Assembly (NCBI GenBank): GCA_944372195.1 | Contig: CALVYK010000006.1 | Location: forward strand, 3,458-67,457 | DNA: 64,000 nucleotides | Source of the DNA: an uncultured Bacilli bacterium | Lineage (GTDB): Bacteria; Bacillota_I; Bacilli_A; RF39; UBA660 | Direction: 5' to 3' | Shown: one piece after another, positions 1-64,000 of the stretch | How the letters are laid out: each line of letters starts with the position of its first letter | Position numbering within the stretch: the first letter of the stretch is position 1 | The notes under the pieces: model-generated | What the model was told of the DNA's origin: nothing | The model's input: the letters and a program-made list of their open reading frames with translations, nothing else | Databases searched by the model: none | Position numbers and translations under genes: made by a program

Positions 1-17
1 TTGTGTGTATATATAAA

Positions 18-112
18 AGTATATACAAAATATATATAGCTCTATATATACAAAATATATATAACTCTATATATACAAAATATATATAACTCTATATATA
101 CAAAATATATAC
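18..112. repeat. 25-bp tandem repeat ctctatatatacaaaatatatataa, about 3.8 copies
   Basis: Full units read at 40-64 and 65-89; partial units at 18-39 and 90-112. Confidence 0.9.
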
Positions 113-180
113 CAAAAAAGTCAAACCGAAATTAAAAAATCTGAACAAAATTTGCAGTTCCAGGACAAAATCTGTAAAAA

Positions 181-212
181 ATGACGAGCTACGGCTACCA
201 TGACGAGCTACG
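181..212. repeat. 13-bp direct repeat atgacgagctacg x2
   Basis: Copies at 181-193 and 200-212; locally GC-richer than surroundings. Confidence 0.85.
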
Positions 213-224
213 CCATGTATAAGC

Positions 225-318
225 CTGTGTGTTAGCTTGTGTGAAGCAATTGCACATACAAAGCTTACAACATAAAATTTACAACACAAAGTTTACAACA
301 CAAAATCTGTGTGTTAGC
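225..318. repeat. Composite repeat block
   Basis: ctgtgtgttagc direct repeat at 225-236 and 307-318 flanks a gcaattgc palindrome and three 14-bp tandem units (c/t)ttacaaca(t/c)aaa(a/g) at 264-305. Confidence 0.85.
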
Positions 319-329
319 AAACAAACCTA

Positions 330-358
330 TTGACAAAATAAATATTATATGTTATAAT
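330..358 (+). promoter_or_regulatory. Sigma-A-type promoter, TTGACA-N17-TGtTATAAT
   Basis: ttgaca 330-335; extended -10 with tataat 353-358. Confidence 0.7.
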
Positions 359-364
359 AGAATT

Positions 365-418
365 AAAGATAAAATACATTAATTGTCTCCCTGCCCTGTT
401 TTATACAGGGCTTTTTTT
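365..418 (+). ncRNA. Candidate ~55-nt small RNA (unknown function)
   Basis: Lies between the consensus promoter 330-358 and an intrinsic terminator (stem gccctgt 393-399 / acagggc 405-411, T-run 412-418). It has no ATG or ORF and is on the opposite strand to all neighbouring genes. Confidence 0.45.
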
Positions 419-464
419 ATATACATGATATACATGCGAAAAGTAAATTTAAAATCGGGGTTTT

Positions 465-504
465 AAAAAATGTCAAAATAAAATTCAAAAAAGGACATGT
501 AAAA
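465..504. repeat. 40-bp dispersed repeat, copy 1 (aaaaatgtcaaaataaaatTcaaaaaaggacatgtaaaa)
   Basis: Near-identical to 10645-10684, with one visible mismatch. Confidence 0.8.
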
Positions 505-538
505 TTCGTATGTTACCATGTAAAATTTGTTGTATAAC

Positions 539-567
539 AAAAAAAGCCCATTTATATTGAATGGGCT
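539..567 (-). terminator. Intrinsic terminator after CDS 604-984
   Basis: Stem agcccat 545-551 / atgggct 561-567, followed on the minus strand by a T-run (plus-strand A-run 539-545). Confidence 0.75.
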
Positions 568-603
568 TTGTAGTAGGGGCAAAATTTAACGAAAGGAAAC
601 ATT

Positions 604-984
604 TTATAGCTTAGATATTAAGTTATTAATATAATTTATTTGTACATCAATATCTAACTTCTTAAACATTTCAATTTCAAAATTTGTAGCTTGTCTTTTT
701 TCAATTATTCTTACAAGAGTTTTAAATTGTTTAACTTTAGATGTAGGGCTTAGTTCTACGTCTGTTAAAAGCTCAAAAGCTTTTTTAAACCCTTGTTTAT
801 AGCTTATATTATATTTCATTTGTAGAATGTGTATAAATTTTTCTGCTTCATCCTCTGTTAAATCTACACTAGAAAAAACCCTAAAATGTTCAAACATTAA
901 ATCTCTATAAGTATCATCATCAAGTTTAAATTGATTTTTTAAAATATGAATTTGTGCTTTTTGGTTATTAGTCGCTGATGTCAT
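604..984 (-). CDS. Hypothetical small protein
   Basis: Track ORF 604-1023. Start moved to ATG 984 because GGAGG (992-996) lies 7 nt upstream, and the ATG at 1023 abuts the -10 box. Confidence 0.6.
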   Translation of the reverse strand: MTSATNNQKAQIHILKNQFKLDDDTYRDLMFEHFRVFSSVDLTEDEAEKFIHILQMKYNISYKQGFKKAFELLTDVELSPTSKVKQFKTLVRIIEKRQATNFEIEMFKKLDIDVQINYINNLISKL

Positions 985-1023
985 TTGTTTGCCTCCTTCT
1001 TTTTTATTTCTGTTTACATTCAT

Positions 1024-1052
1024 ATTGTAACATAGTTTATTTTACTTGTCAA
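1024..1052 (-). promoter_or_regulatory. Promoter TTGACA-N17-TGtTACAAT
   Basis: -35 at 1047-1052 and -10 at 1024-1029 (read on the minus strand). Confidence 0.7.
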
Positions 1053-1055
1053 TAA

Positions 1056-1208
1056 TTATTTTGCTCTTATCTTTCTTAATTTTGTGATTAAAATTTTTGC
1101 TTGTTGTTTGAATTTTGTTTCTTGTTTTGAGCTTATTAAGCATAGCATCATGCAATAATCAATTAACTTTAATTCATCTTCACTTAATCTTACAATAGCT
1201 TCTTTCAT
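1056..1208 (-). CDS. Hypothetical 50-aa protein (below track size cut-off)
   Basis: Hand-translated MKEAIVRLSEDELKLIDYCMMLCLISSKQETKFKQQAKILITKLRKIRAK. It fills the gap between two promoter cassettes and has a purine-rich RBS upstream. Confidence 0.5.
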   Translation of the reverse strand: MKEAIVRLSEDELKLIDYCMMLCLISSKQETKFKQQAKILITKLRKIRAK

Positions 1209-1248
1209 GTTTGTTACTTCTTTCTTTTTCATTTCTATTTACATGCTT

Positions 1249-1277
1249 ATTGTAACATAGGATGTTTAACTTGTCAA
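1249..1277 (-). promoter_or_regulatory. Promoter TTGACA-N17-TACAAT
   Basis: -35 at 1272-1277, -10 at 1249-1254. Confidence 0.65.
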
Positions 1278-1302
1278 TAGTTGGAGTTGCACCCCACTTT
1301 AA

Positions 1303-1578
1303 TTATACTCTATTGTATTTGTAGTCGTTGTAACCTCTTATTCTGCTTGTATCAGAATAGTGTGTTCTAAATTTGATGTCTATTCCATACATATCTTTAT
1401 ATCTATTGTAAAAGGTTGTTAAGTCACAGTCTTCTTCAAGGTATGCGTATTCCCCTCTTTCATAAGAGAATGATGTTATTTTATCTGCTATACCCATTTT
1501 GTGTAAGAGTTCTTTATTAACTTTCATCCAAGCATGCCCTGCATCTTCATAGACATCAAATACTTTTTTAATTCTCAT
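1303..1578 (-). CDS. Hypothetical protein
   Basis: Track ORF with its own upstream TTGACA promoter (-35 at 1656-1661). Confidence 0.6.
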   Translation of the reverse strand: MRIKKVFDVYEDAGHAWMKVNKELLHKMGIADKITSFSYERGEYAYLEEDCDLTTFYNRYKDMYGIDIKFRTHYSDTSRIRGYNDYKYNRV

Positions 1579-1668
1579 TTTGTTACCCCATCTTTTATTT
1601 ATTCTGTTGTATATTTAACTTTCAACATGTCTATTATAAACTAAAATTTTTATATTGTCAAACTTTTA

Positions 1669-1998
1669 TTAGTTATCATAGCAAAAGGTAACTTGAAAGT
1701 CGCAAAGGTTATTCTTATAACATTCCTTATTTTTTAAGCTATATATGGTGCAAATATAATTATAAGTTTCTCCGTTATATATACCACTTATACCATTTTC
1801 TAATGGGCAAATATCTTTATACTTCTTTTTAAATTCTTCTATAATCTCTTTTATAATATCTTTATTATCGCTTTTTATATTACATAATAAAGCCACCCTT
1901 GATACCCAAGGCAAATAATTAACAGTTATTGTAGCATTTTTATAATCATATTGTTCAACTAAAACAGGCTTTATATATTTATTATTTAAACTTATCAT
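1669..1998 (-). CDS. Hypothetical protein
   Basis: Track ORF; promoter -35 at 2065-2070; AGGA-type RBS. Confidence 0.6.
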   Translation of the reverse strand: MISLNNKYIKPVLVEQYDYKNATITVNYLPWVSRVALLCNIKSDNKDIIKEIIEEFKKKYKDICPLENGISGIYNGETYNYICTIYSLKNKECYKNNLCDFQVTFCYDN

Positions 1999-2083
1999 TT
2001 GTATATATCCTTTTTACCCCTTTGTTTTATCTTATGTATAAATTATACCATGCTTATTTATATTTGTCAACAATTAAACGTAA

Positions 2084-2722
2084 TTAATCACACCTATTTT
2101 CATACCAAGTTTCACCCCTTTTAACCGCTTCTGTTACATTATATAGCTTATAATAGCCATTATCAAATGAAACATATTCACATGGTTTATCGGGGTTATA
2201 AGTGCAAATTTGTAATATTTTATTTACTACCTTTTTGTTTCCTTCTTTATCTGTTACAAAAGAGTTTACAATAGGTTTAACCCTGTATGTTAAAAAGCCT
2301 GTTGTATCATAGTCTATATTAAGTTCTGTTAATTCAACTTTTCTACCTTTTATAGCCGTTACTTGGTAAAATTCATTAATTGTCATATCATAACCAAAGC
2401 TATGGTGAAAAATATCGCCTAATTTAGTCTGTATTTTATGTTCTTTTTTTATTCTTTTGTCTTGTTCTTTTTCGTCTATTCTTTTATTTGCTCTTTCGAT
2501 AACTTCTTCGATAATATCTTGTTTATATTTATTAAAATGCTCTAATGTTCTAAAACAATAATTATATCTAGGCTTTTTAGCTTTACCAACCCATGCAATT
2601 AATTTAGGTCTATCGGGGTTTTGTACATCAGTTTTAATAATTAATTGTACTTTGCCTTTGTTGTCTTTGTATACTTCATTATTTTTATCTTCTCTATCTT
2701 TAGCCCAAACATCAAACATCAT
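2084..2722 (-). CDS. Hypothetical protein
   Basis: Track ORF; leader aaagaaagaggtttaaaATG; promoter -35 at 2784-2789. Confidence 0.65.
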   Translation of the reverse strand: MMFDVWAKDREDKNNEVYKDNKGKVQLIIKTDVQNPDRPKLIAWVGKAKKPRYNYCFRTLEHFNKYKQDIIEEVIERANKRIDEKEQDKRIKKEHKIQTKLGDIFHHSFGYDMTINEFYQVTAIKGRKVELTELNIDYDTTGFLTYRVKPIVNSFVTDKEGNKKVVNKILQICTYNPDKPCEYVSFDNGYYKLYNVTEAVKRGETWYENRCD

Positions 2723-2778
2723 TTTAAACCTCTTTCTTTATTTTATAACCCTTTGATTTTATATTATCATAATTAACA

Positions 2779-3072
2779 TTATTTGTCAAGCTTTTTTTTA
2801 AAAAATTCTATTTGTATTTTTGCTAAATTGTATTCACTTTCGGTTAAATCTTCCATATCAAGTTTAATGTAGCCATTTTCTAATAATTTTGGATTGAATT
2901 TTTGGTAATACTCTTTACAAAGTTTCTTATATTCTTTTAACACAATATCTTTATTATCTTTATAATCTTGCATATCGTTCATCCATTGTAACTTGCGTAA
3001 CCTATTTTGTTCTTCTCTTTTTTGTTCAAAATATTTAATAGCATTAACATTATCATTTACAATCTTGTACAT
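2779..3072 (-). CDS. Hypothetical protein
   Basis: Track ORF; RBS aaagggg; promoter -35 at 3126-3131. Confidence 0.6.
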   Translation of the reverse strand: MYKIVNDNVNAIKYFEQKREEQNRLRKLQWMNDMQDYKDNKDIVLKEYKKLCKEYYQKFNPKLLENGYIKLDMEDLTESEYNLAKIQIEFFKKKLDK

Positions 3073-3142
3073 TATTTTACCCCTTTGTTTAACTACATGA
3101 TAATAATACCATGATTAAATTTATTTGTCAACAAGTTTTTTT

Positions 3143-3169
3143 AAAAAAAAGGTGAGTTTTAACTCACCT
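3143..3169 (-). terminator. Intrinsic terminator
   Basis: Stem aggtgag 3150-3156 / ctcacct 3163-3169 with a T-run on the minus strand. Confidence 0.75.
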
Positions 3170-3213
3170 AATGTTGCACTGATATTACGTAAATAATTCA
3201 CAATGACATTTTC

Positions 3214-3501
3214 TTAATAAGAAATATCTACTCTATAAATTTCTTCTTCATCAAAGCTCTTTTCAGAAATTGTATTATCATATTCTTTAAGTTTATCAAT
3301 GAATTTATCAATTATATCATAACCGATAATTTCAAATATTGCGCCACATTCACCTTCTAAACACCACATTCTATTTCTTGCGAAATCAATTAATTCTTCA
3401 CTTAATCTGTTATTATCAAAAGAAATAATTTCAGTTAATGTTATTGTTTTAGGACTTTTAAATTCTATATCTTGTTTGTATATTGTTGTTGTTCCGCTCA
3501 T
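3214..3501 (-). CDS. Hypothetical protein
   Basis: Track ORF preceded by the promoter-leader cassette. Confidence 0.6.
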   Translation of the reverse strand: MSGTTTIYKQDIEFKSPKTITLTEIISFDNNRLSEELIDFARNRMWCLEGECGAIFEIIGYDIIDKFIDKLKEYDNTISEKSFDEEEIYRVDISY

Positions 3502-3539
3502 TTTTTATACCTCTTTCTTTAATTTATCTTTACTATTCA

Positions 3540-3569
3540 ATTATACCATGATTAATATTTTTTTGTCAA
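3540..3569 (-). promoter_or_regulatory. Promoter TTGACA-N18-TGgTATAAT
   Basis: -35 at 3564-3569, -10 at 3540-3545. Confidence 0.7.
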
Positions 3570-4037
3570 GCATTTTTTCATTTTTTCTTTTATAGCTTCT
3601 GCATAAATAGGGTATAAATATTTATTCTTATCATTTTCAAGCCTTATAAGTAACAATTTTAAATTAAAATATTCAGCCATTAAAAAATCGTATTCCGTTA
3701 AATCATAGTCAAGGTCTGTAACATCTCTATATTTTTCTAAAAAATCGTTTCTTTCTAAAACTGCAAAATCAAGAACTTTAATAATGTTTCTATCACCCAA
3801 AAAGCTTTGATATTCATCTTCACCAAAAGCTACAATATCTTGTGGAATGTCATTTTTAAAATCATAGTCTGCTTCATACTCTATAATTTTGGTTGGAAGA
3901 ATGAATTTAATAGAATTGTCATTTTCTTTATATTCATTTACCCCAAAATCACTTCTGAAATCGCCTATATCCTCTATTATAATTTTAACATTATCGGGAA
4001 TATTCTTTAATAAGTCTTTTAATTCACCCACATTCAT
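3552..4037 (-). CDS. Hypothetical protein
   Basis: Track ORF; leader aagaaagaggtttaaaATG. Confidence 0.65.
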   Translation of the reverse strand: MNVGELKDLLKNIPDNVKIIIEDIGDFRSDFGVNEYKENDNSIKFILPTKIIEYEADYDFKNDIPQDIVAFGEDEYQSFLGDRNIIKVLDFAVLERNDFLEKYRDVTDLDYDLTEYDFLMAEYFNLKLLLIRLENDKNKYLYPIYAEAIKEKMKKCLTKKY

Positions 4038-4073
4038 TTTAAACCTCTTTCTTTATCTTGTCTTTATGAGCTT

Positions 4074-4102
4074 ATTATAACATGCTTAAAGTTTTTTGTC
4101 AA
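4074..4102 (-). promoter_or_regulatory. Promoter TTGACA-N17-TGtTATAAT
   Basis: -35 at 4097-4102, -10 at 4074-4079. Confidence 0.75.
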
Positions 4103-4374
4103 TCTCTTTTTAAAAAATTTACATATCTTGTTATTTCAATAGCCACATTATATGGTATGTTATAATCTTCAACCAATAAATCAGCTATACTAAGATTGCG
4201 TGTTTTAGATAAAATTATTAAATTATCAAAATTATTATAAGTATATTCAATTAGCTTATTAACTTTATTTTTATTATTCTTTTCCCATGCTAATCTGTAA
4301 TTTATTGCGGTTTGCATATTCTTTTTGTACATATCACGTAAGTTTTCAACATTAAATCTAGTTTTTAAGCTCAT
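4099..4374 (-). CDS. Hypothetical protein
   Basis: Track ORF 4099-4434. Start moved to M21 (ATG 4374, RBS aaggat) because a TTGACA box (4410-4415) and the upstream terminator lie inside the longer reading frame. Confidence 0.5.
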   Translation of the reverse strand: MSLKTRFNVENLRDMYKKNMQTAINYRLAWEKNNKNKVNKLIEYTYNNFDNLIILSKTRNLSIADLLVEDYNIPYNVAIEITRYVNFLKRD

Positions 4375-4426
4375 AATTTTATCCTTTAACCTTAACCATA
4401 TAAATATTTTGTCAAATGTTTTTTTA

Positions 4427-4457
4427 AAAACCAAAAGGCAGATTTTTAATCTGCCTT
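4427..4457 (-). terminator. Intrinsic terminator
   Basis: Stem aaggcagat 4435-4443 / atctgcctt 4449-4457. Confidence 0.7.
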
Positions 4458-4480
4458 GTTTTAAAGAAAGAAGGTGTTAG

Positions 4481-4711
4481 TTATAAAACCTTTTTATTTA
4501 AAAAATTGAAAAAATTAAATTTCTCTTTTTTGGGTGTTTCTAAGACGATAACATTTTTAACTGTGATAATACCTTCTTTTGAAGAAATTTTTGCTTTTTT
4601 GCCTACGCTAATAACTGTACCTGTTTTTGTAGCCATTCTACCTTTGTCATTTTGGTAAACATAAGCAACTACATCTTGAACTTTAACTTCTTTGTTTAAT
4701 AAATCTTTCAT
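4481..4711 (-). CDS. Hypothetical protein
   Basis: The track ORF begins at a TTG codon (4717). The ATG at 4711 has aagagg about 7 nt upstream. Confidence 0.6.
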   Translation of the reverse strand: MKDLLNKEVKVQDVVAYVYQNDKGRMATKTGTVISVGKKAKISSKEGIITVKNVIVLETPKKEKFNFFNFLNKKVL

Positions 4712-4810
4712 TTTCAACCTCTTTCTATTTTTTTTATTTACTACTTTATTTTTTATATCTTTATTGTACCATGCTTTTGTTATTTTGTCAAGTGTTTTTT
4801 TTAATCTATT

Positions 4811-4957
4811 TTAATTTAGGATTTGTTTTGCTTCTTTTATAAGTTCCTCTATTCTAACCCAAGTAGCTTCACCCTGATCTCCGTCTACATAGAATGCTTC
4901 TAAGAAGTCTAACATCTCTTTACTAATTTTTTTAAGTTGTTCATTATGGCATGTCAT
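4811..4957 (-). CDS. Hypothetical 48-aa protein (below track cut-off)
   Basis: Hand-translated MTCHNEQLKKISKEMLDFLEAFYVDGDQGEATWVRIEELIKEAKQILN; fills the gap between promoter boxes at 4786-4791 and 5014-5019. Confidence 0.45.
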   Translation of the reverse strand: MTCHNEQLKKISKEMLDFLEAFYVDGDQGEATWVRIEELIKEAKQILN

Positions 4958-5015
4958 TTATTTATATCCTTTATTATCTGTTACCATTTAATTATACTAC
5001 AAAGATTTTATCTTG

Positions 5016-5219
5016 TCAACTATTTATTTTTAATATGTTAATAATTTCACCTTTATATAAATATTCAGCCATGGATGTATAGCTTCTTAAATCTACATCC
5101 TTTTTATTATCCCAACCCCTACAATCTAAGAGTTTAATACATTCTTGTTTAAGTTCATCAAATGTATAAATTTTATTTTCAAGATTTCCATATCTTTTAT
5201 AATTAATTAAATACTTCAT
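5016..5219 (-). CDS. Hypothetical protein, LDCxGW paralog family
   Basis: Shares LDC(R/K)GW..K..VDLRS with CDS 6984-7247. Confidence 0.65.
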   Translation of the reverse strand: MKYLINYKRYGNLENKIYTFDELKQECIKLLDCRGWDNKKDVDLRSYTSMAEYLYKGEIINILKINS

Positions 5220-5304
5220 TTTAAACCTCTTTCTTTAATTTGTCTTTACTTTATGAGTTTATTATATCATGCTTAAAATTATTTGTCAAGATATTTTTAA
5301 TAAA

Positions 5305-5706
5305 CTATAAGCATTCACTGCCCTTTACTTTGTTGATAATGGTTTCAATGAGCATTCCAATTTGTTTACAATACTCAAATTTTTGGTCAATACTATCTTC
5401 CTCAAAATCATCAAGCATTGATTGTGCTAATCCTTTAATCTCATCAAGTGCTAATATATACTTTACTAATTTGTTTTGTTTATCAAGCATTAATAAATGT
5501 TCTTTATCTAGCTCTTTTTTCAGTTCCTCACATTCTTGCTCTTTGCGTTGAAGTTGTTTGTAGTAACAATTTTTTTCATCTATAAATTTGCAAGGTTTCA
5601 TATTATCACCGTGATTATCTCCTGTCAAAGCACAATCCTTATCCCAAGTTTTATATCTGCAACCTTTACCGTCAATTATTATTTCTTCTTTATCTGTCAT
5701 TTTCAT
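5305..5706 (-). CDS. Hypothetical coiled-coil protein, MTDKEEIII paralog family
   Basis: N-terminus MKMTDKEEIII and the KEQECE motif are shared with CDS 13100-13495 and 13648-14070. Confidence 0.65.
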   Translation of the reverse strand: MKMTDKEEIIIDGKGCRYKTWDKDCALTGDNHGDNMKPCKFIDEKNCYYKQLQRKEQECEELKKELDKEHLLMLDKQNKLVKYILALDEIKGLAQSMLDDFEEDSIDQKFEYCKQIGMLIETIINKVKGSECL

Positions 5707-5788
5707 TTTACCTTGTTACCATCTTTCTTTAATTTATCTTTAACAATTTAATATTACCATGCTTAAAATTATTTGTCAAGACTTTTTT

Positions 5789-6133
5789 TTAATCTATTTT
5801 AACTTCAATTTCAAAAATTCTTTTATCATTTTCTTTGATTTCTGCTTCTTCAATTATATTTTGTAATTGTACAATCTCTTTTTCATAAAAAGTTTTAGGA
5901 TGTTCAAAATTAAACTCTAAAGTATATTTTAAATCTGATAATAAGCTCAAAATTTCATCACTTGTAAATTTTGAAATAGTGAAAATATTAAAACTAGAGT
6001 TATATTCTTTTAAGATTGACAAAGAAACTATACAATCCTTAATAATACCATGACATACTACTTGCCATGTATCTCTGCCTTTTTCATCTTTTGATTTACC
6101 AATTCTTTCAGTTATAATTAAATCACCAATCAT
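5789..6133 (-). CDS. Hypothetical protein
   Basis: Track ORF preceded by the promoter-leader cassette. Confidence 0.6.
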   Translation of the reverse strand: MIGDLIITERIGKSKDEKGRDTWQVVCHGIIKDCIVSLSILKEYNSSFNIFTISKFTSDEILSLLSDLKYTLEFNFEHPKTFYEKEIVQLQNIIEEAEIKENDKRIFEIEVKID

Positions 6134-6206
6134 TTTTTCGCTTCTTTCTTTTAATTTATCTTTAACAATATGATATTACCATGAATAGAATTATATGTCA
6201 AGCATT

Positions 6207-6449
6207 TTATAAAACATATTCAAACTCAATTTTACCATTATAAATACCTACATGTTTATCTTTATTTTTATTAAACATAAAATGGTAAACATCACAACCG
6301 CTTAAATCTTTGGCAAATGTAACATTTTTTAATAAATCTAAGTCATACCCATTCTTTTTAAGCAATTCTCTATTAAAATAGTTTAAATCTTCTGTACCTA
6401 CAAAATTACCTTTTTGAAATGCGTATAAATTATTCAAATATATATTCAT
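6207..6449 (-). CDS. Hypothetical protein
   Basis: Track ORF; promoter -35 at 6500-6505. Confidence 0.6.
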   Translation of the reverse strand: MNIYLNNLYAFQKGNFVGTEDLNYFNRELLKKNGYDLDLLKNVTFAKDLSGCDVYHFMFNKNKDKHVGIYNGKIEFEYVL

Positions 6450-6508
6450 ATTTACCCCTTTTCTTTTAACATGTTTATTATACCATAGAAGTTTTTATTT
6501 GTCAAGAG

Positions 6509-6742
6509 TTATTTTATAAATACTGTAATCTCAATTATATCAGCCTCGTTATTATCAAAAGTATAATTGCATAATTCAATAAAATCTTTTAATTCTTCTT
6601 GTAATTCTGCGTTTACACAATCTTCTTCGGGTATGTCGTTATAATATTCTATTTTAAGATACCCTTGTAATTGTAATTTTTCAAATAAATTTTTTGAAAC
6701 ATAAACTAATCTTGTAACACTTTTAACATCTAAAAAATCCAT
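6509..6742 (-). CDS. Hypothetical protein
   Basis: Track ORF 6509-6751. The second ATG was chosen because the leader aaagaaagatgtttaaaATG matches the conserved cassette. Confidence 0.55.
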   Translation of the reverse strand: MDFLDVKSVTRLVYVSKNLFEKLQLQGYLKIEYYNDIPEEDCVNAELQEELKDFIELCNYTFDNNEADIIEITVFIK

Positions 6743-6983
6743 TTTAAACATCTTTCTTTAATTTTCTTTTAACAACTTTATGTTACCACAAATATTTTTC
6801 TTTATCAAATACATATTTTAAATGTGATTTAAGACTAGGCAAATATTATTTATGATAATTTATACATAAAATATATTTACCCCGTCTTAAAACTCATTCT
6901 AGCAGCCTTAGATTTAATATTTAATTAAATTAAATGTTTAGCATTTAAATTTAGTAAATTTGATATTGTTTATTACCTTTTAA

Positions 6984-7247
6984 TTATAATGCTCTGCTCT
7001 TGTTTCCGTATCTATAATTACGAAATTTTTTATATGAATTGCTATAACAAAAATCTACATCTCTATAATCATGGCATAAATATTCAATGCAACTTGATAC
7101 ACTTCTTAAATCTACTTTTGCTTTATCTGCCCAACCTTTACAGTCAAGCATATCAATAACTGATTCTTTTACTTCTTTAAAATCTTCGAATGCAAAAGTG
7201 TGTTTGCCTGAATTTGATGAAAAATTAACTAAAATGTATTTACTCAT
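6984..7247 (-). CDS. Hypothetical protein, LDCxGW paralog family
   Basis: Paralog of CDS 5016-5219; RBS aaagga. Confidence 0.65.
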   Translation of the reverse strand: MSKYILVNFSSNSGKHTFAFEDFKEVKESVIDMLDCKGWADKAKVDLRSVSSCIEYLCHDYRDVDFCYSNSYKKFRNYRYGNKSRAL

Positions 7248-7274
7248 AATTCTTTTGTCCTTTCACTTTAAAAA

Positions 7275-7514
7275 TTATGCTTCTATGTTTTTTTGTTTAT
7301 AATCCAAAAATGCAAATGCTAATCTTAATCTTTTAACGCTATGTTCTTTTTCGTTTGGGTCATATATTCCAAATTTTTCATACAAATTGGATAGATAAGT
7401 TTTATATGTAGATTTAGCTATAAACAATTTGTTCATAATTTGTTTATCCGAATAACATTGTGTGATTAATTCTGCAATCTCTTTTTCTCTGTTTGTTAAT
7501 TTACCTAAAAGCAT
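7275..7514 (-). CDS. LuxR/GerE-type helix-turn-helix transcription regulator
   Basis: LTNREKEIAELITQCYSDKQIMNKLFIAKSTYKTYLSNLYEKFGI matches the LuxR C-terminal HTH pattern. Confidence 0.7.
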   Translation of the reverse strand: MLLGKLTNREKEIAELITQCYSDKQIMNKLFIAKSTYKTYLSNLYEKFGIYDPNEKEHSVKRLRLAFAFLDYKQKNIEA

Positions 7515-7663
7515 TATAAAACCTTTACCTCACTAATTTTTTTACATAATTGTATTAATTTTTCTCTATATTCATTTTCTTTTTCAGATAAATTTTTATC
7601 ATCAATATGAAAATAACAATTACTTAACAAATCATACGTTAAATAAAAAATTTTGTCAATCAT
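7514..7663 (-). CDS. Hypothetical 49-aa protein (below track cut-off)
   Basis: Hand-translated MIDKIFYLTYDLLSNCYFHIDDKNLSEKENEYREKLIQLCKKISEVKVL; paralog of CDS 7670-7831. Confidence 0.5.
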   Translation of the reverse strand: MIDKIFYLTYDLLSNCYFHIDDKNLSEKENEYREKLIQLCKKISEVKVL

Positions 7664-7669
7664 TTTACT

Positions 7670-7831
7670 TTATTCCTTATTTTCAAGATATTCTGCAATT
7701 TCTTTACATAGTTCAATTATTTTTTCTCTATAAATTGCTTCGTTTTCAGAAAGTTTATTATCAATATTTGAATAACAATCTTTTAAATCGTAATATGTAT
7801 TTTCAAATCTGCAATAACTCATATTTGCCAT
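7670..7831 (-). CDS. Hypothetical 53-aa protein (below track cut-off)
   Basis: Hand-translated MANMSYCRFENTYYDLKDCYSNIDNKLSENEAIYREKIIELCKEIAEYLENKE; cassette leader aaagaggtttaaaATG. Confidence 0.55.
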   Translation of the reverse strand: MANMSYCRFENTYYDLKDCYSNIDNKLSENEAIYREKIIELCKEIAEYLENKE

Positions 7832-7900
7832 TTTAAACCTCTTTCTTTTAACTACATTATAATATTATCATGATTAAATTAGTTTGTCAAGCATTTTTAT

Positions 7901-7929
7901 AAAAAAAGCACCCATTAAATAAAGGGTGC
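7901..7929 (-). terminator. Intrinsic terminator
   Basis: Stem gcaccc 7908-7913 / gggtgc 7924-7929 plus a 7-nt T-run on the minus strand. Confidence 0.8.
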
Positions 7930-7953
7930 GATATTTTAATGAAAGGGGTCTAA

Positions 7954-8190
7954 TTAATAGTAAAGATAGTAGCATGAGCTTCTACTTTTACCACTTTGTA
8001 AACATTGTTTAAATTGTAAATTTCTTATTTTTATTTCTCTTGATGTCATTTGTGAAGTAGATTTATTTCTATTTGAATTTTTATTATCTTTTTTATTTTC
8101 TGCACCTTCACAAGATACAACACATGATATAAATACAATCCATAATAAAGTTATTGTTAAAAATATTTTAATTGCTAATTTTACACTCAT
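7954..8190 (-). CDS. Putative lipoprotein / secreted small protein
   Basis: N-terminal hydrophobic signal LTITLLWIVFISCVVSC with lipobox-like Cys residues. Confidence 0.55.
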   Translation of the reverse strand: MSVKLAIKIFLTITLLWIVFISCVVSCEGAENKKDNKNSNRNKSTSQMTSREIKIRNLQFKQCLQSGKSRSSCYYLYY

Positions 8191-8206
8191 TTTTTACTCC
8201 ATTTTG

Positions 8207-8356
8207 TTAGTCTTTAATATATTTAATTTTTATTTCATCAATAATAACCTGTAAATCTTCGATTGTTTTAACATCTCGTAATATTTCAATAACTTCATTT
8301 ACTGGTAAATCTATTTTAGCACTTAGATTAATAAATTCAGCTATTTTTTCATCCAT
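8207..8356 (-). CDS. Hypothetical small protein
   Basis: Track ORF 8207-8410. Start moved to MDEKIAEF (RBS ggagaaagg), which removes the overlap with CDS 8361-8651. Confidence 0.5.
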   Translation of the reverse strand: MDEKIAEFINLSAKIDLPVNEVIEILRDVKTIEDLQVIIDEIKIKYIKD

Positions 8357-8360
8357 TTGT

Positions 8361-8651
8361 TTAACCCTTTCTCCAACTTTGTAATTCTTTTCTATATTCA
8401 ATAATATCATTTATTATCAAATCTTGAACCGAAATATTGTAGTTAATTTCTTTAACATATCTTTCAAAAGACATACCTTCTAAACATGGCTCATTCAAAG
8501 TCTTTTGTACTATATTCCCTTTTTTAATTAGTTCTTTTAAAGATTTCTTTTCATCTTTTGTTAAATTTTTAACTGGATATTGTTTATTCATATTTTCAAT
8601 AAATGTTTTCCAACCTAATGTTCTACGATTTTCAAACTCTTTTAAACTCAC
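8361..8651 (-). CDS. Hypothetical protein
   Basis: Track ORF with a GTG start behind the cassette leader agaaagaggtaaagcGTG. Confidence 0.55.
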   Translation of the reverse strand: MSLKEFENRRTLGWKTFIENMNKQYPVKNLTKDEKKSLKELIKKGNIVQKTLNEPCLEGMSFERYVKEINYNISVQDLIINDIIEYRKELQSWRKG

Positions 8652-8982
8652 GCTTTACCTCTTTCTTATCTTTAATTATAATATAGCATATATTAATTAT
8701 TTTGTCAAGTAGTTTTTTAAAAATATTATTTTTTTCTTTTTTATATTGAAATAGTTCATTATATATTTTTAAATCATCATAATACAACCAAATATAATCA
8801 ATATATATAAATTCACCTTGTCTATATTGTTTAATCTCTGTACATATCGCAGGGAATTTTAAAGGTGTATTTAAACTTTCACAACAAATTAAATTAATAT
8901 CTTGCGTAATTATGTTGTTATTAAATTCCTTAAAAGCTTCAATATCTGCAATAAGCATTGGTAATTTTATATTTAATTTCAT
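8632..8982 (-). CDS. Hypothetical protein
   Basis: Track ORF; its 3' end runs through the next promoter (-35 at 8703-8708). Confidence 0.55.
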   Translation of the reverse strand: MKLNIKLPMLIADIEAFKEFNNNIITQDINLICCESLNTPLKFPAICTEIKQYRQGEFIYIDYIWLYYDDLKIYNELFQYKKEKNNIFKKLLDKIINICYIIIKDKKEVKREFKRV

Positions 8983-8992
8983 TTTAAACCCC

Positions 8993-9598
8993 TTATTTGA
9001 AATTAGAATGATTGAATTTTATTACATAACCGTCAAAATCAACATCTTTTAGAACATATATTTTATTTTCCATTAAAATATTCTTTGATAAGCCATTGTT
9101 AAAAAGACCTGTTGTATTTTCTACATTATCACATATAAATTTCATACTTCTTTCAAAAAAGCTATCTATATTTTTTAAGTATGGTTTTTGCTTATCAATA
9201 ATATCATCTATTTTTTTCTGTGTTTTTCCTAAAAAATCCTCTTTTAACCATTGTTCTTTAGCAATAATGGTAAACATATTGCTTGGAACATTTATTTGTT
9301 TAATTTTTTTGCTTTTATTATTTAAAAGATATTCAAATTTCATAATTTTAGATAAAAAATCAACTTTATTAGGATTGATTATCCTTTTTTTTATTTGATT
9401 TCCAATTACGAATAAATAGGTATTATATATTTCATATATATAATTATAAAACCCATAGCCGTTTAAAATTAGGGTGTTGTCTATATTTTTATTCTCTACA
9501 TCCGATAAAATATAACTATAACCTTCATCTTTATATATTTTACCCAAATATCTTATATCTTTTTTTGTTAGCTTCTTTGGTAAATCTAAAATTATCAC
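8993..9598 (-). CDS. Hypothetical protein
   Basis: Track ORF; 201 aa in very AT-rich DNA. Confidence 0.6.
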   Translation of the reverse strand: MIILDLPKKLTKKDIRYLGKIYKDEGYSYILSDVENKNIDNTLILNGYGFYNYIYEIYNTYLFVIGNQIKKRIINPNKVDFLSKIMKFEYLLNNKSKKIKQINVPSNMFTIIAKEQWLKEDFLGKTQKKIDDIIDKQKPYLKNIDSFFERSMKFICDNVENTTGLFNNGLSKNILMENKIYVLKDVDFDGYVIKFNHSNFK

Positions 9599-9617
9599 AT
9601 TAAACCCCTGTTCTATT

Positions 9618-9905
9618 TTACATTTTTACCATATCAGAATTATATTTTGTAAAATAAAATTTGTCAAGTACATTTTTTCTAAATTCTTTTCCTACACTTT
9701 GGTTTGAAAAATGAGCCTTAAATAATTTTAAAGCAACATTAATATCAACATTATAATATTTATAAAGTGTACCCTTTTTGAATAAAATTCTTAATTCTTT
9801 GTTAATAGGGTCATAATTAATTATAGATAAATTAGAGCTATTAACTTTTACAGTAACAGTTTCTCCGCTTTGAAATTTGTCTTTTAATTTTTTTAACACA
9901 TCCAT
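9618..9905 (-). CDS. KTSC-domain-like protein
   Basis: SNLSIINYDPINKELRILFKKGTLYKYYNVD...FKAH..SVGKEF resembles the KTSC domain pattern as recalled from memory. Confidence 0.5.
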   Translation of the reverse strand: MDVLKKLKDKFQSGETVTVKVNSSNLSIINYDPINKELRILFKKGTLYKYYNVDINVALKLFKAHFSNQSVGKEFRKNVLDKFYFTKYNSDMVKM

Positions 9906-9961
9906 TTTGAACCTCTTTCTTTATATCTTTTATTATAAAATACCATGACTTTATAATTTTG

Positions 9962-10588
9962 TCAACCCCAAAATTTATTTTCATCATTATTATCTTCATT
10001 ATTATCATTATTATCATCAAATATAGGAAATTCAATTTTTATACCCTTATGGTTTGGTAAAATTTGTGTAAGGATTTTATTATCTAAATTTATATCTAGT
10101 TTTTTATCTTGTGTATTACTTTTTTCTTTGGCGGATTGTTTCTCTTTTTCCTGTTGTTCCTCAATAAAATTTTTATTTTTTTCAAGATTATCATTATAAA
10201 TTTTATCATTATTGTTATAAATGTTATTGTATTCTTTAATTAAATCTTTTTGAATTTCGTCTAATATCCTTGTTTGAATATATTTTTTTAAGTTCGGTTT
10301 ATCTTCGATTGTTTCTAAAATCATTTTAATAACAGGATGTGTATAAAATTTGTGAGAATTTTTGCCTCTAGCTTTTAGGGAATCATAGAACCGAGCTATT
10401 TCTACTGACGAATTAGAGAAGCCGAGCATATTAAGCTCTAGGTTCATTTGTTCTACAAAGTTTAATATCTTGTTTCTACCAGTTATAGTTTTTACATCAA
10501 AACTGCTGATTAACAAATCTTCATCATCACCATTCAAAATCTTTTTTATGAAATCGTTATTTTCAAATTCAAGCATAAATATCCTCAT
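9962..10588 (-). CDS. Hypothetical protein with low-complexity acidic/Asn-rich C-terminus
   Basis: Track ORF; tandem TTGACA boxes upstream (10636-10641, 10650-10655). Confidence 0.6.
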   Translation of the reverse strand: MRIFMLEFENNDFIKKILNGDDEDLLISSFDVKTITGRNKILNFVEQMNLELNMLGFSNSSVEIARFYDSLKARGKNSHKFYTHPVIKMILETIEDKPNLKKYIQTRILDEIQKDLIKEYNNIYNNNDKIYNDNLEKNKNFIEEQQEKEKQSAKEKSNTQDKKLDINLDNKILTQILPNHKGIKIEFPIFDDNNDNNEDNNDENKFWG

Positions 10589-10644
10589 TGTGTAATGACT
10601 AAATTATATAAATATAATAACATAAAATTTAATTTTGTCAACTC

Positions 10645-10684
10645 AAAAATGTCAAAATAAAATCCAAAAAAGGACATGTAAAAA
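10645..10684. repeat. 40-bp dispersed repeat, copy 2
   Basis: Near-identical to 465-504; abuts the 3' end of tRNA-Cys. Confidence 0.8.
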
Positions 10685-10757
10685 GGGTGAGATTGGACTT
10701 GAACCAATGAATACAGAATTTGCAATTCTGTGTGTTATGCCACTTCACCACTCACCC
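10684..10757 (-). tRNA. tRNA-Cys (GCA)
   Basis: Hand-folded cloverleaf: acceptor GGGTGAG/CTCACCC, anticodon arm CAGAA-TTGCAAA-TTCTG, T arm ATTGG-TTCAAGT-CCAAT, discriminator U73. Confidence 0.85.
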
Positions 10758-10763
10758 ATAATA

Positions 10764-10835
10764 TGGAAGTATTAGGACTCGAACCTAAAACCAAGTGGTT
10801 ATGAGCCACCTGCTCTGCCATTGAGCTATACTTCC
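10764..10835 (-). tRNA. tRNA-Met-type (CAT), elongator or Ile2-like
   Basis: Acceptor GGAAGTA/TACTTCC, D arm GCTC-AATGGCA-GAGC, anticodon loop CTCATAA, T arm TTAGG-TTCGAGT-CCTAA. Confidence 0.85.
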
Positions 10836-10865
10836 ATTTGTGAACTTTATATTATTATTATTATT

Positions 10866-10893
10866 ATTATAACATGTTTTTATGTTTTGTCAA
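10866..10893 (-). promoter_or_regulatory. Promoter TTGACA-N16-TATAAT driving the tRNA-Met/tRNA-Cys pair
   Basis: -35 at 10888-10893, -10 at 10866-10871. Confidence 0.65.
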
Positions 10894-11179
10894 TAGCCTT
10901 ATAACTTGCAATTTCTTTAGCGTCTTTTAAAATACTTTTATAAGTTCTATTTTTGGCTTTTTTGCATATTCTATTAAATTCTTTACATATAATTTTATCT
11001 GTTATGTTATATGCTTTTAAAAAATCTTTTGGAGTTTCATACCTTTTACAAGATGTACAAAAAAACTTATTATCTGGTGGCAAATCATTAAATTCACCAT
11101 CTGTATCATTAAATAAAAAAAGTTTACCACATTTTTTACAAACCGTATAGGTATAACCTGAAAAGTTTTTGTTTATCAT
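10880..11179 (-). CDS. Zinc-ribbon protein
   Basis: CKKCGK ... CTSCKR cysteine pairs. Confidence 0.55.
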   Translation of the reverse strand: MINKNFSGYTYTVCKKCGKLFLFNDTDGEFNDLPPDNKFFCTSCKRYETPKDFLKAYNITDKIICKEFNRICKKAKNRTYKSILKDAKEIASYKAIDKT

Positions 11180-11205
11180 GAACTATCCTTCTATTAACCA
11201 TAAAT

Positions 11206-11691
11206 TTAACTATGCACTTGTAAAACTATTATATCATTATTTGTGAACATGTCAACATTATTTTTATCATCATCTAAAGCAAACAAAGTGTCATATTCTT
11301 CAATTATATCATTTAACATATCTTGCTTTATAGTTTCACTGGGTCTAAAATCATTATATTTTCTCATATACAAAATATAGTCTAATTCTGTAATAGGGAA
11401 AATATCTTGTAATAAAATCTTTGTATTTTCTTTAATTTTACCTGTCGTTTCATCTTCTCTTGAAGTTAGAAATATTAGTTTAGGGCTGTTAAATATAAAA
11501 TCACTAATATATGTAGATATTAAATCTACAACTATTCCTATGGGTTCAAAGTAAGATGGGTCATAATACTTCATATCTTTTTGAAATTTATCCCAAGATT
11601 GTCTATTGTTATCAATAGGATGACTAATATTTAAAGTGCTTTTAGCTATAGTTGAGTCTATATCTACTAATATACATGTTTCTTTTTTCAT
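11206..11691 (-). CDS. HAD-superfamily phosphatase-like protein
   Basis: N-terminal ILVDIDSTIA (DxDxT) and C-terminal ALDDDKNNV motifs. Confidence 0.55.
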   Translation of the reverse strand: MKKETCILVDIDSTIAKSTLNISHPIDNNRQSWDKFQKDMKYYDPSYFEPIGIVVDLISTYISDFIFNSPKLIFLTSREDETTGKIKENTKILLQDIFPITELDYILYMRKYNDFRPSETIKQDMLNDIIEEYDTLFALDDDKNNVDMFTNNDIIVLQVHS

Positions 11692-11710
11692 TGTTACCTT
11701 TCTACATAAA

Positions 11711-12064
11711 TTATAAATAAGGTCTTATTTCATTCAATTTATAAACTATTTTTAGATTAGTAAAATAGTCATATTCATAGCAACCACAATTTTCATAGTT
11801 GCCTTTAATATAACTCCAAATAATCTTATTATTTTTAGCAAATACAATAGTAAAAATAGTATCATTATTTCGCCAATTGATACCTATTTCATCTGTATTA
11901 TATAATCCAATTTGAGGAATAATACTATCATATTCTAAATAATTCACAAACGAATTAAAATTATGTAAAGAAATTTTATCAATATTAATATAATCTTCTT
12001 CACAATCAGAAATTAATTTATTTAATTGTTTTAATAAAATATTTTTAATACTACCATAAGTCAT
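11711..12064 (-). CDS. Hypothetical protein
   Basis: Track ORF. Confidence 0.55.
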   Translation of the reverse strand: MTYGSIKNILLKQLNKLISDCEEDYINIDKISLHNFNSFVNYLEYDSIIPQIGLYNTDEIGINWRNNDTIFTIVFAKNNKIIWSYIKGNYENCGCYEYDYFTNLKIVYKLNEIRPYL

Positions 12065-12087
12065 ACTGTTATCCTATATTATATATT

Positions 12088-12159
12088 CGCAAGTTAAAGG
12101 ATTTGAACCTTTACCAATGGTTTTGGAGACCATCATGCTACCATTAACACCAAACTTGC
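12088..12159 (-). tRNA. tRNA-Trp (CCA)
   Basis: Acceptor GCAAGTT/AACTTGC, anticodon arm ATGGT-CTCCAAA-ACCAT, T arm AAAGG-TTCAAAT-CCTTT, discriminator G73. Confidence 0.8.
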
Positions 12160-12228
12160 TAATTTTCTATATTTCTATTCTTGCAACTCTTGTATTAATA
12201 ATCAATTTTTCTTTTTCTCTCTTGGTAT

Positions 12229-12801
12229 TCATAGCAGGTCGCTATCCTTATTTTCATTTTTTATTGTATCTCGGGCAGTTGTTAATAAATTATATGCTTT
12301 AGTTACTCTTTCCGCATTATCAATTAAGTATTGCCTTAAATCAGCATAAGCTTTTAGTTGTCCTCCTGTTATATTGCCATTTTTATGATGATACGCCCAT
12401 GCACCTTTAGGATTAACTAATTCTATAAACCAAGCTCTAGCCGATGTAGGCATTTTATATTCTAATTCCCAATCAATAGCAAATATACCGCATAACATAT
12501 TTAATTCCCATGTGCCTTTAGTACCCATTTCTTCACCAACCCAATTTCTCATTACTAAGTCTAAGTATTCTAATACTTGATAAAAACCTTTAGGGTAATT
12601 TTCTCGTCTATTTACTATATTGGTATTAATTTCTTTGTAGGATATTTCTATTCTACTTTTTAATATTTTGTTTTCTTCTTCTAATTCTTTAACATGCTTC
12701 ATCAGCTCAATATTCATATCAGTTTTTTCTGTACATTCTTTTTGTAGGCGTTCTATAGTTTGCTTATAATCTTCAATTAGCGACTCAATTTTTTTATTCA
12801 T
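12229..12801 (-). CDS. Hypothetical protein with N-terminal coiled coil
   Basis: Track ORF. Confidence 0.6.
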   Translation of the reverse strand: MNKKIESLIEDYKQTIERLQKECTEKTDMNIELMKHVKELEEENKILKSRIEISYKEINTNIVNRRENYPKGFYQVLEYLDLVMRNWVGEEMGTKGTWELNMLCGIFAIDWELEYKMPTSARAWFIELVNPKGAWAYHHKNGNITGGQLKAYADLRQYLIDNAERVTKAYNLLTTARDTIKNENKDSDLL

Positions 12802-12882
12802 TACTTCACCTCACTTATCTTTTGTAGGGCTTCTTGTGCACTTTCATTATCATAATACACTTTATATTTACATTGATTAAAT

Positions 12883-13107
12883 TCACCCCCGTATAGCCCA
12901 AATATCTGTACTTATTGCCGAGCCGTTAATTTTTTCAGATGTATATAGATTATCAGGCATTTTACTTCCTGCATAATATTTTAGTGCTTCCTCTGCAATC
13001 TTTAGCTTTTGTTTAAGTATTCCGTTTTCTTTTTCAAGCTCAATTTCTCGTGGAGTTTTAAGGTTCATATATAATTTTCCACATTTTTCACATTCAAAAT
13101 TAGTCAT
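12883..13107 (-). CDS. Hypothetical small protein
   Basis: Track ORF; FECEKCGK motif. Confidence 0.5.
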   Translation of the reverse strand: MTNFECEKCGKLYMNLKTPREIELEKENGILKQKLKIAEEALKYYAGSKMPDNLYTSEKINGSAISTDIWAIRG

Positions 13108-13495
13108 TTTTACCGTCCTTTGTTTTGTTGATAATGTTTAATATTTTATTTGCAAATTTTGCTCTATCAGTTTTTCTTGTTTTCCAATGAAAAGTGCAAG
13201 TTTCATCTATATACACTTCCCATTCTTTACTTGATTTATTACATATCTTCTCAATCTTATCAAGTGCTTGCTTGTAATGTTGGAGTTCGTCATCTTTATC
13301 ACAAAATTTTTGAAAACCAATATTCCATTTTTCTTTCCATTTCTCGCATTCTTGCTCTTTATTCTTTATATGTTCTTTTAGCTTATTTATTATATAACAT
13401 ATATCTCCTTGTACTTCAGATGTTACAAAATCAAGTGATTTTTCTATGACTTCATCAAAATCATAGATAATAATTTCTTCTTTATCTGTCATCAT
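13100..13495 (-). CDS. Hypothetical protein, MTDKEEIII paralog family
   Basis: MMTDKEEIIIYD ... KEQECEKWK. Confidence 0.6.
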   Translation of the reverse strand: MMTDKEEIIIYDFDEVIEKSLDFVTSEVQGDICYIINKLKEHIKNKEQECEKWKEKWNIGFQKFCDKDDELQHYKQALDKIEKICNKSSKEWEVYIDETCTFHWKTRKTDRAKFANKILNIINKTKDGKND

Positions 13496-13644
13496 TCACC
13501 GCCCTTTACTTTTTTAATAATATCTAAAATTTTCTTAACAAAACATTCATATTCACAACTAATACAATCGTCCCAATATTCGCAATCTGCTTCATTTTTA
13601 ATTATATTTTCTATTTGTTCTATGTACGCTTTATCGTTAATCAT
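13492..13644 (-). CDS. Hypothetical 50-aa Cys-rich protein (below track cut-off)
   Basis: Hand-translated MINDKAYIEQIENIIKNEADCEYWDDCISCEYECFVKKILDIIKKVKGGE; ATGA overlap with the next start. Confidence 0.45.
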   Translation of the reverse strand: MINDKAYIEQIENIIKNEADCEYWDDCISCEYECFVKKILDIIKKVKGGE

Positions 13645-13647
13645 ATT

Positions 13648-14070
13648 TTATACATCCTTAATTATTTGTAGAATATCATATCCTGCTGTTTTAGATTGAA
13701 TAGAATCATTAATATCAAAATCTGTGTTATTATAAATATATTCCTCAATCTCATCAAGGGCTTTTTTATATCTTTGAGCCTTATTTCCTAAATTTCGCCA
13801 CATTTCCCTTTCACCTGTTCTTATATCAGTCAAGGCAACTTTAAATTCAGGGGTTTCTAACATTTTTGAATAAGTTTCTATTTGAGCTTTCAAATCCTCA
13901 CATTCTTTAGACTTATCAGCTAGAGCTTTGTTATAATCTTCTACTTCTTCTGCTTTTTGGTCTTTTATTTTTATGGCTATATTTATTAAACCTATAGACC
14001 ATATTCGTTCTTTACCCCCACTCACGTCCATATCATCATTTTTTATTTTTTCTTTATCTGTCATTTTCAT
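13648..14070 (-). CDS. Hypothetical protein, MTDKE paralog family
   Basis: MKMTDKEKIKND ... SKECEDLK. Confidence 0.6.
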   Translation of the reverse strand: MKMTDKEKIKNDDMDVSGGKERIWSIGLINIAIKIKDQKAEEVEDYNKALADKSKECEDLKAQIETYSKMLETPEFKVALTDIRTGEREMWRNLGNKAQRYKKALDEIEEYIYNNTDFDINDSIQSKTAGYDILQIIKDV

Positions 14071-14173
14071 TTTTCCCTTTTTGTGTTAAAATATCTTTTA
14101 TTTTTATTGTATACCTTAATTTTAACATAAAAATATAATAAGTCAAGTATTAATTAGTGAATGTAATTTTGTC

Positions 14174-14539
14174 CTACACTTCCCAATCTTCGTTTTTAAT
14201 TGCTTGCTTAAATTTTTCACATTTTTCGGTTAAATCACTGTAATAGTAATCTATTGACAAATCATTATTTGTTTTATCTTGCATAAAATCATCTAAAATG
14301 CTATTTAATATGATTTTCTTTATATTTTTGCAATCAAAATAAATTTCTAACAGCTTCACAAAATTGTTATTATTTTTAAAATCGGGATATACATATTTAT
14401 AATTATTGCAAGGATTGTCGCCTCTTTCGCATTCATTATTAATTAAATATTTACACTTATTGCAGGTGAAATCTTGTACACGCTTTTTTTTAATTCCACA
14501 AATTTTACAAATTTGTTGTGATAAAGTTTTATTTGTCAT
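14174..14539 (-). CDS. Cys-rich (zinc-binding?) protein
   Basis: CKICG...CNKCKYLINNECERGDNPC. Confidence 0.55.
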   Translation of the reverse strand: MTNKTLSQQICKICGIKKKRVQDFTCNKCKYLINNECERGDNPCNNYKYVYPDFKNNNNFVKLLEIYFDCKNIKKIILNSILDDFMQDKTNNDLSIDYYYSDLTEKCEKFKQAIKNEDWEV

Positions 14540-14563
14540 TTTGAAACATATCCTTTATTTTTT

Positions 14564-15268
14564 TTATTTCGCTTTTTTTGGTTTGCAATACTTATGGAAT
14601 GACTTTAATGGAATAAAGTCGACTCTTTGAAATTCTTTAGCTACTACACACTTAAATTGTTGTTCTTCCCTAGAATATTTTAAATAAGGAGTTCCTGCTT
14701 CTAAATTTTTATCTTTATAATCATACTTTATATTAGGGTTTATTCTATGTTTTTTCATATATGCTTTACAATTTTCAGAGTCTGAACCTTGTGGTTTAGC
14801 AACATCTTTTAAACCAATATCTATTGCAATTTTGTCTAATTTAGAAAACGGCTTAATAGTACCATTCGTCCTAAAAATTTTGTCACTATCAAAATAAGTT
14901 TCGAAAGAATAAACTAATTCGCCGTCCTGATAAAAGTCCATAGTACCTTTTGATTTAGTTGTTCGTATATAACAACCTTCGATACCCATCTTTTCTACTT
15001 CTGCAACCATTAACGAATAAAGACCCTTAGGTCTATCGAAAAACAAAAAGTTAAAGGTACTGAATACATCTAATATATTTACACCAATACGTTCAAGCGG
15101 ATAATCTGCTTTTTCAAATGTATATCCGTCTTTTTGAAATGTATATCCTGCTGGTCGAAATGCGTAACCTTCTCTTTCGAATGACTTGTCGTCTTGTTGT
15201 TCAACTTCATGTACATCATTTCGATGTAAATATGCTAAAATTTTTTGGCTAAGTTTTTTAATGTTCAT
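14564..15268 (-). CDS. Hypothetical protein with N-terminal GYxF repeats
   Basis: EREGYAFRPAGYTFQKDGYTFEKADYPLE. Confidence 0.6.
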   Translation of the reverse strand: MNIKKLSQKILAYLHRNDVHEVEQQDDKSFEREGYAFRPAGYTFQKDGYTFEKADYPLERIGVNILDVFSTFNFLFFDRPKGLYSLMVAEVEKMGIEGCYIRTTKSKGTMDFYQDGELVYSFETYFDSDKIFRTNGTIKPFSKLDKIAIDIGLKDVAKPQGSDSENCKAYMKKHRINPNIKYDYKDKNLEAGTPYLKYSREEQQFKCVVAKEFQRVDFIPLKSFHKYCKPKKAK

Positions 15269-15398
15269 TTTTTTATCCTTGAATAATCATATTTAATTTA
15301 ATTTAAAATTGACGGTTCATTATTTCAATATATTCTTTTAATTCTTTTGATAAATCCATAACTCCAACAAGTTTACCAATGGTATAAGTTTACAATAT

Positions 15399-15989
15399 CT
15401 AGTTAATCCATTTAATAACTGTATCACCTTTATAACCCTTTTCCCATACAAACCAAGCATAAGCTACTGCACTTGAAGGGTATTTATCAAAATCACCATT
15501 TTTAGCACAAGGAATACGACCACTGCAAACATAAACTACTTTAGGTGGATATTTTTTAAATAACTCCTTTCTTGCTTTACCTTCTAAAAATGTAAGTTTG
15601 AGAAACATACAAACTTTTCTACCCTCTTCAATTAATTCAAGAGCTTTTTCAACAAATTCTTTAGCATATTTATATGGTGGATTGGTAACAATATCACCGT
15701 TATTATATAGCTCTTTATTAAGCAAGAAATCTTCAATGTTTCCATAACCTCTATCAATTAAATCTGTAGCTCTTTTAAGTTTTCCTGCTTTATCAAATAC
15801 TTTTGCTAAATGTCCTTCGCCACAGGCACATTCCCATATATTATCTAAATCTGGTTCAACTTCTAGTAATAGTTCTGCTGCTTTTGGGTCGGTAGCGTAA
15901 TAATCTTCTTTTTGTCGTTCTTCTAACGCATGATTTGAAGCCCCTAAACAAGTGTAAATAGCTTTATTGTTTCCTGTCCAATCTTTCAT
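15399..15989 (-). CDS. DNA methyltransferase (NPPY type, N6-adenine or N4-cytosine)
   Basis: Motif I-like ECACGEGHL followed by motif IV IVTNPPY. Confidence 0.75.
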   Translation of the reverse strand: MKDWTGNNKAIYTCLGASNHALEERQKEDYYATDPKAAELLLEVEPDLDNIWECACGEGHLAKVFDKAGKLKRATDLIDRGYGNIEDFLLNKELYNNGDIVTNPPYKYAKEFVEKALELIEEGRKVCMFLKLTFLEGKARKELFKKYPPKVVYVCSGRIPCAKNGDFDKYPSSAVAYAWFVWEKGYKGDTVIKWIN

Positions 15990-16118
15990 GTTTTACTCTT
16001 TCTTCTCTAAAATTTCTATTACAAAATGATTATAACAGAAAATTAATATTTTGTCAATAGCTTTTTTAAATACTAAAATAAAGATGTAAATATGTAATAT
16101 TTTTTACGGGTTTAAAAT

Positions 16119-16892
16119 ATGGATAAAAAATGCGGTCCAAGAATAAAATTAGATAATAAAAAGTTAAAAGCTTTATTTTCTGTGATGTTACAAGCACCAA
16201 CTCCAAAATATATAGCTTATGCATTAGGTATATCTAAAGTAGATACGGTAAGGTCATATATAGCTTCTGGCAATGCACTCATAGAAAAATTTGAAGAAGA
16301 ACTAGAACCATTAGATGATATTATACCAAATGAATTTGAACTTGTTTTTGAAGGTAGACAAGAAGAATTTGATGCAGAATTTCGTATTTTATATGGGTTA
16401 GAAAGTGATGCACAAATACCAGATAGATTAAATTTTAAATATGAACAATTTATATTAAATTCTAAAAGAAAATTTGTTGAAGGGCATATTGAACGCAAAG
16501 AAAAAGAAATACTTGATACTATTAAACTTTCTGATAACAAAGAATTAGATGAACAATATAAACTTTTAATAAGGTTTGCCCGTATTTACACTAGGGGTAA
16601 ATGTGTAGTAGAAATGGGCTTATTAAATAGCATTAACAAACATAGTGTTACTGCAAAAAATGTTTCATTAGGTTTCAAGCTCTTACAAACATATAATAAA
16701 GAAGATTTTGGAGAAGAACAAACAATTAGACATGAAGGTTCAATAGATTTTAATAATAAATCTATTTTAAGCATTGCTTTAAACTGGGAACAAGAGCAAA
16801 AAGAAAAAGCAAAAATGTTAGAACAAAAAAATAATAATATAATAGATGTTACCCCTACAAAACTAATAGAAGTTAAAAATGAAGATGAATAA
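16119..16892 (+). CDS. Hypothetical HTH-containing protein (regulator or small-terminase-like)
   Basis: 257-aa ORF in AT-rich DNA. It is the only plus-strand gene in a 45-kb minus-strand block. The N-terminus YIAYALGISKVDTVRSYI looks like an HTH. Confidence 0.5.
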   Translation: MDKKCGPRIKLDNKKLKALFSVMLQAPTPKYIAYALGISKVDTVRSYIASGNALIEKFEEELEPLDDIIPNEFELVFEGRQEEFDAEFRILYGLESDAQIPDRLNFKYEQFILNSKRKFVEGHIERKEKEILDTIKLSDNKELDEQYKLLIRFARIYTRGKCVVEMGLLNSINKHSVTAKNVSLGFKLLQTYNKEDFGEEQTIRHEGSIDFNNKSILSIALNWEQEQKEKAKMLEQKNNNIIDVTPTKLIEVKNEDE

Positions 16893-16899
16893 TACTTTA

Positions 16900-17154
16900 C
16901 TATTGTCTTTGTATTATTAATCTTACCTTAATATTATTAGCTAAATCATTATCTAAATTATCTAAATTATCTTTAGACTCTCTACAAAATTCATCTTTTT
17001 CTGGACTTCTTAATAAAATATTTTTAGCCTTTTTGTATTCATAAGATTTAATATCTTTTGTACTATTATAATTGTCAACCTCATTGCCTGTAAATTGGTT
17101 AGTACAAATAATATAACCATTTTTAGCAAAATAATCATATACTGGTCTTATCAT
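16900..17154 (-). CDS. Hypothetical protein
   Basis: Track ORF; abuts the previous gene. Confidence 0.5.
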   Translation of the reverse strand: MIRPVYDYFAKNGYIICTNQFTGNEVDNYNSTKDIKSYEYKKAKNILLRSPEKDEFCRESKDNLDNLDNDLANNIKVRLIIQRQ

Positions 17155-17465
17155 TATGTTACCTCATATCCTTCTTCATCTTCATTATCATACTCGTCTA
17201 TCTTAGTATATTCTTCATCATTTAGTTTATTTTGCCTTATAAAATAAGAGTCTGGAGAATTAAACCAAAAATCTTGGCAATTAGATAAAACACTAAACAT
17301 TAGTTGTACTTTACATACTTCAAACATTAAGGTTATACCATTAGACGTTTCATCATACATTAAATTATAGTTAAACCATCCGTATAATGTATTACTTTCT
17401 ATATGTAGCCTTATGGAATGCCCAAATAAACAAAAACCAAATGTAAATCCAAAAATATTAGCCAT
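17154..17465 (-). CDS. Hypothetical protein
   Basis: Track ORF. Confidence 0.5.
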   Translation of the reverse strand: MANIFGFTFGFCLFGHSIRLHIESNTLYGWFNYNLMYDETSNGITLMFEVCKVQLMFSVLSNCQDFWFNSPDSYFIRQNKLNDEEYTKIDEYDNEDEEGYEVT

Positions 17466-17476
17466 TATTTTTTACC

Positions 17477-17680
17477 CTATTGATATTTTATTCTAAACGC
17501 CTCAAAATCATCTAGTATATCTTTACAAGTATCTTTTAAGGCTACTACAGCTACTCTATCCCGATAAAATAGAGGATTAATTTTTATATAATTTAGTAAG
17601 AAAAATGATATAAAATCATATTTAATAAACATATTATAAAATTTGATTATCTTATCCATATTAACCCTCTTAAATTTCAT
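17477..17680 (-). CDS. Hypothetical protein
   Basis: Track ORF; overlaps the upstream gene end by 11 nt. Confidence 0.5.
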   Translation of the reverse strand: MKFKRVNMDKIIKFYNMFIKYDFISFFLLNYIKINPLFYRDRVAVVALKDTCKDILDDFEAFRIKYQ

Positions 17681-19001
17681 GTATTAAAAACTTTTGTTTT
17701 TTATTGATAGATTTCGCATTATATTCTTCTAGTTCTTTTATAATTTTATATCCTTCAATTTCATCAGTATTTTGTAAATCTACATTCATAATATTTCTTG
17801 TTTTATTGGTATAGAATATCCCTATTAGTTGACTAGCTCTACTATTTAAGTTTAAAGCACCTTCACTATAGCTATTACTACCACACAAAGAACCACATCT
17901 TGCACATGTATCACCTATTCTAGCAGAGTGTAAATGTCCACAAAATAGATAGTCTACATTTACACCATTTGTTCCATATCTGCCAAAAGTTTGTGTTACT
18001 GATTTTTCCAAATCAGTTTTTAGGGCTACACCATGAGTTATTAAAACATTTTGTCCACTAATATTAATAATTTTTTCTGAAAAATTACCATCAATAAATT
18101 TCACATTTGGATGATATTCAAAAGCTACTTTTAAAAATTGATGAATTGTATAATCATAATTATATGTGGCTATTTCTTCTGAAGTATCATACTCTTCGCC
18201 TACAACCCTAGACTCATTACCAGTTACACTAGCAATAGTTAAATTGAAATATATACTTAATTCTTCAACAAATTGTCTAAGCAAATAGAAAGCTAACACC
18301 ATGGCTTTAGAACGATTTGTAACCATGTTCATATATTCATTCTGACGTCGATCGCTGTTTAGCAGGTCGCCTAAGAACAAAACAGCAACTTGGGTAATAC
18401 CATTATTTGTAAAATGCAAAATAGCAGTTTGAGCTAATTTTTTTAATCTTTTACTAGCTATTTCAAAATCATATTTATTAGTAGGAGTATGTATAAGCTC
18501 ATTAAAATGTGTATCGGATATGCATATAATACCAGTTTTACCATTTTGTTTAGTAGGTTCTATTCTATATTCTACAGGCTTTAATGGTATTTGTTTAATA
18601 GCTTGTATTAATTCTTTATTTAAATCTTCTAATGAAATAATTTCTTTAAGTTTTTTATTAAAATTATTTCTCTCAAAATTTAATTTTTGTTTATAGGATA
18701 AAGCTTCTTTGCGTAATTTTGTTAAATTAGCTTCAAAAGTTTCATCTATATCTTTAGAGCTATTTTTTACAGTAGAAGACTTATTAGTTTGATATAATTT
18801 TTTAATAATGCCTGTATTAATAATATGCCAAAAATATTCATTTTTAACATTAAGTGTTTCTAGCCCTATTGCAAATTGATGTTCAGCAACTTCAGGGTTT
18901 AACTTAAAAAAGTTATATATTTCTATTGCTTTATCTCTGCTTAGAAGAGTATCATTTTTAAATTTTAAGAAATCGTTAATAGCTGTTTCTTTTTTATCCA
19001 T
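17670..19001 (-). CDS. Metallophosphoesterase with N-terminal extension (possible SbcD/Mre11-like nuclease)
   Basis: ICISDTHFN, FLGDLLNSDRR, TGNES, LITHG, CGHLHS motifs in calcineurin-like order. Confidence 0.65.
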   Translation of the reverse strand: MDKKETAINDFLKFKNDTLLSRDKAIEIYNFFKLNPEVAEHQFAIGLETLNVKNEYFWHIINTGIIKKLYQTNKSSTVKNSSKDIDETFEANLTKLRKEALSYKQKLNFERNNFNKKLKEIISLEDLNKELIQAIKQIPLKPVEYRIEPTKQNGKTGIICISDTHFNELIHTPTNKYDFEIASKRLKKLAQTAILHFTNNGITQVAVLFLGDLLNSDRRQNEYMNMVTNRSKAMVLAFYLLRQFVEELSIYFNLTIASVTGNESRVVGEEYDTSEEIATYNYDYTIHQFLKVAFEYHPNVKFIDGNFSEKIINISGQNVLITHGVALKTDLEKSVTQTFGRYGTNGVNVDYLFCGHLHSARIGDTCARCGSLCGSNSYSEGALNLNSRASQLIGIFYTNKTRNIMNVDLQNTDEIEGYKIIKELEEYNAKSINKKQKFLIHEI

Positions 19002-19072
19002 ATATAATCCTTTATTATTAATATTATTATATTAACATATAAAATACATTTTGTCAAGTGTTTTTATAAAAA

Positions 19073-19972
19073 TTAATAGTTGATAACTATTATTTCTTTA
19101 TCATTTCCTTTGTTTTTCCTTTGATAATTACAATTATAAAAATTTACATCTGTATTAATCACTCTATATTTTTTGCTAAAATCTCTTAGATAAACATTTG
19201 TTTTATCACCTTTTTGCAATTGATTAACTAACATAAACTTACAATTAGATTTATCTATATTATCACACATTTCATATAGTTCTATTTCATCATCAATAGA
19301 CCATTTTAAATTATTGGTTCTACTATAAATATCATCACTTATTAAATAAGGTGGGTCTATAAAATAAAAACAATCTTTTATATTTTTTGTCTTATTATAA
19401 AAATCATTAAAATCTAAATTATACATGTCTATATCACAACAATGTAAGGCTTCTATATATCTTTCTAATTTATTTCTTAAACTATCATTAAACCATGAAC
19501 GCTTATACCCTGATGTATTAATAAATCTTCCATTTTTATCCATTGTTAAATAATAATTAAAGCTATAATACATTAGGGTTAATAGCTTTATAAAAGACAT
19601 ATTTTTATAATCTTCATCAGAAGAAAAAAGGTGTTTAGAATATCTTTCATTAAACTCTTCACGAAATTTGAGAAAGCCTTCTTTATTATCTTTTGATAAT
19701 CCATAATAATATATTATTTCGTCAATTTCATTTATGATATATTCTGGTTCAAGTTCTATTAAAACTTTGATAATACCAAATAAATAATAATTTTTATCGT
19801 TATAAATTTTTTTATTATATACAGTATTAAGACTTACTTCGAATGTACCTGCAAAGGGTTCTACAATAATTTTACAATCATTTGGTAAATACTGTTGTAT
19901 AATTGGTAATATACGAAATTTTGACCCAGAATAGTTAAAACCATTTTTAATGCTTGTTTTTGTATTTTCCAT
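19073..19972 (-). CDS. dam: Dam-family (D12 class) N6-adenine DNA methyltransferase
   Basis: N-terminal YSGSKFRILP...VEPFAGTFEV and C-terminal FYFIDPPY motifs. Confidence 0.8.
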   Translation of the reverse strand: MENTKTSIKNGFNYSGSKFRILPIIQQYLPNDCKIIVEPFAGTFEVSLNTVYNKKIYNDKNYYLFGIIKVLIELEPEYIINEIDEIIYYYGLSKDNKEGFLKFREEFNERYSKHLFSSDEDYKNMSFIKLLTLMYYSFNYYLTMDKNGRFINTSGYKRSWFNDSLRNKLERYIEALHCCDIDMYNLDFNDFYNKTKNIKDCFYFIDPPYLISDDIYSRTNNLKWSIDDEIELYEMCDNIDKSNCKFMLVNQLQKGDKTNVYLRDFSKKYRVINTDVNFYNCNYQRKNKGNDKEIIVINY

Positions 19973-20852
19973 TTATTAATCCTTTGAAATTATTTAAATC
20001 TATCGACAAATTAAGTTTATTATGTTCACTATAATCATTAAATTTCTGAATTATATATTTATTAGCATTTTCCACATTATCTAAATTATTTAAAATTTTA
20101 TTATCACTATAATTTCCACCTATAAAAAATATTTTTTCTTTTTGAATTTTATTTAACATAAAATTTGTAAGAGAAGACATCCCTCGCCCATATGAAGATT
20201 CTTTATTTCTAATCACATCAACAGTTATAAATCCTATTTTTCTAAAATATTCAGGGGTGGAAATATAGGCAATATTGGCTATAGATAAATTTTTAGTATC
20301 AATTTTTACAGTATATAATACATCCATATCGTTTTGAATATTATATTCCATAACGTATAAATCTACGATACATTTATTTAATAAAAGAGTATTAATTAAA
20401 TTAGTTATTGCAATACCTCTATTAGATATTTGATTTGCAGTAGCTATACAACTAAAAGTAATATCTACAATTATCTTAACAAACTTATTCGGCTCTGATG
20501 AGCCTACATTTAAACAACATTCTGGATTTCCATTAACTACACTTTCCATATCATACGCAAAGCCTTCATAATCCATATAAAACCCAGTGTTATCATCTTT
20601 TGAATTTTTAACATTCACTACATAATCTAAGAAATAATTAGTATTATCTTCAAAACCATATTTTAATCCTTCTAGTGTAGATGAAAGTTTATGTTTTCCA
20701 TAAAACTCATCACTTTTATTAACTTCGCTAGGTGTTCCAAAAATGTTCAATTTTATGTGTGGACTAACGTAATTATATTGTTCTAATAAACTAGAAAAAT
20801 CAATGCATTTTATAGTCTTACCTTTATAAGTAATATTATATGGTTTAATCAT
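19947..20852 (-). CDS. Hypothetical protein, possible degenerate vWA partner of the AAA+ ATPase
   Basis: Abuts the ATPase gene (20852/20853). The strand VKIIVDITFSCIATA could be a degenerate MIDAS motif; this is weak. Confidence 0.3.
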   Translation of the reverse strand: MIKPYNITYKGKTIKCIDFSSLLEQYNYVSPHIKLNIFGTPSEVNKSDEFYGKHKLSSTLEGLKYGFEDNTNYFLDYVVNVKNSKDDNTGFYMDYEGFAYDMESVVNGNPECCLNVGSSEPNKFVKIIVDITFSCIATANQISNRGIAITNLINTLLLNKCIVDLYVMEYNIQNDMDVLYTVKIDTKNLSIANIAYISTPEYFRKIGFITVDVIRNKESSYGRGMSSLTNFMLNKIQKEKIFFIGGNYSDNKILNNLDNVENANKYIIQKFNDYSEHNKLNLSIDLNNFKGLINGKYKNKH

Positions 20853-22220
20853 TTAGCCCTCAATAACTACACTAGAAAATTCATCATCCTTTGTGCGAAT
20901 ATTAAATACAATTGGTTGTGGAAGCTTATCTGGAGTTTTTATTTTTTTAACTGATAAAAGATGTTCTGACATTTTTTTTAAAAAAATTACAGCACTTGGT
21001 GGAAATGCTATATCCATAAAGGTCTTTCTTGTATTCACAAGATAAAATGAATTTCCTAGACAATAAGACGATTTTGTGCTATTCTTTTCTGCACCATTTA
21101 AACTCAAATCTACGTTTAATTCCCAATCTATAAGTCGTTTTAAACAAAAATCTGTTTCTATACCTTCAACTTCAAATAAATTATTCATAAAATCTAATTC
21201 TATATGAATGGCATTGTTTAACACATTTGAACAATCATCTGTGTTTGAAATACATGATTTATTTTCAAAATCAATACCATCAGTTAGCTTAATTTTAACA
21301 TCCTCGTTTAATCCTTTAAATATACACATATCAAGAATTTCAAAGATATTAAACATTCCTGTATCTAAAAGGTCTGCACCATGCATAGAAGCTCTTGGCG
21401 ATATAATAACTTTAAGTTTAAATTTTTCTATATTTTTTCTCATTTTGTTAATACAATCTAACCAAAAATTGTTCTTTACCAAATCTTTTTCCATTTTACC
21501 GTCATAGCCTACATCAAAAGTTATAAATCTGTCTAAAGTAGCAGCGTCAAGTTTATTTCTACCTATGTATTCAAAAGAACCACCATTACCATAAGTATTA
21601 CAAGCTACTAAACAAATAAAATCTTTATTTTTATTAACAGTTTTATCTGGAAAACCTACTATATCATTCGCTAATACAGAATTTAAAATTGTTACTACAC
21701 CTGCATGTGCAGAGTCAAATTCATCTAAAAGTAATATACCACCCTTTTCAAAAGCCTCTCTAACAGGTGATGTTACATAATCACCTTTTGCATTAATAAA
21801 TCCCATTAAATCTGATTTTGTGGTTTGCAAACCAACTGACATAGGATAATAATTTAGTTTTAAAGCCTCTGCTATTTGTTTACACAAGGATGTTTTACCA
21901 GAACCACAAGGTCCAACTAGCATTATATTCTTTTCAATACGCTTTGCCGATTGTAATACATTTAATATTTTATTAAAATCCTTATGTACCACTTTATAAT
22001 CTGGTTTCTCTAGTGTCCCAACATTAACATTAGCAGGTAAAGCCTTAATCTGTGTTTCTAATTTTTTAATTTTTTCGTTTAGTTCTTCTGTTTTATTTTC
22101 TACTTCTTTATTAATTGTTTCATTAATTTTATCTAATTTTGATTTTATTAATTCTTTAACTTCTTTAATATTATCTTCTATAATTGCCGTTGAAATTAAA
22201 TCTTCTAAATTATTTTCCAT
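20853..22220 (-). CDS. MoxR/CobS-like AAA+ ATPase with N-terminal coiled coil
   Basis: Walker A LVGPCGSGKTSL, Walker B GILLLDEFD, sensor region ATLDRF. Confidence 0.8.
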   Translation of the reverse strand: MENNLEDLISTAIIEDNIKEVKELIKSKLDKINETINKEVENKTEELNEKIKKLETQIKALPANVNVGTLEKPDYKVVHKDFNKILNVLQSAKRIEKNIMLVGPCGSGKTSLCKQIAEALKLNYYPMSVGLQTTKSDLMGFINAKGDYVTSPVREAFEKGGILLLDEFDSAHAGVVTILNSVLANDIVGFPDKTVNKNKDFICLVACNTYGNGGSFEYIGRNKLDAATLDRFITFDVGYDGKMEKDLVKNNFWLDCINKMRKNIEKFKLKVIISPRASMHGADLLDTGMFNIFEILDMCIFKGLNEDVKIKLTDGIDFENKSCISNTDDCSNVLNNAIHIELDFMNNLFEVEGIETDFCLKRLIDWELNVDLSLNGAEKNSTKSSYCLGNSFYLVNTRKTFMDIAFPPSAVIFLKKMSEHLLSVKKIKTPDKLPQPIVFNIRTKDDEFSSVVIEG

Positions 22221-22297
22221 AAAATTATTCGCTTTCTAAAAAAATGGTATAACTTAATTATACCACATAACTTTATTTTGTCAACAATTTAAAAACT

Positions 22298-23143
22298 TCA
22301 ATCTAAATAAATAATTTTACCACAATATTTATCAAGTGGAATTTTATTGTCACTTGGTCTAAAGGTTACTTGCTGAAAATATCCGTAACAAGCATTTACT
22401 AAACGTGTATTATTAATTATAAAATCTTTTTGTTCATGTGAATGTCCATAACACCAAAGTTTAATATTAGGATTTCTATGAATTAAATATTCTAAATCAG
22501 AGCAATAAAATGGGTTTAAAATATCATCAGTATAATATGAGCCTATACATTTTTTAGATGGTAAAAAGTGTGTAGCTATGATTATATCTTTATTTTTATT
22601 TTTTTTACATGTATTTTGTATGTATCTAACAGACTTTTTATTATACTTTATATAATCTTCAGGTGTTACCTTTCTTACAACTTTATAAGACCTTATATAT
22701 ACATTTTTAAAATCATTTATATACATGTTTGCCATTGCTTTATTAAATTCTTGTCCGCCATTAAGTAAAAAGTCTGTATATAAAGTACAACCCAATATTA
22801 TTTTGTTGTTTATTTCTACATAATCATTCTCTAAAAATGTAATATTATTGTCTTTGTCATATTCTTTTTTTAAATATTCAATGGCTGACGTTTTATCTAT
22901 TCCTTCTATATTAGAATCATAAAATTCATGATTACCTAAAATAAATACTAATTTAGTATTATAAAGCATTTTATTAATATTATTTAAGAAATTACGCAAG
23001 AGATAATAAGAGCCACAAATATCACCAGAAATTATTATAACATCATTTTTATTTAAAAATTTTTCTTTTTCAAACCCAAACCTGTTATTAGAACTCCACT
23101 TATTAATATCTATATGTAAATCACTTAATAAACATATTCTCAT
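22298..23143 (-). CDS. Metallophosphoesterase
   Basis: CLLSDLHID, ISGDICG, GNHEFY, ATHFLP, YGHSHEQ. Confidence 0.8.
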   Translation of the reverse strand: MRICLLSDLHIDINKWSSNNRFGFEKEKFLNKNDVIIISGDICGSYYLLRNFLNNINKMLYNTKLVFILGNHEFYDSNIEGIDKTSAIEYLKKEYDKDNNITFLENDYVEINNKIILGCTLYTDFLLNGGQEFNKAMANMYINDFKNVYIRSYKVVRKVTPEDYIKYNKKSVRYIQNTCKKNKNKDIIIATHFLPSKKCIGSYYTDDILNPFYCSDLEYLIHRNPNIKLWCYGHSHEQKDFIINNTRLVNACYGYFQQVTFRPSDNKIPLDKYCGKIIYLD

Positions 23144-23144
23144 T

Positions 23145-23453
23145 CTATATTAAATCCTCAATTGTGAAATTATTATTATAATTGTCTATTATATATTTCA
23201 TTAATTTTTTATTAAGATATTCTAAATCATCTTTAGTATTCTCTAAGGTTTGATAATCATCATTAGAGTCTTCTAATTCTTTTTTAGTTTGAATTAACAA
23301 ATCTGTTTGACTATCATATTCTACTTCTAAGTCTTCGTATAATTTTTTATATTCATGACATACAAAGGGACATAAACCCTCATTACAAACAGGTGTAAAT
23401 GGGCAGTTTTCTTTTTTGAAAGCTTTTTCAAAATGTTCACAATTAAATAACAT
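23145..23453 (-). CDS. Cys-rich hypothetical protein
   Basis: CEHF..CPFTPVCNEGLCPFVCHEY. Confidence 0.5.
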   Translation of the reverse strand: MLFNCEHFEKAFKKENCPFTPVCNEGLCPFVCHEYKKLYEDLEVEYDSQTDLLIQTKKELEDSNDDYQTLENTKDDLEYLNKKLMKYIIDNYNNNFTIEDLI

Positions 23454-23462
23454 AATAATATC

Positions 23463-23675
23463 CTATTCTATTTCCCAACATTGTAAAGTATCGTTCCAAA
23501 CTTTTTTAATTTTTTTGGTATTATTGGTTTGTATTTGTTTATGTTCATCTTTTATTTTCTTATTTTTTATTTTTTTGTAAAATTTTATTGATAAATCTAA
23601 TATATATGCTATTAAAAAGGCTGAAAAAAAACATAATAAAAAATATCCAAATATACTTAAAATCTTAACAATCAT
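23463..23675 (-). CDS. Small membrane protein
   Basis: One N-terminal TM helix ILSIFGYFLLCFFSAFLIAYIL. Confidence 0.55.
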   Translation of the reverse strand: MIVKILSIFGYFLLCFFSAFLIAYILDLSIKFYKKIKNKKIKDEHKQIQTNNTKKIKKVWNDTLQCWEIE

Positions 23676-23928
23676 TTAATAACCCTCTTATTTCAAGTGA
23701 AAATATTTTTTCAACATCATTAATACCTATATCTTCATCCAATAAGTATGACTCTATAATCTTTCTTGTAGACTGACAATACATTAAGGTTTTATACTTA
23801 GCAAATAAATACATAAGTATTACATCTAAGCATATTTCAGAAGTTATTAAATCATCTTTTGTTTTGTCAAGTTTAATGAATTTATTTTTAAAGTTTTGTA
23901 AATCATTACTAAAATTGTCTAAATACAT
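23665..23928 (-). CDS. Hypothetical protein
   Basis: Track ORF. Confidence 0.5.
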   Translation of the reverse strand: MYLDNFSNDLQNFKNKFIKLDKTKDDLITSEICLDVILMYLFAKYKTLMYCQSTRKIIESYLLDEDIGINDVEKIFSLEIRGLLNDC

Positions 23929-23929
23929 T

Positions 23930-24238
23930 TTAATTCTTTCTACTCTTTATAAAAACTATTATGGGCTTTTCATTTAAATATGGATTTTTTAGAATATTGT
24001 CTACATCATTATAAAATTCCATGCTTAAATCTGCTTTATTGTTGACATAAGCTATAACATTTATTTTGGATATTTTTGTTTCAAATCTGTTTAAAAAATT
24101 TTCTATTTCACTTATAATTTTATTACATGAAGAAATATAATCTGAATTAGTAGACACTACATTTTCTTTAGTATCTACCAATTCTTCTATAATAATTTCT
24201 AAATTATTTTTATCATCTAATTCAAAATGTTTTATCAT
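23930..24238 (-). CDS. Hypothetical protein
   Basis: Track ORF. Confidence 0.5.
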   Translation of the reverse strand: MIKHFELDDKNNLEIIIEELVDTKENVVSTNSDYISSCNKIISEIENFLNRFETKISKINVIAYVNNKADLSMEFYNDVDNILKNPYLNEKPIIVFIKSRKN

Positions 24239-24246
24239 GTTGTTTT

Positions 24247-24849
24247 CTATCTTATATATTCTCTAAATTTTTTATACGAACCATCAAATCTATCTTCTAC
24301 TTCTTTTAATATCTGTGTGATATTAGAGTTAATTTTACGCAAAACATATTCATTATATTCGTTATCTCTAAGTTTTTTACGTCTTGGGTTGATTTTTTTA
24401 ATTTCCTCAAAAACTTCATTTTCTGGTATATTATATTCTTTCTGTAAATATAACATGGTGTCACTGTCTGATAATTCTTCAAAATTACACAATGGACATA
24501 AACATTCTGGTATATGACATCTAAAATCGCCATACCCTAATTCGTTTGAAATAAAATTAAAATCTTCAAATGTTAAATGGTCTATATCTATATGATTTTC
24601 TTTTATAAAATCATTTAATTCATTCTGTGAGATTTTTTCACCCTCACACAACCTTTTCAATATCATTTGTCCTTGTTCTTTTAGCGGTTTAAGTAGATGT
24701 TCTTCACATAGTTCATGTCCATTTTCGCATTCTACCATTTCTGCTTCTGATAAGCTCATATCCCATCCACTAATTCTATAACCACATACATCACACACAA
24801 AACTTGAACTTGATGAATTACTTACAAAACCCTGTCTGTATTTAGTCAT
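24247..24849 (-). CDS. GFVSNSSSSSF-motif protein C (200 aa, Cys/His-rich)
   Basis: N-terminus MTKYRQGFVSNSSSSSFV; RBS aaggag; additional CxxC / CxxxH clusters. Confidence 0.7.
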   Translation of the reverse strand: MTKYRQGFVSNSSSSSFVCDVCGYRISGWDMSLSEAEMVECENGHELCEEHLLKPLKEQGQMILKRLCEGEKISQNELNDFIKENHIDIDHLTFEDFNFISNELGYGDFRCHIPECLCPLCNFEELSDSDTMLYLQKEYNIPENEVFEEIKKINPRRKKLRDNEYNEYVLRKINSNITQILKEVEDRFDGSYKKFREYIR

Positions 24850-24860
24850 GCTAAACTCCT

Positions 24861-25193
24861 TTAATATTCTTCTTCATACTCTAAATCAAGTGCATCACAA
24901 ATATCTCTTATAGTTTCTTCTGCACCATATTCAACAGTAGCCAATAAAATATTTAAATCTTCCTTTAAGGCTCTAACCAAAATGCTAGAATCATCTTCTT
25001 TGCGCCAAGTTAGAAAATCTTCTACTGTATCATATCCTAATTCTTCTGTAACATATTCTTTGGCAGATAATACCTTAAAAATTGTTTCTATTAATTTTTT
25101 ACATTTTGGGCAATCAAAATCATTTTTATCGACTTTAACTATAAAACTACTACTTGATGAATTACTTACAAAACCTAATCTAATTTTTGCCAT
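24861..25193 (-). CDS. GFVSNSSSSSF-motif protein B (110 aa)
   Basis: N-terminus MAKIRLGFVSNSSSSSFI; RBS aaagga. Confidence 0.7.
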   Translation of the reverse strand: MAKIRLGFVSNSSSSSFIVKVDKNDFDCPKCKKLIETIFKVLSAKEYVTEELGYDTVEDFLTWRKEDDSSILVRALKEDLNILLATVEYGAEETIRDICDALDLEYEEEY

Positions 25194-25283
25194 ATATAAT
25201 CCTTTTATTTATTCCTATTTATTGTTTTATTATTATTTTTTATTATAACATATTTTTTATAAAATGTCAATAAAAGATGTTGA

Positions 25284-25724
25284 CTAGCAACATCTTTCAC
25301 CAGAGATAAATTTTATGTCATCATTAATATTTAATTTATCCTTAATTCCCTGTAAATCTTTTATAAAATCATTTGCTTCTAATATTATTGAAGAACTTGA
25401 AGCATAATTTATATCATTATTAGTATCTAATAAAAGTTTACCTAGCATATAAGTATACCCTTCTGGAACACCATCTTCATAATCAATACCTAAATATAAA
25501 TCTTGCTCATTTAAAAAATCACGAAATTCATATAGTTGGTCTCTAATAGCATCTTCTCTAGTATTTCCATATTCTTGAATGCATTTTTTTACGTATTCTT
25601 CATCAATTTCATAGCCAAGTGTTTTCATTAAATTTTCTAAATCTAGGTCTTCATCAAATAAATAGCCTACTAATAAAAAACTACTACTTGAACTATTGCT
25701 TACAAAGCCGATTCTACATTTCAT
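25284..25724 (-). CDS. GFVSNSSSSSF-motif protein A (146 aa)
   Basis: Track ORF 25284-25739. Start moved to MKCRIGFVSNSSSSSFL (RBS tgagggt). It overlaps the radical-SAM stop by 11 nt. Confidence 0.65.
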   Translation of the reverse strand: MKCRIGFVSNSSSSSFLLVGYLFDEDLDLENLMKTLGYEIDEEYVKKCIQEYGNTREDAIRDQLYEFRDFLNEQDLYLGIDYEDGVPEGYTYMLGKLLLDTNNDINYASSSSIILEANDFIKDLQGIKDKLNINDDIKFISGERCC

Positions 25725-26904
25725 CTTTATTACCCTCATTTAATCTATCGCATATATTTACATTAGAATAAACTAAACATTTTCTACATCCATTACAATC
25801 TTTTGTTTTAATACTTAGTTTACGATATTTATTCAATAAAGGATTATACCATACATCCTTAATAAAATCATCACAATTTAATACATCTATACCATCTTTC
25901 CATTCTCCTACGCCTTCTGCAAATGAACAAGGATAAAACCTTCCATCTACATTAATATAAGCGCTTTCTATACCAAAGCTTTCACAGCTTATAATACAAT
26001 CTTTAATCAGCTTTTCAAGCCCTAATTCTTTATAAACTTGATATAGAATACCACTTCCACAAGAATCAGAACCAATAGAAACATTAGATTTTATTGCATG
26101 CTCTATAACAGTTTTATAATCTTCAGGTGTTGGGACATGCATAGTATTTCTATTGCCTTTTTCTTTTAGTGTTAAAAATACGATGCTATTAAGACCTTTT
26201 AATCTTTCGTCATTCATTTTATCATCTATAACTTCAATACATCCCTTAATGGTTTCATGTGCTATTAACTGATGAATATTAATTTGTTTTAACGTATATC
26301 CGTCTTTATCTTTAAATTTAGATAATTTTTCTATAGCATTATAACACACATCTTTAGGTGAATATTTAGACACAGAAATTGCACCACATAGTTTAGCTAG
26401 TTTTTCAGCATATTCATCTGTTAAATTCCACCCATTTATAGTGATATTAGGAACAATACCTTGTGAACGTGTATATTCTAAAATATTCCATAAATCTGGA
26501 TTGCTATCTATATCGCCTATTCCACCTGCAATTTGACATATAGTTTTAGGTAATTTAGATAGTATTTTCTTATATGTATCTAAGCTCATATTTTTACCAC
26601 ATCCAGTATTACTTTTATAACAAAAACTACAAGGTGTACAAGTGTTATATGGGTCTTTAGTATCATATTTATTTAGATTGCCTATTCCATGACAAATTGT
26701 ACTCCACTCCATATCTAAAATATTTGGACCAAATATACAATATTCAGAGTCTAACTTTAGATTTTCACCCCAAGACATAAAAACACCATTTATTTTGTTA
26801 AAATTATAATTATATTCTTTTGACCTCATTAATTTTAAATATTCGTTTTCATATATTTTATAATTATCATAATTTTGAACTTTAATATCTTTAAGTAAAT
26901 TCAT
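25714..26904 (-). CDS. Radical SAM-like enzyme with C-terminal Cys cluster (SPASM/twitch-like)
   Basis: MEWSTIC-x20-CSFCY cluster, glycine-rich IAGGIGD, C-terminal CNGCRKCLVYSNVNIC; RBS agaggat. Confidence 0.6.
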   Translation of the reverse strand: MNLLKDIKVQNYDNYKIYENEYLKLMRSKEYNYNFNKINGVFMSWGENLKLDSEYCIFGPNILDMEWSTICHGIGNLNKYDTKDPYNTCTPCSFCYKSNTGCGKNMSLDTYKKILSKLPKTICQIAGGIGDIDSNPDLWNILEYTRSQGIVPNITINGWNLTDEYAEKLAKLCGAISVSKYSPKDVCYNAIEKLSKFKDKDGYTLKQINIHQLIAHETIKGCIEVIDDKMNDERLKGLNSIVFLTLKEKGNRNTMHVPTPEDYKTVIEHAIKSNVSIGSDSCGSGILYQVYKELGLEKLIKDCIISCESFGIESAYINVDGRFYPCSFAEGVGEWKDGIDVLNCDDFIKDVWYNPLLNKYRKLSIKTKDCNGCRKCLVYSNVNICDRLNEGNKDEM

Positions 26905-26934
26905 TTTATCCTCTCTATCTAATTTATATTTTTA

Positions 26935-26963
26935 ATTATAACACAGATTGTGAACTTTGTCAA
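26935..26963 (-). promoter_or_regulatory. Promoter TTGACA-N17-TGtTATAAT for the radical-SAM operon
   Basis: -35 at 26958-26963, -10 at 26935-26940. Confidence 0.7.
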
Positions 26964-26983
26964 TAACTTTTAAATATATTCAT

Positions 26984-27016
26984 AAAAAAGTGGCTAAAAA
27001 AACGGAAGTCGCCACT
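26984..27016 (-). terminator. Possible intrinsic terminator (large loop)
   Basis: Stem agtggc 26989-26994 / gccact 27011-27016 with a T-run on the minus strand. Confidence 0.4.
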
Positions 27017-27106
27017 AAAACTTTAAACCTAATGTACACTTAGTTTATGAGAGATAATAATATATCTACATCACCGTTATAAATTTGTATTATACACCAT
27101 AAAATA

Positions 27107-27904
27107 CTATTTGTCAATATTTTTATAAAATTCTTCTGCTATATCAATAATTGATAATTGTTTAAGTTTATCTACAGGAATAGAACGCATTAAATTATAA
27201 ACATTAATTTCAAATTCATTTTTAAAAGATGGTCTCTTTTCACTACCACCTTCAATTTGGTGTTTAATACCACGCATATATTTCCAGAAATTATAATAGC
27301 AGGTTTTCATTTTAACTCTAAAGTTGTTAGTGTCTTGAATAACCCATCCTTCATGTCTTATAGAATAATCATTTTTAACAGATTGTCTCCATGAGTATAA
27401 ATCATCCCAATTGTTAAAAGTATAATCTAATACTTTACACTTAACTTTGAGTTCTTTAGCCAATTTCTGAACTTCTTCATATGGCATAAATTCATCTTCA
27501 AATTTATTTTTAACTATATCCAATAAAACTAATTGATTTTCACTATATCTGATAATATGTGGGTCTAAATCTTGATTAATACATTCAAAAATTAAAGTAC
27601 AATTATTGGTTTTACAAAATTCTTTTACCCTATTTTTAAAAGTCTTGTCAAGTTTATCTAATTCTTGTTTTATCATATTGACAAAATCTCCTTTATCAGT
27701 AGATTTTGACGCTATAAATAAATCATCTGTTTTAGGGTTATATGACATTAAGGCTAAAAATCCATTTTCTTTTTTAAAACAATATACAGGAAATAACAAT
27801 TTTTGTTTTAAAACTGCTGATTTCCAATCATAGCCATTTTCTGGAATATCATTTTTAATATCTATATTTAACTTCATTTTACTCTCACTTTCTAATATTA
27901 CCAT
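27107..27904 (-). CDS. RNA ligase, Rnl1-like catalytic portion
   Basis: Motif I FKKENGFLAL (compare T4 Rnl1 TKEDGSL), EGWVIQD, RVKMKTCYY. The N-terminal part of the domain lies in the preceding ORF. Confidence 0.7.
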   Translation of the reverse strand: MVILESESKMKLNIDIKNDIPENGYDWKSAVLKQKLLFPVYCFKKENGFLALMSYNPKTDDLFIASKSTDKGDFVNMIKQELDKLDKTFKNRVKEFCKTNNCTLIFECINQDLDPHIIRYSENQLVLLDIVKNKFEDEFMPYEEVQKLAKELKVKCKVLDYTFNNWDDLYSWRQSVKNDYSIRHEGWVIQDTNNFRVKMKTCYYNFWKYMRGIKHQIEGGSEKRPSFKNEFEINVYNLMRSIPVDKLKQLSIIDIAEEFYKNIDK

Positions 27905-29445
27905 CCAAAAAATTTATTATATCCTCTAGCTATTACTTCACCATTATCTTCATTAACAAATAAACCTCTAGCTTTACAAGTAAGGTTATCCCATTTACCT
28001 CTTTGGAATGCTTTTCTTGTAAAATTGTATGAAGCAATATTATTTTCTAATATTTTCTTTTGGATATTTTTTGATTTTTTTAATTGTGCTAAAATATCAT
28101 TTTGGTTTAAATCAAGGTCTAATTGTTGAGTTTCAGGCACAACTAAATTTTCGTCATAGACATTACTTGGTTGTAATATTTCTTTAACTGAATTATCTTC
28201 ATTAATTTCAATAATTCTAAGAAATTTACCATATTCTGGTTCATCACATAAATTATAAATTCTATCACTTGCTTTAATAGGCAATTTAAAAATATTTCTA
28301 TGTGAATGGATTTGGATATAGTTATCGGGTGTATTGTTGTTCCAAGAGTTATAAATTTCTTCTAAATTTTCATATTTTCCAACACCTTTTATAAACTCTT
28401 GTGTAGGAGTAAAGATGGTTGGAACATTAGGTAAACCGCCATGTGTAATAAGATATACATTTTTACCGAACTTAAAATAAGCCATTTGTGCTAATTTTCT
28501 ACAAAATTGTCTAAGACTTCCTTTATCAATATCTTGTATTTCGGGAATTGTCTTTTCTTTGAATAAAGAGCTTTTAATATTGTTTGAAGATAATTCATTT
28601 AACTGTGTTTTTGTTAAATATTTTTTAAATACCGCTTTATCTTCTAAGTCAATATTAACTTCTTTATATTCATTTGAACAATATTTCTTTAAATGAGCGC
28701 AATGATTGCCTTCTAAGATTAGAAAGTTTGGCTTATTCATATGTTCTAAAAGAAATTCTAATACCTCTTTATTTTGAATACCTCTATCTATATAATCACC
28801 AGTAAAAATATACTTATAACTATCATTAATAGGATTTGCTTTAAAATAGTCTTCAATTGGGGCAAAACAACCATGTACATCCCCAAAAACTACTATTTTT
28901 TTATATTCATTTGTAAAATCGTATAAAACATTTTGTTTTAATACTTCTAAAGCTTCATTACGATTTAAAATTGTAAATTTATTACTTACTTCTTTACAAC
29001 TTGCTATATTTTTTTCTGCTTCAAATACAGCATGCATTTTATGTAATACTTCTTCTGGTACGAATTTGTAAGAATCACGTTCTCTATTTCTTTTTAAACA
29101 TACATCTAAAGAAACATCAGTAAAATCTACAATATAAGCCCTATATCTGTATTTATCAATTAACTTTTTATATCTTGTTAAAAGTTCTTTTTTATAATGA
29201 GTAGCATTAACTATTACAAATTCACCTCGTTCCATACGTTGTTCAAGAATTTCAAATAACATAGTCCATACTTTACCATCATTTTTTTGAGTAATTTCAA
29301 GATTACCATTTAATGATGTAACGGGTGATTGAAGTAATAATCTTATATTGTCAGCAGAGAGTGAATACTGTTCTAAATTATTTTGTTTAATCCAATAATC
29401 TTTACCACTTGCTGGCATTCCACGTGTTAATAATAAAGTTCTCAT
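27898..29445 (-). CDS. Polynucleotide kinase-phosphatase (Pnkp) plus N-terminal part of the ligase domain
   Basis: P-loop TRGMPASGKD; phosphoesterase motifs VVFGDVHGC, GDYIDRG, EGNHC, ITHGG. The C-terminus FTRKAFQRGKWDNLTCKARGLF...GYNKFF resembles the Rnl1 N-terminal region. Confidence 0.8.
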   Translation of the reverse strand: MRTLLLTRGMPASGKDYWIKQNNLEQYSLSADNIRLLLQSPVTSLNGNLEITQKNDGKVWTMLFEILEQRMERGEFVIVNATHYKKELLTRYKKLIDKYRYRAYIVDFTDVSLDVCLKRNRERDSYKFVPEEVLHKMHAVFEAEKNIASCKEVSNKFTILNRNEALEVLKQNVLYDFTNEYKKIVVFGDVHGCFAPIEDYFKANPINDSYKYIFTGDYIDRGIQNKEVLEFLLEHMNKPNFLILEGNHCAHLKKYCSNEYKEVNIDLEDKAVFKKYLTKTQLNELSSNNIKSSLFKEKTIPEIQDIDKGSLRQFCRKLAQMAYFKFGKNVYLITHGGLPNVPTIFTPTQEFIKGVGKYENLEEIYNSWNNNTPDNYIQIHSHRNIFKLPIKASDRIYNLCDEPEYGKFLRIIEINEDNSVKEILQPSNVYDENLVVPETQQLDLDLNQNDILAQLKKSKNIQKKILENNIASYNFTRKAFQRGKWDNLTCKARGLFVNEDNGEVIARGYNKFFGW

Positions 29446-29510
29446 ATTTGACCTCCGTTTTTATTATTTGTTCTTATTATAACACGTATATTTTAAAATG
29501 TCAAGTGGGG

Positions 29511-29705
29511 CTATTTTTTTAATTTAGCCCCACATTTTGTACAAGTTATTTTATCTTGTTTATTTAAAAGTTCAATATCATAATCTTTAAGTTTTCTTTT
29601 ACATTCAGGACATTCTAAAGCCCCGTTTAATTCATATGTTTGAAATACAACTTTTTTTTGTCCTGTTTTAATGTCTACAATTTTTTTCATAGTTTTATTC
29701 CTCAC
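29511..29705 (-). CDS. Zinc-ribbon protein
   Basis: CPECKRK ... CTKCGAK. Confidence 0.55.
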   Translation of the reverse strand: MRNKTMKKIVDIKTGQKKVVFQTYELNGALECPECKRKLKDYDIELLNKQDKITCTKCGAKLKK

Positions 29706-29708
29706 TTT

Positions 29709-30224
29709 CTATATTCCACTTTTAATTAACTTGATTAGTTTTTCTTCACCTATGCGGTTTTTGGCTACGGTTAAAAAGTTTTCATCAAGGCAGTAAACTT
29801 GTCCTATATCAGGATAACTAATTTTATCATCTTGAACTAAATCCTGCTCAAATCTCCAAAAGTATATATAAAATTTTAATTGATTATCGTAATCCCAATC
29901 AATCTCAACCCCATTGTTAAGCTCTAGTGCAAGGTCTTTTAATTGTTGTTTGGTTAATAGATTTTCTTTAAAATCTATCGCTTCTTGTTCGGTTTTGAAA
30001 CAGTTGCCTGTGTTAAAGCGGAATAAATCATCGTCATCATATTGCCATTCAACACATCTAATGATACCTCTATCATCTAAGTAAAAATAGTGTTGTCCAA
30101 ATATAGGTTGCCATCTTACACCCTTTTTAATTCCTTCAAATTTAGGTGAATTAACTTCCTTTTTTAATTCTTCAATCTGCTTTTCCAATTCTTCAATTTT
30201 ATTTTCAAATTCTTGTTTATTCAT
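29709..30224 (-). CDS. Hypothetical protein
   Basis: Track ORF; N-terminal coiled coil. Confidence 0.55.
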   Translation of the reverse strand: MNKQEFENKIEELEKQIEELKKEVNSPKFEGIKKGVRWQPIFGQHYFYLDDRGIIRCVEWQYDDDDLFRFNTGNCFKTEQEAIDFKENLLTKQQLKDLALELNNGVEIDWDYDNQLKFYIYFWRFEQDLVQDDKISYPDIGQVYCLDENFLTVAKNRIGEEKLIKLIKSGI

Positions 30225-30354
30225 TTATTTGCTCACTTTCGCTCACTACAATCGGCATCACGTTACAATAGTTTTTATTTAATTGTTCAAGTGAATTAGC
30301 AATCCTTTTAAGCTGTTTTGCTATTTCTTCAAGCATTTCTACTTCGTATATCAT
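30217..30354 (-). CDS. Hypothetical 45-aa protein (below track cut-off)
   Basis: Hand-translated MIYEVEMLEEIAKQLKRIANSLEQLNKNYCNVMPIVVSESEQINE; 8-nt overlap with the next start. Confidence 0.4.
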   Translation of the reverse strand: MIYEVEMLEEIAKQLKRIANSLEQLNKNYCNVMPIVVSESEQINE

Positions 30355-30434
30355 TTTTATTACCTTTATTTTTAATTGTTATTTTTCATTTCATTTTCTA
30401 ACATATTTTTTACTTTGCTTAATTTTTATATAAT

Positions 30435-31511
30435 TTATTCTCTATAATCATAATTTTTTGTAACAAAATTATATAAACATCCAAAAATTATTACTACAAT
30501 TATTATACTCGCAATTATTTCTGGTAGGGTAATCCTTTTTTTTATATAATCAAATTTACTCATTTCATAGGGTTCATAAAATTTAACAACTATAGCTAAA
30601 ATGTTATTATAGTCATTGTTATTGACAATACCATTATCTAAAATATATTGTTCAAGCTCTCTTTTAACTCTATATGATTTAGTCCACCCAAATACTTTTA
30701 CATATTCAGGATTTTTAATATCACCTTTAACACAAATTACTAAGTCATTCTTTTTACCATTTGTCCATGCACTTTCTATTTTATTAGCTTCTTCTGAATT
30801 ATCTATGGGCAATATAATTAAATTTGCTTGTACAGCTTCATACACTTTGGTATTTAAAATATCCCATTGTTTTTTGTTTATGTTCTTAATTTGTACTCTA
30901 TTTGTTTCAAGACAAGAAATAGATTTTGGATATTCTTTTTTATAGTCTACTTTAGAGTTAAAAATTGTGTTTTGTCCCTTTAATGGATTAGCCCATATTT
31001 CAACTTTATTAGTAGGATAATTGTAAGTATTTGTCATGTTGTTATAAGTGTAAACATAAGGGTCTCCACTAACAATTTTACCGCCATTTAAACATTTATA
31101 AGGTTTAGTCCTTATTACCTTATTACCAAAATCTTTTCTTACTAAGTCATAAAAATTTTTAGATATTTCCCATTCTTGATTTAATGAGTCAGTTGCAATC
31201 CATTGATTAGGATATTTTTGGTATTCTGTTGTATAATATGTACTACAACAAGTAGATTTACCGCAGCTATGACATACGGTATGACTTTGTTCATATTCTT
31301 CAGTGAATTCTGGATTAAAAGATACTGATATTATCTTGCCAGATGTAAAATATATGTCATTAGGGTATGGTATTTTGCATAAAATATAACAAATACCACT
31401 TGTTAAAACTATACTTAACACCAGAATTAAAAATTCTTTAGTTGTTATTTCTTTATTAAATATATAACAAACTGCTGATATTATTATAAATATTATGCAA
31501 ATTGTAAACAC
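30435..31511 (-). CDS. Membrane protein (2 N-terminal TM + 1 C-terminal TM)
   Basis: Hydrophobic segments at both ends; GTG start overlapping the LemA-like stop (TAGTG). Confidence 0.6.
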   Translation of the reverse strand: MFTICIIFIIISAVCYIFNKEITTKEFLILVLSIVLTSGICYILCKIPYPNDIYFTSGKIISVSFNPEFTEEYEQSHTVCHSCGKSTCCSTYYTTEYQKYPNQWIATDSLNQEWEISKNFYDLVRKDFGNKVIRTKPYKCLNGGKIVSGDPYVYTYNNMTNTYNYPTNKVEIWANPLKGQNTIFNSKVDYKKEYPKSISCLETNRVQIKNINKKQWDILNTKVYEAVQANLIILPIDNSEEANKIESAWTNGKKNDLVICVKGDIKNPEYVKVFGWTKSYRVKRELEQYILDNGIVNNNDYNNILAIVVKFYEPYEMSKFDYIKKRITLPEIIASIIIVVIIFGCLYNFVTKNYDYRE

Positions 31512-32044
31512 TAGAGTTCAACCTCGTCATCCTTACCTGTTTCAAATACTTTTTCTGTTTGAGTTGATGTAACAATATTTATTTTTATTTTATCTACTTT
31601 TAATACTGTAAAGTATAAATTATTTGGGAAAGATGTTAGTAATGTATCATGCTGTCTTTTTAGGTCTATTAATTCTTTTTGATTAAGGTTAAAGTCATCT
31701 CTGCTAGATACAATTATATTATTTAACTGTTTATAAATAGAACTGTCAAAGTTAGGAATAGCCTCTGCACCCCATTTCATTAACATATTAGATGAATTAT
31801 CTTTTCTACCAGTAGTGTATACTTCTACAATCTCTTTAAACCCGTCTTTGTATTTGTCTGATACATTAGCGGCTTGCTTTATTTTTTTCCACATATTATC
31901 AAAATTAGAAGTGTTTTCAACTTGTTTAGCTTCAATTTTATTTCTAAGTTGAATTTCATAGTTGTATAAATCTATACCTCTACCTATAATACCAAATAAA
32001 ATTACTGCTAATATAACTAAAATAGCTGTTAAAATAGTTTTCAT
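31511..32044 (-). CDS. LemA-like membrane-anchored protein
   Basis: N-terminal TM helix followed by DLYNYEIQLRNKIEAKQVEN...NMW, which resembles the LemA family pattern as recalled from memory. Confidence 0.45.
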   Translation of the reverse strand: MKTILTAILVILAVILFGIIGRGIDLYNYEIQLRNKIEAKQVENTSNFDNMWKKIKQAANVSDKYKDGFKEIVEVYTTGRKDNSSNMLMKWGAEAIPNFDSSIYKQLNNIIVSSRDDFNLNQKELIDLKRQHDTLLTSFPNNLYFTVLKVDKIKINIVTSTQTEKVFETGKDDEVEL

Positions 32045-32107
32045 AAAAAATCCTTTTTTAATGTTATATTATAATTTTACCATGAAAAATTTTTTTGTCA
32101 ATATTTT

Positions 32108-32518
32108 TTAAATATATTTGGGTTTATAATACTCGTAAATTATATTTCTTACATCATAGAATATTTCATTTTTATTATTAATGCACTCGATTAAAATCTC
32201 ACGCTTTAACTCTTTTAATGTTTTACCTGATATTTTAATTGTTTCTAGTAATTTTCTATTGAATAAAGCTATCAACCTTAAAAATATTTCATCAGTTATT
32301 GGAAGATATTCTACTACTACTCTTTTGACTTTTAAATTTTTAATATCATCTGGACCTATTTTTCCTTTTATTTTTGCAGATAATAATTCGTCTTTAGTAA
32401 AAGTTGAAGTAAAGCTATGCTCATATCCTAAAACGTCTATATATATAAATGTACAATCGTATAAATATTTTTTAATAATATTAAACTCTTTGTTAAATTC
32501 TTTAATTAAAGCTTGCAT
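32108..32518 (-). CDS. Hypothetical protein
   Basis: Track ORF. Confidence 0.55.
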   Translation of the reverse strand: MQALIKEFNKEFNIIKKYLYDCTFIYIDVLGYEHSFTSTFTKDELLSAKIKGKIGPDDIKNLKVKRVVVEYLPITDEIFLRLIALFNRKLLETIKISGKTLKELKREILIECINNKNEIFYDVRNIIYEYYKPKYI

Positions 32519-32571
32519 TATTTCACCTTTATATTATCTATATATTATTATATTAGTTATAATTAAGTTAA

Positions 32572-32757
32572 TCAAGATATATTTTTACCACATTTTTCAC
32601 ATATATTATATTTTTTACTACAATTTTCACAAACTTTTGGTGTATTAGTATTGTGATATATATATATTTTACCACATTTTTCACATTTCCATTCAGTGAA
32701 ACCTTGTCCACATGCACATCCATATTGCATTTCTATTTTACATTTAGAACAAATCAT
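32572..32757 (-). CDS. Multi-zinc-ribbon small protein
   Basis: CSKC..CACG..CEKCG..CENC..CEKCG. Confidence 0.55.
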   Translation of the reverse strand: MICSKCKIEMQYGCACGQGFTEWKCEKCGKIYIYHNTNTPKVCENCSKKYNICEKCGKNIS

Positions 32758-32891
32758 TATTTACTCCTTGTTTTTTATTGATTATTATTGATTATTACTT
32801 ATTATTTTAATTTATTTTTTTATTACCATTATTCTTGATTTTAATTATTTCTTCTATTATTTTTTTTACCTAATGAAAATTTTATCATTTA

Positions 32892-33071
32892 TTACCTTTC
32901 TACATTATATCTATTTTTTACATACTCTAAAATACGCTCTTTATATTCTTCATCAGTTTCATTTCGTCTAATTGTAATTTCAGAATGTGTAAACCAATCA
33001 ATAAGTGTTTCAAGCCACAAATTATTATTTATTTTAACATCATTTTTATTTTTTATTTTTCCTTTATACAT
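32892..33071 (-). CDS. Hypothetical 59-aa protein (below track cut-off)
   Basis: Hand-translated MYKGKIKNKNDVKINNNLWLETLIDWFTHSEITIRRNETDEEYKERILEYVKNRYNVER; RBS ggtga. Confidence 0.45.
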   Translation of the reverse strand: MYKGKIKNKNDVKINNNLWLETLIDWFTHSEITIRRNETDEEYKERILEYVKNRYNVER

Positions 33072-33115
33072 TTATTCACCAAATTTACCCGTTATCTTTT
33101 GCTTTTATCCTTTTT

Positions 33116-33493
33116 TTACAAATATTTAATACTCAAATAATTAATAATTAAATGCAAAATATTATCTTGAATAATTATTAACCATACTCTTATAAATGGT
33201 GGTCTATTAGCTTTATAGCCGTCTTTTATTATATTATCGCCCCATATAAAGAGAGACTTAAAATCCCAATTCTTAATTTGATTTAATTTATATACAATAT
33301 TTGTACCATCAATAATAGCGTGTGTTATAAATATTACAAATAAAGCTAAAGGGCTTCTAGTTAATAATATAAAAGGTATTGTATATGTGAAAGCGTGTGT
33401 TAAGGCAATATAAAACTTATCTTTTTTATTTAATGCCATCCAGTCATTTTGTAGCCAGTAATCAGCAAATAAATGTATTAATAATTGTTCCAT
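33116..33493 (-). CDS. DUF3307-like integral membrane protein
   Basis: HLFADYWLQNDWMA plus several TM helices; family name recalled from memory. Confidence 0.5.
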   Translation of the reverse strand: MEQLLIHLFADYWLQNDWMALNKKDKFYIALTHAFTYTIPFILLTRSPLALFVIFITHAIIDGTNIVYKLNQIKNWDFKSLFIWGDNIIKDGYKANRPPFIRVWLIIIQDNILHLIINYLSIKYL

Positions 33494-33495
33494 TA

Positions 33496-34224
33496 TTACC
33501 TCTTATTATCTTCAAATTCGTCTATTTCTTGTAAAATATTTTCTTCAAAAATTTTAAAATCTGCATTCCATAATTTTTCATTAAATCTTTTTGCGTTCGA
33601 GTTTTTAACTTTTTCCATATATTTTGAGTTCCAAGTTGCTCTTGGATAATCAAATCCATAAAATAAATTATTAATTACTCTTAAAATTGAATAGTATAAA
33701 TTGTTTTTTTTCTTAAGGTTTTCAGCGTTAGCATAATAAACAAAGCTATATTCAAAAGGTAAATATTTATTTGATTTTATAACAAAACTTTTTTCATATT
33801 TACATCTACTCCAGTAACAAGTGCTATTATTAAAAGTTTCCCAAATGGTAGTAGAAAAATCTTCATTATTTAAAATGCTTTTTATTTCTTTAATGGACTT
33901 AAATCTTCCATTATTTTCTTTTAATATAAAAAGCAATCTAATAATTTCTTTTTTAAATTCATTCAAATTTAAACTATATAGAAGAGGATTAAATCTATAT
34001 AAATGAAACGAATGATGTGAAATAACTGTTGTTTTCTTTTTAATTAAATTACATAAAAATAATGTATTAAATAATTTATCATCTAATAAAAAACTATCAT
34101 CTTCTAAACACCAAATTCCACAATAATATTGTATTTCTTTATTTTTTAAAATATCTAAATTTGCAATTATATCTTCTAATGTTTTTATTTCAATTCTATC
34201 TGTCATTATTTCATCCTCTTTCAT
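33496..34224 (-). CDS. Hypothetical protein
   Basis: Track ORF. Confidence 0.55.
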   Translation of the reverse strand: MKEDEIMTDRIEIKTLEDIIANLDILKNKEIQYYCGIWCLEDDSFLLDDKLFNTLFLCNLIKKKTTVISHHSFHLYRFNPLLYSLNLNEFKKEIIRLLFILKENNGRFKSIKEIKSILNNEDFSTTIWETFNNSTCYWSRCKYEKSFVIKSNKYLPFEYSFVYYANAENLKKKNNLYYSILRVINNLFYGFDYPRATWNSKYMEKVKNSNAKRFNEKLWNADFKIFEENILQEIDEFEDNKR

Positions 34225-34516
34225 ACAGCTTTTTTAAGTAATAACATTTTGCATAAGTATCGGGCATTATATCTGATAAAACTGCTATTATATGTGAATA
34301 TTGACCGTTTGTATTTGTAGCTCTTAATTGTTTAAGAAGAAGGTTTATTTTTTGCCATTCTTTATAATAAAATTCATCAAATCGTGAGTTTATTTCAAAT
34401 TGTTCATTTGCTAATCGCAAAGTTATATAAAATCTATTTAGCCAAAAGCAAATAAAAACAGCAGGTAGAGAAAGTATTTTATCAATTAATTTTAAATATC
34501 TTTTAAAAAACTTCAT
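34211..34516 (-). CDS. Hypothetical protein with one TM helix
   Basis: Track ORF. Confidence 0.5.
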   Translation of the reverse strand: MKFFKRYLKLIDKILSLPAVFICFWLNRFYITLRLANEQFEINSRFDEFYYKEWQKINLLLKQLRATNTNGQYSHIIAVLSDIMPDTYAKCYYLKKLYERG

Positions 34517-34524
34517 TTTGTTGC

Positions 34525-34899
34525 CTATCTTTCGCTTGTAATACTTGTCACATATCTAAAATAAATTTTTGTATGTGTATTTTGTAAAAAATCACTTAAA
34601 ATTTGTTTTGTTGTCATTTCAGGTGGCAAAAGATGAATATTTGATACCAAAAAACCATTGTCAATTTTTTTTGTAACAAGTTCGAGATTACAGTTACAGG
34701 GCGGTAGCAATGAAAAATCGTATAAAAAATCAATTTCAAAGCTACCTTCTCCGTTTACACTAGGAAAAAAACCTTGATTATCGTTTGGGGAAAATTCAAT
34801 ATTTCGTACTTCGGCTATTAGCTTTTTCTCTGTAATAGCTTTACTATCTGAAGAATAAATTTTTTCATAAAAAAGCATTCCATTTAAATTACTTTTCAT
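34525..34899 (-). CDS. Hypothetical protein
   Basis: Track ORF. Confidence 0.55.
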   Translation of the reverse strand: MKSNLNGMLFYEKIYSSDSKAITEKKLIAEVRNIEFSPNDNQGFFPSVNGEGSFEIDFLYDFSLLPPCNCNLELVTKKIDNGFLVSNIHLLPPEMTTKQILSDFLQNTHTKIYFRYVTSITSER

Positions 34900-34920
34900 T
34901 TATTCCCACCTCTTAAATTA

Positions 34921-35271
34921 TCAATACCAGCAATAATCTTTTGTATCTATATTATTATCTTTTATGAAATCATCTAAAGAATTATTTGCTAAATGTTTTT
35001 TAAGTTCTTCTATTTTAGTTTCTAATCTAGCGACTAATTGGTCTTGTATGTAATTAAAAAGATTTATATTGTCTTCGCTTATTTTGCAAACAGTTTGGTA
35101 TTTTGAGCAGTCGTTGTATATATCTAAATCGTTAAGTATTATGTTTTTTGCACAGCTACTACATATTTCTTTTCCGCTAAAATCGTCTTTAAATATTTTA
35201 GTTTGAAGTTTATGTTTCCCACCACAATTATCACAAACATATCTTTTTTCAGCAACTTCTATCTCTTTCAT
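34921..35271 (-). CDS. Zinc-ribbon protein
   Basis: Track ORF starts at GTG 35289. The ATG at 35271 (MKEIEV) has better-spaced ggaaagg. CDNCGG...CSSCAK. Confidence 0.5.
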   Translation of the reverse strand: MKEIEVAEKRYVCDNCGGKHKLQTKIFKDDFSGKEICSSCAKNIILNDLDIYNDCSKYQTVCKISEDNINLFNYIQDQLVARLETKIEELKKHLANNSLDDFIKDNNIDTKDYCWY

Positions 35272-35352
35272 TATTACCATCCTTTCCACTTTGTGTAATC
35301 CTGATAAATATTTAAATTTATATTTTTTTACACCAAGATTAACATCATTGCT

Positions 35353-35631
35353 CTAATCCTCAATTATTTCTACTTTATCAAGTGTGTCAAAATTAAGTCT
35401 ATCGCTATTAACCGCCTTATTTATTGTGCCGTCTTTTTTTAATTGTTTAAAATCTAGGTTACTAACCATAGTAAACAGTTTATCAGTATAAAACCAACTA
35501 TCATTAATTTTAAATTTAGTACCTTGTTTTAGCCCTTTAGCCTCAACTGCTTGTGCTAATATATCTATTTTTTTTTGTTGTAATTCAAAAATTTGTCTAT
35601 TAATTTTTTTATATTCTTCTTTGTAATTCAT
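35353..35631 (-). CDS. Hypothetical protein
   Basis: Track ORF. Confidence 0.55.
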   Translation of the reverse strand: MNYKEEYKKINRQIFELQQKKIDILAQAVEAKGLKQGTKFKINDSWFYTDKLFTMVSNLDFKQLKKDGTINKAVNSDRLNFDTLDKVEIIED

Positions 35632-35702
35632 ATTTTATACCTCATTTAACTACTTTTTTATTATACTACAAAAATTATTATTTGTAAATACTATTTTAAT
35701 TT

Positions 35703-36752
35703 TTATTCTTTATTGTTAAAAAATTCTACAAAAGTGTTATGCCCATATTGTCCTTTTGTTATTTGAATAACTTCATCTAGTGTCATTTCTTTTTTAGGTT
35801 TGTGTTGCTCTATAAAATTTTCTACACCCAAAGCACAAGCCCCAGTTATAATCCTATAACATTCATACCAATATTCTAATGAATATTTTTTGTTTTTATC
35901 TAAATTATTATATTTAGATACATCTCTATCAGATTGTTTAAATAACCAATCTCTATAGGCTTGTTTTACAGTATAACCATGTGCAGAGATGTTATTTTTA
36001 GTAAATACAAAGCTTTCTTCTATATCAGCTTTTAAAACAACTTTTTTAACATTAAGTTTAGACTCAATTAGTAAAGCTTCAACGCCGTCTACAGTTATAA
36101 CTTCTCTAAATTCTTTATTATAAAGCCCATAATAAGTATCTTCTTTTATTCTTACTCCGTCAACACATTCTGTTTTAACAAAATAAGGATAAATTTTTTC
36201 ATTTTCATCTTGACGATATTCAGCAAGTGTTATCCAACTCCCCTTTTGCCCTTTAGCTATAGACCAAGGACCTATAGATGCAATAATAGATTTATGTCCT
36301 CGATTATCAACTTGCGTCAAAACACCAGAGTTTATTATTTTTGCATAAGCACCAAAGTTTGTTATCTTTGCATAATCGCCAGAGGTTGTTATCTTTGCAT
36401 AACCACCAAAGTTTGTTGCTTCTGTATAATTACCAAAGCTTGTTATTTTTACATAATTGCCAGAACTTTCAATTTTTACATGGCTACCAGAACTTGTAAT
36501 CATAGAACACTCACCAGAGGTTGTTATTTTTGTATAATTACCAGAGGCTGTTATTTTTGTATAATTACCAGAGGCTGTTATTCTTACAGAATCACAAGAA
36601 TTTGTAATTTTTGAACAGTTGCTAGAACTTATTATTTGTTCGTTGAAAGTCTTATTTTTGTCTATAATATTTAATTTCATAATATTTTTAATTAAAATAT
36701 TTGTAGATGTTGCAAATTCAAAAATTTTTTTTAAACATTTTTTAAAATTCAT
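35703..36752 (-). CDS. Repeat protein (beta-solenoid-like SGNYxKIT repeats) with globular C-terminal domain
   Basis: About 12 consecutive ~10-aa repeats: ITASGNYTKITASGNYTKITTSGECSMITSSGSHVKIESSGNYVKITSFGNYTEATNFGGYAKITTSGDYAKITNFGAYAKIINSG. Confidence 0.65.
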   Translation of the reverse strand: MNFKKCLKKIFEFATSTNILIKNIMKLNIIDKNKTFNEQIISSSNCSKITNSCDSVRITASGNYTKITASGNYTKITTSGECSMITSSGSHVKIESSGNYVKITSFGNYTEATNFGGYAKITTSGDYAKITNFGAYAKIINSGVLTQVDNRGHKSIIASIGPWSIAKGQKGSWITLAEYRQDENEKIYPYFVKTECVDGVRIKEDTYYGLYNKEFREVITVDGVEALLIESKLNVKKVVLKADIEESFVFTKNNISAHGYTVKQAYRDWLFKQSDRDVSKYNNLDKNKKYSLEYWYECYRIITGACALGVENFIEQHKPKKEMTLDEVIQITKGQYGHNTFVEFFNNKE

Positions 36753-36796
36753 AATTTACCTCTTTTTTATAAATATAACATATAAAGCATTTTTTG

Positions 36797-37810
36797 TCAA
36801 GCTAAATTTGTGAAAATATGTTTTATCACTTCAGCAGTCCAACTATTACCTATGCATTTGTATCTTTGGGTATTTGAAATTTTAATTATTTTATTGTCTT
36901 TATCAACTCCAAATTCAGTATAATTTCTTGGCAATGTTTGTAAGGCTTCACACTCTATAGGATGAAATTTTCTTATACAATTCCAATCCCTAAAAACATT
37001 ATATGGCACACCCTTAAAAAAATTAGCAACTACAATAGCGGATTTATCATTTCTTATGTCTGAATGGTGTAAAAAATCCCAATGTGTACGCCCGTCTTTA
37101 ACTTTTCTGTTCATATATTCTATAGCCTTTTCAGAGTGTAATAAGTCTTTTAAAACTAAAGATGGTATATGACCTCCGCCTTTAGCTGTTCTTATAGTAG
37201 GGCTTTTATCTTCAAAAACTCTAACATTTTTTTCTTTAAAACCCCCATATAAATTATGAAGTGCTACTGGATATACATCTGAAAATACAACATCTTTTAA
37301 AACTATGTTCCTATCATCAGGTTGTTTAATATTTGGAATATTAGTCCAATATAACCTTTCCCTTTTTTGAGCTGACACTAAACTTGAATTTATAAGGATA
37401 GATTTTATACCTAATTTTTCTGATATTATATTCTCGCTTTCTTTATCCATTTTTACATTTTCAAGTAAAAAATACTTTGGTTTTATAACTTCTAAAGCTT
37501 CTATAAATTTATAGAATAATTTAGAGTCTTTACCATCTAATTTTTTCTTACCCTCTTCTGATGTATTGGCTCTTGAAAGCTGCGTACAAGGTGAGCCACC
37601 TATTATTAAATCAATTTTACCAATGAATTGGGTAAAATCAATTTTATTAATATCACCTAATTGAATAGTGTTAGGATAATGATATTGTGTAATAGAAATT
37701 GCATATTTATCAATTTCACTTGCATAATAATTTTCTACAGGAATATTTAATTCTTTTAATACGTATTGTCCTACAGATATTCCATCAAATAAACTTAATA
37801 CATTCATCAA
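36797..37810 (-). CDS. dcm: DNA cytosine-5 methyltransferase
   Basis: Motif I LSLFDGIS, motif IV GGSPCTQLS, motif VI LLENV, motif X RYKCIGNSWT. Confidence 0.9.
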   Translation of the reverse strand: MMNVLSLFDGISVGQYVLKELNIPVENYYASEIDKYAISITQYHYPNTIQLGDINKIDFTQFIGKIDLIIGGSPCTQLSRANTSEEGKKKLDGKDSKLFYKFIEALEVIKPKYFLLENVKMDKESENIISEKLGIKSILINSSLVSAQKRERLYWTNIPNIKQPDDRNIVLKDVVFSDVYPVALHNLYGGFKEKNVRVFEDKSPTIRTAKGGGHIPSLVLKDLLHSEKAIEYMNRKVKDGRTHWDFLHHSDIRNDKSAIVVANFFKGVPYNVFRDWNCIRKFHPIECEALQTLPRNYTEFGVDKDNKIIKISNTQRYKCIGNSWTAEVIKHIFTNLA

Positions 37811-37823
37811 TTTACCTCTTATT

Positions 37824-38183
37824 CTATTTCAAAATGTCGTTTTCTATTTCTGATTGAATATCTGCCTGTAAACCTTTTTCTAAAACTTTTTCATAAACAT
37901 CTTTAGGTTCAATATCATTTGGGTATAAAATATCTAATGCTATTTCTTGGGCTATAATCTTATACTCATTTTTGATACGTTCAAAAGTTTCATTTGGTTC
38001 TTCATAAAAATTATCAATAATATTATCATCCTTGTCTTTTTTAATAATTTCTAAAGCCCAAAGTAATTGACAAAATCTCAAATCCTTATATTTTTCAACT
38101 AAAGCAGTTAATAATTCTACTATTCTTTTATTATATGTATATCTATCTTCTTTAAGTTTTTCAAAATCCATGTCTATCTCCAT
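37824..38183 (-). CDS. Hypothetical protein
   Basis: Track ORF. Confidence 0.55.
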   Translation of the reverse strand: MEIDMDFEKLKEDRYTYNKRIVELLTALVEKYKDLRFCQLLWALEIIKKDKDDNIIDNFYEEPNETFERIKNEYKIIAQEIALDILYPNDIEPKDVYEKVLEKGLQADIQSEIENDILK

Positions 38184-38551
38184 CTTAAAAAACTATAAAA
38201 TTTAATATCATTCTTATCAAATTTTATTTTTAGATTTTTAAGTTCTTCATATACCTCATTTATTATATCTTGTAATTTACTAGGCGTAAGCTCTAAATTC
38301 CTAATTTCATCTAAATGTTCAAATTCATCTATTACTTTGCCTATAAAACTACACTCTTCACGTATGATATTAGATTCACAAATGTATTCATCATCCATAT
38401 AATCCTTGAATACAATATTTTGGTAATCATATATTTTACCGTCTTGTAAATCTATGATATAATCCTTATCATTTTTAGATTTATAGCATTTAATAAAGTT
38501 AATATCTTTTTTGATACCTACCATTACTAAAGCATTAATTTCTAGCACCAT
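38174..38551 (-). CDS. Hypothetical protein
   Basis: Track ORF. Confidence 0.55.
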   Translation of the reverse strand: MVLEINALVMVGIKKDINFIKCYKSKNDKDYIIDLQDGKIYDYQNIVFKDYMDDEYICESNIIREECSFIGKVIDEFEHLDEIRNLELTPSKLQDIINEVYEELKNLKIKFDKNDIKFYSFLRWR

Positions 38552-38581
38552 GAGTGTTATCTTTCGTATTTTACTTAGGGG

Positions 38582-39016
38582 TTATTTTTTGTTTAAAATA
38601 CATTTTTGTTCGTATATCTGCCACTGTTCTTTAGCTATATTTTCAGCTTCAGCTTTTGAAATATACGACCTACAATATATAAATTCATTATTATATATTT
38701 CTACGTCTTGTGATTTGCTTACATGTACTTGTTCAACACCACTGCCAGCAAATTTAATTTTACCATAATCTTGTACGTCTTTATCAATTGCAATGGCATA
38801 ATCCCAATGCTTTTTATAACACTGATTATCAGGAACTTTCATTTCATCTATTTTAAATGTTCTAACCATAAAGCCTTCGTCTTGTTTCCTAAAATCTTCT
38901 ATTCGTGAATTTTCTAATTCACAGAATTTATTTGCATAATCATAAGTAGAAAAAGCACCTTCAACTTGAAGTCTATTTCCTAAGTTAGACATAACTATAT
39001 AAATACTTTTATTCAT
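38582..39016 (-). CDS. Hypothetical protein
   Basis: Track ORF. Confidence 0.55.
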   Translation of the reverse strand: MNKSIYIVMSNLGNRLQVEGAFSTYDYANKFCELENSRIEDFRKQDEGFMVRTFKIDEMKVPDNQCYKKHWDYAIAIDKDVQDYGKIKFAGSGVEQVHVSKSQDVEIYNNEFIYCRSYISKAEAENIAKEQWQIYEQKCILNKK

Positions 39017-39290
39017 TTTTATCCTCTTCTTCTATATTTGAACTATTTACTCCATTTTTTAAAAAGCTTATATTCATATTTTTCATTCTATTTTCAGTTC
39101 TTTTTAATGGCATACATCTTTCTTCAAAGCCTAATTTAATAGTAGTAGTGCCACATTCTTTACTCTCAATGCTTACTACAGTTAAATCATAAGTATTACC
39201 ATATTCATAACAACTACTAACGTCTAAAACAATATCAGAATTTTTATCTTTTAAGCAATTTAATATTTCTTCTAATTTATTTACTTTCAT
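39009..39290 (-). CDS. Hypothetical protein
   Basis: Track ORF. Confidence 0.5.
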   Translation of the reverse strand: MKVNKLEEILNCLKDKNSDIVLDVSSCYEYGNTYDLTVVSIESKECGTTTIKLGFEERCMPLKRTENRMKNMNISFLKNGVNSSNIEEEDKNE

Positions 39291-39305
39291 TATTTCACCT
39301 TTACT

Positions 39306-39554
39306 TTAACCTTCTATTGTATTAATAGCATCTGTAATATCTTGTGGTAAAATAGCACCAAATAATCTTATTTCTTTATCGTTGCCTTCAATAATCAATG
39401 TTGGTACAGTCATAACACCTTTTTTTGTCAATTCTTCTGTATCAACATCTTCAATATATACAGTTTCAATATTTTCAATGTTCATATGTTTTAGCATTTT
39501 TTCTAAAAGCTTACATTTTACACAATGTTGACTAGCATATTTAGTTATTTTCAT
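39306..39554 (-). CDS. NrdH/glutaredoxin-like thioredoxin-fold protein
   Basis: About 80 aa with N-terminal CVKC (CxxC) and a cis-Pro-like TVPTL; lies in the nrd cluster. Confidence 0.65.
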   Translation of the reverse strand: MKITKYASQHCVKCKLLEKMLKHMNIENIETVYIEDVDTEELTKKGVMTVPTLIIEGNDKEIRLFGAILPQDITDAINTIEG

Positions 39555-39816
39555 TTTTAATCTCCTTAATTATATCTTTTAACATTTTAGCTAATTGGTC
39601 TGGGCAACTAGTGTTTTTACCGCCACATTTTATATTTTCTAGCTTATTTACAACATCTTCTATATTCATATCTATAATAAGACTAGTTATACCCTTGGCA
39701 TTGCCATTACATCCACCTAAGAATATAACATCTTTAATTTTATTGTTTTCAATAACTACTTGTATGTTTTTGCAACAAACATCTTTAGGTTTATAAGATT
39801 TAACTATTACTGTCAT
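39541..39816 (-). CDS. TSCPD-domain protein
   Basis: GGCNGNAKG ... CGGKNTSCPDQLAKML; this family is commonly found beside class III RNR genes. Confidence 0.65.
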   Translation of the reverse strand: MTVIVKSYKPKDVCCKNIQVVIENNKIKDVIFLGGCNGNAKGITSLIIDMNIEDVVNKLENIKCGGKNTSCPDQLAKMLKDIIKEIKNENN

Positions 39817-39817
39817 A

Positions 39818-40309
39818 TTAACTCCAACTATTATCTGAATTTTTTTTCCAAATTATTTGATTTTCAGTTGCTAACTTTATACCATAACAAATATTATTAT
39901 CTGTAGTAAGTTCAGGTTTATATTCGCCTGTTTTAACATAATCTACTCTATCCAGAATATCTTTAGGTATATTCCAAAAGTCATGTCTAGTGAATAAGAA
40001 AATAGGTTTTTTTACATTAGATTTAATTTCATTTAATAGCTCTTTTAAATCTAATGGATATTTTTTATAGGCGTCTACAGGGTCTCCGCCCACTATAATA
40101 ATTCTATCTATTATTTTGTCAAATTCTTTATTTAATATTTTTATTTTTTTAATAGCATCCTCTATATTAATCCCTGTAATATCCCAATTTTTAATCTCTG
40201 GATTACAGCAACCTTTACAAGAACCATTACAACCTATTGTAAAAATATCTAATGATTTTGTATTCATTGAGTATTCTATATGTGCTATTTGTAAATGTTT
40301 ATTCGTCAT
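39818..40309 (-). CDS. nrdG: Anaerobic ribonucleotide reductase activating protein (radical SAM)
   Basis: CNGSCKGCCNPE cluster, VGGDP; position next to nrdD. Confidence 0.8.
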   Translation of the reverse strand: MTNKHLQIAHIEYSMNTKSLDIFTIGCNGSCKGCCNPEIKNWDITGINIEDAIKKIKILNKEFDKIIDRIIIVGGDPVDAYKKYPLDLKELLNEIKSNVKKPIFLFTRHDFWNIPKDILDRVDYVKTGEYKPELTTDNNICYGIKLATENQIIWKKNSDNSWS

Positions 40310-40354
40310 AATATCATTTTACCTTAAAAATATTTTTTGTCAAGTATTTTTTTT

Positions 40355-40387
40355 AATTTAAAAGACCTTATATGAACTATAAGGTCT
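40355..40387 (-). terminator. Intrinsic terminator after nrdD
   Basis: 10-bp stem agaccttata 40363-40372 / tataaggtct 40378-40387, loop tgaac. Confidence 0.65.
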
Positions 40388-40408
40388 AATTATTATATTT
40401 TTTTAAAC

Positions 40409-43400
40409 TTAAAAATTATAATATTGCCTATCCTCTGCTTGTCTAGCATCAGACCAATCACTTTTCTTAGTTAAAAAGCCTACAACTCTCATATAACGGT
40501 CTATATCTGTGCTATTACAATTAGGACATTCTTTGGCTTTACCTACAAATATTTTATTGCAATTCTTACATTGATTTATTTCGTAATTAAATGCAAAATA
40601 TTTTACTCCAGATTCTATTATATTTTTAGTTAATTCTTTCATTGTATCTAAAGAGATTTTATTATCAACAGTAATATGCATTATGCTACCGCCAGAGCAG
40701 TATTTATCCATTGAACTAGATAATAGAATACGGTCTAATAAATTACAGGATTTTGAAAGGGGTATAAATTGATTAGAATACATAGTATAATCATTATTAT
40801 ACCCTAATATTTTATCCTTTGCAGCAAGCTTAACACAAGTATTTTCCCCTGGAATACCCTCTAGGTTACAAGGAATTTTATATTGTTGTGCAAATTCATT
40901 ATTATATTGTTCCATAGTTGACAAGATGTCAGTTGCAACCTTCAAACCATCTTCATTTACAATATCATAACCTAAAATTTCACAAGCTTCATATATACCT
41001 ATAAAACCTAAAGTGCTAAATTGTTTAGTTAAATCCATATAATCATTAGAATAAAGTGGTAAATGACCTTTTTTAATACTTGCCTTTAACAAACATCTTT
41101 TTGCGTAATTTATATCTTGCGCCAAATCTACCAAAGTTTTAAGTTCAATTTTAAAGTTGTCTAAACTATCTTTATTTTTATATGCTAATTGTGGTAAATT
41201 GATACAAACTACACCTGAACTACCTATAGAATCACTAGCACCACCAAAAGAATTAAAAAATTTGTTAGAAGCGTCACTGCGCAAGCGGCAGTTTGACAAA
41301 TGTATACCATTGGGGAGAGTAAAATAATGGTCTTCTTCATCCGCCATTTCCATGCAATATACAAATTCTTTGTTGTAATCTTTTATTTGTTCTATAGAAT
41401 TTACTTTAATAAATAGTTGGTTATGTTTTACTTTTAATATATTTTCAATTTTTTTATGTCTATTAAACATAAAACGTATATGATAAATAAGGTTATTACG
41501 TTTATGTTCTTGCCCACGTATTACTATAGGTTCATCAACTCTAGTATCAACAGATATATTGCAAAATCCTCCTAACGAAACTATTAAGCACTCTATTGAT
41601 TTCATTAAAGCTTCTGAAGAAGTATAAACTATATTATATTCAGAATGACCGTCTGTTGCATGCAATCCATCTAAAATGCCTTTTCTAAATTCCTCTGTTT
41701 GACAAAGAACATTTAAATTAAGGTTTTTATTTTCAGCATGCCCTGTTATACACCAGCGTTCAATAAAATCACCTATTTCTACCCCATTAACCTTAGCAAA
41801 TACAACATTATTAACTGATGGGTTAATACGCAATGTCCTTTCGGGCGCAATTTGGCGTATAGCTTCTTTTAGTATAGACTCTAATTTAACAACTTTTTTA
41901 TCGTTTAAAGACAATGTTAATTCACAACCATTGTTATCTTTTCTGCGATATATATTTCCATCGCCTAAATATGCACCAACTAATACACCTTGTTCATATG
42001 TTAATCTTTCATCTCTTTCAGTAATAACTGGAAGAGTCAAAGTGCTCATTAATAGATAGTCAGTATCTTTTAGCTCATCAGCACGAATTTCACCCCTATC
42101 TGTTAAAAGCATGTGGTCTTCAGTGCAGATAAAGTGTTGATGTTTAACAGTATTGATATTAAACATTTTTTTATTTCCACGAGGAACTTTAATAACTCTA
42201 GCAGAAGACCAAGCACCATTATTCATGACTTTAAGATTTGGTCTATTTATAGTTAGTTCACTCATTAAGTCGATAAAAGAGATTAAACGAACACCATTTT
42301 TACTATCTTTTACTAATACTTCTTGTTCACCATCAAAACAGCAAGAACTTAGTATACTTGTATCTCCACCAAAAATATTAATAAAACCACGTGCTTCATT
42401 CTTTTTACAAATAAAATCTAAAAAGTCTTTATCTTGTATAATGGTTTTACCTGTTTCTTCATCAACTTTAGTAGAAAAACAAGCGGTTGTAACTGGGAAT
42501 GTGTGTACCGTTCTTTCAGCCTCTTCATTCATAATGTCTAAATATATTTCTTGAACTTTATTAACAGTATCTATATCGGTACCATATCTTTTACCATCAA
42601 TAATTAATTCTGTTTCAGCTATAATATTTTCTAAAAAGTATTTATCAAATATACTTACATTAGTAAATAAACTTTGATTTCCTCTGCAAGCTTGATTTAC
42701 TCTATATATGAAAGATGTTAATTCTTCTTTAAAATGAGTCCAACAATCATCTTCTGATTCTAAATGTGTATGTGAGTCTGTAAAATCATTTTGTATCATT
42801 TTTTTGAGAAATACACTAGCCACTACCAACAAATTAGATATACCTGTAGCACCAGCAGTAGCATTTCCAGCTATTAAAAGATATGCTTCTATAATATCAA
42901 AATAACTTCTTAAATATTTAGGTGGAAGTGTATCATTAGTATCAATACCCACTAGCCCTTGCATAGCTATATTAAGACAAGAATGATTATAACAATAACT
43001 CATAGGATATGAAATATAATGCATGTCATTAACATAAAAGGCACCAGATATTTGATATTCTATAAAATTATTGGCTTTTTCTAAACTTCTATTTTTTTTA
43101 AGCCATTTCCATATTCTATAGTATGATTGCATTAGGGCATGAGGTTTAGCAATTTCGTGCATAATAGTTATAGCTGTTGTTTTACCTGCATTAGCATTAC
43201 TATCAATAGAGCCATTTGCCACACTATTAGCATTAACCATTCTCTTAATAGCTTTATTAATATCTAACTGTTCACCAATTCCATTTAAATTGAATATGTC
43301 AACATCATATTTATCTAACATTTTTAACATGAAGTCTTTAAATTCTTTTTGATAAGATTGAGATTTAATATAGTTTTCAATTAAAATTTTATTGTTAAGT

Positions 43401-43414
43401 TTTAAATTTTCCAT
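40409..43414 (-). CDS. nrdD: Anaerobic (class III) ribonucleoside-triphosphate reductase, interrupted by an in-frame intein
   Basis: Start moved to MENLKLNN (ATG 43414, RBS aaaaagga) because the promoter lies inside the track ORF. The C-terminus has CKNCN..CPNC and a glycyl-radical-like RVVGFL. The active-site SSCCRL motif is split by the intein. Confidence 0.9.
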   Translation of the reverse strand: MENLKLNNKILIENYIKSQSYQKEFKDFMLKMLDKYDVDIFNLNGIGEQLDINKAIKRMVNANSVANGSIDSNANAGKTTAITIMHEIAKPHALMQSYYRIWKWLKKNRSLEKANNFIEYQISGAFYVNDMHYISYPMSYCYNHSCLNIAMQGLVGIDTNDTLPPKYLRSYFDIIEAYLLIAGNATAGATGISNLLVVASVFLKKMIQNDFTDSHTHLESEDDCWTHFKEELTSFIYRVNQACRGNQSLFTNVSIFDKYFLENIIAETELIIDGKRYGTDIDTVNKVQEIYLDIMNEEAERTVHTFPVTTACFSTKVDEETGKTIIQDKDFLDFICKKNEARGFINIFGGDTSILSSCCFDGEQEVLVKDSKNGVRLISFIDLMSELTINRPNLKVMNNGAWSSARVIKVPRGNKKMFNINTVKHQHFICTEDHMLLTDRGEIRADELKDTDYLLMSTLTLPVITERDERLTYEQGVLVGAYLGDGNIYRRKDNNGCELTLSLNDKKVVKLESILKEAIRQIAPERTLRINPSVNNVVFAKVNGVEIGDFIERWCITGHAENKNLNLNVLCQTEEFRKGILDGLHATDGHSEYNIVYTSSEALMKSIECLIVSLGGFCNISVDTRVDEPIVIRGQEHKRNNLIYHIRFMFNRHKKIENILKVKHNQLFIKVNSIEQIKDYNKEFVYCMEMADEEDHYFTLPNGIHLSNCRLRSDASNKFFNSFGGASDSIGSSGVVCINLPQLAYKNKDSLDNFKIELKTLVDLAQDINYAKRCLLKASIKKGHLPLYSNDYMDLTKQFSTLGFIGIYEACEILGYDIVNEDGLKVATDILSTMEQYNNEFAQQYKIPCNLEGIPGENTCVKLAAKDKILGYNNDYTMYSNQFIPLSKSCNLLDRILLSSSMDKYCSGGSIMHITVDNKISLDTMKELTKNIIESGVKYFAFNYEINQCKNCNKIFVGKAKECPNCNSTDIDRYMRVVGFLTKKSDWSDARQAEDRQYYNF
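41291..42340 (-). mobile_element. Intein (350 aa) with LAGLIDADG homing-endonuclease domain in NrdD
   Basis: Begins CFDGEQEVLV and ends HLSN, followed by +1 Cys. Excision restores LSSC-CRLRSD. Two LAGLIDADG motifs are present: LVGAYLGDGNI and ILDGLHATDGH. Confidence 0.9.
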
Positions 43415-43443
43415 TCTTACATCCTTTTTTAAACTATATACAC

Positions 43444-43471
43444 ATAATATCATATAAAAATTATTTGTCAA
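43444..43471 (-). promoter_or_regulatory. Promoter TTGACA-N16-TGaTATTAT for nrdD
   Basis: -35 at 43466-43471, -10 at 43444-43449. Confidence 0.65.
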
Positions 43472-43478
43472 GCAGTCT

Positions 43479-43509
43479 AAAAAAGGGGTAACACAACAAA
43501 GTGAACCCC
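43479..43509 (-). terminator. Possible terminator
   Basis: Stem ggggt 43485-43489 / acccc 43505-43509, 15-nt loop, T-run on the minus strand. Confidence 0.4.
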
Positions 43510-43537
43510 ATATAATAATAGGATTTATCCTACCTAT

Positions 43538-43837
43538 TTATTTTTTTTTGTTTTTAGGTTTTAACTGTTCATTAACATTGATATTATTATCTTCTAATGT
43601 TTTTATATTTAGAAATCTTTCAGTTAAATCTTTTACTAAATTATCTAGGTTATTAACATTTTCATTTAAAGAAATAATACTTAAAAATTTTTCAGTTAAA
43701 TCTTGAACAGCAAATTCTAAATTATTAATTTTTTCTACAATTTCGTTAAAGTTATTATCTTTTGTAATATCAAAAGATCCACACTCACAATTAGTAGAAG
43801 TTTTTTTAATTTTTAATTTGTCGACATGTTTACCCAT
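43538..43837 (-). CDS. MGKHV-family coiled-coil protein
   Basis: Shares the N-terminus MGKHV.K with CDS 43875-44246; internal repeat NL(E/D)..V(Q/K)DLTE(K/R)FL.I. Confidence 0.6.
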   Translation of the reverse strand: MGKHVDKLKIKKTSTNCECGSFDITKDNNFNEIVEKINNLEFAVQDLTEKFLSIISLNENVNNLDNLVKDLTERFLNIKTLEDNNINVNEQLKPKNKKK

Positions 43838-43874
43838 TATAGTTCCTTTTTAGCTTTTTTTTAAATAATTTATA

Positions 43875-44246
43875 TTATGAACTAGGAGATTCTAATGCAT
43901 CAACTCTAGTTTTAAGGGTTGATATTTCACCATCTATAGCAGTATCTTTTTCTGCCAATTCAGTATCTTTAGCTTTTAATGTAGAGATTTCACCTTCTAT
44001 AGTAGTATCTTTTTGTTGTAAACTTGAAATAGAAGTATCTTGTGTAGTATTCTTTTGTTCAATACTGGTTATTTTTCCTTCTATAGTAGTATCTTTAGTT
44101 TTTAATGCTGATATTTCACCATCTATAGCGGTATCTTTTTGTTGAAGAGTTCTTATTTCTTCGCTTAAATCTGTACCGCCACCTTCTAATGTATTAACTT
44201 TTTCTTCTAATCTTTTAAATAAAATTTTACCAACGTGTTTGCCCAT
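43875..44246 (-). CDS. MGKHV-family protein with tandem KDT.I(D/E)GEIS.LK repeats
   Basis: At least 6 repeats of ~12-13 aa, visible also as DNA repeats. Confidence 0.6.
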   Translation of the reverse strand: MGKHVGKILFKRLEEKVNTLEGGGTDLSEEIRTLQQKDTAIDGEISALKTKDTTIEGKITSIEQKNTTQDTSISSLQQKDTTIEGEISTLKAKDTELAEKDTAIDGEISTLKTRVDALESPSS

Positions 44247-44268
44247 TTTAATTCCTCTTTAAAATTGC

Positions 44269-44892
44269 CTATTCATTTTCAATTTCTTGTTTAATTCTAT
44301 TAACTGCTTTTCTATATAAAAACCCTACATTCTGCAAAGAACATTGTTTTTCATTAGCTATTTCTTTACGAGTTTTTTTCATAGAACCAAAAAAACCATG
44401 CTCTTCTATTATAGTATTAAATTGTTTATCTGTTATCTTTTTTTCTTTATTTAATTTTAATAAAGTAGATTTAATTTTGCTTAAAGCGTTTTTATCGTCT
44501 ATTTTTGACTCTACATCTTCGGGTTTAGCCATTATTATCTCATCTATTTCTATATCATAGATATTATTTAAGTGGCTCATTTGCTTTTTATTATATCTTT
44601 TTAATTCATAACAACACGCCCTACTAAAATAAGTAGAAAATTTTATTTTTTTTGTAGTATCAAATTTTTTGATACATTGCATAAAAATTAATCCTGCCTC
44701 TTGTATTAAATCTTCACGCATAAATGGTAATACAATATGCTTAGACTCTAATATGCTAAGCATTTTATATATAAGTCTGCTGACATTCTTATATAACTTT
44801 TCTGCAATTTCTTTTTTAATCTTTTCATTCTTTTCGTTTTGATAAGCAAAAATTAATTCTTCATTACTAATTTTATTTTTCAACTGGGGCAT
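44269..44892 (-). CDS. Sigma-70-family RNA polymerase sigma factor
   Basis: Region 2-like DLIQEAGLIFMQCIKKFD and region 4 HTH RKEIANEKQCSLQNVGFLYRKAVNRIK. Confidence 0.75.
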   Translation of the reverse strand: MPQLKNKISNEELIFAYQNEKNEKIKKEIAEKLYKNVSRLIYKMLSILESKHIVLPFMREDLIQEAGLIFMQCIKKFDTTKKIKFSTYFSRACCYELKRYNKKQMSHLNNIYDIEIDEIIMAKPEDVESKIDDKNALSKIKSTLLKLNKEKKITDKQFNTIIEEHGFFGSMKKTRKEIANEKQCSLQNVGFLYRKAVNRIKQEIENE

Positions 44893-44933
44893 AACTGAAC
44901 CTTTTTTTATTCTACCATAACATTTACCCTGTC

Positions 44934-45476
44934 CTAAATGTTTTTATGAATATTAGCTGTACAATTGTTGTCTATATATTGCTTAATTTCTTCCCAAGAT
45001 ACTGGTTCATATTCCCAGCAATCTACACCTACATCTGTTGATAAACAATAATCATTAAGTTTAGCATGAGTGTGTCCATGTAGTGCATATCCACCTTTAT
45101 AAAAATTATACCATTCTAATAGAGGATAATGCGTTAAATGTATTGTATCACTTCCAATATTAAGAATTTTACTTTCTCTAACATCCAATAATAACCCTTC
45201 TTTTTGACATTTTATAAGATGTTGTTTATTATCATGATTTCCTAATATATATGACTTACGACCATTTAACTGCTTAAAAATATTTTTATAGTTTTCATAG
45301 CTTTGGTTCCAAGCTAAATCACCTAAAAAATATACTACATCTTCTTTTTTAACTAATTTATTATATCTATCAATAATATCCTCATCCATATATTCTATAG
45401 AACTATATGGACGATTAGATAATTTTATTATATTTTTATGACCGAAGTGTTGGTCTGATGTAAACCATATTGTCAT
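44934..45476 (-). CDS. Metallophosphoesterase (YfcE/MJ0936-like)
   Basis: FTSDQHFGH, FLGDLAW, GNHDN, LTHYP, HGHTH. Confidence 0.8.
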   Translation of the reverse strand: MTIWFTSDQHFGHKNIIKLSNRPYSSIEYMDEDIIDRYNKLVKKEDVVYFLGDLAWNQSYENYKNIFKQLNGRKSYILGNHDNKQHLIKCQKEGLLLDVRESKILNIGSDTIHLTHYPLLEWYNFYKGGYALHGHTHAKLNDYCLSTDVGVDCWEYEPVSWEEIKQYIDNNCTANIHKNI

Positions 45477-45502
45477 TTATTTTGTGAACTTTCTGTTTAA
45501 AA

Positions 45503-45574
45503 TTGCGGTGAGTGGACTTGAACCACTGACCTTTGGGGTATGAACCCAACAAGCTACCACTGCTCTACACCGCT
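45503..45574 (-). tRNA. tRNA-Met (CAT) with initiator-like features
   Basis: Anticodon arm TTGGG-TTCATAC-CCCAA (three G:C pairs next to the loop), A1xA72 mismatch, T arm AGTGG-TTCAAGT-CCACT. Confidence 0.75.
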
Positions 45575-45605
45575 ATGTATGTAACTGTATTATTATAATA
45601 AGGTG

Positions 45606-45907
45606 AAAAATATTGTCGACTTGTGAGACTTGCACTCATTTTTCCCTTACCCTAAAGGGTGTTTTACTATATAAACTATCAGTCGTTAGTAGATGCTTAT
45701 AATGTATGGTGCCGAATACTTCGGCATATATGGTTTTACCATCCAACCATAAAGGGATTCCACATTCATTTAGCCTATTTCAACCACAGACTTTGCAATC
45801 ATATTTATCCTAGTGCTCTATAGGTTTAGTATACATATTAACTATAGGTTGCTAAACATATCTAATTAAGCGTTAATTAGAAAACCGTTCTTATTTCAGC
45901 TCACAAG
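45606..45907 (-). ncRNA. Unclassified ~290-nt structured RNA
   Basis: No ORF and locally GC-richer. An 8-bp terminal helix forms between 45900-45907 and 45620-45627, followed by a T-run. Perfect hairpins lie at 45862-45880, 45730-45742, 45710-45726 and 45649-45660. A T-arm-like TGAG-TGCAAGT-CTCA lies near the 3' end. Confidence 0.55.
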
Positions 45908-45975
45908 AAATATTATACTGTAAATTCTGATGTAGTTTGTACTAGATATAATTATTATATATCAAACTTCTAAAA

Positions 45976-46064
45976 TGGGTGGACAGACAGGGCTTGAACC
46001 TGCACTTACTTAGTGTAAATCGGAGTCACAATCCGAAGCGTCTACCAATTTCGCCACTGCCCAC
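45976..46064 (-). tRNA. tRNA-His (GTG) with class II (long variable arm) Leu-like body
   Basis: G-1, acceptor TGGGCAG/CTGTCCA, C73, encoded CCA. D arm GCG-AAATTGGTAGA-CGC, anticodon arm TCGGA-TTGTGAC-TCCGA, variable arm T-TTAC-ACTAA-GTAA-GT, T arm GCAGG-TTCAAGC-CCTGT. Confidence 0.65.
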
Positions 46065-46069
46065 ATAAA

Positions 46070-46158
46070 TGGAGGAAGGCATTGGACTTGCACCAAACCC
46101 ACGTAAATGAGCGTCAGTCTTAGCAGGACGACCCAGTACCTTGACTGGTTTACCTTCC
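46070..46158 (-). tRNA. tRNA-Ser (GCT)-like, non-canonical
   Basis: Acceptor GGAAGGT/GCCTTCC, encoded CCA, loop CTGCTAA, long variable arm. However, the anticodon stem has a bulged T and the T loop reads TGCAAGT (G at position 55). Confidence 0.55.
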
Positions 46159-46163
46159 ATTAA

Positions 46164-46240
46164 TGGCTGGCAGAGTGAGAATCGAACTCACAAAATACCT
46201 TGATTAACAGTCAAGTGCGTTACCATTTCGCCATCTGCCA
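46164..46240 (-). tRNA. tRNA-Asn (GTT)
   Basis: Acceptor TGGCAGA/TCTGCCA, G73, encoded CCA, anticodon arm CTTGA-CTGTTAA-TCAAG, T arm GTGAG-TTCGATT-CTCAC. Confidence 0.75.
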
Positions 46241-46247
46241 ATGAATT

Positions 46248-46335
46248 TAGGTTGAGTTGGAGTTGCACCAACAAAAACTAAAAAAGGTTATGATGTTACG
46301 CACCATCCCGACTAGCTGATATTCGGCTTCAACCT
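46248..46335 (-). tRNA. tRNA-Tyr (GTA)-like element, non-canonical (possible pseudo-tRNA or mimic)
   Basis: Acceptor AGGTTGA/TCAACCT, A73, D arm CCGA/TCGG, anticodon arm ATGGT-GCGTAAC-ATCAT (C33 instead of U33), unstructured T-rich 17-nt variable region, T loop TGCAACT. Confidence 0.4.
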
Positions 46336-46343
46336 ATATAAAC

Positions 46344-46459
46344 GGAATACTTATATGTGCTCTACCATTGAGCTACCTCATGAAATAAATTTCATGGGAT
46401 TGGATTCGAACCAATAATACCAAGCTTAAAAAACTAATATATTTTGCTGTGTGTATTCC
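46344..46459 (-). ncRNA. Circularly permuted tRNA-like RNA (YrlA / Y-RNA-like candidate)
   Basis: 5' GGAATAC (46453-46459) pairs with 3' GTATTCC (46344-46350). Inside, in order: variable region, T arm ATTGG-TTCGAAT-CCAAT (46399-46415), acceptor-like hairpin CCCATGAAA-TTTA-TTTCATGAGG, D arm GCTC-AATGGTA-GAGC. Confidence 0.65.
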
Positions 46460-46546
46460 TCAATTTATACTTTGGATTTTATTTAATTATACAAAATAAT
46501 AGGATTTAACCATATTTTATAAATTATAAACTAATAATTCTTATTA

Positions 46547-46618
46547 TAGCGGTATAGAGAATTGAACTCTAATTCTTAGGTTGAAAACCTAAAGTCCTAA
46601 CCATTAGACGATACCGCC
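46547..46618 (-). tRNA. tRNA-Glu (TTC)
   Basis: Acceptor GGCGGTA/TACCGCT, D arm GTCT-AATGGTTA-GGAC, anticodon arm TTAGG-TTTTCAA-CCTAA, T arm TAGAG-TTCAATT-CTCTA. Confidence 0.8.
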
Positions 46619-46651
46619 AAATTAATTAGCTATATTTAATTTTTTTTAAAA

Positions 46652-46946
46652 TGGTGGAGGTGGAGAGAATTGAACTCTCGTGCAAAAATATTTTTATAAC
46701 ACTTTAATTACAAGTTTATCATGTTTTTTACTTTCCTTCTAATGTTTACATGCAACACCCTAAAAGTCAGCATTCAATTTATACTAAATTGAAAAAAAAT
46801 CACCTAAACAAATAAAAATGAGATTTTATGAACATTTAATTACTTTACTAATTACGCAGCATTTATTTTTTTGTCGTTTTTGAAGTGTACACTCACTTAC
46901 TTGTAGTAATTATAAAAAGATATTTTTGTCAATACCATACACCCCC
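46652..46946 (-). ncRNA. ssrA: tmRNA (SsrA), 295 nt, phage-encoded
   Basis: 5' GGGGGTG pairs with 3' CACCTCC-A-CCA, including a G3:U70 wobble. T arm GAGAG-TTCAATT-CTCTC. 5' GGTATTGAC resembles the conserved GGATTCGAC. Helix 2 is CAAAAATA/TATTTTTG. The tag frame AAC GAC AAA AAA ATA AAT GCT GCG TAA ends at 46852. Confidence 0.85.
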
Positions 46947-47004
46947 ATTTAAAACTGGCTGTATAAAATATTTAGATTTCAATGTTCAATTTTGATATAT
47001 TTTT

Positions 47005-47033
47005 ATTATAGCACTATTATTTTTATTTGTCAA
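47005..47033 (-). promoter_or_regulatory. Promoter TTGACA-N17-TATAAT heading the RNA-gene cluster
   Basis: -35 at 47028-47033, -10 at 47005-47010; about 55 nt upstream of the tmRNA 5' end. Confidence 0.7.
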
Positions 47034-47039
47034 GTGGTT

Positions 47040-48752
47040 TTAAAAATTTTTTATATTATTATCGCAAATGCAATATTCTTTAAGTGTTTCGACCTGTTCA
47101 AAGAATAATTTATCTAAATCCTTAGAATCTAAATCTTCAAAATTATCTACTTTCATATAAATATCAAGAAGAACCTTTTTTACAACTTCATTTACTTCAT
47201 CATTATACAATAAATTAGAAAAGAAATTAGTAAAATCTATTTTTTGTGATTGAAAACTTTTAATATACGGATATATTAACTCTAAGAATATATTTTTGTA
47301 AAAAGAGTCCATATAATTTATAGCTTTAAGTCTTATTAATTCTACCGCTCTATTATTTGAAAAAATAGGACTAAAACATGTTGCTAATAATATTTTTTGT
47401 GCAAAAACAGGTCTACTGTCATAATGTATATCTTTTTTAACTATATCTTCTTGTTTTTCTGTGTGCCATTTTATTTTTTTATAAATATCATTTTCAGAAA
47501 TTATAAGTTTATTAGCAACAAGTTCAATATATTGTTTTCTATCCATAAAATTTGAGATATTAGCTAATATTGGAACCAAAAAATTTAAACAGCTTGTTTT
47601 TTCTTCAATATTCTTTGGATTTATATTCTTTAACTTTAAATCAATTAAAAATTCATTATAAATTTTTGAATGTTTAATTAAATTATTAAAATCTTCTCTT
47701 GTATGATTTGTAAGGTACATATCAGCGTCACATTTTGACCCATCCTTATTTCTCAAATCAATTATATACACTTTAGCATAAGGTATATTGCTTTTGATAG
47801 TAGCAACAAGCTTATCTAAAGATGTTAAGCCTTTTGTATCTGGTCTTAAAGGTGCATCATCTTCTAAACAATAATAGAACTTATCTGTATATTTTTTTAA
47901 CATATTAACTTGACAATCTGATATATTAAGCCCATCTAAACATACAGCATTAACAATTCCCTTTTGATGACATTTAATTACATCAATATTACCTTCAACT
48001 AAAATAACTGAATTAAAATTTTTTATATATTTTTTTGCTTGATATAAACCAAATATAAATTGACTTTTTTCATATATTTCTGTGTTAGAAGTGTGCATAT
48101 ACTTATAGTTGTCACTATCTACGTATAATCTTCCTGTAAAACTAAGTATATTACCATATTCATCAATTCTTGGGAAAATAACTCTATCATTTTTAAATTT
48201 AGCATGATAATTGTTATTTAAATCTGGGACTATTAATCCTAACCTTTTCAAGCTATCTTTAAAAGGAAGTTTATTTATGCCACATCCTATTTTAAAATCT
48301 TCTATTATCTTAGGAGATAATCCTCTTATTTTAGTCAAATAATTATAAGCTTCGTTATTACCCTTTAGTGATAACTGAAATTTTTCACACATAAGTTTGT
48401 TAATATCATATAAAGACTTTTTTACTTTATATTTTTCTTCTTCTTCGGGTGATAATTCAATAGTAACATCATATAACTTTGCTATTGCTTCTACAGCTTC
48501 ACCAAAAGATACATTAAAAAATCTTTTGTAAAAAGAGAATACATCACCACCTGTGTTACAAGACCCCCAACATCTCCATAAACCATATTGTGTATCTATT
48601 GAGAATGAAGGTCTATTTTCATTATGAAAAGGGCATAATGCAAATGCTCTATTACTACCAGTATTTTTTAAGTCTGGCAAATATTTTTTATAAAAATCAA
48701 AAAAATTAATTTTAGATTTAATTTCGTCTAATTTTTCACGTGTGTATAACAT
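47040..48752 (-). CDS. dnaG: DnaG-type DNA primase
   Basis: CHC2 zinc finger CPFHNENRPSFSI...WRCWGSC; TOPRIM VILVEGNIDV ... LEDDAP. Confidence 0.85.
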   Translation of the reverse strand: MLYTREKLDEIKSKINFFDFYKKYLPDLKNTGSNRAFALCPFHNENRPSFSIDTQYGLWRCWGSCNTGGDVFSFYKRFFNVSFGEAVEAIAKLYDVTIELSPEEEEKYKVKKSLYDINKLMCEKFQLSLKGNNEAYNYLTKIRGLSPKIIEDFKIGCGINKLPFKDSLKRLGLIVPDLNNNYHAKFKNDRVIFPRIDEYGNILSFTGRLYVDSDNYKYMHTSNTEIYEKSQFIFGLYQAKKYIKNFNSVILVEGNIDVIKCHQKGIVNAVCLDGLNISDCQVNMLKKYTDKFYYCLEDDAPLRPDTKGLTSLDKLVATIKSNIPYAKVYIIDLRNKDGSKCDADMYLTNHTREDFNNLIKHSKIYNEFLIDLKLKNINPKNIEEKTSCLNFLVPILANISNFMDRKQYIELVANKLIISENDIYKKIKWHTEKQEDIVKKDIHYDSRPVFAQKILLATCFSPIFSNNRAVELIRLKAINYMDSFYKNIFLELIYPYIKSFQSQKIDFTNFFSNLLYNDEVNEVVKKVLLDIYMKVDNFEDLDSKDLDKLFFEQVETLKEYCICDNNIKNF

Positions 48753-48786
48753 TTATTATTCCTACTTTATTGTTTTAACTTTATCA

Positions 48787-49149
48787 CTAAATCACTTTAT
48801 TTATACATTTTTTAATTACATCACAACAAGTTTTGCATTTATGGTTTGCAATCTCTAATAATGATATTTTTATATTCAACAATTTTATATATGAAAGACA
48901 ATTAAGGTCTAGTTGATTTTCTAAAATACTGTTCACTTCTTCTTCACAGGTATACATTATATCTTGTATTAGCGTAATATTTGATAAAATATTTTGTAAA
49001 TAATCTTTGAATATAGGATTATTGTCTTTTGAAAGTAAAATAAATTCATCATAAAATGACAATAACACTTCAAGTATAAAACTTATTTTATCATTTTGCG
49101 TTTTTACAAATTCAGAATATCTTTTTATTAACTCTTTTATGTCTTTCAT
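48787..49149 (-). CDS. Hypothetical protein
   Basis: Track ORF begins at TTG 49158; the first ATG is at 49149. Confidence 0.5.
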   Translation of the reverse strand: MKDIKELIKRYSEFVKTQNDKISFILEVLLSFYDEFILLSKDNNPIFKDYLQNILSNITLIQDIMYTCEEEVNSILENQLDLNCLSYIKLLNIKISLLEIANHKCKTCCDVIKKCINKVI

Positions 49150-49164
49150 AGCAACCAATTTTAT

Positions 49165-49749
49165 TTATTTTATAGCTGATAATTTTGTCAATTTTCTATA
49201 ACAATTTTTACAAACAGACTTGTATTGTACATTAGAATTTTCTATTAAAAGTAGGCTTGAACAATTGTCTATATCTAATTTATCATCTACATATCTAACA
49301 CATCTTGTAGCTATATCGCCACATTCTTCACATTTAGCTGTTAAAACTTCAATATTATCCGCATAAGGTAAAACTCTTTCTATAGTAGTAAATGCTTTAC
49401 CCATGTAGTCTAAAGATAGACCAAAAAGATATATTTTTTTATCGTTTTTGTCACAAAACTCTAAAAAATTTAAAAATTCATCTATATTATGTTGTCCAGC
49501 TAAAAACTGTGTTTCATCAATAAAAATGTATTCAGAATCTTGAATATAATTGTATAAATCTTTTACTTCAAAAATTCTTGTTGCTTTTAAAGATTTGTTA
49601 TCTTTTCTTGAAACGATATAATTGTCTTTTCTTGAACAACAAGCTGGATAAGCTACAATGTATTTAAAACCATTCTTGTCACATTCTTCAACTATTGATA
49701 TTAATTTAGCAGTTTTACTAGCTTTCATAGTGCCTATAAAAATGTTTAG
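49165..49749 (-). CDS. tdk: Thymidine kinase
   Basis: P-loop FIGTMKASKT, FIDETQF, zinc site CEECG...CKNCY. Start moved to MLNIF (RBS ggaga) from track start 49785. Confidence 0.85.
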   Translation of the reverse strand, partial: LNIFIGTMKASKTAKLISIVEECDKNGFKYIVAYPACCSRKDNYIVSRKDNKSLKATRIFEVKDLYNYIQDSEYIFIDETQFLAGQHNIDEFLNFLEFCDKNDKKIYLFGLSLDYMGKAFTTIERVLPYADNIEVLTAKCEECGDIATRCVRYVDDKLDIDNCSSLLLIENSNVQYKSVCKNCYRKLTKLSAIK

Positions 49750-49802
49750 CATTATATCTCCAATTAAAACTATTTCTAATTTCATTATAACACTTTAGAT
49801 TT

Positions 49803-49898
49803 AAAAGTCAATATATTTTTTGTAAATTTTTTTTAAAAGTCAATATATTTTTTGTAAATTTTTTTTAAAAGTCAATATATTTTTTGTAAATTTTTTTT
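49803..49898. repeat. Three perfect 32-bp tandem repeats aaaagtcaatatattttttgtaaatttttttt
   Basis: Units at 49803-49834, 49835-49866 and 49867-49898 read directly. Confidence 0.95.
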
Positions 49899-49908
49899 AA
49901 ATTAGGGG

Positions 49909-49937
49909 TTGACAAATTTTTATTTTTATGATATAAT
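49909..49937 (+). promoter_or_regulatory. Promoter TTGACA-N17-TGaTATAAT
   Basis: -35 at 49909-49914, -10 at 49932-49937. Confidence 0.75.
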
Positions 49938-49943
49938 GAAAGT

Positions 49944-50200
49944 ATTACTAAGGGGTAATACTTTATAGTATTACTATTAGTATAATACATGATATTATAC
50001 ATGATTATAATATGATTATTATACATGATTATAATATGATTTAAATATAATCATGAATATAATCATAAAATACTATTAGTATTAATCATGATTATAATAT
50101 GATTAAATATAATCATGAATATAATCATGAATATAATCATAAAATACTATTAGTATTAATCATGATTATAATATGATTATAAAAAAAATATTTATAAAAA
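49944..50200. repeat. Dense iteron / inverted-repeat array built on ATCATG-CATGAT
   Basis: aaaatactattagtattaatcatgattataatatgatta occurs twice (about 50067 and 50139). atacatgattataatatgatt occurs twice (about 49998 and 50021). ataatcatgaat tandems, the palindrome taatcatgatta, and the hairpin agtatta-ctaagggg-taatact at 49941-49962 are also present. Confidence 0.85.
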
Positions 50201-50203
50201 CAC

Positions 50204-50231
50204 TTGACAAAAAAATATAATGTGTTATAAT
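50204..50231 (+). promoter_or_regulatory. Promoter TTGACA-N16-TGtTATAAT for the plus-strand replication module
   Basis: -35 at 50204-50209, -10 at 50226-50231. Confidence 0.75.
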
Positions 50232-50273
50232 GAGATAAAGAACAAATAACAAAGGTTCAAAAAGGAGTTTTAA

Positions 50274-50975
50274 ATGACTAAAAATTTAGTAAAAATCAAA
50301 AATGCAAAAGTTTCTTATTCAACAATGCTTAACAGAATTGATAAAGCAAAAAAAGGTAGAGCTTTTATCATTTTAGTTCCAGCAGATTCACCTGAATTAG
50401 CTAAAATTAAAGAACTTTATGGTGAGTTAAATACTCAAGCTAAGACTGTTTTTGGTGAAAAATTAGGTAAAAAATTGAAAAATGCTGATACAGACATTTT
50501 TGAAGAAAGCGTATATCATGAAGGATTTGTAGAATTAAAATTTAATGTCTACAACATTAATGAAAAAGAACTTGAAAATGAAGATGGTACAAAAACTACA
50601 AAACTTGTAGAAAATTTAAATCCAATGTATAAAGGTAATTCAAGATTTTGTTATTTTGTAGACAATAACGGTAATAAGATTTATGAAACCAACACTGGTA
50701 AAGGGATTTATCCATTGTCAGGTAATACCGTAGACATTACTTTATCTTTAGTTGCTAAATATAACAGCCAAAAAAATAGACCATCTATCTTATTCAAAGC
50801 CGAAGATGTAAAAATAGTTGAAAGTGATTTTGGTAACAAAAGCTCATCTCCTTCTACTGGATTTTTAACATTAGACGGTGATGATGAGGATATACAGAAC
50901 AATGTAGAAATGGCTAAAACCGTAGATGAAAATGAAGTATTTAGCGAAAATGAATTAACAGCTTTAGATGTTTAG
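50274..50975 (+). CDS. Putative single-stranded DNA-binding protein (phage SSB-like)
   Basis: First gene of the replication module; RBS aaaggag; acidic C-terminal tail DGDDEDI...ENELTALDV. The assignment is weak. Confidence 0.4.
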   Translation: MTKNLVKIKNAKVSYSTMLNRIDKAKKGRAFIILVPADSPELAKIKELYGELNTQAKTVFGEKLGKKLKNADTDIFEESVYHEGFVELKFNVYNINEKELENEDGTKTTKLVENLNPMYKGNSRFCYFVDNNGNKIYETNTGKGIYPLSGNTVDITLSLVAKYNSQKNRPSILFKAEDVKIVESDFGNKSSSPSTGFLTLDGDDEDIQNNVEMAKTVDENEVFSENELTALDV

Positions 50976-50984
50976 GAGGCGTAA

Positions 50985-51575
50985 GTGCAAGTAACAATTG
51001 GTAAAATAGAATTAGGTATTACTAATAATGGTACTGTTAAAGCATACATCTACCCATCTGGAAGTGATTTCACAAATATATGTGAAGCTATTGAGATAAT
51101 AGGAGATTCAGCTATATATTTAGCCACACGTAAAACAGGTGAAACTGTAGAAATTACAGAAAAGGGTCAATGGAAAAATATAAACATTCCAAAGCAATAT
51201 TTAAATGCGTTAAATGACCCTATGTATGAAAGAACTAAATTATTATTTAATAGAAGTGTATCGGCTTTCAATAAATTAGCTAATGGTCCTAGACAGGCTT
51301 TAGACTTTGATAGTGCTAAAGTTTTAATAACTAATAATTTAGAATTATTTTTAAAAACTCAAGATTTTATATTAGCTACACTTAAAAAAACAAATACAAA
51401 CTTTGCTAAAAAAATTGTAGCAGATATTAAATCAGATAATGCTGAAACACAATTTAATGCTTGGAAATTAATTAACGAATTAACACATAAAAGTATTAAT
51501 GAAATTAATAAAGATTTTAAAATTATTAATGATTGTGAAGAAGTAAAAGAAGAAAAAACACCTGATAAAAAATAA
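50985..51575 (+). CDS. Hypothetical replication-module protein
   Basis: GTG start with RBS aggagg. Confidence 0.55.
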   Translation: MQVTIGKIELGITNNGTVKAYIYPSGSDFTNICEAIEIIGDSAIYLATRKTGETVEITEKGQWKNINIPKQYLNALNDPMYERTKLLFNRSVSAFNKLANGPRQALDFDSAKVLITNNLELFLKTQDFILATLKKTNTNFAKKIVADIKSDNAETQFNAWKLINELTHKSINEINKDFKIINDCEEVKEEKTPDKK

Positions 51576-51652
51576 TTCTAAAATTGGGATTATATAACCT
51601 TATTAATAGTTCTGTCCTTTCTTTCTATATTGGTATTAATCCCTTGATACAT

Positions 51653-51689
51653 AGACGTTATACATTTTAGTATAACGTCTTGTATTTTA
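51653..51689 (+). terminator. Intrinsic terminator
   Basis: 11-bp stem agacgttatac 51653-51663 / gtataacgtct 51670-51680, then a T-rich tail. Confidence 0.7.
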
Positions 51690-51691
51690 TA

Positions 51692-51719
51692 TTGACTTTT
51701 TTTATTCACATGATATAAT
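51692..51719 (+). promoter_or_regulatory. Promoter TTGACT-N16-TGaTATAAT
   Basis: -35 at 51692-51697, -10 at 51714-51719. Confidence 0.7.
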
Positions 51720-51740
51720 TAAAGAAAAAAAGGATTATTT

Positions 51741-53219
51741 ATGGCTATTCAAAATATCAATAAAATTATAACAAAAAGTCCACAACAATTAGAAGAAAAA
51801 ATTTTAAAAGCAATATTTAAAAATAATAATTCTTTACTTGAAATAATAGATATTATAAACTATAAAATGTTTACAATCGGTGATTATTCAAGTATTTACA
51901 TAGCAATGTTAGAATTATTAAAGTCTAATACAAATATCAATAATGAAACTGTAAAAATGTGGTTAGAAACTAACGGTATTAATATTGATTTTGAGGTTAT
52001 AAATAGACTTTATAACGAGAGTTTTACTGCTCTTAACATTAAAGATACAGCATTAATACTCAAAGAACTGTATCAAAGAAGATTTATGTTAATAAATATG
52101 AGGGAAATCATTGAAAAACAAGAAACTTCTCCTGCTTGTTCAAGTGATATATTAGAGTCTATTAATGACTTAGCTATGAAATCTGGTGAAATTGTAGCTA
52201 ACAACACCAAAGATACTAAGTGTTGTAAAGATGTAGAGCATTTTATGCAAAACTTTGAAGAAAAGTTTGAAGATAAAAAAACAGATGACTCTATTAAAGT
52301 AAGTTTGAATGTAATAAATTCACAACTTGGTGGTTTAAAAAGAGGGAACGTATGGACTATATGTGCAGACTCTCAAGTAGGTAAATCAATATTAGCTATT
52401 CAACTTTCTGTAGATGCTATAACAATTGACCCAAATATAGTAGTAGATTATTATAGCTTAGAAATGATAAAAGAAGAACAAGAAAATCGTGCTATAGCTT
52501 ATTATGCAAAAGTTGAACCACAATATATTGAAAATCCCAGAAAATATTTTGTTAGATTTGATAAAGTCACTGGTAGATATAGGGATTATTATAAAGAAAA
52601 TAGTGAATCTGATGAGGTTTTAGAATTTAAAGACAGGATTAAAAATGCAGTAAACTTTATTCATAATTCAAATTTATATATAGATGATACCCCTGATTTA
52701 AATATTGACACATTATATGCTAGAGTCAAAAGAAATTATATCAAAAGGGGTAAAATTGATTTAATCGTCATAGACCATATGAATATTTTAGCTAATGGAA
52801 ACCCTAGTGAAATGGTGGGTGAATTAGATAAAGCATATAATAAATTAAAGCAATTAGCTAAAAAATTAAATTGTGTAGTTTTGGCTTTAATGCAGTTTTC
52901 TAATGAACTTAAAAATGATGAACTTCGTAAACCAAATATATTTAACCTAAGAGGTAGTGGTGCGCCTAGGCACTATAGTGATGTAATAGTGGGAATTTGG
53001 AGACCAGAAGTTTATAGAGAAGTTATGGATAAACATCCTGAACTAAAAGGATATTGTGATTTAACTTGGCAAAAGGTTCGTGGATGTAAAAAACCAGATG
53101 TTACTGAATTAGATTATCATGGATATTATTTTACAGAAAAAACTATACAAGACGATAAAAAAGAAAATATTAAAAATATTTATCTTGATGATGAAGGAAA
53201 TGTAATAGGTGAAAAATAA
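51741..53219 (+). CDS. dnaB: DnaB-family replicative DNA helicase
   Basis: Walker A CADSQVGKS, Walker B LIVIDHMN, RecA-like C-terminal domain, N-terminal helical domain. Confidence 0.85.
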   Translation: MAIQNINKIITKSPQQLEEKILKAIFKNNNSLLEIIDIINYKMFTIGDYSSIYIAMLELLKSNTNINNETVKMWLETNGINIDFEVINRLYNESFTALNIKDTALILKELYQRRFMLINMREIIEKQETSPACSSDILESINDLAMKSGEIVANNTKDTKCCKDVEHFMQNFEEKFEDKKTDDSIKVSLNVINSQLGGLKRGNVWTICADSQVGKSILAIQLSVDAITIDPNIVVDYYSLEMIKEEQENRAIAYYAKVEPQYIENPRKYFVRFDKVTGRYRDYYKENSESDEVLEFKDRIKNAVNFIHNSNLYIDDTPDLNIDTLYARVKRNYIKRGKIDLIVIDHMNILANGNPSEMVGELDKAYNKLKQLAKKLNCVVLALMQFSNELKNDELRKPNIFNLRGSGAPRHYSDVIVGIWRPEVYREVMDKHPELKGYCDLTWQKVRGCKKPDVTELDYHGYYFTEKTIQDDKKENIKNIYLDDEGNVIGEK

Positions 53220-53231
53220 GAGGTATCAAAT

Positions 53232-53459
53232 ATGATTGAACCTAAGATAGTATATCTTATTAAAGATTTAGATAGTGATAAATATTTAGAAGTTAGAGGC
53301 TTAAAATTTGAACCCTTATTTTCTAGTAACCAATTTTTCTATAATTTAGAAGAAGCTAAAATAGAATATAAAATCTTAAAATTTGACAAAATGAAAAATG
53401 TTGAGATTATTGCTTTTAAAATAGAAGAGTTAGGAACTATTAAAATTAGAAATGAATAA
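53232..53459 (+). CDS. Hypothetical protein
   Basis: Track ORF; RBS aagagg. Confidence 0.55.
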   Translation: MIEPKIVYLIKDLDSDKYLEVRGLKFEPLFSSNQFFYNLEEAKIEYKILKFDKMKNVEIIAFKIEELGTIKIRNE

Positions 53460-54093
53460 AAAAATATTAGCTTGTGACTTTAGTTTAACTGGATGTGCTT
53501 TTATATATGATGATAATAACTATAAAGTAAAATATAAATATTTCTCATCTTTGAAAAGTGATTTTAAAAATGAAAATTGTTGTGAATTGTACAAAGAAGA
53601 TACATCTGTTAATAAATTAGATAAAATAATTAAAGTTTTTGAAAAGCTATTAATAGATAAAGAATTATTTATCTTAGAATCGCCAGCATATAGTTCAGTA
53701 AATAGTAATAATGAGTTTAAATATGGGTATGGTATAATGATGTTTTTAGCTAGAAAACATAATGTTCCTTATTTATTAATTCCACCAATTAGCAATAAAT
53801 TATATTTTACTGGAAATGGTAAAGCCACAAAAGATGATATGATTAAAAAAGCTGATGATTATAATAATATTATAAATATTAAAGAAATATCTAAAAAACA
53901 TCAGGAAGATATATCAGATTGTTTAAGTTTATATCTATTAGGCAAAGACTATATAAAAAATTATGATTATTTAGTTTTATCTGGGGAAAATAAACATTTT
54001 AATAATTTAGAATTAAATAAGCAACAAGTTATCGCAAAGCTATATAATCGTGAAGATTTAGTTAAAAAAATAATTAAATTAAGAAAAAAATAG
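53452..54093 (+). CDS. RuvC-like Holliday junction resolvase (putative)
   Basis: N-terminal ILACDFSLTG (catalytic Asp), ILESPAYS (Glu), C-terminal DISDCLSL. Confidence 0.5.
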   Translation: MNKKILACDFSLTGCAFIYDDNNYKVKYKYFSSLKSDFKNENCCELYKEDTSVNKLDKIIKVFEKLLIDKELFILESPAYSSVNSNNEFKYGYGIMMFLARKHNVPYLLIPPISNKLYFTGNGKATKDDMIKKADDYNNIINIKEISKKHQEDISDCLSLYLLGKDYIKNYDYLVLSGENKHFNNLELNKQQVIAKLYNREDLVKKIIKLRKK

Positions 54094-54137
54094 AGTTAAA
54101 AAATATAATTTTCCTAAAAAAACTTTTTAAAAAACAC

Positions 54138-54165
54138 TTGACAAAAAAACATTATATGTTATACT
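54138..54165 (+). promoter_or_regulatory. Promoter TTGACA-N16-TGtTATACT
   Basis: -35 at 54138-54143, -10 at 54160-54165. No ORF follows before the next promoter. Confidence 0.7.
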
Positions 54166-54203
54166 AATAATATATCTGTTGCATTAATAAAAATTTAAAA
54201 AAA

Positions 54204-54273
54204 AGAATACATACAGCAAACTAAAATTATATACTGAAAATATTTGCTCCTATTTTGTTTAAAAAAGTATTCT
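54204..54273 (+). ncRNA. Y-RNA-like stem module b (stand-alone transcript candidate)
   Basis: AGAATAC (54204-54210) pairs with GTATTCT (54267-54273); 5'-side motif ATACAGCAAAC; inner helix CAGCAAA/TTTGCT; followed by gttaaattttta. Confidence 0.5.
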
Positions 54274-54295
54274 GTTAAATTTTTATAAAAAATAC

Positions 54296-54324
54296 TTGAC
54301 AAAATGATTAATATATGATATAAT
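54296..54324 (+). promoter_or_regulatory. Promoter TTGACA-N17-TGaTATAAT
   Basis: -35 at 54296-54301, -10 at 54319-54324. Confidence 0.75.
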
Positions 54325-54353
54325 GTAAGTATATTAAATATAATTAAAAAAAA

Positions 54354-54411
54354 AGATTACAGACAGCAAACTAAATTACAAAATATTGGCGCTTTCAAAG
54401 TAATTTGTAAT
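54354..54411 (+). ncRNA. Y-RNA-like stem module c (in the 5' leader of CDS 54504-55898)
   Basis: AGATTACA ... TGTAAT closing helix with a compensatory A:T to T:A change relative to modules b and d; motif GACAGCAAAC; inner hairpin AAATTAC/GTAATTT. Confidence 0.5.
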
Positions 54412-54414
54412 AAA

Positions 54415-63578: not shown

Positions 63579-64000
63579 TTATTTTTTCCTATTAGAGTTT
63601 TTAGATTGGTTTTTGTCTGGTTCCAATAATCCGTTATTAGGTTGGCTATTATCCCCCAAGTTATCCCCAATATTGTTTCCGTTGTTATAAAATTCCCCTG
63701 TGGGTTGTACTGTTGAGGTTGTATTATTCGGTTTAATATTGGATTTAACTGTCGCATCTATGTTATTAATACCATTTCCATTATTATTTCTTATTTTATC
63801 TTTAAGAGTATTAATTTTGTTTTGTCCTTGTTCTTCTAATATCTCTTGTTTTGCCTGTAAAAATAATTTATAATCATCAAATATAGCTTTTTCAGATATA
63901 CCATAATTTAATAGTAAAAACTCATCCCAATCATTTTTATTACCACAAAATAAATAATATGGTTGTTGGTGTTGTTGACTAGATTGGTTTTGTAGAGCTT
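63579..64000 (-). CDS. Hypothetical protein, 5'-truncated by the window end (Asn/Gly-rich C-terminus)
   Basis: Hand-translated open frame from 63998 to the stop at 63579-63581 (...YYLFCGNKNDWDEFLLLNYGISEKAIFDDYKLFLQAKQEILEEQ...NSNRKK); not in the track because its start is outside the window. Confidence 0.5.
   Translation of the reverse strand, partial: ALQNQSSQQHQQPYYLFCGNKNDWDEFLLLNYGISEKAIFDDYKLFLQAKQEILEEQGQNKINTLKDKIRNNNGNGINNIDATVKSNIKPNNTTSTVQPTGEFYNNGNNIGDNLGDNSQPNNGLLEPDKNQSKNSNRKK

Follow-up and report, generated by a model that had tools for sequence, protein, structure and literature searches.

Why should three small, otherwise unrelated proteins begin with the same serine-rich peptide, and why should their genes follow that of a radical-SAM enzyme? 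This question is raised by a locus in the 64,000-nucleotide stretch of DNA analysed here (the window). The four open reading frames lie on the minus strand, as an earlier sequence-only reading had placed them. The enzyme gene (25714..26904, 396 aa) stands behind a sigma-70-type promoter (26935..26963, minus strand; TTGACA-17-TATAAT with an extended -10 TG), for which we could confirm the 12/12 match to the consensus. It is followed by the genes of tagged protein 1 (25284..25724, 146 aa, beginning MKCRIGFVSNSSSSSF), tagged protein 2 (24861..25193, 110 aa, beginning MAKIRLGFVSNSSSSSF) and tagged protein 3 (24247..24849, 200 aa, beginning MTKYRQGFVSNSSSSSFVCDVCG). The common peptide, which we call the tag, occupies codons 1-16 of the first gene (25677..25724) and codons 1-17 of the second (25143..25193) and third (24799..24849), with one additional residue past the Met in protein 2. 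As judged by family comparison, tagged protein 1 starts at the ATG at 25724 and not at 25739, and the 11-nt overlap with the enzyme gene that had been described corresponds to positions 25714-25724.

The sequence-only reading had the enzyme translationally coupled to all three tagged genes and a single promoter driving the four. Coupling applies to tagged gene 1 only. A terminator-like hairpin (25268..25302, minus strand; 15-pair stem, 5-base loop, T-rich tail) lies 3' of tagged gene 1, and a second sigma-70-type promoter (25242..25270, minus strand; TTGACA-17-TATAAT, again 12/12) serves tagged genes 2 and 3. The locus is thus organised in two transcription units, not one. Both promoters look strong, host-type and early, which suggests that the module is expressed early.

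The tag is a serine-rich peptide of 16 residues with the consensus M-K-[IV]-R-x-G-F-V-S-N-S-S-[ST]-[ST]-S-F. Each of the three window ORFs begins with (M)xK-x-R-x-GFVSNSSSSSF, and in a six-frame translation of the 64-kb window the string GFVSNSSSSSF occurs exactly three times, at residues 6-17 of the tagged ORFs. Among 150 sequences, K2, N10, S11 and S12 are invariant. The stretch F7-V8-S9 has F or W in 150/150, then V or I, then S or T, and residue 6 is G in 166 out of 169 unique proteins. G6 can be replaced by D, S, C or A. Glu is absent from positions 1-16 in all 131 tabulated copies. A relaxed tag pattern gave 307 matches in 1.51 Mb of loci selected by the enzyme, against 1-5 in shuffled sequence, so that a chance origin of the tag is excluded.

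Several known peptide signals were considered as the identity of the tag and rejected. A Sec or lipoprotein signal peptide would need a longer hydrophobic stretch than the tag has. The glycyl-radical motif differs in spacing (R-x-G-F in the tag, R-V-x-G-Y in the motif), the tag glycine is replaceable, and glycyl-radical activases have no SPASM domains. An amyloid signalling motif was discarded because the enzyme does not carry it.

The conserved 48 nt stand at the 5' end of every gene, right past the ribosome-binding site, as would be expected of a recombination, regulatory or translation-initiation element acting as nucleic acid. The codons, however, leave such a repeat practically no chance. 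Mean nucleotide identity over tag codons 1-16 does not exceed 0.66-0.70 and falls to 0.48-0.53 at third positions, against a peptide that hardly varies. The synonymous codon strings quoted earlier for the three window copies are correct, and the claim drawn from them, that selection acts on the peptide, is borne out by a far larger set: in 131 copies, both TCN and AGY codons are used at every Ser position of the tag. TCN and AGY codons are at least two mutations apart.

Beyond the tag, the three window proteins are indeed unrelated. When the tag was removed, they gave no mutual match at E <= 1, and outside the tag the term "paralogs" used for them at first cannot be substantiated. Nor does the motif belong to a characterised family. 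None of the three proteins has a Pfam or NCBIfam match at the curated cut-off (sub-threshold Pfam matches only, E 0.019-0.27, 12-15 bits), no consistent Pfam match appeared among 150 locus members scanned, and precomputed Pfam domains are absent from all of the top 120 database hits. Among the libraries, PHROG 7397 alone gave a match. It is annotated as "unknown function" and is matched by protein 2 at 2e-5, by protein 1 at 1e-3 and by protein 3 at 0.09, and by 81 of 150 tagged relatives, mostly via the N-terminus. An exhaustive profile search returned 25,558 cluster representatives with the tag at E <= 1e-3, of which 4,077 remain at E <= 1e-10. Protein 1 used alone as the query of a large protein database found a 95% identical copy as its sole match, and wider recovery required an alignment of 150 sequences. 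Neither blastn with the region nor tblastn with the three tagged proteins gave a match in 50,697 phage records, probably because the tag is masked by the low-complexity filter and what is left of the sequence has diverged too far.

The median tagged ORF is about 126-128 aa long, with a folded variable domain of 70-210 aa, and 479 tagged proteins fall into 138 clusters by this C-terminal domain. HHalign comparison of the tag-stripped C-terminal parts of 13 sub-families yielded no profile-profile relationship, which argues against a common fold. A common domain had been suggested by shared D/G/D columns and an "SDNDG" element in a family-wide MAFFT alignment; this candidate was dropped, as the tag-stripped HHalign comparison does not support it. 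Protein 1 is a member of an acidic "...SSF-x-x-G-Y/F" sub-family. Tag-stripped protein 2 has no detectable relative in 120 database hits, 169 locus members or the GenBank phages. Protein 3 continues past its tag with a Cys/His-rich (zinc-ribbon-like) module and a helical domain. Its sub-family has 37 database relatives and members in 13 of the first 30 loci, and a Foldseek search of its model against PDB and BFVD found no significant match. The AlphaFold model of protein 3 has an overall pLDDT of 92.5, but tag residues 1-10 average 46 and are thus predicted to be disordered; a beta strand is modelled at residues 14-18.

The AlphaFold2 model of the enzyme (pLDDT 91.5) has the partial (beta/alpha)6 TIM-barrel core of solved radical-SAM enzymes, preceded by a conserved N-terminal domain of five beta strands (residues 8-45), and by this model its fold is that of a SPASM/Twitch-type peptide or protein maturase. 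The top 43 Foldseek matches in the PDB are all radical-SAM enzymes with a probability of 1.00. The best neighbours are SuiB (3e-9, TM 0.63), CteB, anSMEcpe (7.5e-8), SkfB and ChlB; TigE, DesII, viperin, BlsE, NifB, PqqE, AbmM and PFL-AE are also among the 43. SuiB, CteB, anSMEcpe, SkfB and ChlB all modify peptides or proteins. At the sequence level, Pfam Radical_SAM (PF04055) scores 25.4 bits on the window enzyme against a cut-off of 29.5 (E 1.8e-5), and most of its database homologues have a precomputed PF04055 hit. Pfam SPASM (PF13186) reaches 21.9 bits against a cut-off of 21.5. The best profile matches of the enzyme family to PDB sequences are SkfB (1e-4) and, on the C-terminal region, BtrN (3e-4). 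Hits that ranked above them, designed pentatricopeptide repeat proteins, were set aside as an artefact of many weak repeated segments. Phrog_7293 matches the enzyme at 1.7e-74 over residues 15-381. PHROG 7293 and PHROG 7397 are both listed as "unknown function", and neither the tag nor a link between the two is recorded there. The enzyme family, which goes by no other name than "radical SAM protein", counts at least 1,888 members.

An atypical split Cys cluster and a C-terminal CNGCRKC cluster had been pointed out in the enzyme. Both are present, and C71, C92 and C95 are invariant in alignments of 24 and 81 sequences, but the C71-x20-C92-x2-C95 spacing is due to a 17-residue insertion in this protein only, and many homologues have the canonical CX3CX2C. 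The Cys residues of CNGCRKC are likewise additional to this protein and not kept across the family. The family-invariant C-terminal cysteines are C282, C307, C326 and C376, enough for one auxiliary cluster; with only these four, the enzyme is not a textbook SPASM enzyme.

To what extent do enzyme and tag belong together? Loci were collected from both sides. Selecting by enzyme homology alone (seed: an 8-sequence subset of the radical-SAM alignment) gave 79 viral contigs, of which 71 have 1-13 tagged ORFs within 10 kb of the enzyme gene and eight have none in that range. All 305 tagged ORFs in these loci are on the enzyme strand, 265 downstream and 40 upstream. Among 30 loci picked by the tag alone, 23 carry the radical-SAM gene, and no such gene was seen within 8 kb in tag loci L007, L019, L020 and L022. 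The neighbourhood of motif and radical-SAM gene is thus conserved from either side. When the two sets are combined, the enzyme gene is found in 101 of 109 loci, and besides it only the tag sub-families are conserved. The next commonest neighbour, dUTPase, reaches 14 of 109, and no conserved third gene and no protease, exporter or transporter family was found across the 109 loci. Co-occurrence also holds in T4-like cultured phages, where the two families are present in 173 vs 175 of 50,697 records with near-identical genus counts, despite a separation of about 20 kb between enzyme and tagged genes in phiEap-3 (Slopekvirus). Finally, the tag varies together with the enzyme. At locus L021, which has the most divergent radical-SAM enzyme (27% identity), T9 is found in 8/8 tags and D6 in 7/8 (K-D-F-V-T-N); T9 occurs in the tags of none of the other 102 loci. 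These comparisons of sequence and gene order support the view that the motif is under selection at the peptide level, has a functional tie to the radical-SAM enzyme and is probably its recognition or modification site.

We infer from this that the tag is the enzyme's substrate, and put the probability that this phage enzyme modifies the common N-terminal tag at roughly 0.6. The four genes would then form a phage-encoded two-component protein-modification module, with a SPASM/Twitch-type radical-SAM maturase as one component and small, mutually unrelated tagged proteins as the other. The tag would be presented as a free, flexible peptide at a fixed distance from the N-terminus, and the enzyme would bind it, probably recognising K2, R4 and G6-F7-V8. 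A 5'-deoxyadenosyl radical generated from [4Fe-4S]/SAM may then take a hydrogen within N10-S11-S12 or, alternatively, within F7-V8-S9. Candidate products are oxidation of Ser to an aldehyde (anSME/BtrN type), a crosslink from an aromatic ring to a C-beta (triceptide type) or an epimerised residue. In this way a single enzyme could give many different phage effector domains one and the same modified N-terminus. The linkage, the co-variation at L021, the behaviour of the tag as a peptide signal and the maturase-type fold of the enzyme all point in this direction. What fits modification less well is that the enzyme has no detectable PqqD domain or other RiPP recognition element and no accompanying protease or exporter, that it departs from the textbook SPASM type with its four invariant C-terminal Cys, that eight of the 79 enzyme loci lack a nearby tag and four tag loci a nearby enzyme, and that a strictly invariant poly-Ser run would also suit a pure binding motif.

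Such a binding motif is at the centre of one other explanation, in which the tag is a peptide that docks into the enzyme while the variable C-terminal domain recruits a target (a host protein, a nucleic acid or a metabolite) or regulates the enzyme. Linkage and co-variation would look the same, the extreme diversity of the C-terminal domains and the disorder of the tag would be natural, and the N-terminal beta domain seen in the enzyme model might accept a strand. A docking strand has, however, no obvious need for an invariant N-S-S core at a fixed distance from the N-terminus, and in all of the enzyme's nearest structural neighbours the bound peptide is itself the substrate; we regard an adaptor role as unlikely. 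We give still less credence to the idea that the tag is read by another factor, for packaging into the capsid and injection, localisation, degradation or secretion, with the enzyme merely sharing a mobile early-gene cassette. The arrangement does recall the internal-protein locus of T4, the genes stand behind strong host-type promoters, and the Slopekvirus tagged genes lie far away from the enzyme. Yet in 90% of the radical-SAM loci the tagged genes share the strand of the enzyme and mostly come right after it, the two families match in their distribution among cultured phages, and the tags vary together with the divergent enzyme. The tag itself has neither a Glu-type prohead-protease site nor a hydrophobic stretch long enough for Sec or lipoprotein export.

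The sequence-only reading had offered a shared catalytic N-terminal strand as its alternative. Here the tag would be the N-terminal strand and phosphate- or anion-binding loop of a common small fold, comparable to the strand and C-x5-R loop of low-molecular-weight phosphatases or to the SGGxDS PP-loop, and the role of the radical-SAM enzyme might be that of anSME towards sulfatases, the maturation of a catalytic residue. Some observations lean this way: S9-x5-S15 is equal in length to the C-x5-R P-loop, residues 14-18 form a strand in the protein 3 model, a "[YF]-[SGA]-D-[ND]-[DE]-G" element recurs in several sub-families, and anSME is among the structural neighbours of the enzyme. This alternative is nevertheless weakened by the unrelated C-terminal parts, with 13 sub-families lacking any profile-profile relationship, by the architecture of protein 3, which has no structural neighbour, by the unstructured residues 1-10 and by the lack of a consistent Pfam or NCBIfam family; we consider it improbable.

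If modification of the tag is thus the preferred reading, which known system does it resemble? Like the anSME enzymes (AtsB, ChuR, anSMEcpe), the window enzyme combines a radical-SAM core with putative C-terminal auxiliary Fe-S cluster ligands, and its partners are full-size proteins with a short Ser/Cys-type motif close to their N-terminus. As with anSME, many substrate proteins per genome would be served by a single maturase, and the structural similarity to anSMEcpe is clear. At the family level, however, the analogy to anSME made earlier fails. No anSME model was found at E <= 1 in the NCBIfam scan of the enzyme, where all hits were weak, far below threshold and to other radical-SAM families (TIGR04317 scored highest, with 34 bits for a cut-off of 380), and the tagged proteins are not sulfatases: they have no sulfatase domain, and GFVSNSSSSSF contains no (C/S)-x-(P/A)-x-R, lacking the Pro/Ala-x-Arg part. 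The tag also differs in standing at the extreme N-terminus of unrelated small proteins, and the enzyme in its four invariant auxiliary Cys and in being phage-encoded. BtrN and SkfB may share with it a single auxiliary cluster in a shortened SPASM-like domain. The CNGCRKC cysteines of the window enzyme are additional to theirs, BtrN acts on an aminoglycoside intermediate, and the similarity is remote.

RiPP systems (SuiB/SuiA for streptide, CteB and SkfB for sactipeptides, ChlB/ChlA for triceptides) likewise combine a conserved N-terminal sequence with a variable C-terminal part and have substrate genes in tandem arrays beside the enzyme, and the logic of one enzyme for many precursors is that of the prochlorosins. 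The triceptide motif is aromatic-X-X, with a crosslink between the aromatic ring and C-beta (PMC11499958). F7-V8-S9 of the tag formally fits this motif. ChlB is a structural neighbour of the enzyme but not the closest one. Unlike in RiPPs, the variable part is a folded domain in place of a short core peptide, modification would probably strike the conserved segment, and no RRE/PqqD was detected and no conserved protease or exporter found with the system. A third comparison is with phage T4, whose internal-protein locus consists of tandem arrays of small, fast-evolving proteins with a common N-terminal peptide. The tagged proteins are similar to T4 IPI-III and the hypervariable IP locus in that they are small, diversify rapidly, are unrelated save for a short N-terminal peptide and are found in T4-like phages too. 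In T4, the capsid-targeting sequence ends in a prohead-protease site, Leu/Ile-x-Glu. The tag differs from it in sequence, has no such Glu site and has a radical-SAM enzyme as its conserved partner.

We found no prior description of the enzyme-tag system in the literature, and it is probably an unrecognised protein-modification system that recurs in more than 100 phage genomes. The tag family is very large, and the members that we examined are without annotation. If the enzyme modifies the tag, phages would apply a radical-SAM modification to whole sets of their own small proteins, with new radical-SAM chemistry on a Ser/Asn-rich peptide, and there would be a handle on many of the genes listed as "hypothetical" where the genomes of T4-like and jumbo phages are hypervariable. 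A 16-residue tag and one enzyme could also serve as a protein-engineering tool. A more far-reaching version, which we advance tentatively and would not bet on, is that large phages have a general N-terminal tag pathway, in which one radical-SAM enzyme installs a new covalent modification on dozens of unrelated effectors per genome and the modified N-terminus is what makes the effectors work. It might then serve, for example, as a warhead (reactive or crosslinked), as a stabilising cap that protects from host proteases or as a delivery handle. Phage post-translational biology of this kind would be new, being neither RiPP nor sulfatase-type maturation.

The system is carried by cultured phages, among them Escherichia phages RB16 and phT4A and Klebsiella phage KP15. 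As these have laboratory hosts, the hypothesis is directly testable. A pattern scan of a genome collection found no more than 18 MAG contigs.

The six-frame translation of the window contains GFVSNSSSSSF exactly three times, in each case at the N-terminus of a small minus-strand ORF that follows the gene of a 396-aa radical-SAM enzyme (25714-26904, minus strand). These ORFs encode tagged proteins 1 (25284-25724, 146 aa), 2 (24861-25193, 110 aa) and 3 (24247-24849, 200 aa), and the first overlaps the enzyme gene by 11 nt. The sequence-only reading had described the ORFs, the three tag copies, their codons and the overlap correctly, and its observation as a whole is real. The three proteins are also unrelated outside the tag, as it had stated: without their first 17 residues they show no mutual match at E <= 1. 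The operon itself has to be redrawn. A single promoter had been proposed for all four genes, which is contradicted by a terminator-like hairpin between tagged genes 1 and 2 (25302-25268, minus strand) and a further promoter at 25270-25242 (minus strand). The layout is thus promoter-enzyme-tagged gene 1-hairpin, followed by promoter-tagged genes 2 and 3. This promoter and two others on the minus strand (27117-27089 and 26963-26935) all match TTGACA-17-TATAAT perfectly (12/12). The three fall inside 1.9 kb, two of them have an extended -10 TG, and by sequence they resemble a group of strong early promoters read by the host RNA polymerase.

A motif-seeded locus search yielded 30 viral contigs, nearly all of which carry tandem arrays of small motif-initial ORFs. 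Together with the window, these loci contain 179 copies of the tag (169 unique), a shared N-terminal stretch of 16 residues, M-K-[IV]-R-x-G-F-V-S-N-S-S-[ST]-[ST]-S-F. In an alignment of 150 sequences with a mean column identity of 8% over its whole length, K2, N10, S11 and S12 are invariant, and conservation reaches at least 90% at M1, R4, G6, F7, V8, S9, S15 and F16. Positions 9, 13 and 14 admit Thr in place of Ser, whereas 11 and 12 never do. Of the 169 unique proteins, 166 have the Gly as residue 6. One extra residue is present in two window proteins (MAKIR.. and MTKYR..) and in a homologue that is 95% identical to protein 1 (MAKYR..); in such proteins Ala or Thr follows the Met, and from the established specificity of methionine aminopeptidase, removal of the Met would restore equal spacing from the mature N-terminus. 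Because both TCN and AGY codons occur at each tag Ser position and third-position identity is only ~0.5, selection acts on the peptide, as first proposed, and a DNA-level repeat is excluded.

The enzyme is linked to the tag in all directions tested. It lies on the same strand in 23 of the 30 tag-picked loci, usually directly upstream; two of the seven loci without it are truncated by the contig end, and another (L016) shares its contig with the enzyme-bearing locus L012. Conversely, 71 of 79 enzyme-picked loci have 1-13 tagged ORFs within 10 kb, so the gene neighbourhood is conserved from either side. All 305 tagged ORFs of the enzyme-picked loci are on the enzyme strand, 265 of them downstream, and a relaxed tag pattern gave 307 matches in these loci versus 1-5 in shuffled DNA. 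When all ORFs of 109 loci were clustered, only the enzyme (101 loci) and the tag sub-families were conserved; no third conserved component was found among these loci, the next family being a dUTPase in 14. The module consists of two components set in otherwise unrelated genomic contexts. Departures from the consensus are shared within loci. The locus with by far the most divergent enzyme (L021) has T9 in 8/8 tags, which is absent from all other loci of the 103, and D6 in 7/8 (K-D-F-V-T-N), while L066 has Ser or Ala at position 6 in 3/3. The tag peptide would evolve together with the enzyme.

In Pfam, the Radical_SAM match of the enzyme is below threshold and the SPASM match just at threshold, and all NCBIfam matches are far under their cut-offs; PHROG 7293 ('unknown function') is matched at 1.7e-74. 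C71, C92 and C95 are invariant in alignments of 24 and 81 homologues. The atypical C-x20-C spacing is present in the window enzyme but does not describe the family: it stems from a 17-residue insertion, modelled with low confidence, and many homologues have a canonical CX3CX2C. Likewise, the C-terminal CNGCRKC exists in the window enzyme but is not conserved. Only four C-terminal Cys are invariant (C282, C307, C326 and C376), a number sufficient to ligate one auxiliary cluster. AlphaFold models the enzyme with high confidence (pLDDT 91.5), with a conserved five-stranded N-terminal beta domain preceding the barrel. The closest PDB structures to the model are SuiB (3e-9, TM 0.63), CteB, TigE, anSMEcpe (7.5e-8), SkfB and ChlB, with DesII, viperin and PqqE ranking next. 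By sequence profile, SkfB and BtrN come closest among solved proteins; PPR proteins ranked above them were rejected as a repeat artefact. From these structural and sequence neighbours, the enzyme appears to group with the SPASM/Twitch maturases of peptides and proteins, none of whose characterised members is close to it.

Beyond the tag, the 479 unique tagged proteins fall into 138 BLAST clusters, and HHalign among the 13 largest detected no relationship except one weak pair. Pfam gave no consistent match among 150 members, and NCBIfam none for the three in the window; the sole library match is PHROG 7397 ('unknown function'; 81/150 members). Protein 1 has a few relatives, and for protein 2 none were found outside the tag. 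Protein 3 is part of a well-defined sub-family in which the motifs CxxC...C-x2-GH-x2-C-x2-H and CPxC are conserved (C19, C22, C41, C48, C118 and C121 invariant, G44-H45 near-invariant). Its model is confident (pLDDT 92.5), residues 1-10 averaging 46 and the first strand starting at residue 14. No structural neighbour was found in PDB or BFVD, and the protein may represent a new zinc-binding fold. Some database proteins are hit by the tag profile in two separate stretches (P0002, P0249-P0254, P0257 and P0279); in P0002 (230 aa), the best-scoring stretch starts at residue 111, besides the N-terminal tag. Possible origins are fusion of tandem copies, read-through, or the merging of neighbouring array members during gene calling.

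Enzyme and tag are most likely a maturase-substrate pair, in which a radical-SAM enzyme that modifies peptides or proteins would recognise a flexible, sequence-invariant N-terminal peptide. The central proposal of the sequence-only reading, a site tied to this enzyme, thereby gains strong comparative support, the modification itself being putative. The tag could instead be a docking (adaptor) peptide, a shared catalytic loop, or a sorting signal comparable to the capsid-targeting sequence of T4; T4 internal-protein arrays are similar only in layout. For a maturase-substrate pair, the closest known system in its working is anSME with its sulfatases, where one radical-SAM enzyme serves many protein substrates through a common short Ser motif. 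Membership fails because both the sulfatase substrate motif and matches to curated enzyme models are absent. RiPP systems with one maturase and many precursors share the conserved N-terminus, variable remainder and tandem genes, but here the candidate substrates are folded proteins, an RRE was looked for and not found, and there is neither protease nor exporter. A radical-SAM maturase with a cognate motif is a known kind of pairing; literature searches found no prior description of this system, and there is a substantial chance that its chemistry and biology are new.

Since N10 is invariant and the Ser residues at 11 and 12, unlike those at 9, 13 and 14, are never exchanged for Thr, we infer that the chemistry centres on N10-S12. 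By analogy, Ser-to-aldehyde oxidation is a candidate reaction; both anSME and BtrN catalyse dehydrogenation, for which BtrN needs only one auxiliary cluster. A second candidate is an aromatic-to-C-beta crosslink: F7-V8-S9 formally fits the triceptide motif definition (PMC11499958), and the triceptide synthase ChlB is among the structural neighbours. Epimerisation is also conceivable.

A word-seeded search returned 1,314 tag relatives, and an exhaustive profile search of 1.84 billion representatives 25,558 at E <= 1e-3 (4,077 at E <= 1e-10). Among 185,579 species genomes scanned, only 18 MAG contigs carried the tag and no isolate genome did; the family thus looks viral. Binning placed contigs with tag arrays in Nanoarchaeota, Woesearchaeota, Verrucomicrobia and similar groups, four of them (L118, L119, L122 and L132, up to 249 kb) in one 'Nanoarchaeota' MAG. 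They are probably mis-binned large phage contigs, the alternative being true cellular or archaeal-virus copies. Array size is highly variable (L004, L020, L054, L112): L020 packs as many as 15 tagged ORFs into 16 kb, and in L112 a single enzyme gene is followed by 13. The contigs that carry the module are between <10 kb and 548 kb long; it is therefore common in jumbo phages.

Among cultured phages, 173 of 50,697 records contain the enzyme: Slopekvirus, Pseudotevenvirus and relatives, plus Vibrio phage D479, which has one tagged ORF 1.4 kb upstream. In the T4-like Slopekvirus Enterobacter phage phiEap-3 (L035), no tagged gene lies near the enzyme gene gp161; a whole-genome scan found two on the same strand ~20 kb away, gp113 (16640-17110) and gp118 (20493-21008), whose proteins begin MKIRSGFVSNSSSSSF... 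Homologues of gp118 occur in 175 records with genus counts almost those of the enzyme; in nearly all of the records listed they are annotated 'hypothetical protein'. Escherichia phages RB16 and phT4A and Klebsiella phage KP15 belong to the same set and could serve as experimental models. A family that is very large, unannotated, tightly organised and present in phages with laboratory hosts is of high interest. The perfect host-type promoters and the place among small hypothetical genes in T4-like phages suggest early expression, which would be typical of host-takeover or counter-defence genes. Mobile endonucleases seem drawn to the enzyme gene: a homing endonuclease lies directly downstream in D479 (L001, 6076-6804), and in Cronobacter phage vB_CsaM_leB (92109-93322) the enzyme match falls into two segments, each annotated as a 'radical SAM protein' CDS of its own. 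A split copy of the Slopekvirus enzyme gene beside a GIY-YIG endonuclease has been reported in phage Kpn35c1 (PMC9960720).

The window has ~25% G+C; a metagenomic scaffold of 119 kb that matches it has genes of phage type (T4-type RNA ligase, metallophosphatase, AAA ATPase). The coding strand of the window is minus up to ~50 kb; GC and AT skew change sign there and again near 62 kb, marking coding-strand switches. Two overlapping minus-strand ORFs, 27107-27904 (265 aa, with a T4 RNA-ligase-1 domain) and 27898-29445 (515 aa), both cluster with one 756-aa ORF of another phage contig (L005, 10979-13249), and the window may carry a split or frameshifted version of a kinase/phosphatase-ligase gene here.

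Follow-up and report, generated by a model that had tools for sequence, protein, structure and literature searches.

Introduction

Staphylococcus aureus and Staphylococcus epidermidis have non-proteogenic tRNAGly species, off-ribosome tRNA paralogues that act as donors for the peptidoglycan bridge; the genes encoding them carry TGC or TGT for TTC in the T-loop, and the products hence lack pseudouridine 55 (PMC7826273). In bacteriophage T4, the tRNA cluster contains RNAC and RNAD, small stable non-tRNA RNAs that are co-transcribed with the cluster and have no known role (PMC3014915). Phage tRNA clusters are usually annotated by tRNAscan- or ARAGORN-type tools alone, and in the cluster described here these tools and Rfam miss several genes, namely a conserved RNA that is tRNA-shaped but has no anticodon loop, a tRNA-Ser, and a tRNA-Tyr, the latter two with a UGC T-loop.

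Here, we analyzed positions 45606–45917 of the window, the whole 64,000-nt stretch of DNA under study, which the original prediction had taken for one unclassified structured RNA of ~290 nt on the minus strand. A structured RNA of this description is real and has no Rfam match even at E ≤ 10; its conserved part is 76 nt (45613–45688) rather than ~290 nt, and we named it the tRNA-like element (TLE). We consider it highly probable that the interval is a composite of this 76-nt tRNA-derived, non-decoding tRNA-like gene and debris of the tRNA array, and not one RNA.

Results

Genomic setting of the interval

The genome in the window is phage-like and AT-rich, with a GC content of about 25%, and encodes DnaE, DnaB, DnaG, an intein-containing NrdD, a polynucleotide kinase/RNA ligase, and a sigma factor. 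The interval belongs to a minus-strand RNA-gene cluster bounded by a primase gene (47040–48752) and a phosphoesterase gene (44934–45476). The order of the cluster on the minus strand is tmRNA (46652–46946, a gene separate from the interval), tRNA-Glu, a weak YrlA-like (RF02553) permuted tRNA module (46356–46422; Rfam score, 23.6 bits; E = 0.035), tRNA-Tyr(gta) (46247–46336), tRNA-Ser(gct) (46070–46158), tRNA-Asn, tRNA-His(gtg) with a long variable arm (45976–46063), the interval, and tRNA-Met(cat) (45502–45575). The location between two minus-strand tRNA genes, tRNA-Met and tRNA-His, had been recognized correctly. The tRNA-Ser and tRNA-Tyr genes, which were found by relaxed ARAGORN only and missed by Rfam and default ARAGORN-type annotation, apparently encode real tRNAs with a UGC T-loop.

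A consensus promoter with 12 of 12 matching positions is located upstream of the tmRNA gene, and the cluster is probably transcribed from it. A promoter-like sequence, TCGACA-16-TATAAT (45592–45619, minus strand), matches the consensus at 11 of 12 positions, overlaps the 3′ end of the TLE, and lies upstream of tRNA-Met; its assignment is a consensus match only. The description of the interval as free of ORFs holds loosely, as ORFs of 36, 54, and 35 amino acids overlap the region, and the proposed local GC enrichment amounts to a mild rise (0.32–0.37 compared with 0.21–0.28 in the flanking genes). Scanning against Rfam 15 yielded nothing on the interval, either at the gathering score or at E ≤ 10, and ROOL, GOLLD, 6S, RNase P, and tmRNA had no Rfam match on 45576–45975.

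A conserved tRNA-like cloverleaf

The sole conserved part of the interval is the TLE (45613–45688, minus strand), a 76-nt cloverleaf that scored 81 bits (E = 1.6e-17) with R1, a covariance model built from six TLE copies. It consists of an acceptor stem, a D-arm, a closed hairpin replacing the anticodon arm, and a T-arm, and the minimum free energy (MFE) fold of the isolated window copy is this cloverleaf (−14.1 kcal/mol). In the acceptor stem, the 5′ strand CGACU (45681–45685) pairs with the 3′ strand AGUCG (45617–45621). The D-arm GUUU-AUAUAGUA-AAAC (45661–45676) has A-G in its loop where tRNAs carry G18-G19. The middle hairpin, in the place of the anticodon arm (about 45644–45660), is formed by CCCUU-UAGGGU-AAGGG or, alternatively, by ACCC-UUUA-GGGU. 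The T-arm UGAG-UGCAAGU-CUCA (45624–45638) carries UGC, not UUC (T-psi-C), in its loop; what had been noticed as a T-arm-like sequence is the genuine T-arm of the TLE, and its motif GTGCAANTC occurs four times in the window, with 0.88 occurrences expected. The sequences thought to resemble group I intron R and S elements turned out to be parts of the same cloverleaf, AACGACTGATAG being the acceptor 5′ strand and TATATAGT the D-loop.

The tRNA family RF00005, whose Rfam gathering threshold is 29 bits, had no match on 45613–45688 even at E ≤ 10, and default ARAGORN did not detect the TLE. At thresholds of 80–85%, ARAGORN draws the TLE cloverleaf as "tRNA-???" with an 8-nt "anticodon" loop. The four helices of a tRNA (acceptor, D, anticodon-position, and T) are supported by covariation and by the MFE fold. 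The anticodon arm of a tRNA, with its 5-bp stem, 7-nt loop, U33, and purine 37, was not found, the loops having 4–8 nt and the stems 4–7 bp. A middle hairpin is present in all TLE members, with a length of 12–20 nt and a loop of 4, 6, 7, or 8 nt; the sequence of the loop is variable, and most members carry A at position 33. Likewise, the TLE has A-G in D-loop AUAUAGUA and UGCAAGU in the T-loop in place of G18-G19 and T54-psi55-C56. Because the middle arm varies in length and loop size to this extent, the TLE would be unable to decode like a normal tRNA. Judged from its sequence, it lacks what defines a decoding tRNA and is a non-decoding tRNA-like RNA.

The same combination of D-loop and T-loop, with an identical D-arm, occurs in ordinary tRNA-Trp(CCA), tRNA-Thr, tRNA-Ile, and tRNA-Pro genes of unrelated IMG/VR phages. 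Because this pair of loops is shared with ordinary phage tRNAs, the TLE is predicted to descend from tRNAs, and specifically from the subclass with D-loop UAUAUAGUA and T-loop UGCAAGU. UGC in the T-loop is also found in apparently normal decoding phage tRNAs, and since such decoder-looking tRNAs share it, this feature is only suggestive of an off-ribosome role.

Conservation and covariation of the TLE in related phages

By exact look-up of the flanking phosphoesterase, the same phage was retrieved on ENA contigs of about 120 kb. The L021 contig is identical to the window across the cluster, and L022 represents a sister strain. Phosphoesterase homologues with 55–79% identity led to further lineages (L023–L043), among them L043, a second sister strain. 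TLE homologues were found in L023, L026/27, L032, L033/34, L042, and L043, with more divergent copies in L029/30/31 and L041. At least eight related phage lineages carry the TLE, without exception inside a tRNA/tmRNA cluster. In L033, it exactly occupies the slot between tRNA-Asp and tRNA-Met, and in L023 and L041 it comes right after the tmRNA gene. L041 has several TLE paralogues, and L026 has a lone TLE behind a promoter, TTGACA-16-TGnTATAAT, that matches the consensus at 12 of 12 positions.

Among ten distinct aligned members, compensatory changes were observed in 14 of the 20 base pairs, with all four helices represented, and 90.3% of the cells in the alignment were paired, a value that none of 500 shuffles matched; the alignment behind these counts was fitted to the model and thus favors the structure. 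When the pairing partners were slid by 1–3 columns, pairing dropped to 30–43%, and RNAalifold independently recovered all four helices. All six acceptor pairs vary among the members, five of them with compensatory changes, and the acceptor stem appears as CGACU/AGUCG, GUGU.C/G.ACAC (L029), or CCCUG/CAGGG (L041). The T-stem covaries as UGAG/CUCA, GUAG/CUAC, UCGG/CCGA, and UAGG/CCUA, and the inner pair of the D-arm as U-A, A-U, or G-C. The T-loop is UGCAAGU in seven of the ten members and UGAAAGU or UGUAAAU in the remainder.

In the sister strain L022, the 5′ acceptor strand of the TLE has been replaced and the R1 score is reduced to 40 bits. The only possible acceptor pairing there is with a CGAC that lies about 75 nt farther upstream, beyond two inserted hairpins. 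The recombination junction falls inside the D-loop, and the 3′ part of this copy is 97.7–98% identical to the window. The replacement suggests that the TLE gene may tolerate disruption.

L023, L033, and L041 share a non-coding block of ~330 nt that is conserved among them and has a UGCAAGU T-arm and an acceptor-like strand at its end. An nhmmer search of the window for this block gave no match, and the interval was rejected as its counterpart on that ground. In L032, a TnpB gene adjoins the TLE copy; an IS200/IS605-type miniature element was considered on account of this gene, yet the window has no similarity to it. Genes for GIY-YIG and NUMOD3-type homing endonucleases adjoin the cluster in relatives.

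Database searches and rejected identities

Searches of GenBank phages with blastn and tblastn found no close relative and matched ordinary tRNAs only. In IMG/VR, the clade was not reached by scans with an exact 37-mer, two TLE patterns, or both flanking proteins; the phosphoesterase relatives found there were at most 43% identical, and none had a TLE. When JGI metagenomes were scanned with a strict pattern, the two matches were due to chance and were not confirmed by the model, and a first scan of GTDB genomes gave nothing. A second, looser GTDB scan gave 28 matches, including about ten to a MoxR-type ATPase coding motif, three cobalamin riboswitches, and eight tRNA-like genes of CPR/Patescibacteria (L045, L048, L049, L058, L060, L061, L065, and L066), which scored 29–46 bits with R1. 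These CPR genes were mostly missed by ARAGORN, and four of the five scanned (L045, L048, L049, L058, and L065) were missed at the Rfam gathering score.

Other identities were examined and discarded. A hammerhead core (CUGAUGA) was ruled out by inspection, the motif here being CUGAUAG. An antisense tRNA was rejected on the basis that a T-loop-like loop beside a 3′ acceptor strand is obtained from the minus strand alone, which matches the orientation of the tRNA-Trp homologues. Repeats of the iteron or origin type were dismissed, as the repeats in the interval are limited to two copies of a 9-nt sequence and to direct repeats that are weak.

The 5′ three quarters of the interval

Comparison with the relatives divided the interval: its 3′ quarter is conserved and covarying, and the other three quarters show neither conservation nor covariation. 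The 287 nt at 45689–45975 had no homologue in 43 related and comparison loci (464 kb), save the identical L021 and a 23-nt match in L043 that corresponds to the edge of a tRNA-Thr gene. The window, L022, and L043 share near-identical flanks and differ exactly in this 5′ stretch. The window strain has tRNA-Ser, the long-arm tRNA-His, and the 5′ stretch. L043 lacks 45745 to ~46160 and has instead an intact tRNA-Thr gene just upstream of an identical TLE copy, and L022 has ~150 nt of unrelated sequence in place of the window block.

The four perfect hairpins of the original prediction are each present where they had been placed, as are the duplicated CCCTTTA and the TATAAT at 45912–45917. One of them, TGCCGAA-GTA-TTCGGCA (45710–45726, minus strand), consists of the two acceptor halves of a tRNA-Thr gene joined by a 75-nt internal deletion. 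The intact tRNA-Thr(tgt) gene of L043 (3689–3779, 91 nt) has flanks, GTAAAACCATATATGCCGAAGTA...TTCGGCACCAT, identical to those in the window, and from the comparison with L043 the hairpin is identified as the relic of a deleted tRNA-Thr; the relic and its flanks span 45689–45744 on the minus strand. The adjacent hairpin ATGGT-AAA-ACCAT (45730–45742, minus strand) is not conserved, its stem being broken in the homologous AATGTAAAACCAT of L043. Decay of the array is also seen elsewhere, with a truncated tRNA-Tyr in both L022 and L043.

The remaining part (45745–45975, minus strand) is the tail of a strain-specific indel cassette that extends from 45745 to ~46160 and also includes tRNA-Ser(gct) and the long-arm tRNA-His. 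The tail contains a 9-bp perfect stem composed only of A and T, TCTAATTAA-CGC-TTAATTAGA (45861–45881, minus strand), which is lineage-specific: L022, L043, and all other relatives compared lack it. It also contains a candidate degenerate paralogue of a tRNA or the TLE (45777–45854, minus strand), with a CAACC/GGUUG acceptor, a hairpin CCUA-UAGAGCAC-UAGG, and a decayed T-arm. With filters off, R1 gave this segment 13.0 bits (E = 0.016), similar to the 14–16.6 bits that the real tRNAs of the cluster obtained when searched together with it. The 5′ part of the segment and that of the TLE form a direct repeat (75%). These features hint that the segment may be a decayed TLE or tRNA-like paralogue.

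Folding of the whole interval

The 8-bp complement proposed to close the long RNA is present in the sequence, the 5′ arm CUUGUGAG (45900–45907, minus strand) facing its partner CUCACAAG (45620–45627). The partner coincides with the T-stem 3′ strand of the TLE and the start of the acceptor 3′ strand, and because the closing helix uses these strands it excludes the covarying cloverleaf. Long-range 8-mer complements were not enriched (1 observed and 1.27 expected in dinucleotide shuffles; P = 0.62). The 5′ arm is missing from L043, in which the whole TLE is identical, and from L022, in which the 3′ part of the TLE is identical or near-identical.

The MFE structure of the exact 312 nt (45606–45917) does include the closing helix, with a folding z-score of −2.04, and 5 of 100 shuffles folded as well. 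The folding energy was unremarkable overall, with z-scores of −0.18 for the 400-nt intergenic stretch and −0.62 for the 5′ 222 nt by itself. Modeled in this way, an alternative long fold would be physically possible in the window strain alone. Perfect local stems of ≥7 bp were enriched in the interval, with 4 observed and 0.23 expected from 2000 dinucleotide shuffles (P = 0.0005). This hairpin enrichment extends to the 5′ part of the interval, where just one of the hairpins has been accounted for.

Discussion

If 45606–45917 encoded one structured RNA of ~300 nt, closed by CUUGUGAG/CUCACAAG and filled with internal hairpins, the inclusion of the closing helix in the 312-nt MFE fold (z = −2.04) and the enrichment of local perfect hairpins would be accounted for, and long RNAs with a tRNA-like tail do exist in this clade, as the ~330-nt block of L023, L033, and L041 illustrates. 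However, that block has no sequence match in the window, the closing helix occurs at chance level (P = 0.62) and consumes the covarying T-stem, and its 5′ arm and surroundings are missing from L043 and L022 despite an identical TLE or TLE 3′ part. The absence of a homologue of the 5′ 287 nt from related loci and the z-scores of −0.18 (400-nt intergenic stretch) and −0.62 (5′ part alone) point in the same direction, and we regard a single long RNA as very improbable. A group I intron or its remnant is hardly credible. The short R/S resemblances seen by eye and the homing endonuclease genes beside the cluster in relatives would suit it, but Rfam gave no group I match at E ≤ 10, flanking or split exons are absent, and the R/S-like motifs belong to a covarying cloverleaf, as its acceptor strand and D-loop.

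Two further explanations accept the cloverleaf and differ in what it does. As a functionless tRNA pseudogene, at most a processing spacer in the precursor transcript, the TLE would fit into an array that is decaying around it (the tRNA-Thr relic and the truncated tRNA-Tyr of L022 and L043), and the replaced 5′ acceptor strand of L022 would be expected. Yet it has been kept in at least eight lineages whose neighboring phosphoesterases are merely 55–79% identical, and compensatory changes extend across all four helices, whereas double substitutions in a pseudogene would not preserve pairing; together with the consensus promoter of its own in L026 and the several paralogues in L041, this makes a pseudogene improbable. 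We regard it as quite improbable, too, that the TLE functions in decoding, as a tRNA whose anticodon loop has expanded to 8 nt and reads quadruplets or frameshifts or an odd triplet. Relaxed ARAGORN proposes four-base anticodons, AGGG in the window and GAGG, AUGG, and GCGG in relatives, most of these loops having NNGG; the loop of L029 has 7 nt, and in other phages this elbow is found in bodies that belong to real tRNAs. Against this, the loop varies in size (a 4-bp stem with a tetraloop in L041, a 5-bp stem with a tetraloop in L032, possibly a 6-nt loop in the window), the "anticodon" changes in almost every lineage, most members have A instead of the near-universal U33, and no Rfam tRNA match was obtained even at E ≤ 10.

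The kind of RNA encoded here is known, being a tRNA-derived, non-decoding tRNA-like RNA; the TLE variant of it is new, and the interval holds neither a large structured RNA nor a group I intron. The sequence comparisons show the structure, conservation, and covariation of the TLE and the indel history of the locus; its expression, processing, and function we infer as follows. The TLE would be co-transcribed with the tmRNA/tRNA array and excised by RNase P and 3′ processing enzymes in the manner of a tRNA. Release by the tRNA-processing machinery would be expected because the acceptor/T-arm minihelix and the elbow, with its variant D- and T-loops, are kept, a variable closed hairpin replacing the anticodon arm. 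Having no anticodon loop, the RNA would mimic a tRNA without decoding and would work away from the ribosome; candidate roles are to engage a tRNA-binding factor of the host or the phage, as its decoy or ligand, or to carry an activated amino acid. Of the rest of the interval, 45689–45744 is the remnant of tRNA-Thr after an internal deletion, plus flanks, and 45745–45975 is the tail of an insertion/deletion cassette with tRNA-Ser and tRNA-His, holding the AT-only hairpin and possibly a decayed tRNA-like copy.

A more far-reaching reading, which we put forward tentatively and hold to be possible though rather unlikely, is that the TLE founds a class of non-decoding tRNA mimics that has not been described before and is under selection in a clade of ~120-kb AT-rich phages from animal-associated metagenomes. 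As part of this reading, the A18/G55 elbow and the acceptor/T minihelix would have been kept and the anticodon loop lost, with the CPR/Patescibacteria genes bearing G3.U70 as structural cousins, and the RNA could serve as a decoy against host tRNA-directed defense or toxin enzymes, or as an off-ribosome aminoacyl carrier. Among the phage's other products is a repair protein, the polynucleotide kinase/RNA ligase. If the TLE is a functional mimic, a selected, non-decoding tRNA mimic in a phage would be relevant to the arms race over bacterial defenses that target tRNAs and to off-ribosome uses of tRNA-like molecules. The variant elbow, with A-G in the D-loop and U-G-C in the T-loop, recurs in unrelated phages and CPR bacteria and is a target for better tRNA gene finders. 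The locus also calls for caution, as perfect hairpins that cluster between genes can be left over from tRNA genes that were deleted, and not form one large RNA.

Compared with canonical tRNA (RF00005), the TLE is a tRNA-sized four-helix cloverleaf located in a tRNA array. Its D-arm is identical to that of tRNA-Trp(CCA) in the IMG/VR phages L084 and L105, and its T-loop and acceptor/T-arm geometry match the phage subclass; unlike a canonical tRNA, it has a variable closed hairpin and no conserved 7-nt loop, U33, or purine 37. With the non-proteogenic tRNAGly of staphylococci, it shares UGC or UGU in the T-loop, whereas those tRNAs are GlyRS substrates with a normal anticodon loop for Gly, serve a Fem-type transferase, and bind EF-Tu weakly, and the TLE has no recognizable anticodon or identity set. 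RNAC and RNAD of T4, set beside the TLE by their description, are the closest phage precedent in terms of cluster location; they are longer than the TLE, at about 120–140 nt. YrlA and other Y RNA-like mimics (RF02553) are, like the TLE, non-decoding mimics of the tRNA acceptor/T/D core. YrlA is circularly permuted and its ends form the Ro-binding stem, whereas the TLE is unpermuted and has no YrlA match. The CPR/Patescibacteria genes have D-loop and T-arm sequences in common with the TLE and are located like tRNA genes. They differ in being cellular, not viral, and in having a G3.U70 acceptor, G3.U70 being the identity pair of AlaRS, and a middle arm in which positions 31 and 39 are mismatched (31.39) and the 7-nt loop combines U33 with pyrimidine 37.

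RNA genes of the cluster

The RNA cluster starts with a phage-encoded tmRNA (46652-46946, minus strand; Rfam, 61.8 bits), and a 12/12 consensus promoter was found upstream of it (47005-47033). The tmRNA of the window was not detected by ARAGORN with default settings. The tmRNAs of the relatives were detected by default ARAGORN, and their tags end in ...ALVA or ...AKVA (related lineages L032 and L041).

Two minus-strand tRNAs with long variable arms, tRNA-Ser(gct) (46070-46158) and tRNA-Tyr(gta) (46247-46336), were detected by ARAGORN at the 85% threshold only, being missed by its default settings and by Rfam even at E <= 10; their T-loops are UGCAAGU/UGCAACU. A long variable arm was also found on the 88-nt tRNA-His(gtg) (45976-46063, minus strand) and, in the sister strain L043, on tRNA-Asn (94 nt; 3575-3668) and tRNA-Thr (91 nt; 3689-3779). 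Type-II-like arms are unusual on His, Asn, and Thr tRNAs.

Permuted tRNA-like module and conserved non-coding block

A permuted tRNA-like module, in which a T-arm is followed by an acceptor-like stem with a closing loop and then by a D-arm, was located at 46356-46422 on the minus strand, where it gave a weak match to YrlA (Y RNA-like; 23.6 bits, E 0.035). Three related phage lineages, L023 (3664-3760), L033, and L041, have a similar module with a UUUUUAGUAG/CUACUAGAAAA stem on its flanks. Conserved among these lineages is a non-coding block approximately 330 nt long (L023, 3664-4017; L033, 4484-4813; L041, 4463-4789), composed of the permuted module and then an RNA of about 260 nt, whose 3′ end consists of GUAGG-UGCAAGU-CCUAC and an acceptor-like strand with covarying CCCACUU/AGGUGGG pairing. 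The block matched no Rfam family at E <= 5, and nothing in the window corresponds to it in sequence.

Hairpins in and around the tRNA-like element

On the plus strand, two hairpins score as resembling intrinsic terminators, with a T-run after the stem. One is the middle hairpin (45644-45661) of the TLE, the 76-nt tRNA-like cloverleaf, and the other is the tRNA-Thr relic (45709-45727), the joined acceptor halves of a tRNA that is intact in L043. These sites could halt antisense transcription entering the cluster. In another sister strain, L022 (5725-5864), the local 5′ acceptor strand of the TLE is replaced by other sequence, and a CGAC about 75 nt upstream is predicted to be able to pair instead. 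This pairing would span two inserted hairpins and give an "expanded" variant of the TLE (MFE -42.1 kcal/mol).

Mobile elements and a repair enzyme

Inserted GIY-YIG, NUMOD3-type, and TnpB genes adjoin the RNA cluster and differ by relative (L023, L027, L032, and L042). NrdD, the anaerobic ribonucleotide reductase, is interrupted by an intein in the window (40409-43471, minus strand), and the relatives have intein-bearing and intein-free versions as well as LAGLIDADG domains. The polynucleotide kinase/phosphatase/RNA-ligase-like fusion protein phrog_8238 (27898-29445, minus strand) is a tRNA-repair-type enzyme, consistent with a phage facing tRNA-cleaving host defences.

Comparison with other tRNAs and tRNA-like genes

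A paired deviation, UAG in place of UGG in the D-loop and UGC in place of UUC in the T-loop, was found in decoding tRNAs (Trp, Thr, and Ile) of unrelated IMG/VR phages (L084, 4236-4309; L105, 2797-2871; L073, 11655-11729; L072, 5444-5518). The joint occurrence of UAG and UGC in these ordinary tRNAs suggests an alternative 18:55 elbow contact that covaries.

Chromosomal tRNA-like genes were found in CPR/Patescibacteria genomes (eight loci: L045, L048, L049, L058, L060, L061, L065, and L066), seven of them undetected by ARAGORN. Their acceptor stems carry G3.U70, and positions 31 and 39 are mismatched. The 7-nt loops have U33 but a pyrimidine as residue 37, with the "anticodons" UGG, UAG, UGA, CGA, and UAC. 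The 3′ acceptor strand is complementary to a 5′ leader. Their D-loop and T-arm are identical to those of the phage TLE.

Follow-up and report, generated by a model that had tools for sequence, protein, structure and literature searches.

A tRNA-shaped RNA in a phage tRNA cluster and its candidate partner, a Ro60-like protein of the DUF2828/DUF7788 family

Within the minus-strand tmRNA/tRNA cluster of the 64,000-nucleotide stretch of DNA analysed here (the window) lies an element in which the arms of a tRNA appear in permuted order inside a terminal helix, and the question raised by this locus is whether such an element is a broken tRNA, a known Y RNA or something else. Ro60/Y RNA particles are a classic RNA-surveillance system and, to our knowledge, are known in bacteria and phages only as TROVE-type Rsr with GNCGAA-type RNAs. 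We propose, with a probability of roughly 0.7, that the phage encodes four small RNAs serving its own Ro60-like protein in the manner of Y RNAs, and that the candidate is the one among them that is shaped like a tRNA. The reading that best fits our observations is that of a parallel Ro60-like/Y-like RNA system, to which gp130 of the E. coli phage Bas63 also belongs. The candidate has the architecture of YrlA and is not YrlA.

Read 5' to 3', the candidate consists of a 7-bp closing helix, 2 nt, the motif ACAGCAA, a variable region, a T arm, an acceptor-like hairpin, a D arm, the 3' arm of the helix and a G-U-U tail (Table 1). The minus-strand elements listed in the first-pass annotation of this DNA all lie where it placed them, its one slip being an 'A' after the D arm where the sequence has 'AC', and the folding that it recommended bears them out, as the minimum-free-energy structure returns the closing helix, the T arm, the hairpin and the D arm (z -2.4). 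The 5' region reads GGAAUACACACAGCAAAAUAUAU, with AC-ACAGCAA after the 5' arm and G-UUUA after the 3' arm, matching the layout of the RNA family described below. The features of the tRNA elbow are retained, namely U8, A14, G18-G19, the A15:U48 pair and the UUCGAAU T loop. Model R1, a covariance model trained on 44 RNAs from other phages and not on the window, recovers the candidate with 86 bits (E 9e-15) over model positions 1-128 of 128. The long extended helix that had been placed at the anticodon-stem position fares less well; the inner pairing (UAUAU/AUAUA) is at least 5 bp long in 16 of the 46 members covered by a crude family-wide test, a share of about 31% being expected, and it was dropped. 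An anticodon-arm-like hairpin in the V region was set aside as a defining trait, its 7-nt CU-NNN-AA loop being found in 17 of 48 members and absent from the window, and it is a trait of a subgroup.

Table 1. Features of the tRNA-shaped RNA, the gene-side RNAs, the putative partner gene and the predicted promoters, in positions of the window.
Feature	Position	Strand	Basis or remark
tRNA-shaped Y-like RNA, whole	46339-46459	-	about 120 nt; sequence, fold, model R1
Closing helix, 5' arm GGAAUAC	46453-46459	-	pairs with 46344-46350; covaries family-wide
Spacer AC + ACAGCAAAA, including single-stranded ACAGCAA(AA)	46442-46452	-	putative protein-binding site
UAUAU	46437-46441	-	sequence
T arm AUUGG-UUCGAAU-CCAAU	46399-46415	-	sequence, YrlA-model match, RNAalifold, model R1
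Acceptor-like hairpin CCCAUGAAA-UUUA-UUUCAUGAGG	46376-46398	-	stem sealed by tetraloop UUUA; sequence and fold
UA, equivalent to U8-A9, preceding D arm	46375-46374	-	sequence
D arm GCUC-AAUGGUA-GAGC	46359-46373	-	sequence, YrlA-model match, RNAalifold
AC-AUAUA-A between D arm and 3' arm of closing helix	between 46359 and 46350	-	sequence
Closing helix, 3' arm GUAUUCC	46344-46350	-	sequence, fold, model R1
3' tail GUUUA, conserved	46339-46343	-	tail-base frequencies in family
Sigma-70-like promoter, perfect, heading the tmRNA/tRNA/Y-like RNA cluster	47005-47033	-	consensus match only
Sigma-70-like promoter TTGACA-16-TATACT, upstream of RNA B	54138-54165	+	consensus match only
Short Y-like hairpin RNA B: AGAAUAC-AU-ACAGCAAAC...GUAUUCU-GUUAA	54204-54278	+	model R1 30.4 bits; Rfam Dicty_Class_I 24.2 bits
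Sigma-70-like promoter, perfect, TTGACA-17-TATAAT with TG, upstream of RNAs C and D and the gene	54296-54324	+	consensus match only
Short Y-like hairpin RNA C: AGAUUAC-AG-ACAGCAAAC...GUAAUUU-GUAAU	54354-54411	+	one G.U pair
Short Y-like hairpin RNA D: AGAAUAC-AA-ACAGCAUAA...GUAUUCU-GAAUA	54415-54478	+	
Ro60-like protein gene, 463 aa	54507-55898	+	Pfam DUF2828 + DUF7788, vWA with MIDAS motif; putative RNA partner

Permuted tRNA genes are known from the red alga Cyanidioschyzon merolae, where the 3' half precedes the 5' half and the products mature to normal tRNAs via a circular intermediate. The candidate shares this reversed order and lies within a tRNA cluster, as would a circularly permuted tRNA gene that still gives a working tRNA, or a decayed one that is a chance junction of two tRNA fragments. 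Its acceptor end, however, which in a functional gene of that kind would be opened by RNase P and RNase Z, is sealed by a loop of 4 nt with neither discriminator nor CCA, short stable loops (UUUA, UUCG, GAAA) sealing the acceptor stem among members of the family, and joining of its ends yields no anticodon loop. Furthermore, more than 50 unrelated phages have kept the permuted order and ACAGCAA, with covariation, and an ARAGORN call overlaps only 1 of 57 members. A chance pair of fragments, against which the first-pass annotation had already argued, is also contradicted by the score of a model from which the window was excluded and by the covariation of the closing helix in independent sequences, and we consider a permuted or decayed tRNA gene barely credible.

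The initial proposal of a YrlA-type Y RNA survives in its architectural half. As in YrlA and its partner Rsr/Ro60 (PMC4201824), a small RNA carries a terminal helix bearing the protein site (putative here) and encloses a tRNA-like domain ordered V, T arm, closed acceptor-like stem and D arm, in which the tRNA elbow nucleotides are kept, and the RNA is encoded near the gene of a ring and vWA protein, often with a smaller second RNA (YrlB) that bears the same binding motif. The order of T arm, closed hairpin and D arm inside the terminal helix is confirmed, and the helix is conserved and covarying. YrlA itself is further characterised by Rsr binding and by tRNA modifications (TruB, DusA). Membership of YrlA is not upheld. 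The Rfam YrlA model RF02553 gives the candidate 23.6 bits (E 0.04), below its gathering score of 69, and aligns with it at model positions 24-84 of 114, the tRNA-like core, while the homologue from Whirlwind, a mycobacteriophage, reaches 38.3 bits over the same span. The 5' GNCGAAN0-1G motif, which is the proposed Rsr-binding site of YrlA (Chen et al. 2014, PMC4201824), is absent from the 5' region of the candidate, where ACAGCAA stands in its place and is joined in the family by the 3' G-U tail. A YrlA gene would be expected to have a TROVE Ro60 orthologue within 4 kb on the same strand, whereas the Ro60-like gene of this genome lies about 8 kb from the candidate, on the opposite strand, and is of the DUF2828/DUF7788 type; it was the lone Ro60-like ORF, and no TROVE gene was found at the locus, among the part of the window ORFs that was scanned. 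The family also differs from YrlA in its DUF2828/DUF7788 partner, in forming arrays, with as many as about 7 RNAs at one locus, and in a frequent location within phage tRNA clusters. A true YrlA serving a canonical TROVE-type Rsr or Ro60, for instance that of the host, would explain the common order of arms and the partial matches of the candidate and its Whirlwind homologue, but both scores fall far short of 69 and the family tracks DUF2828 genes, making this a very improbable account.

The family to which the candidate belongs is large, apparently undescribed, and adjoins a Ro60-like gene in hundreds of phages and in many bacterial and archaeal assemblies. It is absent from Rfam 15, and a few of its phage RNAs may be among the 22 phage hits of Chen et al. 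2014. Scanning of viral contigs for ACAGCA..GGTTCGAATCC..TAGCTCA yields more than 120 loci, and a perfect 7-bp closing helix at the 2-nt offset is present in 57 of 105 distinct matches, against 2-5 in controls, with stem sequences that are all different among members. RNAalifold recovers the closing helix as well as the T arm, the acceptor hairpin and the D arm, compensatory changes being seen at 18 of 22 pairs, and the acceptor-like helix covaries at all 7 of its pairs (alignment A5). Part of the RNA set was preselected by the requirement for a closing helix, a preselection of which the 57/105 count is free, as are the strand, pairing and motif-count tests on an independent set of 80 bacterial and archaeal loci fetched by protein alone. 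In the latter set the R1 matches are all on the gene strand (41/41) and mostly about 600 nt or less upstream of the gene, 93.7% of cells are paired, compared with 33-48% when the partners are slid, and the gene strand carries 213 occurrences of the strict motif and the opposite strand 5, in 70 of the 80 loci and with 165 occurrences within 800 nt upstream. The covariation that the first-pass annotation had wanted checked for the GGAAUAC/GUAUUCC-type helix is present in the same set, with double changes at 7 of 7 pairs. Conversely, when RNAs are found by the RNA pattern alone, a DUF2828 ORF is present in 19 of the 57 retrieved stretches, on the same strand in all 19 and within 900 nt in 15; some members lie 3.6-6.9 kb from the DUF2828 gene. 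ACAGCA is invariant in 48 aligned members, though the retrieval pattern demanded it; the base that follows, unconstrained by the pattern, is A in 80% of 218 RNAs, and a scan of these that imposed no tail shows G at the first tail position in 95% and U at the next in 65%.

What the module encloses varies between a hairpin, a multi-stem (3-way) junction and a tRNA shape, the short forms having a median length of 59 nt, and in locus L139 an unpermuted twin carries the same module at the anticodon position. The freshwater-1 consensus was tried as the same motif and rejected; it has CACAGCAAC, yet as a covarying paired segment (CUACA in L139). No direct orthologues of the candidate were obtained, so that it is the wider family that supports it: when INPHARED was searched with the DNA of 45000-47500 for close relatives, tRNA-level matches only were returned, and within 10 kb of the gene there is no tRNA-shaped member in related phages whose protein is 65-72% identical. 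The distance and strand of the candidate relative to the gene are also unlike those of most members, and form a counterpoint to our reading.

Three further copies of the module accompany the gene itself. The sequence GAWTACNNACAGCA with at most 1 mismatch is found at exactly 4 places in the window, where 0.32 would be expected, 3 of them on the plus strand, and the candidate has the helix, ACAGCAA and G-tail module in common with RNAs B-D. The recurrence that had been pointed out at 54204-54473, next to a vWA protein gene, is thus real, the three plus-strand copies lying directly upstream (30-300 nt) of the ORF and on its strand. These short AT-rich RNAs fold no more stably than shuffled sequences do (z -0.1 to -1.1). 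Two of them, C and D, could belong to the 5' UTR of the gene and act in cis. More generally, the module might act in cis on the DUF2828 mRNA, as a leader or as a signal for its processing, or might be recognised by another factor (an RNase or an RNA-binding protein of the host, for example), the linkage then reflecting co-regulation only. This would suit the arraying of most copies within 800 nt upstream of the gene and on its strand, the placement of RNAs C and D downstream of a promoter and ahead of the start codon, no terminator being predicted, and the report that a look-alike, Dictyostelium Class I RNA, binds the RRM protein Rnp1A (PMC7919456). It accords poorly with the candidate, which is far from the gene, on the other strand and in a tRNA cluster, with copies in Bas63 that are outside any 5' UTR and copies in Whirlwind that are downstream of the gene, with RNA B, which has its own promoter and a further promoter after it, and with varied inserts (tRNA-like, 3-way junction) that resemble modular stand-alone RNAs. 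We regard a purely cis-acting or other-factor role as unlikely.

The protein encoded beside these RNAs matches PHROG 850, 'RNA-binding protein', DUF2828 and DUF7788 being its sole Pfam matches; it gives no match to Pfam TROVE or to any NCBIfam model, and a PDB sequence search with the protein and with its profile returned no Ro60, which was found by fold comparison only. Its homology to Ro60 therefore rests on the predicted fold, at TM 0.48-0.57. The AlphaFold model (pLDDT 80, pTM 0.79) consists of a HEAT-repeat ring followed by a vWA domain, and its best 5 Foldseek matches are Ro60 chains, aligned at full length over 505-574 columns with probability 1.0, E 1e-6 to 6e-5 and a sequence identity of 12-14%. 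The MIDAS residues DxSxS..T..D (D278, S280, S282, T343, D375) are invariant in sets of 25 and 40 homologues, and one distant relative has a weak vWA_Ro60 match. These predictions suggest that the DUF2828/DUF7788 protein takes the Ro60 fold. At least 711 sequenced phage records hold the protein, among them Felix O1-like coliphages, Listeria, Staphylococcus and Campylobacter phages and cluster L mycobacteriophages. In comparison with Ro60 and metazoan Y RNAs, and with Ro60 and Yrl1/Yrl2 of the Thermus phage phiLo (PMC12135203; PDB 1yvp, 2i91, 9l5y), the predicted fold matches over the full length, and there too a 5'/3' stem flanks a conserved single-stranded or bulged motif in RNAs encoded upstream of the gene; the Yrl RNAs of phiLo differ in having a CGAA motif (PMC12135203), and the sequence identity to the Ro60 structures is low, as given above. 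The Y RNA/Ro60 logic of the initial proposal accordingly holds, the shared module recurring beside a vWA gene whose product has a predicted Ro60 fold.

A phenotype is available for a homologue of the window protein, gp130 of Bas63 (JohannRWettstein), which is 33% identical over 99% of the length. According to the PhageMaP preprint gp130 has a Ro60-like structure and counters the ppl defence system, knockout and complementation phenotypes tie it to escape from host defence, and some of the downstream 'tRNA genes' may, as its authors guess, be Y RNAs (PMC11482910). These RNAs were left unidentified there and are located here: two family RNAs (L137 5421-5478 and 5963-6088, at 82239-82296 and 82781-82906 of the Bas63 record) lie within the tRNA cluster, downstream of the gene by about 0.5-1 kb, neither being annotated as a tRNA and one being masked by an opposite-strand hypothetical CDS. 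As gp130 is tied by phenotype to defence escape, the RNAs located in Bas63 provide a testable molecular partner for that phenotype. The same RNA sets adjoin the homologous gene in Bas63 and in Whirlwind.

The anti-defence link of the Bas63 locus, together with the intact elbow nucleotides and the location of 44 of 57 members in phage tRNA clusters, would also be compatible with a free tRNA mimic whose target, as a decoy or sponge, would be either an enzyme that binds tRNAs or a host defence nuclease directed at them, with no need for the Ro60-like protein. Such a mimic would, however, be without an anticodon loop to draw anticodon nucleases; moreover the conservation of the helix, ACAGCAA and tail equals or exceeds that of the tRNA part, these elements are common to RNAs that have no tRNA module, and the linkage to DUF2828 is strict in strand and distance. 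A mimic acting on its own thus appears decidedly improbable.

We therefore return to Y-like RNAs of a Ro60-like protein as our preferred reading, for which we propose the following model. All four RNAs carry one module, formed by the 7-bp terminal helix, 2 nt, a single-stranded ACAGCAA on the 5' strand and the 3' G-U tail. In Y RNAs it is the 5' strand of the conserved helix that Ro60 reads; by analogy, we infer that the ring-shaped protein would dock on this module. The part enclosed by the helix would be a swappable effector module, represented by a small hairpin in the gene-side RNAs and by the tRNA body in the candidate, and the tRNA body could gate the ring, or its elbow could be offered to enzymes that handle tRNAs or degrade RNA. 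The candidate would be transcribed within the tmRNA/tRNA cluster and its ends are probably made by the processing of flanking tRNAs, because a tRNA-Tyr-like gene begins 7 nt past its 3' arm. The downstream function may be RNA quality control or anti-defence, as for Bas63 gp130.

Dictyostelium Class I RNAs, which are abundant and developmentally regulated, closely resemble the short members of the family. Class I RNAs (Rfam RF01414) are about 60 nt long, with a short covarying 5'/3' stem, CCUUACAGCAA directly past the 5' arm, and a conserved 5' G whose pairing partner is the C in a 3' CUGU tail, the remainder being variable (Kjellin et al. 2021, PMC7919456). The short phage RNAs resemble them in length, in the end-joining stem, in the motif placed near the 5' arm and in the tail. 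Five short RNAs are matched by RF01414 over the full length at 24-32 bits (24.2 for RNA B and 24.1-32.4 for four RNAs of other loci), all below the gathering score of 41.5. The phage consensus of model R1 reads aGgacccuuACAGCAA...ggucCuGuu, RNA B has AUACAGCAA and a CUGUU tail, and the RNA at L139 660-721 has the full CCUUACAGCAA motif and a CUG tail. Class I RNAs differ from the phage RNAs by 1-2 nt in stem-to-motif spacing and in being eukaryotic, with DUSE promoters and Rnp1A as their only proven binder. That the short DUF2828-associated RNAs and Dictyostelium Class I RNAs form one RNA family is a suggestion that we make tentatively and consider somewhat doubtful.

The present locus points to a second Ro60/Y RNA-type system, parallel to the TROVE one, in which a 'domain of unknown function' protein with a predicted Ro60 fold is coupled to its own modular RNA family. 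Mis-annotation in phage tRNA clusters becomes correctable, the orphan freshwater-1 motif acquires a genomic context and a concrete lead is provided on Dictyostelium Class I RNAs. If the relation to the latter holds true, Class I RNAs would be the Y-like RNAs of a Ro60 paralogue (DUF2828/DUF7788) found across phages, bacteria, archaea, giant viruses of protists and eukaryotes, and the tRNA-shaped phage RNA would be one effector variant of an ancient cross-domain ribonucleoprotein.

We propose a model in which the Ro60-like protein would dock on a module made of a closing helix, an ACAGCAA motif and a G-tail, with the enclosed insert acting as a swappable effector, and in which the candidate, a tRNA-shaped Y-like RNA of about 120 nt, would be the form whose insert displays a tRNA body; we give this reading a probability of roughly 70%. 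Direct reading of the minus strand recovered every element that the first-pass annotation had named for 46459..46344, in the order and with the sequences described, the sole slip being that AC rather than A follows the D arm. The closing helix, T arm, hairpin and D arm all lie in the minimum-free-energy fold (z = -2.4), and the tRNA elbow nucleotides can be read in the sequence (U8, A14, G18-G19, the A15:U48 pair and the T loop UUCGAAU); neither ARAGORN nor the Rfam tRNA model calls the candidate as a tRNA. It sits inside a minus-strand RNA gene cluster with a perfect sigma-70-type promoter at its head (47033-47005), in which ARAGORN did not call the phage tmRNA and matched the two degenerate tRNAs at relaxed threshold only, both being missed by the Rfam tRNA model. 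Because the Tyr-like gene starts 7 nt past the candidate's 3' arm, RNase P cleavage there could define the candidate's 3' end. Processing of adjacent tRNAs probably sets the ends of the RNA.

Elements of the candidate RNA and genes of the surrounding cluster, in minus-strand order
Feature	Window position	Strand	Sequence or placement	Basis
tmRNA (RF00023)	46652-46946	-	first gene after promoter	Rfam 61.8 bits, gathering score 47
tRNA-Glu		-	between tmRNA and candidate	
Candidate	46339-46459	-		
5' arm of closing helix		-	GGAAUAC	sequence
Spacer and motif		-	AC-ACAGCAAAA, after 5' arm	sequence
UAUAU and variable stretch		-	UAUAU, then 21 nt	sequence
T arm		-	AUUGG-UUCGAAU-CCAAU	sequence, MFE fold
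Hairpin		-	CCCAUGAAA-UUUA-UUUCAUGAGG, then UA	sequence, MFE fold
D arm		-	GCUC-AAUGGUA-GAGC, then AC-AUAUA-A	sequence, MFE fold
3' arm of closing helix		-	GUAUUCC	sequence, MFE fold
Tyr(gta), degenerate class-II-like tRNA	46247-46336	-	directly after candidate	
tRNA-Asn		-	after Tyr-like gene	
Ser(gct), degenerate class-II-like tRNA	46070-46158	-	between tRNA-Asn and tRNA-His	
tRNA-His		-	after Ser-like gene	
tRNA-Met		-	after tRNA-His	

The recurrence claimed for the module holds: allowing one mismatch at most, the window holds four matches to GAWTACNNACAGCA, against 0.32 expected, one in the candidate and three on the plus strand (54205, 54355 and 54416). At 53-70 nt, the plus-strand copies (B, C and D) are short hairpin RNAs; they lie immediately 5' of ORF 54507-55898, with two consensus promoters upstream. 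The ends are common to all four RNAs, namely a 7-bp helix, 2 nt, ACAGCA(A/U)A, the insert, the 3' arm and a G. The adjoining gene, described at first pass as encoding a vWA protein, does so in a form whose fold model matches Ro60, ring and vWA domain together. Its product matches Pfam DUF2828 and DUF7788 and PHROG 850 ('RNA-binding protein'); no Pfam TROVE match and no NCBIfam model was found, and PDB sequence searches returned no Ro60. In the AlphaFold model (pLDDT 80, pTM 0.79) the best five PDB structure matches are Xenopus Ro60 (1yvp, 2i91) and the Ro60 of Thermus phage phiLo (9l5y), with 505-574 columns aligned, probability 1.0 and TM 0.48-0.57; isolated vWA domains rank after these, and the MIDAS residues DxSxS..T..D are invariant. 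As modelled, the protein is therefore a Ro60-like ring with a vWA domain, of a family that sequence models separate from TROVE. There are homologues in 711 phage records, among them Felix O1-like coliphages, Salmonella, Listeria, Staphylococcus, Campylobacter, Vibrio and Bacillus phages, as well as cluster L mycobacteriophages, in which the annotation given to the gene is 'Ro-like RNA binding protein'. Giant viruses of protists share the fold (BFVD: Pithovirus, Marseillevirus, CroV, ChoanoV1, Bodo saltans virus), and at two giant-virus loci (L007, L008) the strand of the gene holds no clear ACAGCAA RNA. Phages at loci L002-L006 (protein 37% identical) carry a cluster of 5-6 tRNAs immediately 3' of the DUF2828 gene, as does Bas63.

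The candidate is a member of a large RNA family. Loci fetched by protein each hold 2-3 RNAs of its design in the gap 5' of the gene, with stems unrelated in sequence from locus to locus (AGATTTC/GAAATCT, TGGATAC/GTATCCA, TAGGTGC/GCACCTA, AAGGTTC/GAACCTT). Scanning viral contigs for ACAGCA..GGTTCGAATCC..TAGCTCA gave more than 120 loci, about 70 with an RNA of exactly the candidate's layout; in a count free of any helix filter, 57 of 105 distinct matches can form all seven pairs of the closing helix at the 2-nt offset, as against 2-5 in four controls. In the RNAalifold prediction for 48 members, the structure comprises the closing helix, T arm, acceptor hairpin and D arm, and 18 of its 22 pairs show compensatory changes. 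R1, a covariance model trained on 44 members that do not include the window, matches the candidate at full length (86 bits, E 9e-15) and short RNA B at 30.4 bits. Five tRNA-shaped members (L039, L041, L090, L095, L106) form a subgroup with the stem AGGAAAC/GTTTCCT, followed by AAA instead of the usual G tail. Some inserts are 160-nt multi-stem structures with three hairpins in the predicted fold; two such long members, of 172-177 nt (L014 9807-9978 and L015 9801-9977, plus strand), have the same helix and ACAGCA closing module and fold at z -4.5 and -3.6. In L015, RNAs 2 and 3 are separated by a further hairpin that looks conserved.

Linkage to the DUF2828 protein is seen from both directions. 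Across 80 genome loci from bacteria and archaea, chosen solely by protein patterns, all 41 R1 matches lie on the strand of the gene, for the most part no more than about 600 nt upstream; in the best 21 of them, paired cells make up 93.7%, as against 33-48% with partners slid, and the closing helix shows double changes at 7 of 7 pairs. Matches to the strict motif number 213 on the gene strand against 5 on the other (536 kb); they are found in 70 of the 80 loci and in arrays of up to about seven RNAs, 165 of them being within 800 nt upstream of the gene. At positions left free by the scan, the base after the 3' arm is G in 95% of RNAs and the one after ACAGCA is A in 80%. Conversely, a DUF2828 ORF lies within the roughly 10 kb examined for 19 of 57 tRNA-shaped RNAs picked out solely by RNA pattern, on the same strand in all 19 and within 900 nt in 15; a true tRNA is within 300 nt of 44 of the 57. 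Some points count against the docking reading: the candidate is 8 kb from the DUF2828 gene and on the opposite strand, folding energies are weak in the short AT-rich RNAs, and RNAs C and D could belong to a 5' UTR.

The first-pass reading as a YrlA-type Y RNA stands for architecture and logic and fails for family membership. Against the Rfam YrlA model the candidate scores 23.6 bits (gathering score 69) over model positions 24-84 only, and the GC-rich Whirlwind RNA 38.3 bits over the same positions. YrlA carries a GNCGAAN0-1G motif, the proposed Rsr site (Chen et al. 2014), which the candidate lacks, and has a TROVE-type partner, whereas the candidate's presumed partner is not TROVE-annotated; this sub-threshold partial match, missing motif and non-TROVE partner speak against YrlA proper. 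The RNAs of phiLo phage Ro60 likewise use CGAA, as in the YrlA-type motif, where the candidate uses ACAGCAA. No Rfam 15 family covers the helix and ACAGCAA module, and a literature search, short of the phage list in the Chen et al. 2014 supplement, found no paper describing it. We read the system as one of Ro60/Y RNA type that differs from the forms known so far.

The Rfam Dictyostelium Class I model matches five short RNAs at full length, exactly at coordinates already defined by the motif scan, with 24-32 bits and so below its gathering score of 41.5. Class I RNAs are about 60 nt long, with a short covarying 5'/3' stem, CCUUACAGCAA adjoining the 5' arm and an invariant 5' G whose pairing partner is the C in a CUGU tail at the 3' end (PMC7919456). 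The phage consensus aGgacccuuACAGCAA...ggucCuGuu resembles this motif and tail, and L139 660-721 has the complete 11-nt Class I motif and a CUG tail; that the short DUF2828-associated RNAs are related to Class I RNAs is a tentative and rather doubtful suggestion. The RNA array of L139 also contains, about 270 nt upstream of the DUF2828 gene, an orphan freshwater-1 motif (RF02979; 1007-1068, plus strand; 82.7 bits, above gathering score), a placement that may be a clue to freshwater-1 context. At 796-904 (plus strand) the same locus has a counterpart of the candidate in unpermuted order: a tRNA whose acceptor end is open and which has, inserted at the anticodon-loop position, the hairpin AGTAACC-AGAT-GGTTACT followed by C-ACAGCAAG. 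This counterpart bears the same helix and ACAGCAA, and it lends support to the view that overall shape, not the order of the chain, is what counts.

Within the docking model, the complex might recruit an exonuclease, as in Rsr/Y RNA/PNPase, might gate the ring or might block a defence system. A 2024 preprint reports that gp130 of E. coli phage Bas63 resembles Ro60 and counters the ppl defence system, and suggests that some tRNA genes downstream of gp130 might be Y RNAs, the RNAs themselves not being identified there (PMC11482910); the overexpressed LeBron homologue is toxic (PMC13148394). In that tRNA cluster we find a short ACAGCAA RNA (L137 5421-5478) and a tRNA-shaped RNA (L137 5963-6088, plus strand; MZ501086 82781-82906). 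The latter overlaps an opposite-strand hypothetical CDS, bas63_0137, which is probably a mis-called ORF. In mycobacteriophage Whirlwind, three ACAGCAA RNAs (short, tRNA-shaped, short) come directly after the Ro-like gene 55 (L138 4983-5239). The family is widespread and extends into genetically tractable phages.

Follow-up and report, generated by a model that had tools for sequence, protein, structure and literature searches.

A one-piece tmRNA gene of 295 nt is carried by a phage that was recovered with the metagenome bin of an AT-rich bacterium, and its features suggest that it probably encodes a functional tmRNA whose message has been cut to two alanine codons. Phage tmRNAs and bacterial Ala-Ala tags are both already known, and here they are most likely combined on a phage of about 119 kb. 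Among the papers that could be searched, none describes a two-codon tag for a phage tmRNA. The gene lies on the minus strand of the analyzed stretch of 64,000 nucleotides (here referred to as the window), and RNA position p corresponds to window position 46947-p. Its parts and its surroundings are compiled in Table 1.

Table 1. Positions of the tmRNA gene, its structural parts and the neighbouring transcription features in the window.
Feature	RNA positions	Window positions	Strand	Details and basis
One-piece tmRNA gene		46652-46946	(-)	295 nt, from 5' GGGGG to encoded 3' CCA; RF00023 match
Acceptor stem, 5' strand GGGGGUG	1-7	46940-46946	(-)	Pairs with 46656-46662; read from sequence
Helix 2, 5' strand, with CAAAAAUAU and ACAAGU	19-48	46899-46928	(-)	Complementary to 46683-46715
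Hairpin AAGUG-AGUGUA-CACUU at the pseudoknot-1 position	49-64	46883-46898	(-)	Local fold and stem enumeration
Single-stranded A-rich box ACAAAAAAAUAAAU, with U-5 and A-4	73-86	46861-46874	(-)	
Putative tag frame GCU GCG UAA (two Ala codons and stop)	87-95	46852-46860	(-)	
Helix 5 hairpin UAAUUA-GUAAAG-UAAUUA, beginning at the stop codon	93-110	46837-46854	(-)	Stem enumeration
Reduced 3' body	111-231	46716-46836	(-)	Fold tentative; Infernal and stem enumeration
Helix 2, 3' strand, with ACUUGU and AUAUUUUUG	232-264	46683-46715	(-)	MFE fold and Infernal
T arm GAGAG / loop UUCAAUU / CUCUC	268-284	46663-46679	(-)	Infernal alignment and MFE fold
Acceptor 3' strand CACCUCC (285-291), discriminator A292 and encoded CCA (293-295)	285-295	46652-46662	(-)	
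Promoter TTGACA-17-TATAAT with TG extension		47005-47033	(-)	Consensus sigma-70-type, 12/12 positions
tRNA array (Glu, Asn, His, Met and tRNA-like RNAs)		45502-46619	(-)	ARAGORN and Rfam

Infernal aligned the gene end to end with the Rfam model RF00023 (model positions 1-374 of 374, corresponding exactly to 46652-46946), with a score of 61.8 bits, a gathering score of 47 and an E-value of about 1e-22, which is far beyond chance expectation. A preliminary description, made before any database search, had proposed a tmRNA here, and all the hallmarks that it listed were found at this place on the minus strand. These include the acceptor stem with a G3:U289 wobble, corresponding to the G3:U70-type alanine identity pair, the discriminator A73 and the encoded CCA, all read in the sequence, as well as the T arm, the GGUAUUGAC box (RNA positions 11-19), helix 2 and an open internal frame. 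The posterior probability of the Infernal alignment is near 1 in the acceptor 3' region. The check with tmRNA models that the description had suggested gave a score above the gathering score from Infernal and no tmRNA call at 46652-46946 from ARAGORN at default settings; with the relaxed -ps option, ARAGORN called a "tmRNAp" of identical coordinates whose tag makes no sense. The compactness noted earlier was also borne out, as none of the about 140 tmRNAs from 150 genomes of the host class is shorter or scores lower.

In the body of the RNA, helix 2 is long and almost perfect, with both strands paired in the MFE fold and in the Infernal consensus structure, and within it CAAAAAUA (19-26) pairs with UAUUUUUG (257-264). 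There is a T arm but no anticodon arm, and the long helix 2 joins the tRNA-like and mRNA-like parts as in a one-piece tmRNA. As for the four standard pseudoknots (PK1-PK4), the single-sequence fold shows PK1 as a hairpin only, one candidate in the 3' body and a PK4 region of 5 nt. Neither local folding nor stem enumeration gave a convincing second helix for PK1, where the Infernal posterior is low, and the PK4 region is mostly absent, with its 5 nt facing 47 in the RF00023 model, again at low posteriors. For the 3' body, stem enumeration tentatively places hairpins at 120-151 and 154-174, and there is a candidate H-type pseudoknot (181-211 with 195-199/223-227), which is likewise tentative as a single-sequence prediction.

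To judge from its sequence context, the resume codon of the RNA is most likely GCU, and the encoded tag would then be only Ala-Ala, giving (A)AA. For comparison we used 54 ssrA genes from the host genus and class, each with the tag assigned by ARAGORN. All 54 of them have A(-7)A(-6)U(-5)A(-4)A(-3)NN before the resume codon, which is always GGN. In E. coli, the frame depends mainly on the A at -4 (A86), and U85 is conserved too (PMC2481249). The phage RNA contains the corresponding frame-setting box AAUAAAU at positions 80-86, directly followed by GCU GCG UAA, and the MFE fold leaves its A-rich upstream box unpaired. We took GCU as the resume codon because this conserved upstream box, an A-run with U-5/A-4, sets the frame in class tmRNAs. 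A weight matrix (PWM) trained on 19 distinct upstream 10-mers places the best site of the phage RNA at G87 (GCU), with 6.6 bits in comparison with a training range of 4.8-12.9. The matrix is weakly discriminating in an AT-rich RNA, as 37% of shuffled sequences match the score of 6.6 somewhere; yet the match at G87 is at the correct structural place, and Infernal aligned AAAAAAUAAAU followed by GC with the consensus AAAAAAUAAuU followed by GC at a posterior near 1, so that GCU is favoured. The preliminary description had read a lysine-rich tag, (A)NDKKINAA or (A)DKKINAA. This proposal is probably wrong, since the codons AAA AAA AUA AAU coincide with the frame-setting box of host-class tmRNAs and of the Rfam consensus. 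The conserved box directly precedes GCU, and therefore the "lysine-rich" codons, and with them the NDKKIN part of the proposed tag, appear to be the box misread as message.

The window belongs to a 73.9-kb contig of a 1.28-Mb metagenome bin (25% GC, 87% complete), and the GC content of the contig, 25.6%, equals that of the bin. Phage families of the PHROG collection are represented on the contig by primase, exonuclease, Pnkp/RNA ligase, sigma factor, tail-fibre and tail-collar proteins; a Ro60-like RNA-binding protein and a RuvC-like resolvase are also encoded. More than 20 assemblies contain this primase and this sigma factor on stand-alone contigs, the longest of which reach 119-120 kb; ERZ28614017 is an example of a source of the 119-kb contig. 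An independent 119-kb contig from another sample (L044) matches at 100% identity over a length of 9.4 kb in which the tmRNA lies at its positions 5807-6101, and this rules out an assembly chimera. A fragment left at an att site was ruled out as well, the tmRNA being full length with its own promoter. The earlier claim that the gene is phage-borne thus agrees with both the PHROG families and the stand-alone contigs, and it is very unlikely that the contig is bacterial. Terminal direct repeats are absent, so the contig is not a closed genome; at its start, upstream of the window (G000:C6:1-100), there is a short tandem repeat with a period of about 13 nt.

The host of the phage was assigned by binning only, and a search for a CRISPR-spacer-like link found only low-complexity 22-24-mers common to the bin and the phage contig. 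The bin has its own ssrA on contig C5 (G000:C5:69821-70163, 115.8 bits), which encodes the tag GNRNQLAFA and adjoins the single smpB of the assembly, in the region G000:C5:68734-69159; no smpB was found on the phage contig. The preliminary description had called for a comparison with the host tag, and the two are dissimilar, with GNRNQLAFA in the host and most likely Ala-Ala in the phage. The phage tmRNA shows about 61% identity to the ssrA of the bin and a global identity of only about 60% to any sampled tmRNA of the class. Among 30 genomes of the host genus, exactly one tmRNA was found wherever there was a match, and the extra copy exists only in this bin. ClpP and Lon are encoded in the bin, and a canonical clpX was not detected in this 87%-complete assembly. 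The ClpP match (G000:C2:76952-77488, minus strand) holds one in-frame TAG.

The distance from the promoter to the 5' end of the tmRNA is about 58 nt, and on the same strand a tRNA-Glu starts 33 nt beyond the CCA of the tmRNA. With this promoter upstream and the tRNA array directly downstream, the tmRNA would be the first gene of an RNA operon, and the array is probably co-transcribed with it. The phage carries further RNA-related genes, and its toolkit comprises a Pnkp/RNA-ligase protein (27898-29445, minus strand), the Ro60-like protein (54504-55898, plus strand), the tRNA array and the tmRNA. This RNA-maintenance gene set is reminiscent of cluster C mycobacteriophages.

The proposed function can be outlined as follows. 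The tmRNA would be transcribed from its own consensus promoter along with the tRNA array and trimmed by RNase P and 3' processing enzymes, and the host AlaRS would charge it with alanine through G3:U70 and A73. The host SmpB, of which the phage contig has no counterpart, would bind the RNA. The charged RNA would then enter stalled ribosomes and take over the nascent chain, the U-5/A-4 box would put GCU in the A site, and GCU GCG would be read before termination at UAA. Rescued chains would in this way end in Ala-Ala-Ala-COOH, and ribosomes would be freed during infection after two elongation steps, still leaving a terminal Ala-Ala of the kind that ClpXP-type proteases may read as a degron. We infer charging, SmpB binding, tagging and proteolysis from the observed sequence features and the family match. 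With the E. coli variant SsrA-STOP, which has stops directly after the resume codon and adds a minimal tag, lambda-immP22 plated at an EOP of 0.9 (Table 4, PMC2862035), a result that makes a two-alanine rescue by the phage tmRNA plausible. Moreover, recognition by ClpXP depends mainly on a terminal Ala-Ala-COO- (PMC7652416).

Two-amino-acid Ala-Ala tags have been described for 25 tmRNAs, mainly of Fermentibacterota (Nawrocki, Petrov & Williams 2025, PMC11915505). The same tmRNA database contains 79 unique phage tmRNAs, with no link drawn to Ala-Ala tags (PMC11915505). In view of this number and of many permuted tmRNAs in IMG/VR contigs, the preliminary description went too far in calling tmRNAs uncommon in phages; what stands of it is the compact, phage-borne tmRNA, and what finds no support, besides this statement, is the lysine-rich tag. 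We scanned the GTDB species genomes with the pattern TLD ... AAUAA-NN GCN GCN UAA and recovered about 30 Fermentibacterota species with Ala-Ala tmRNAs. Beyond this phylum, such genes were found in Coprothermobacterota, Lithacetigena, Psychracetigena and one Saccharibacteria genome. Where the ends of these genes could be set, they are of full length, at 348-358 nt. Other pattern matches (L151, L153, L155, L162, L175, L181, L182, L188 and L191) are not tmRNAs and were discarded as chance matches. ARAGORN, applied to seven of the bacterial Ala-Ala tmRNAs (L173, L161, L152, L166, L154, L172 and L158), returned nothing or a wrong tag; for L173, from a Coprothermobacterota MAG, the tag was "GGKKINAA", in which the upstream box is translated. 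The Saccharibacteria MAG contig (L158) also carries a type III hammerhead ribozyme (2057-2111, minus strand, 48.7 bits), at a distance of 1.3 kb from its tmRNA.

A relaxed Ala-Ala pattern gave zero or chance matches in IMG/VR. With the pattern used on the GTDB genomes, restricted to the acceptor stem of the phage, we obtained a second phage from JGI metagenomes, with two variants of a 322-nt tmRNA (L196 1344-1665, minus strand, and L197 5172-5493, plus strand; 77-78 bits). The message of these RNAs is AAAAAAAUAAUU followed by GCA GCA UAA, with the box AAUAAUU, and ARAGORN made no call on either. The gene is located just downstream of the major head gene. The major head protein, the head protease and the endolysin are interrupted unless TAG is translated as an amino acid, so this phage is TAG-recoded. 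No protein similarity was found between it and the compared parts of the present phage family, and the two phages are apparently unrelated. It is conceivable, and we put it forward tentatively, that at least two unrelated phage lineages, one of about 119 kb with the standard code and one TAG-recoded, independently acquired or evolved tmRNAs with Ala-Ala tags for very fast ribosome recycling. The bare Ala-Ala tail might serve ClpXP as a universal degron, or it might evade the adaptor- and protease-specific recognition of tags in the host.

The phage has a family of relatives whose primases are 42-62% and sigma factors 54-64% identical, and we compared their loci in two regions, one at the primase and one at the sigma/NrdD module. 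The replication block DnaB-DnaE is inverted relative to the relatives (window 44000-62200 in comparison with L106-L108 and L111-L114). As a consequence of this inversion, the SLT and PD-(D/E)XK genes come after DnaE, and the primase is followed by the tRNA/tmRNA array. The order is thus primase-tmRNA-tRNAs-Metallophos here, whereas at the related junction it is DnaE-(1-2 tRNAs)-Metallophos. Rfam models gave tRNAs only at this equivalent junction, with no tmRNA, which makes the present tmRNA a lineage-specific addition. In one of the relatives (L111 6322-6368, plus strand), a DUF3800-XI RNA motif match of 40.3 bits comes directly after a tRNA of the array that lies upstream of Metallophos.

Further searches for relatives of the tmRNA gave no DNA match among GenBank phages (blastn), none through the neighbouring primase in IMG/VR, none by DNA search among 40 relatives of the host and none in the GTDB genomes with a two-ended pattern. 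The phage primase had no counterpart in 400 genomes of the host class other than the host DnaG at about 30% identity.

The reading in which the RNA is a functional phage tmRNA that resumes earlier, at AAC (69) or GAC (72), and adds (A)NDKKINAA or (A)DKKINAA is unlikely. The frame AAC GAC AAA AAA AUA AAU GCU GCG UAA is open throughout and in frame with the same stop, the two codons would stand at a plausible 5-8 nt from the hairpin 49-64 if pseudoknot 1 is only this hairpin, and ARAGORN makes analogous calls on similar bacterial genes. However, neither site has the U-5/A-4 box of the 54 class ssrA genes, their PWM scores of -10.9 (AAC) and -3.1 (GAC) compare with 6.6 for GCU, and no AAC or GAC resume codon occurs in the class sample. 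The KKIN codons are moreover the conserved upstream box, aligned by Infernal with high posterior, and the curated database gives equivalent bacterial genes two-amino-acid tags (PMC11915505). We also regard as improbable that the RNA takes no part in rescue, either as a decaying relic or as a decoy that titrates host SmpB or AlaRS and dampens host trans-translation. A decaying gene would look much like this one, with the lowest score and shortest length among host-class tmRNAs, a degenerate pseudoknot 1 and a missing pseudoknot-4 region, and the absence of a tmRNA from the related phages indicates that it is dispensable for the family. Tag-less phage tmRNA derivatives do exist; mycobacteriophage DS6A has a TLD-only RNA for which a decoy role was suggested, and in E. 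coli a comparable TLD-only molecule was a strong inhibitor of tmRNA (PMC4131195, PMC11915505). But the tRNA-like domain would suffice for a decoy, whereas the present RNA keeps helix 2, the single-stranded box, the Ala-Ala-stop frame and helix 5 in canonical order. The perfect promoter upstream speaks against both the relic and the decoy, as does the fact that the same minimal frame is kept in bacterial lineages where it belongs to the sole tmRNA and in two diverged variants of the other phage.

It is hardly to be expected that the gene is not phage-encoded at all, that is, a second bacterial ssrA, part of a misbinned bacterial contig or a fragment at an integration site. The contig does come from a metagenome bin and has the same GC content as the bin, and second ssrA copies are known in some genomes, such as G142. 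Against this stand the phage families on the contig (tail fibre, primase, exonuclease, RNA ligase and sigma factor), the same sequence on stand-alone contigs of 119-120 kb from more than 20 assemblies, the existence of a family of related phage contigs and the lack of a second tmRNA in the 30 host-genus genomes other than this bin; an att fragment is at odds with a full-length gene that has its own promoter. We thus favour a functional phage tmRNA with a two-alanine message.

This tmRNA shares with standard SsrA (RF00023) the tRNA-like domain with G3:U70, A73 and CCA, the T arm, the long helix 2, the A-rich U-5/A-4 box before the resume codon and the stop at helix 5. The host-class ssrA genes are 337-413 nt long, and the ssrA of the bin has about nine codons and the resume codon GGA, whereas the phage RNA has 295 nt and most likely two codons, with GCU as the resume codon; it also differs from standard SsrA in its pseudoknot 1, which seems to be only a hairpin, in the largely missing pseudoknot-4 region and in its phage location. 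The bacterial Ala-Ala tmRNAs have the same message design, AAUAA-NN and then GCN GCN UAA, and ARAGORN fails on them likewise. They are 348-358 nt long, GC-richer, chromosomal and the only tmRNA of the cell, while the phage RNA is compact, AT-rich and accessory, beside a normal host tmRNA.

Full-length phage tmRNAs are known from the mycobacteriophage Bxz1 group and Bacillus phage G, and from huge phages (PMC7162821). The present case resembles them in that a whole tmRNA gene lies on a large, tRNA-rich phage, which in addition encodes a Ro60-like protein together with a Y-like RNA. The TLD-only RNA of DS6A is comparable in that it, too, is derived from a tmRNA, belongs to a phage and is reduced in its message part. 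It has little beyond the tRNA-like domain and no frame, whereas the present RNA keeps helix 2, the box, the frame with its stop and helix 5; with a frame and an mRNA-like domain, it falls outside the CDS-less (DS6A-type) class. The tmRNA of L196/L197 is similarly phage-borne, AT-rich and compact, with the acceptor stem GGGGGUG/CACCUCC and two Ala codons. It differs in its T arm and body, in a true pseudoknot 1, in its place next to the major head gene and in the TAG recoding of its phage, and the global identity of 63% to the present tmRNA is at background level.

The phage RNA keeps the parts needed for rescue and most likely drops all but the last two residues of the tag, which argues that ribosome release is its main benefit to the phage. 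If release dominates, an elaborate degradation signal would matter less, or the bare Ala-Ala tail would be degron enough. The finding connects the Ala-Ala tmRNAs of Fermentibacterota, RqcH-type alanine tails and the engineered minimal-tag SsrA mutants. ARAGORN is the standard tmRNA caller in phage annotation and is used by most phage pipelines. It fails on the Ala-Ala design, and naive translation makes a spurious "KKIN" tag from the frame-setting box. Such genes escape ARAGORN-based annotation, and the class of phage Ala-Ala tmRNAs may therefore be much larger than is now apparent.

Other tmRNA genes were met during these searches. The IMG/VR matches to the 3'-end pattern of the tmRNA were tRNAs and permuted tmRNAs unrelated to this gene. 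Permuted two-piece tmRNAs (RF04321, RF01850 and RF01849) occur on many IMG/VR viral contigs (L008, L013, L021, L028, L031, L036 and others); they have in common the T arm and acceptor 3' end GAGTTCAATTCTC-CCACCTCCACCA, and several adjoin tRNA genes. In another genome of the class, G142, there is a second full-length tmRNA of 318 nt (L150 2001-2318, or G142:C9:14252-14569; 135 bits), whose ARAGORN tag GKQNSSGSIQPSSMWLTWSSV is atypical and not Ala-terminated, and which may be another mobile-element copy.
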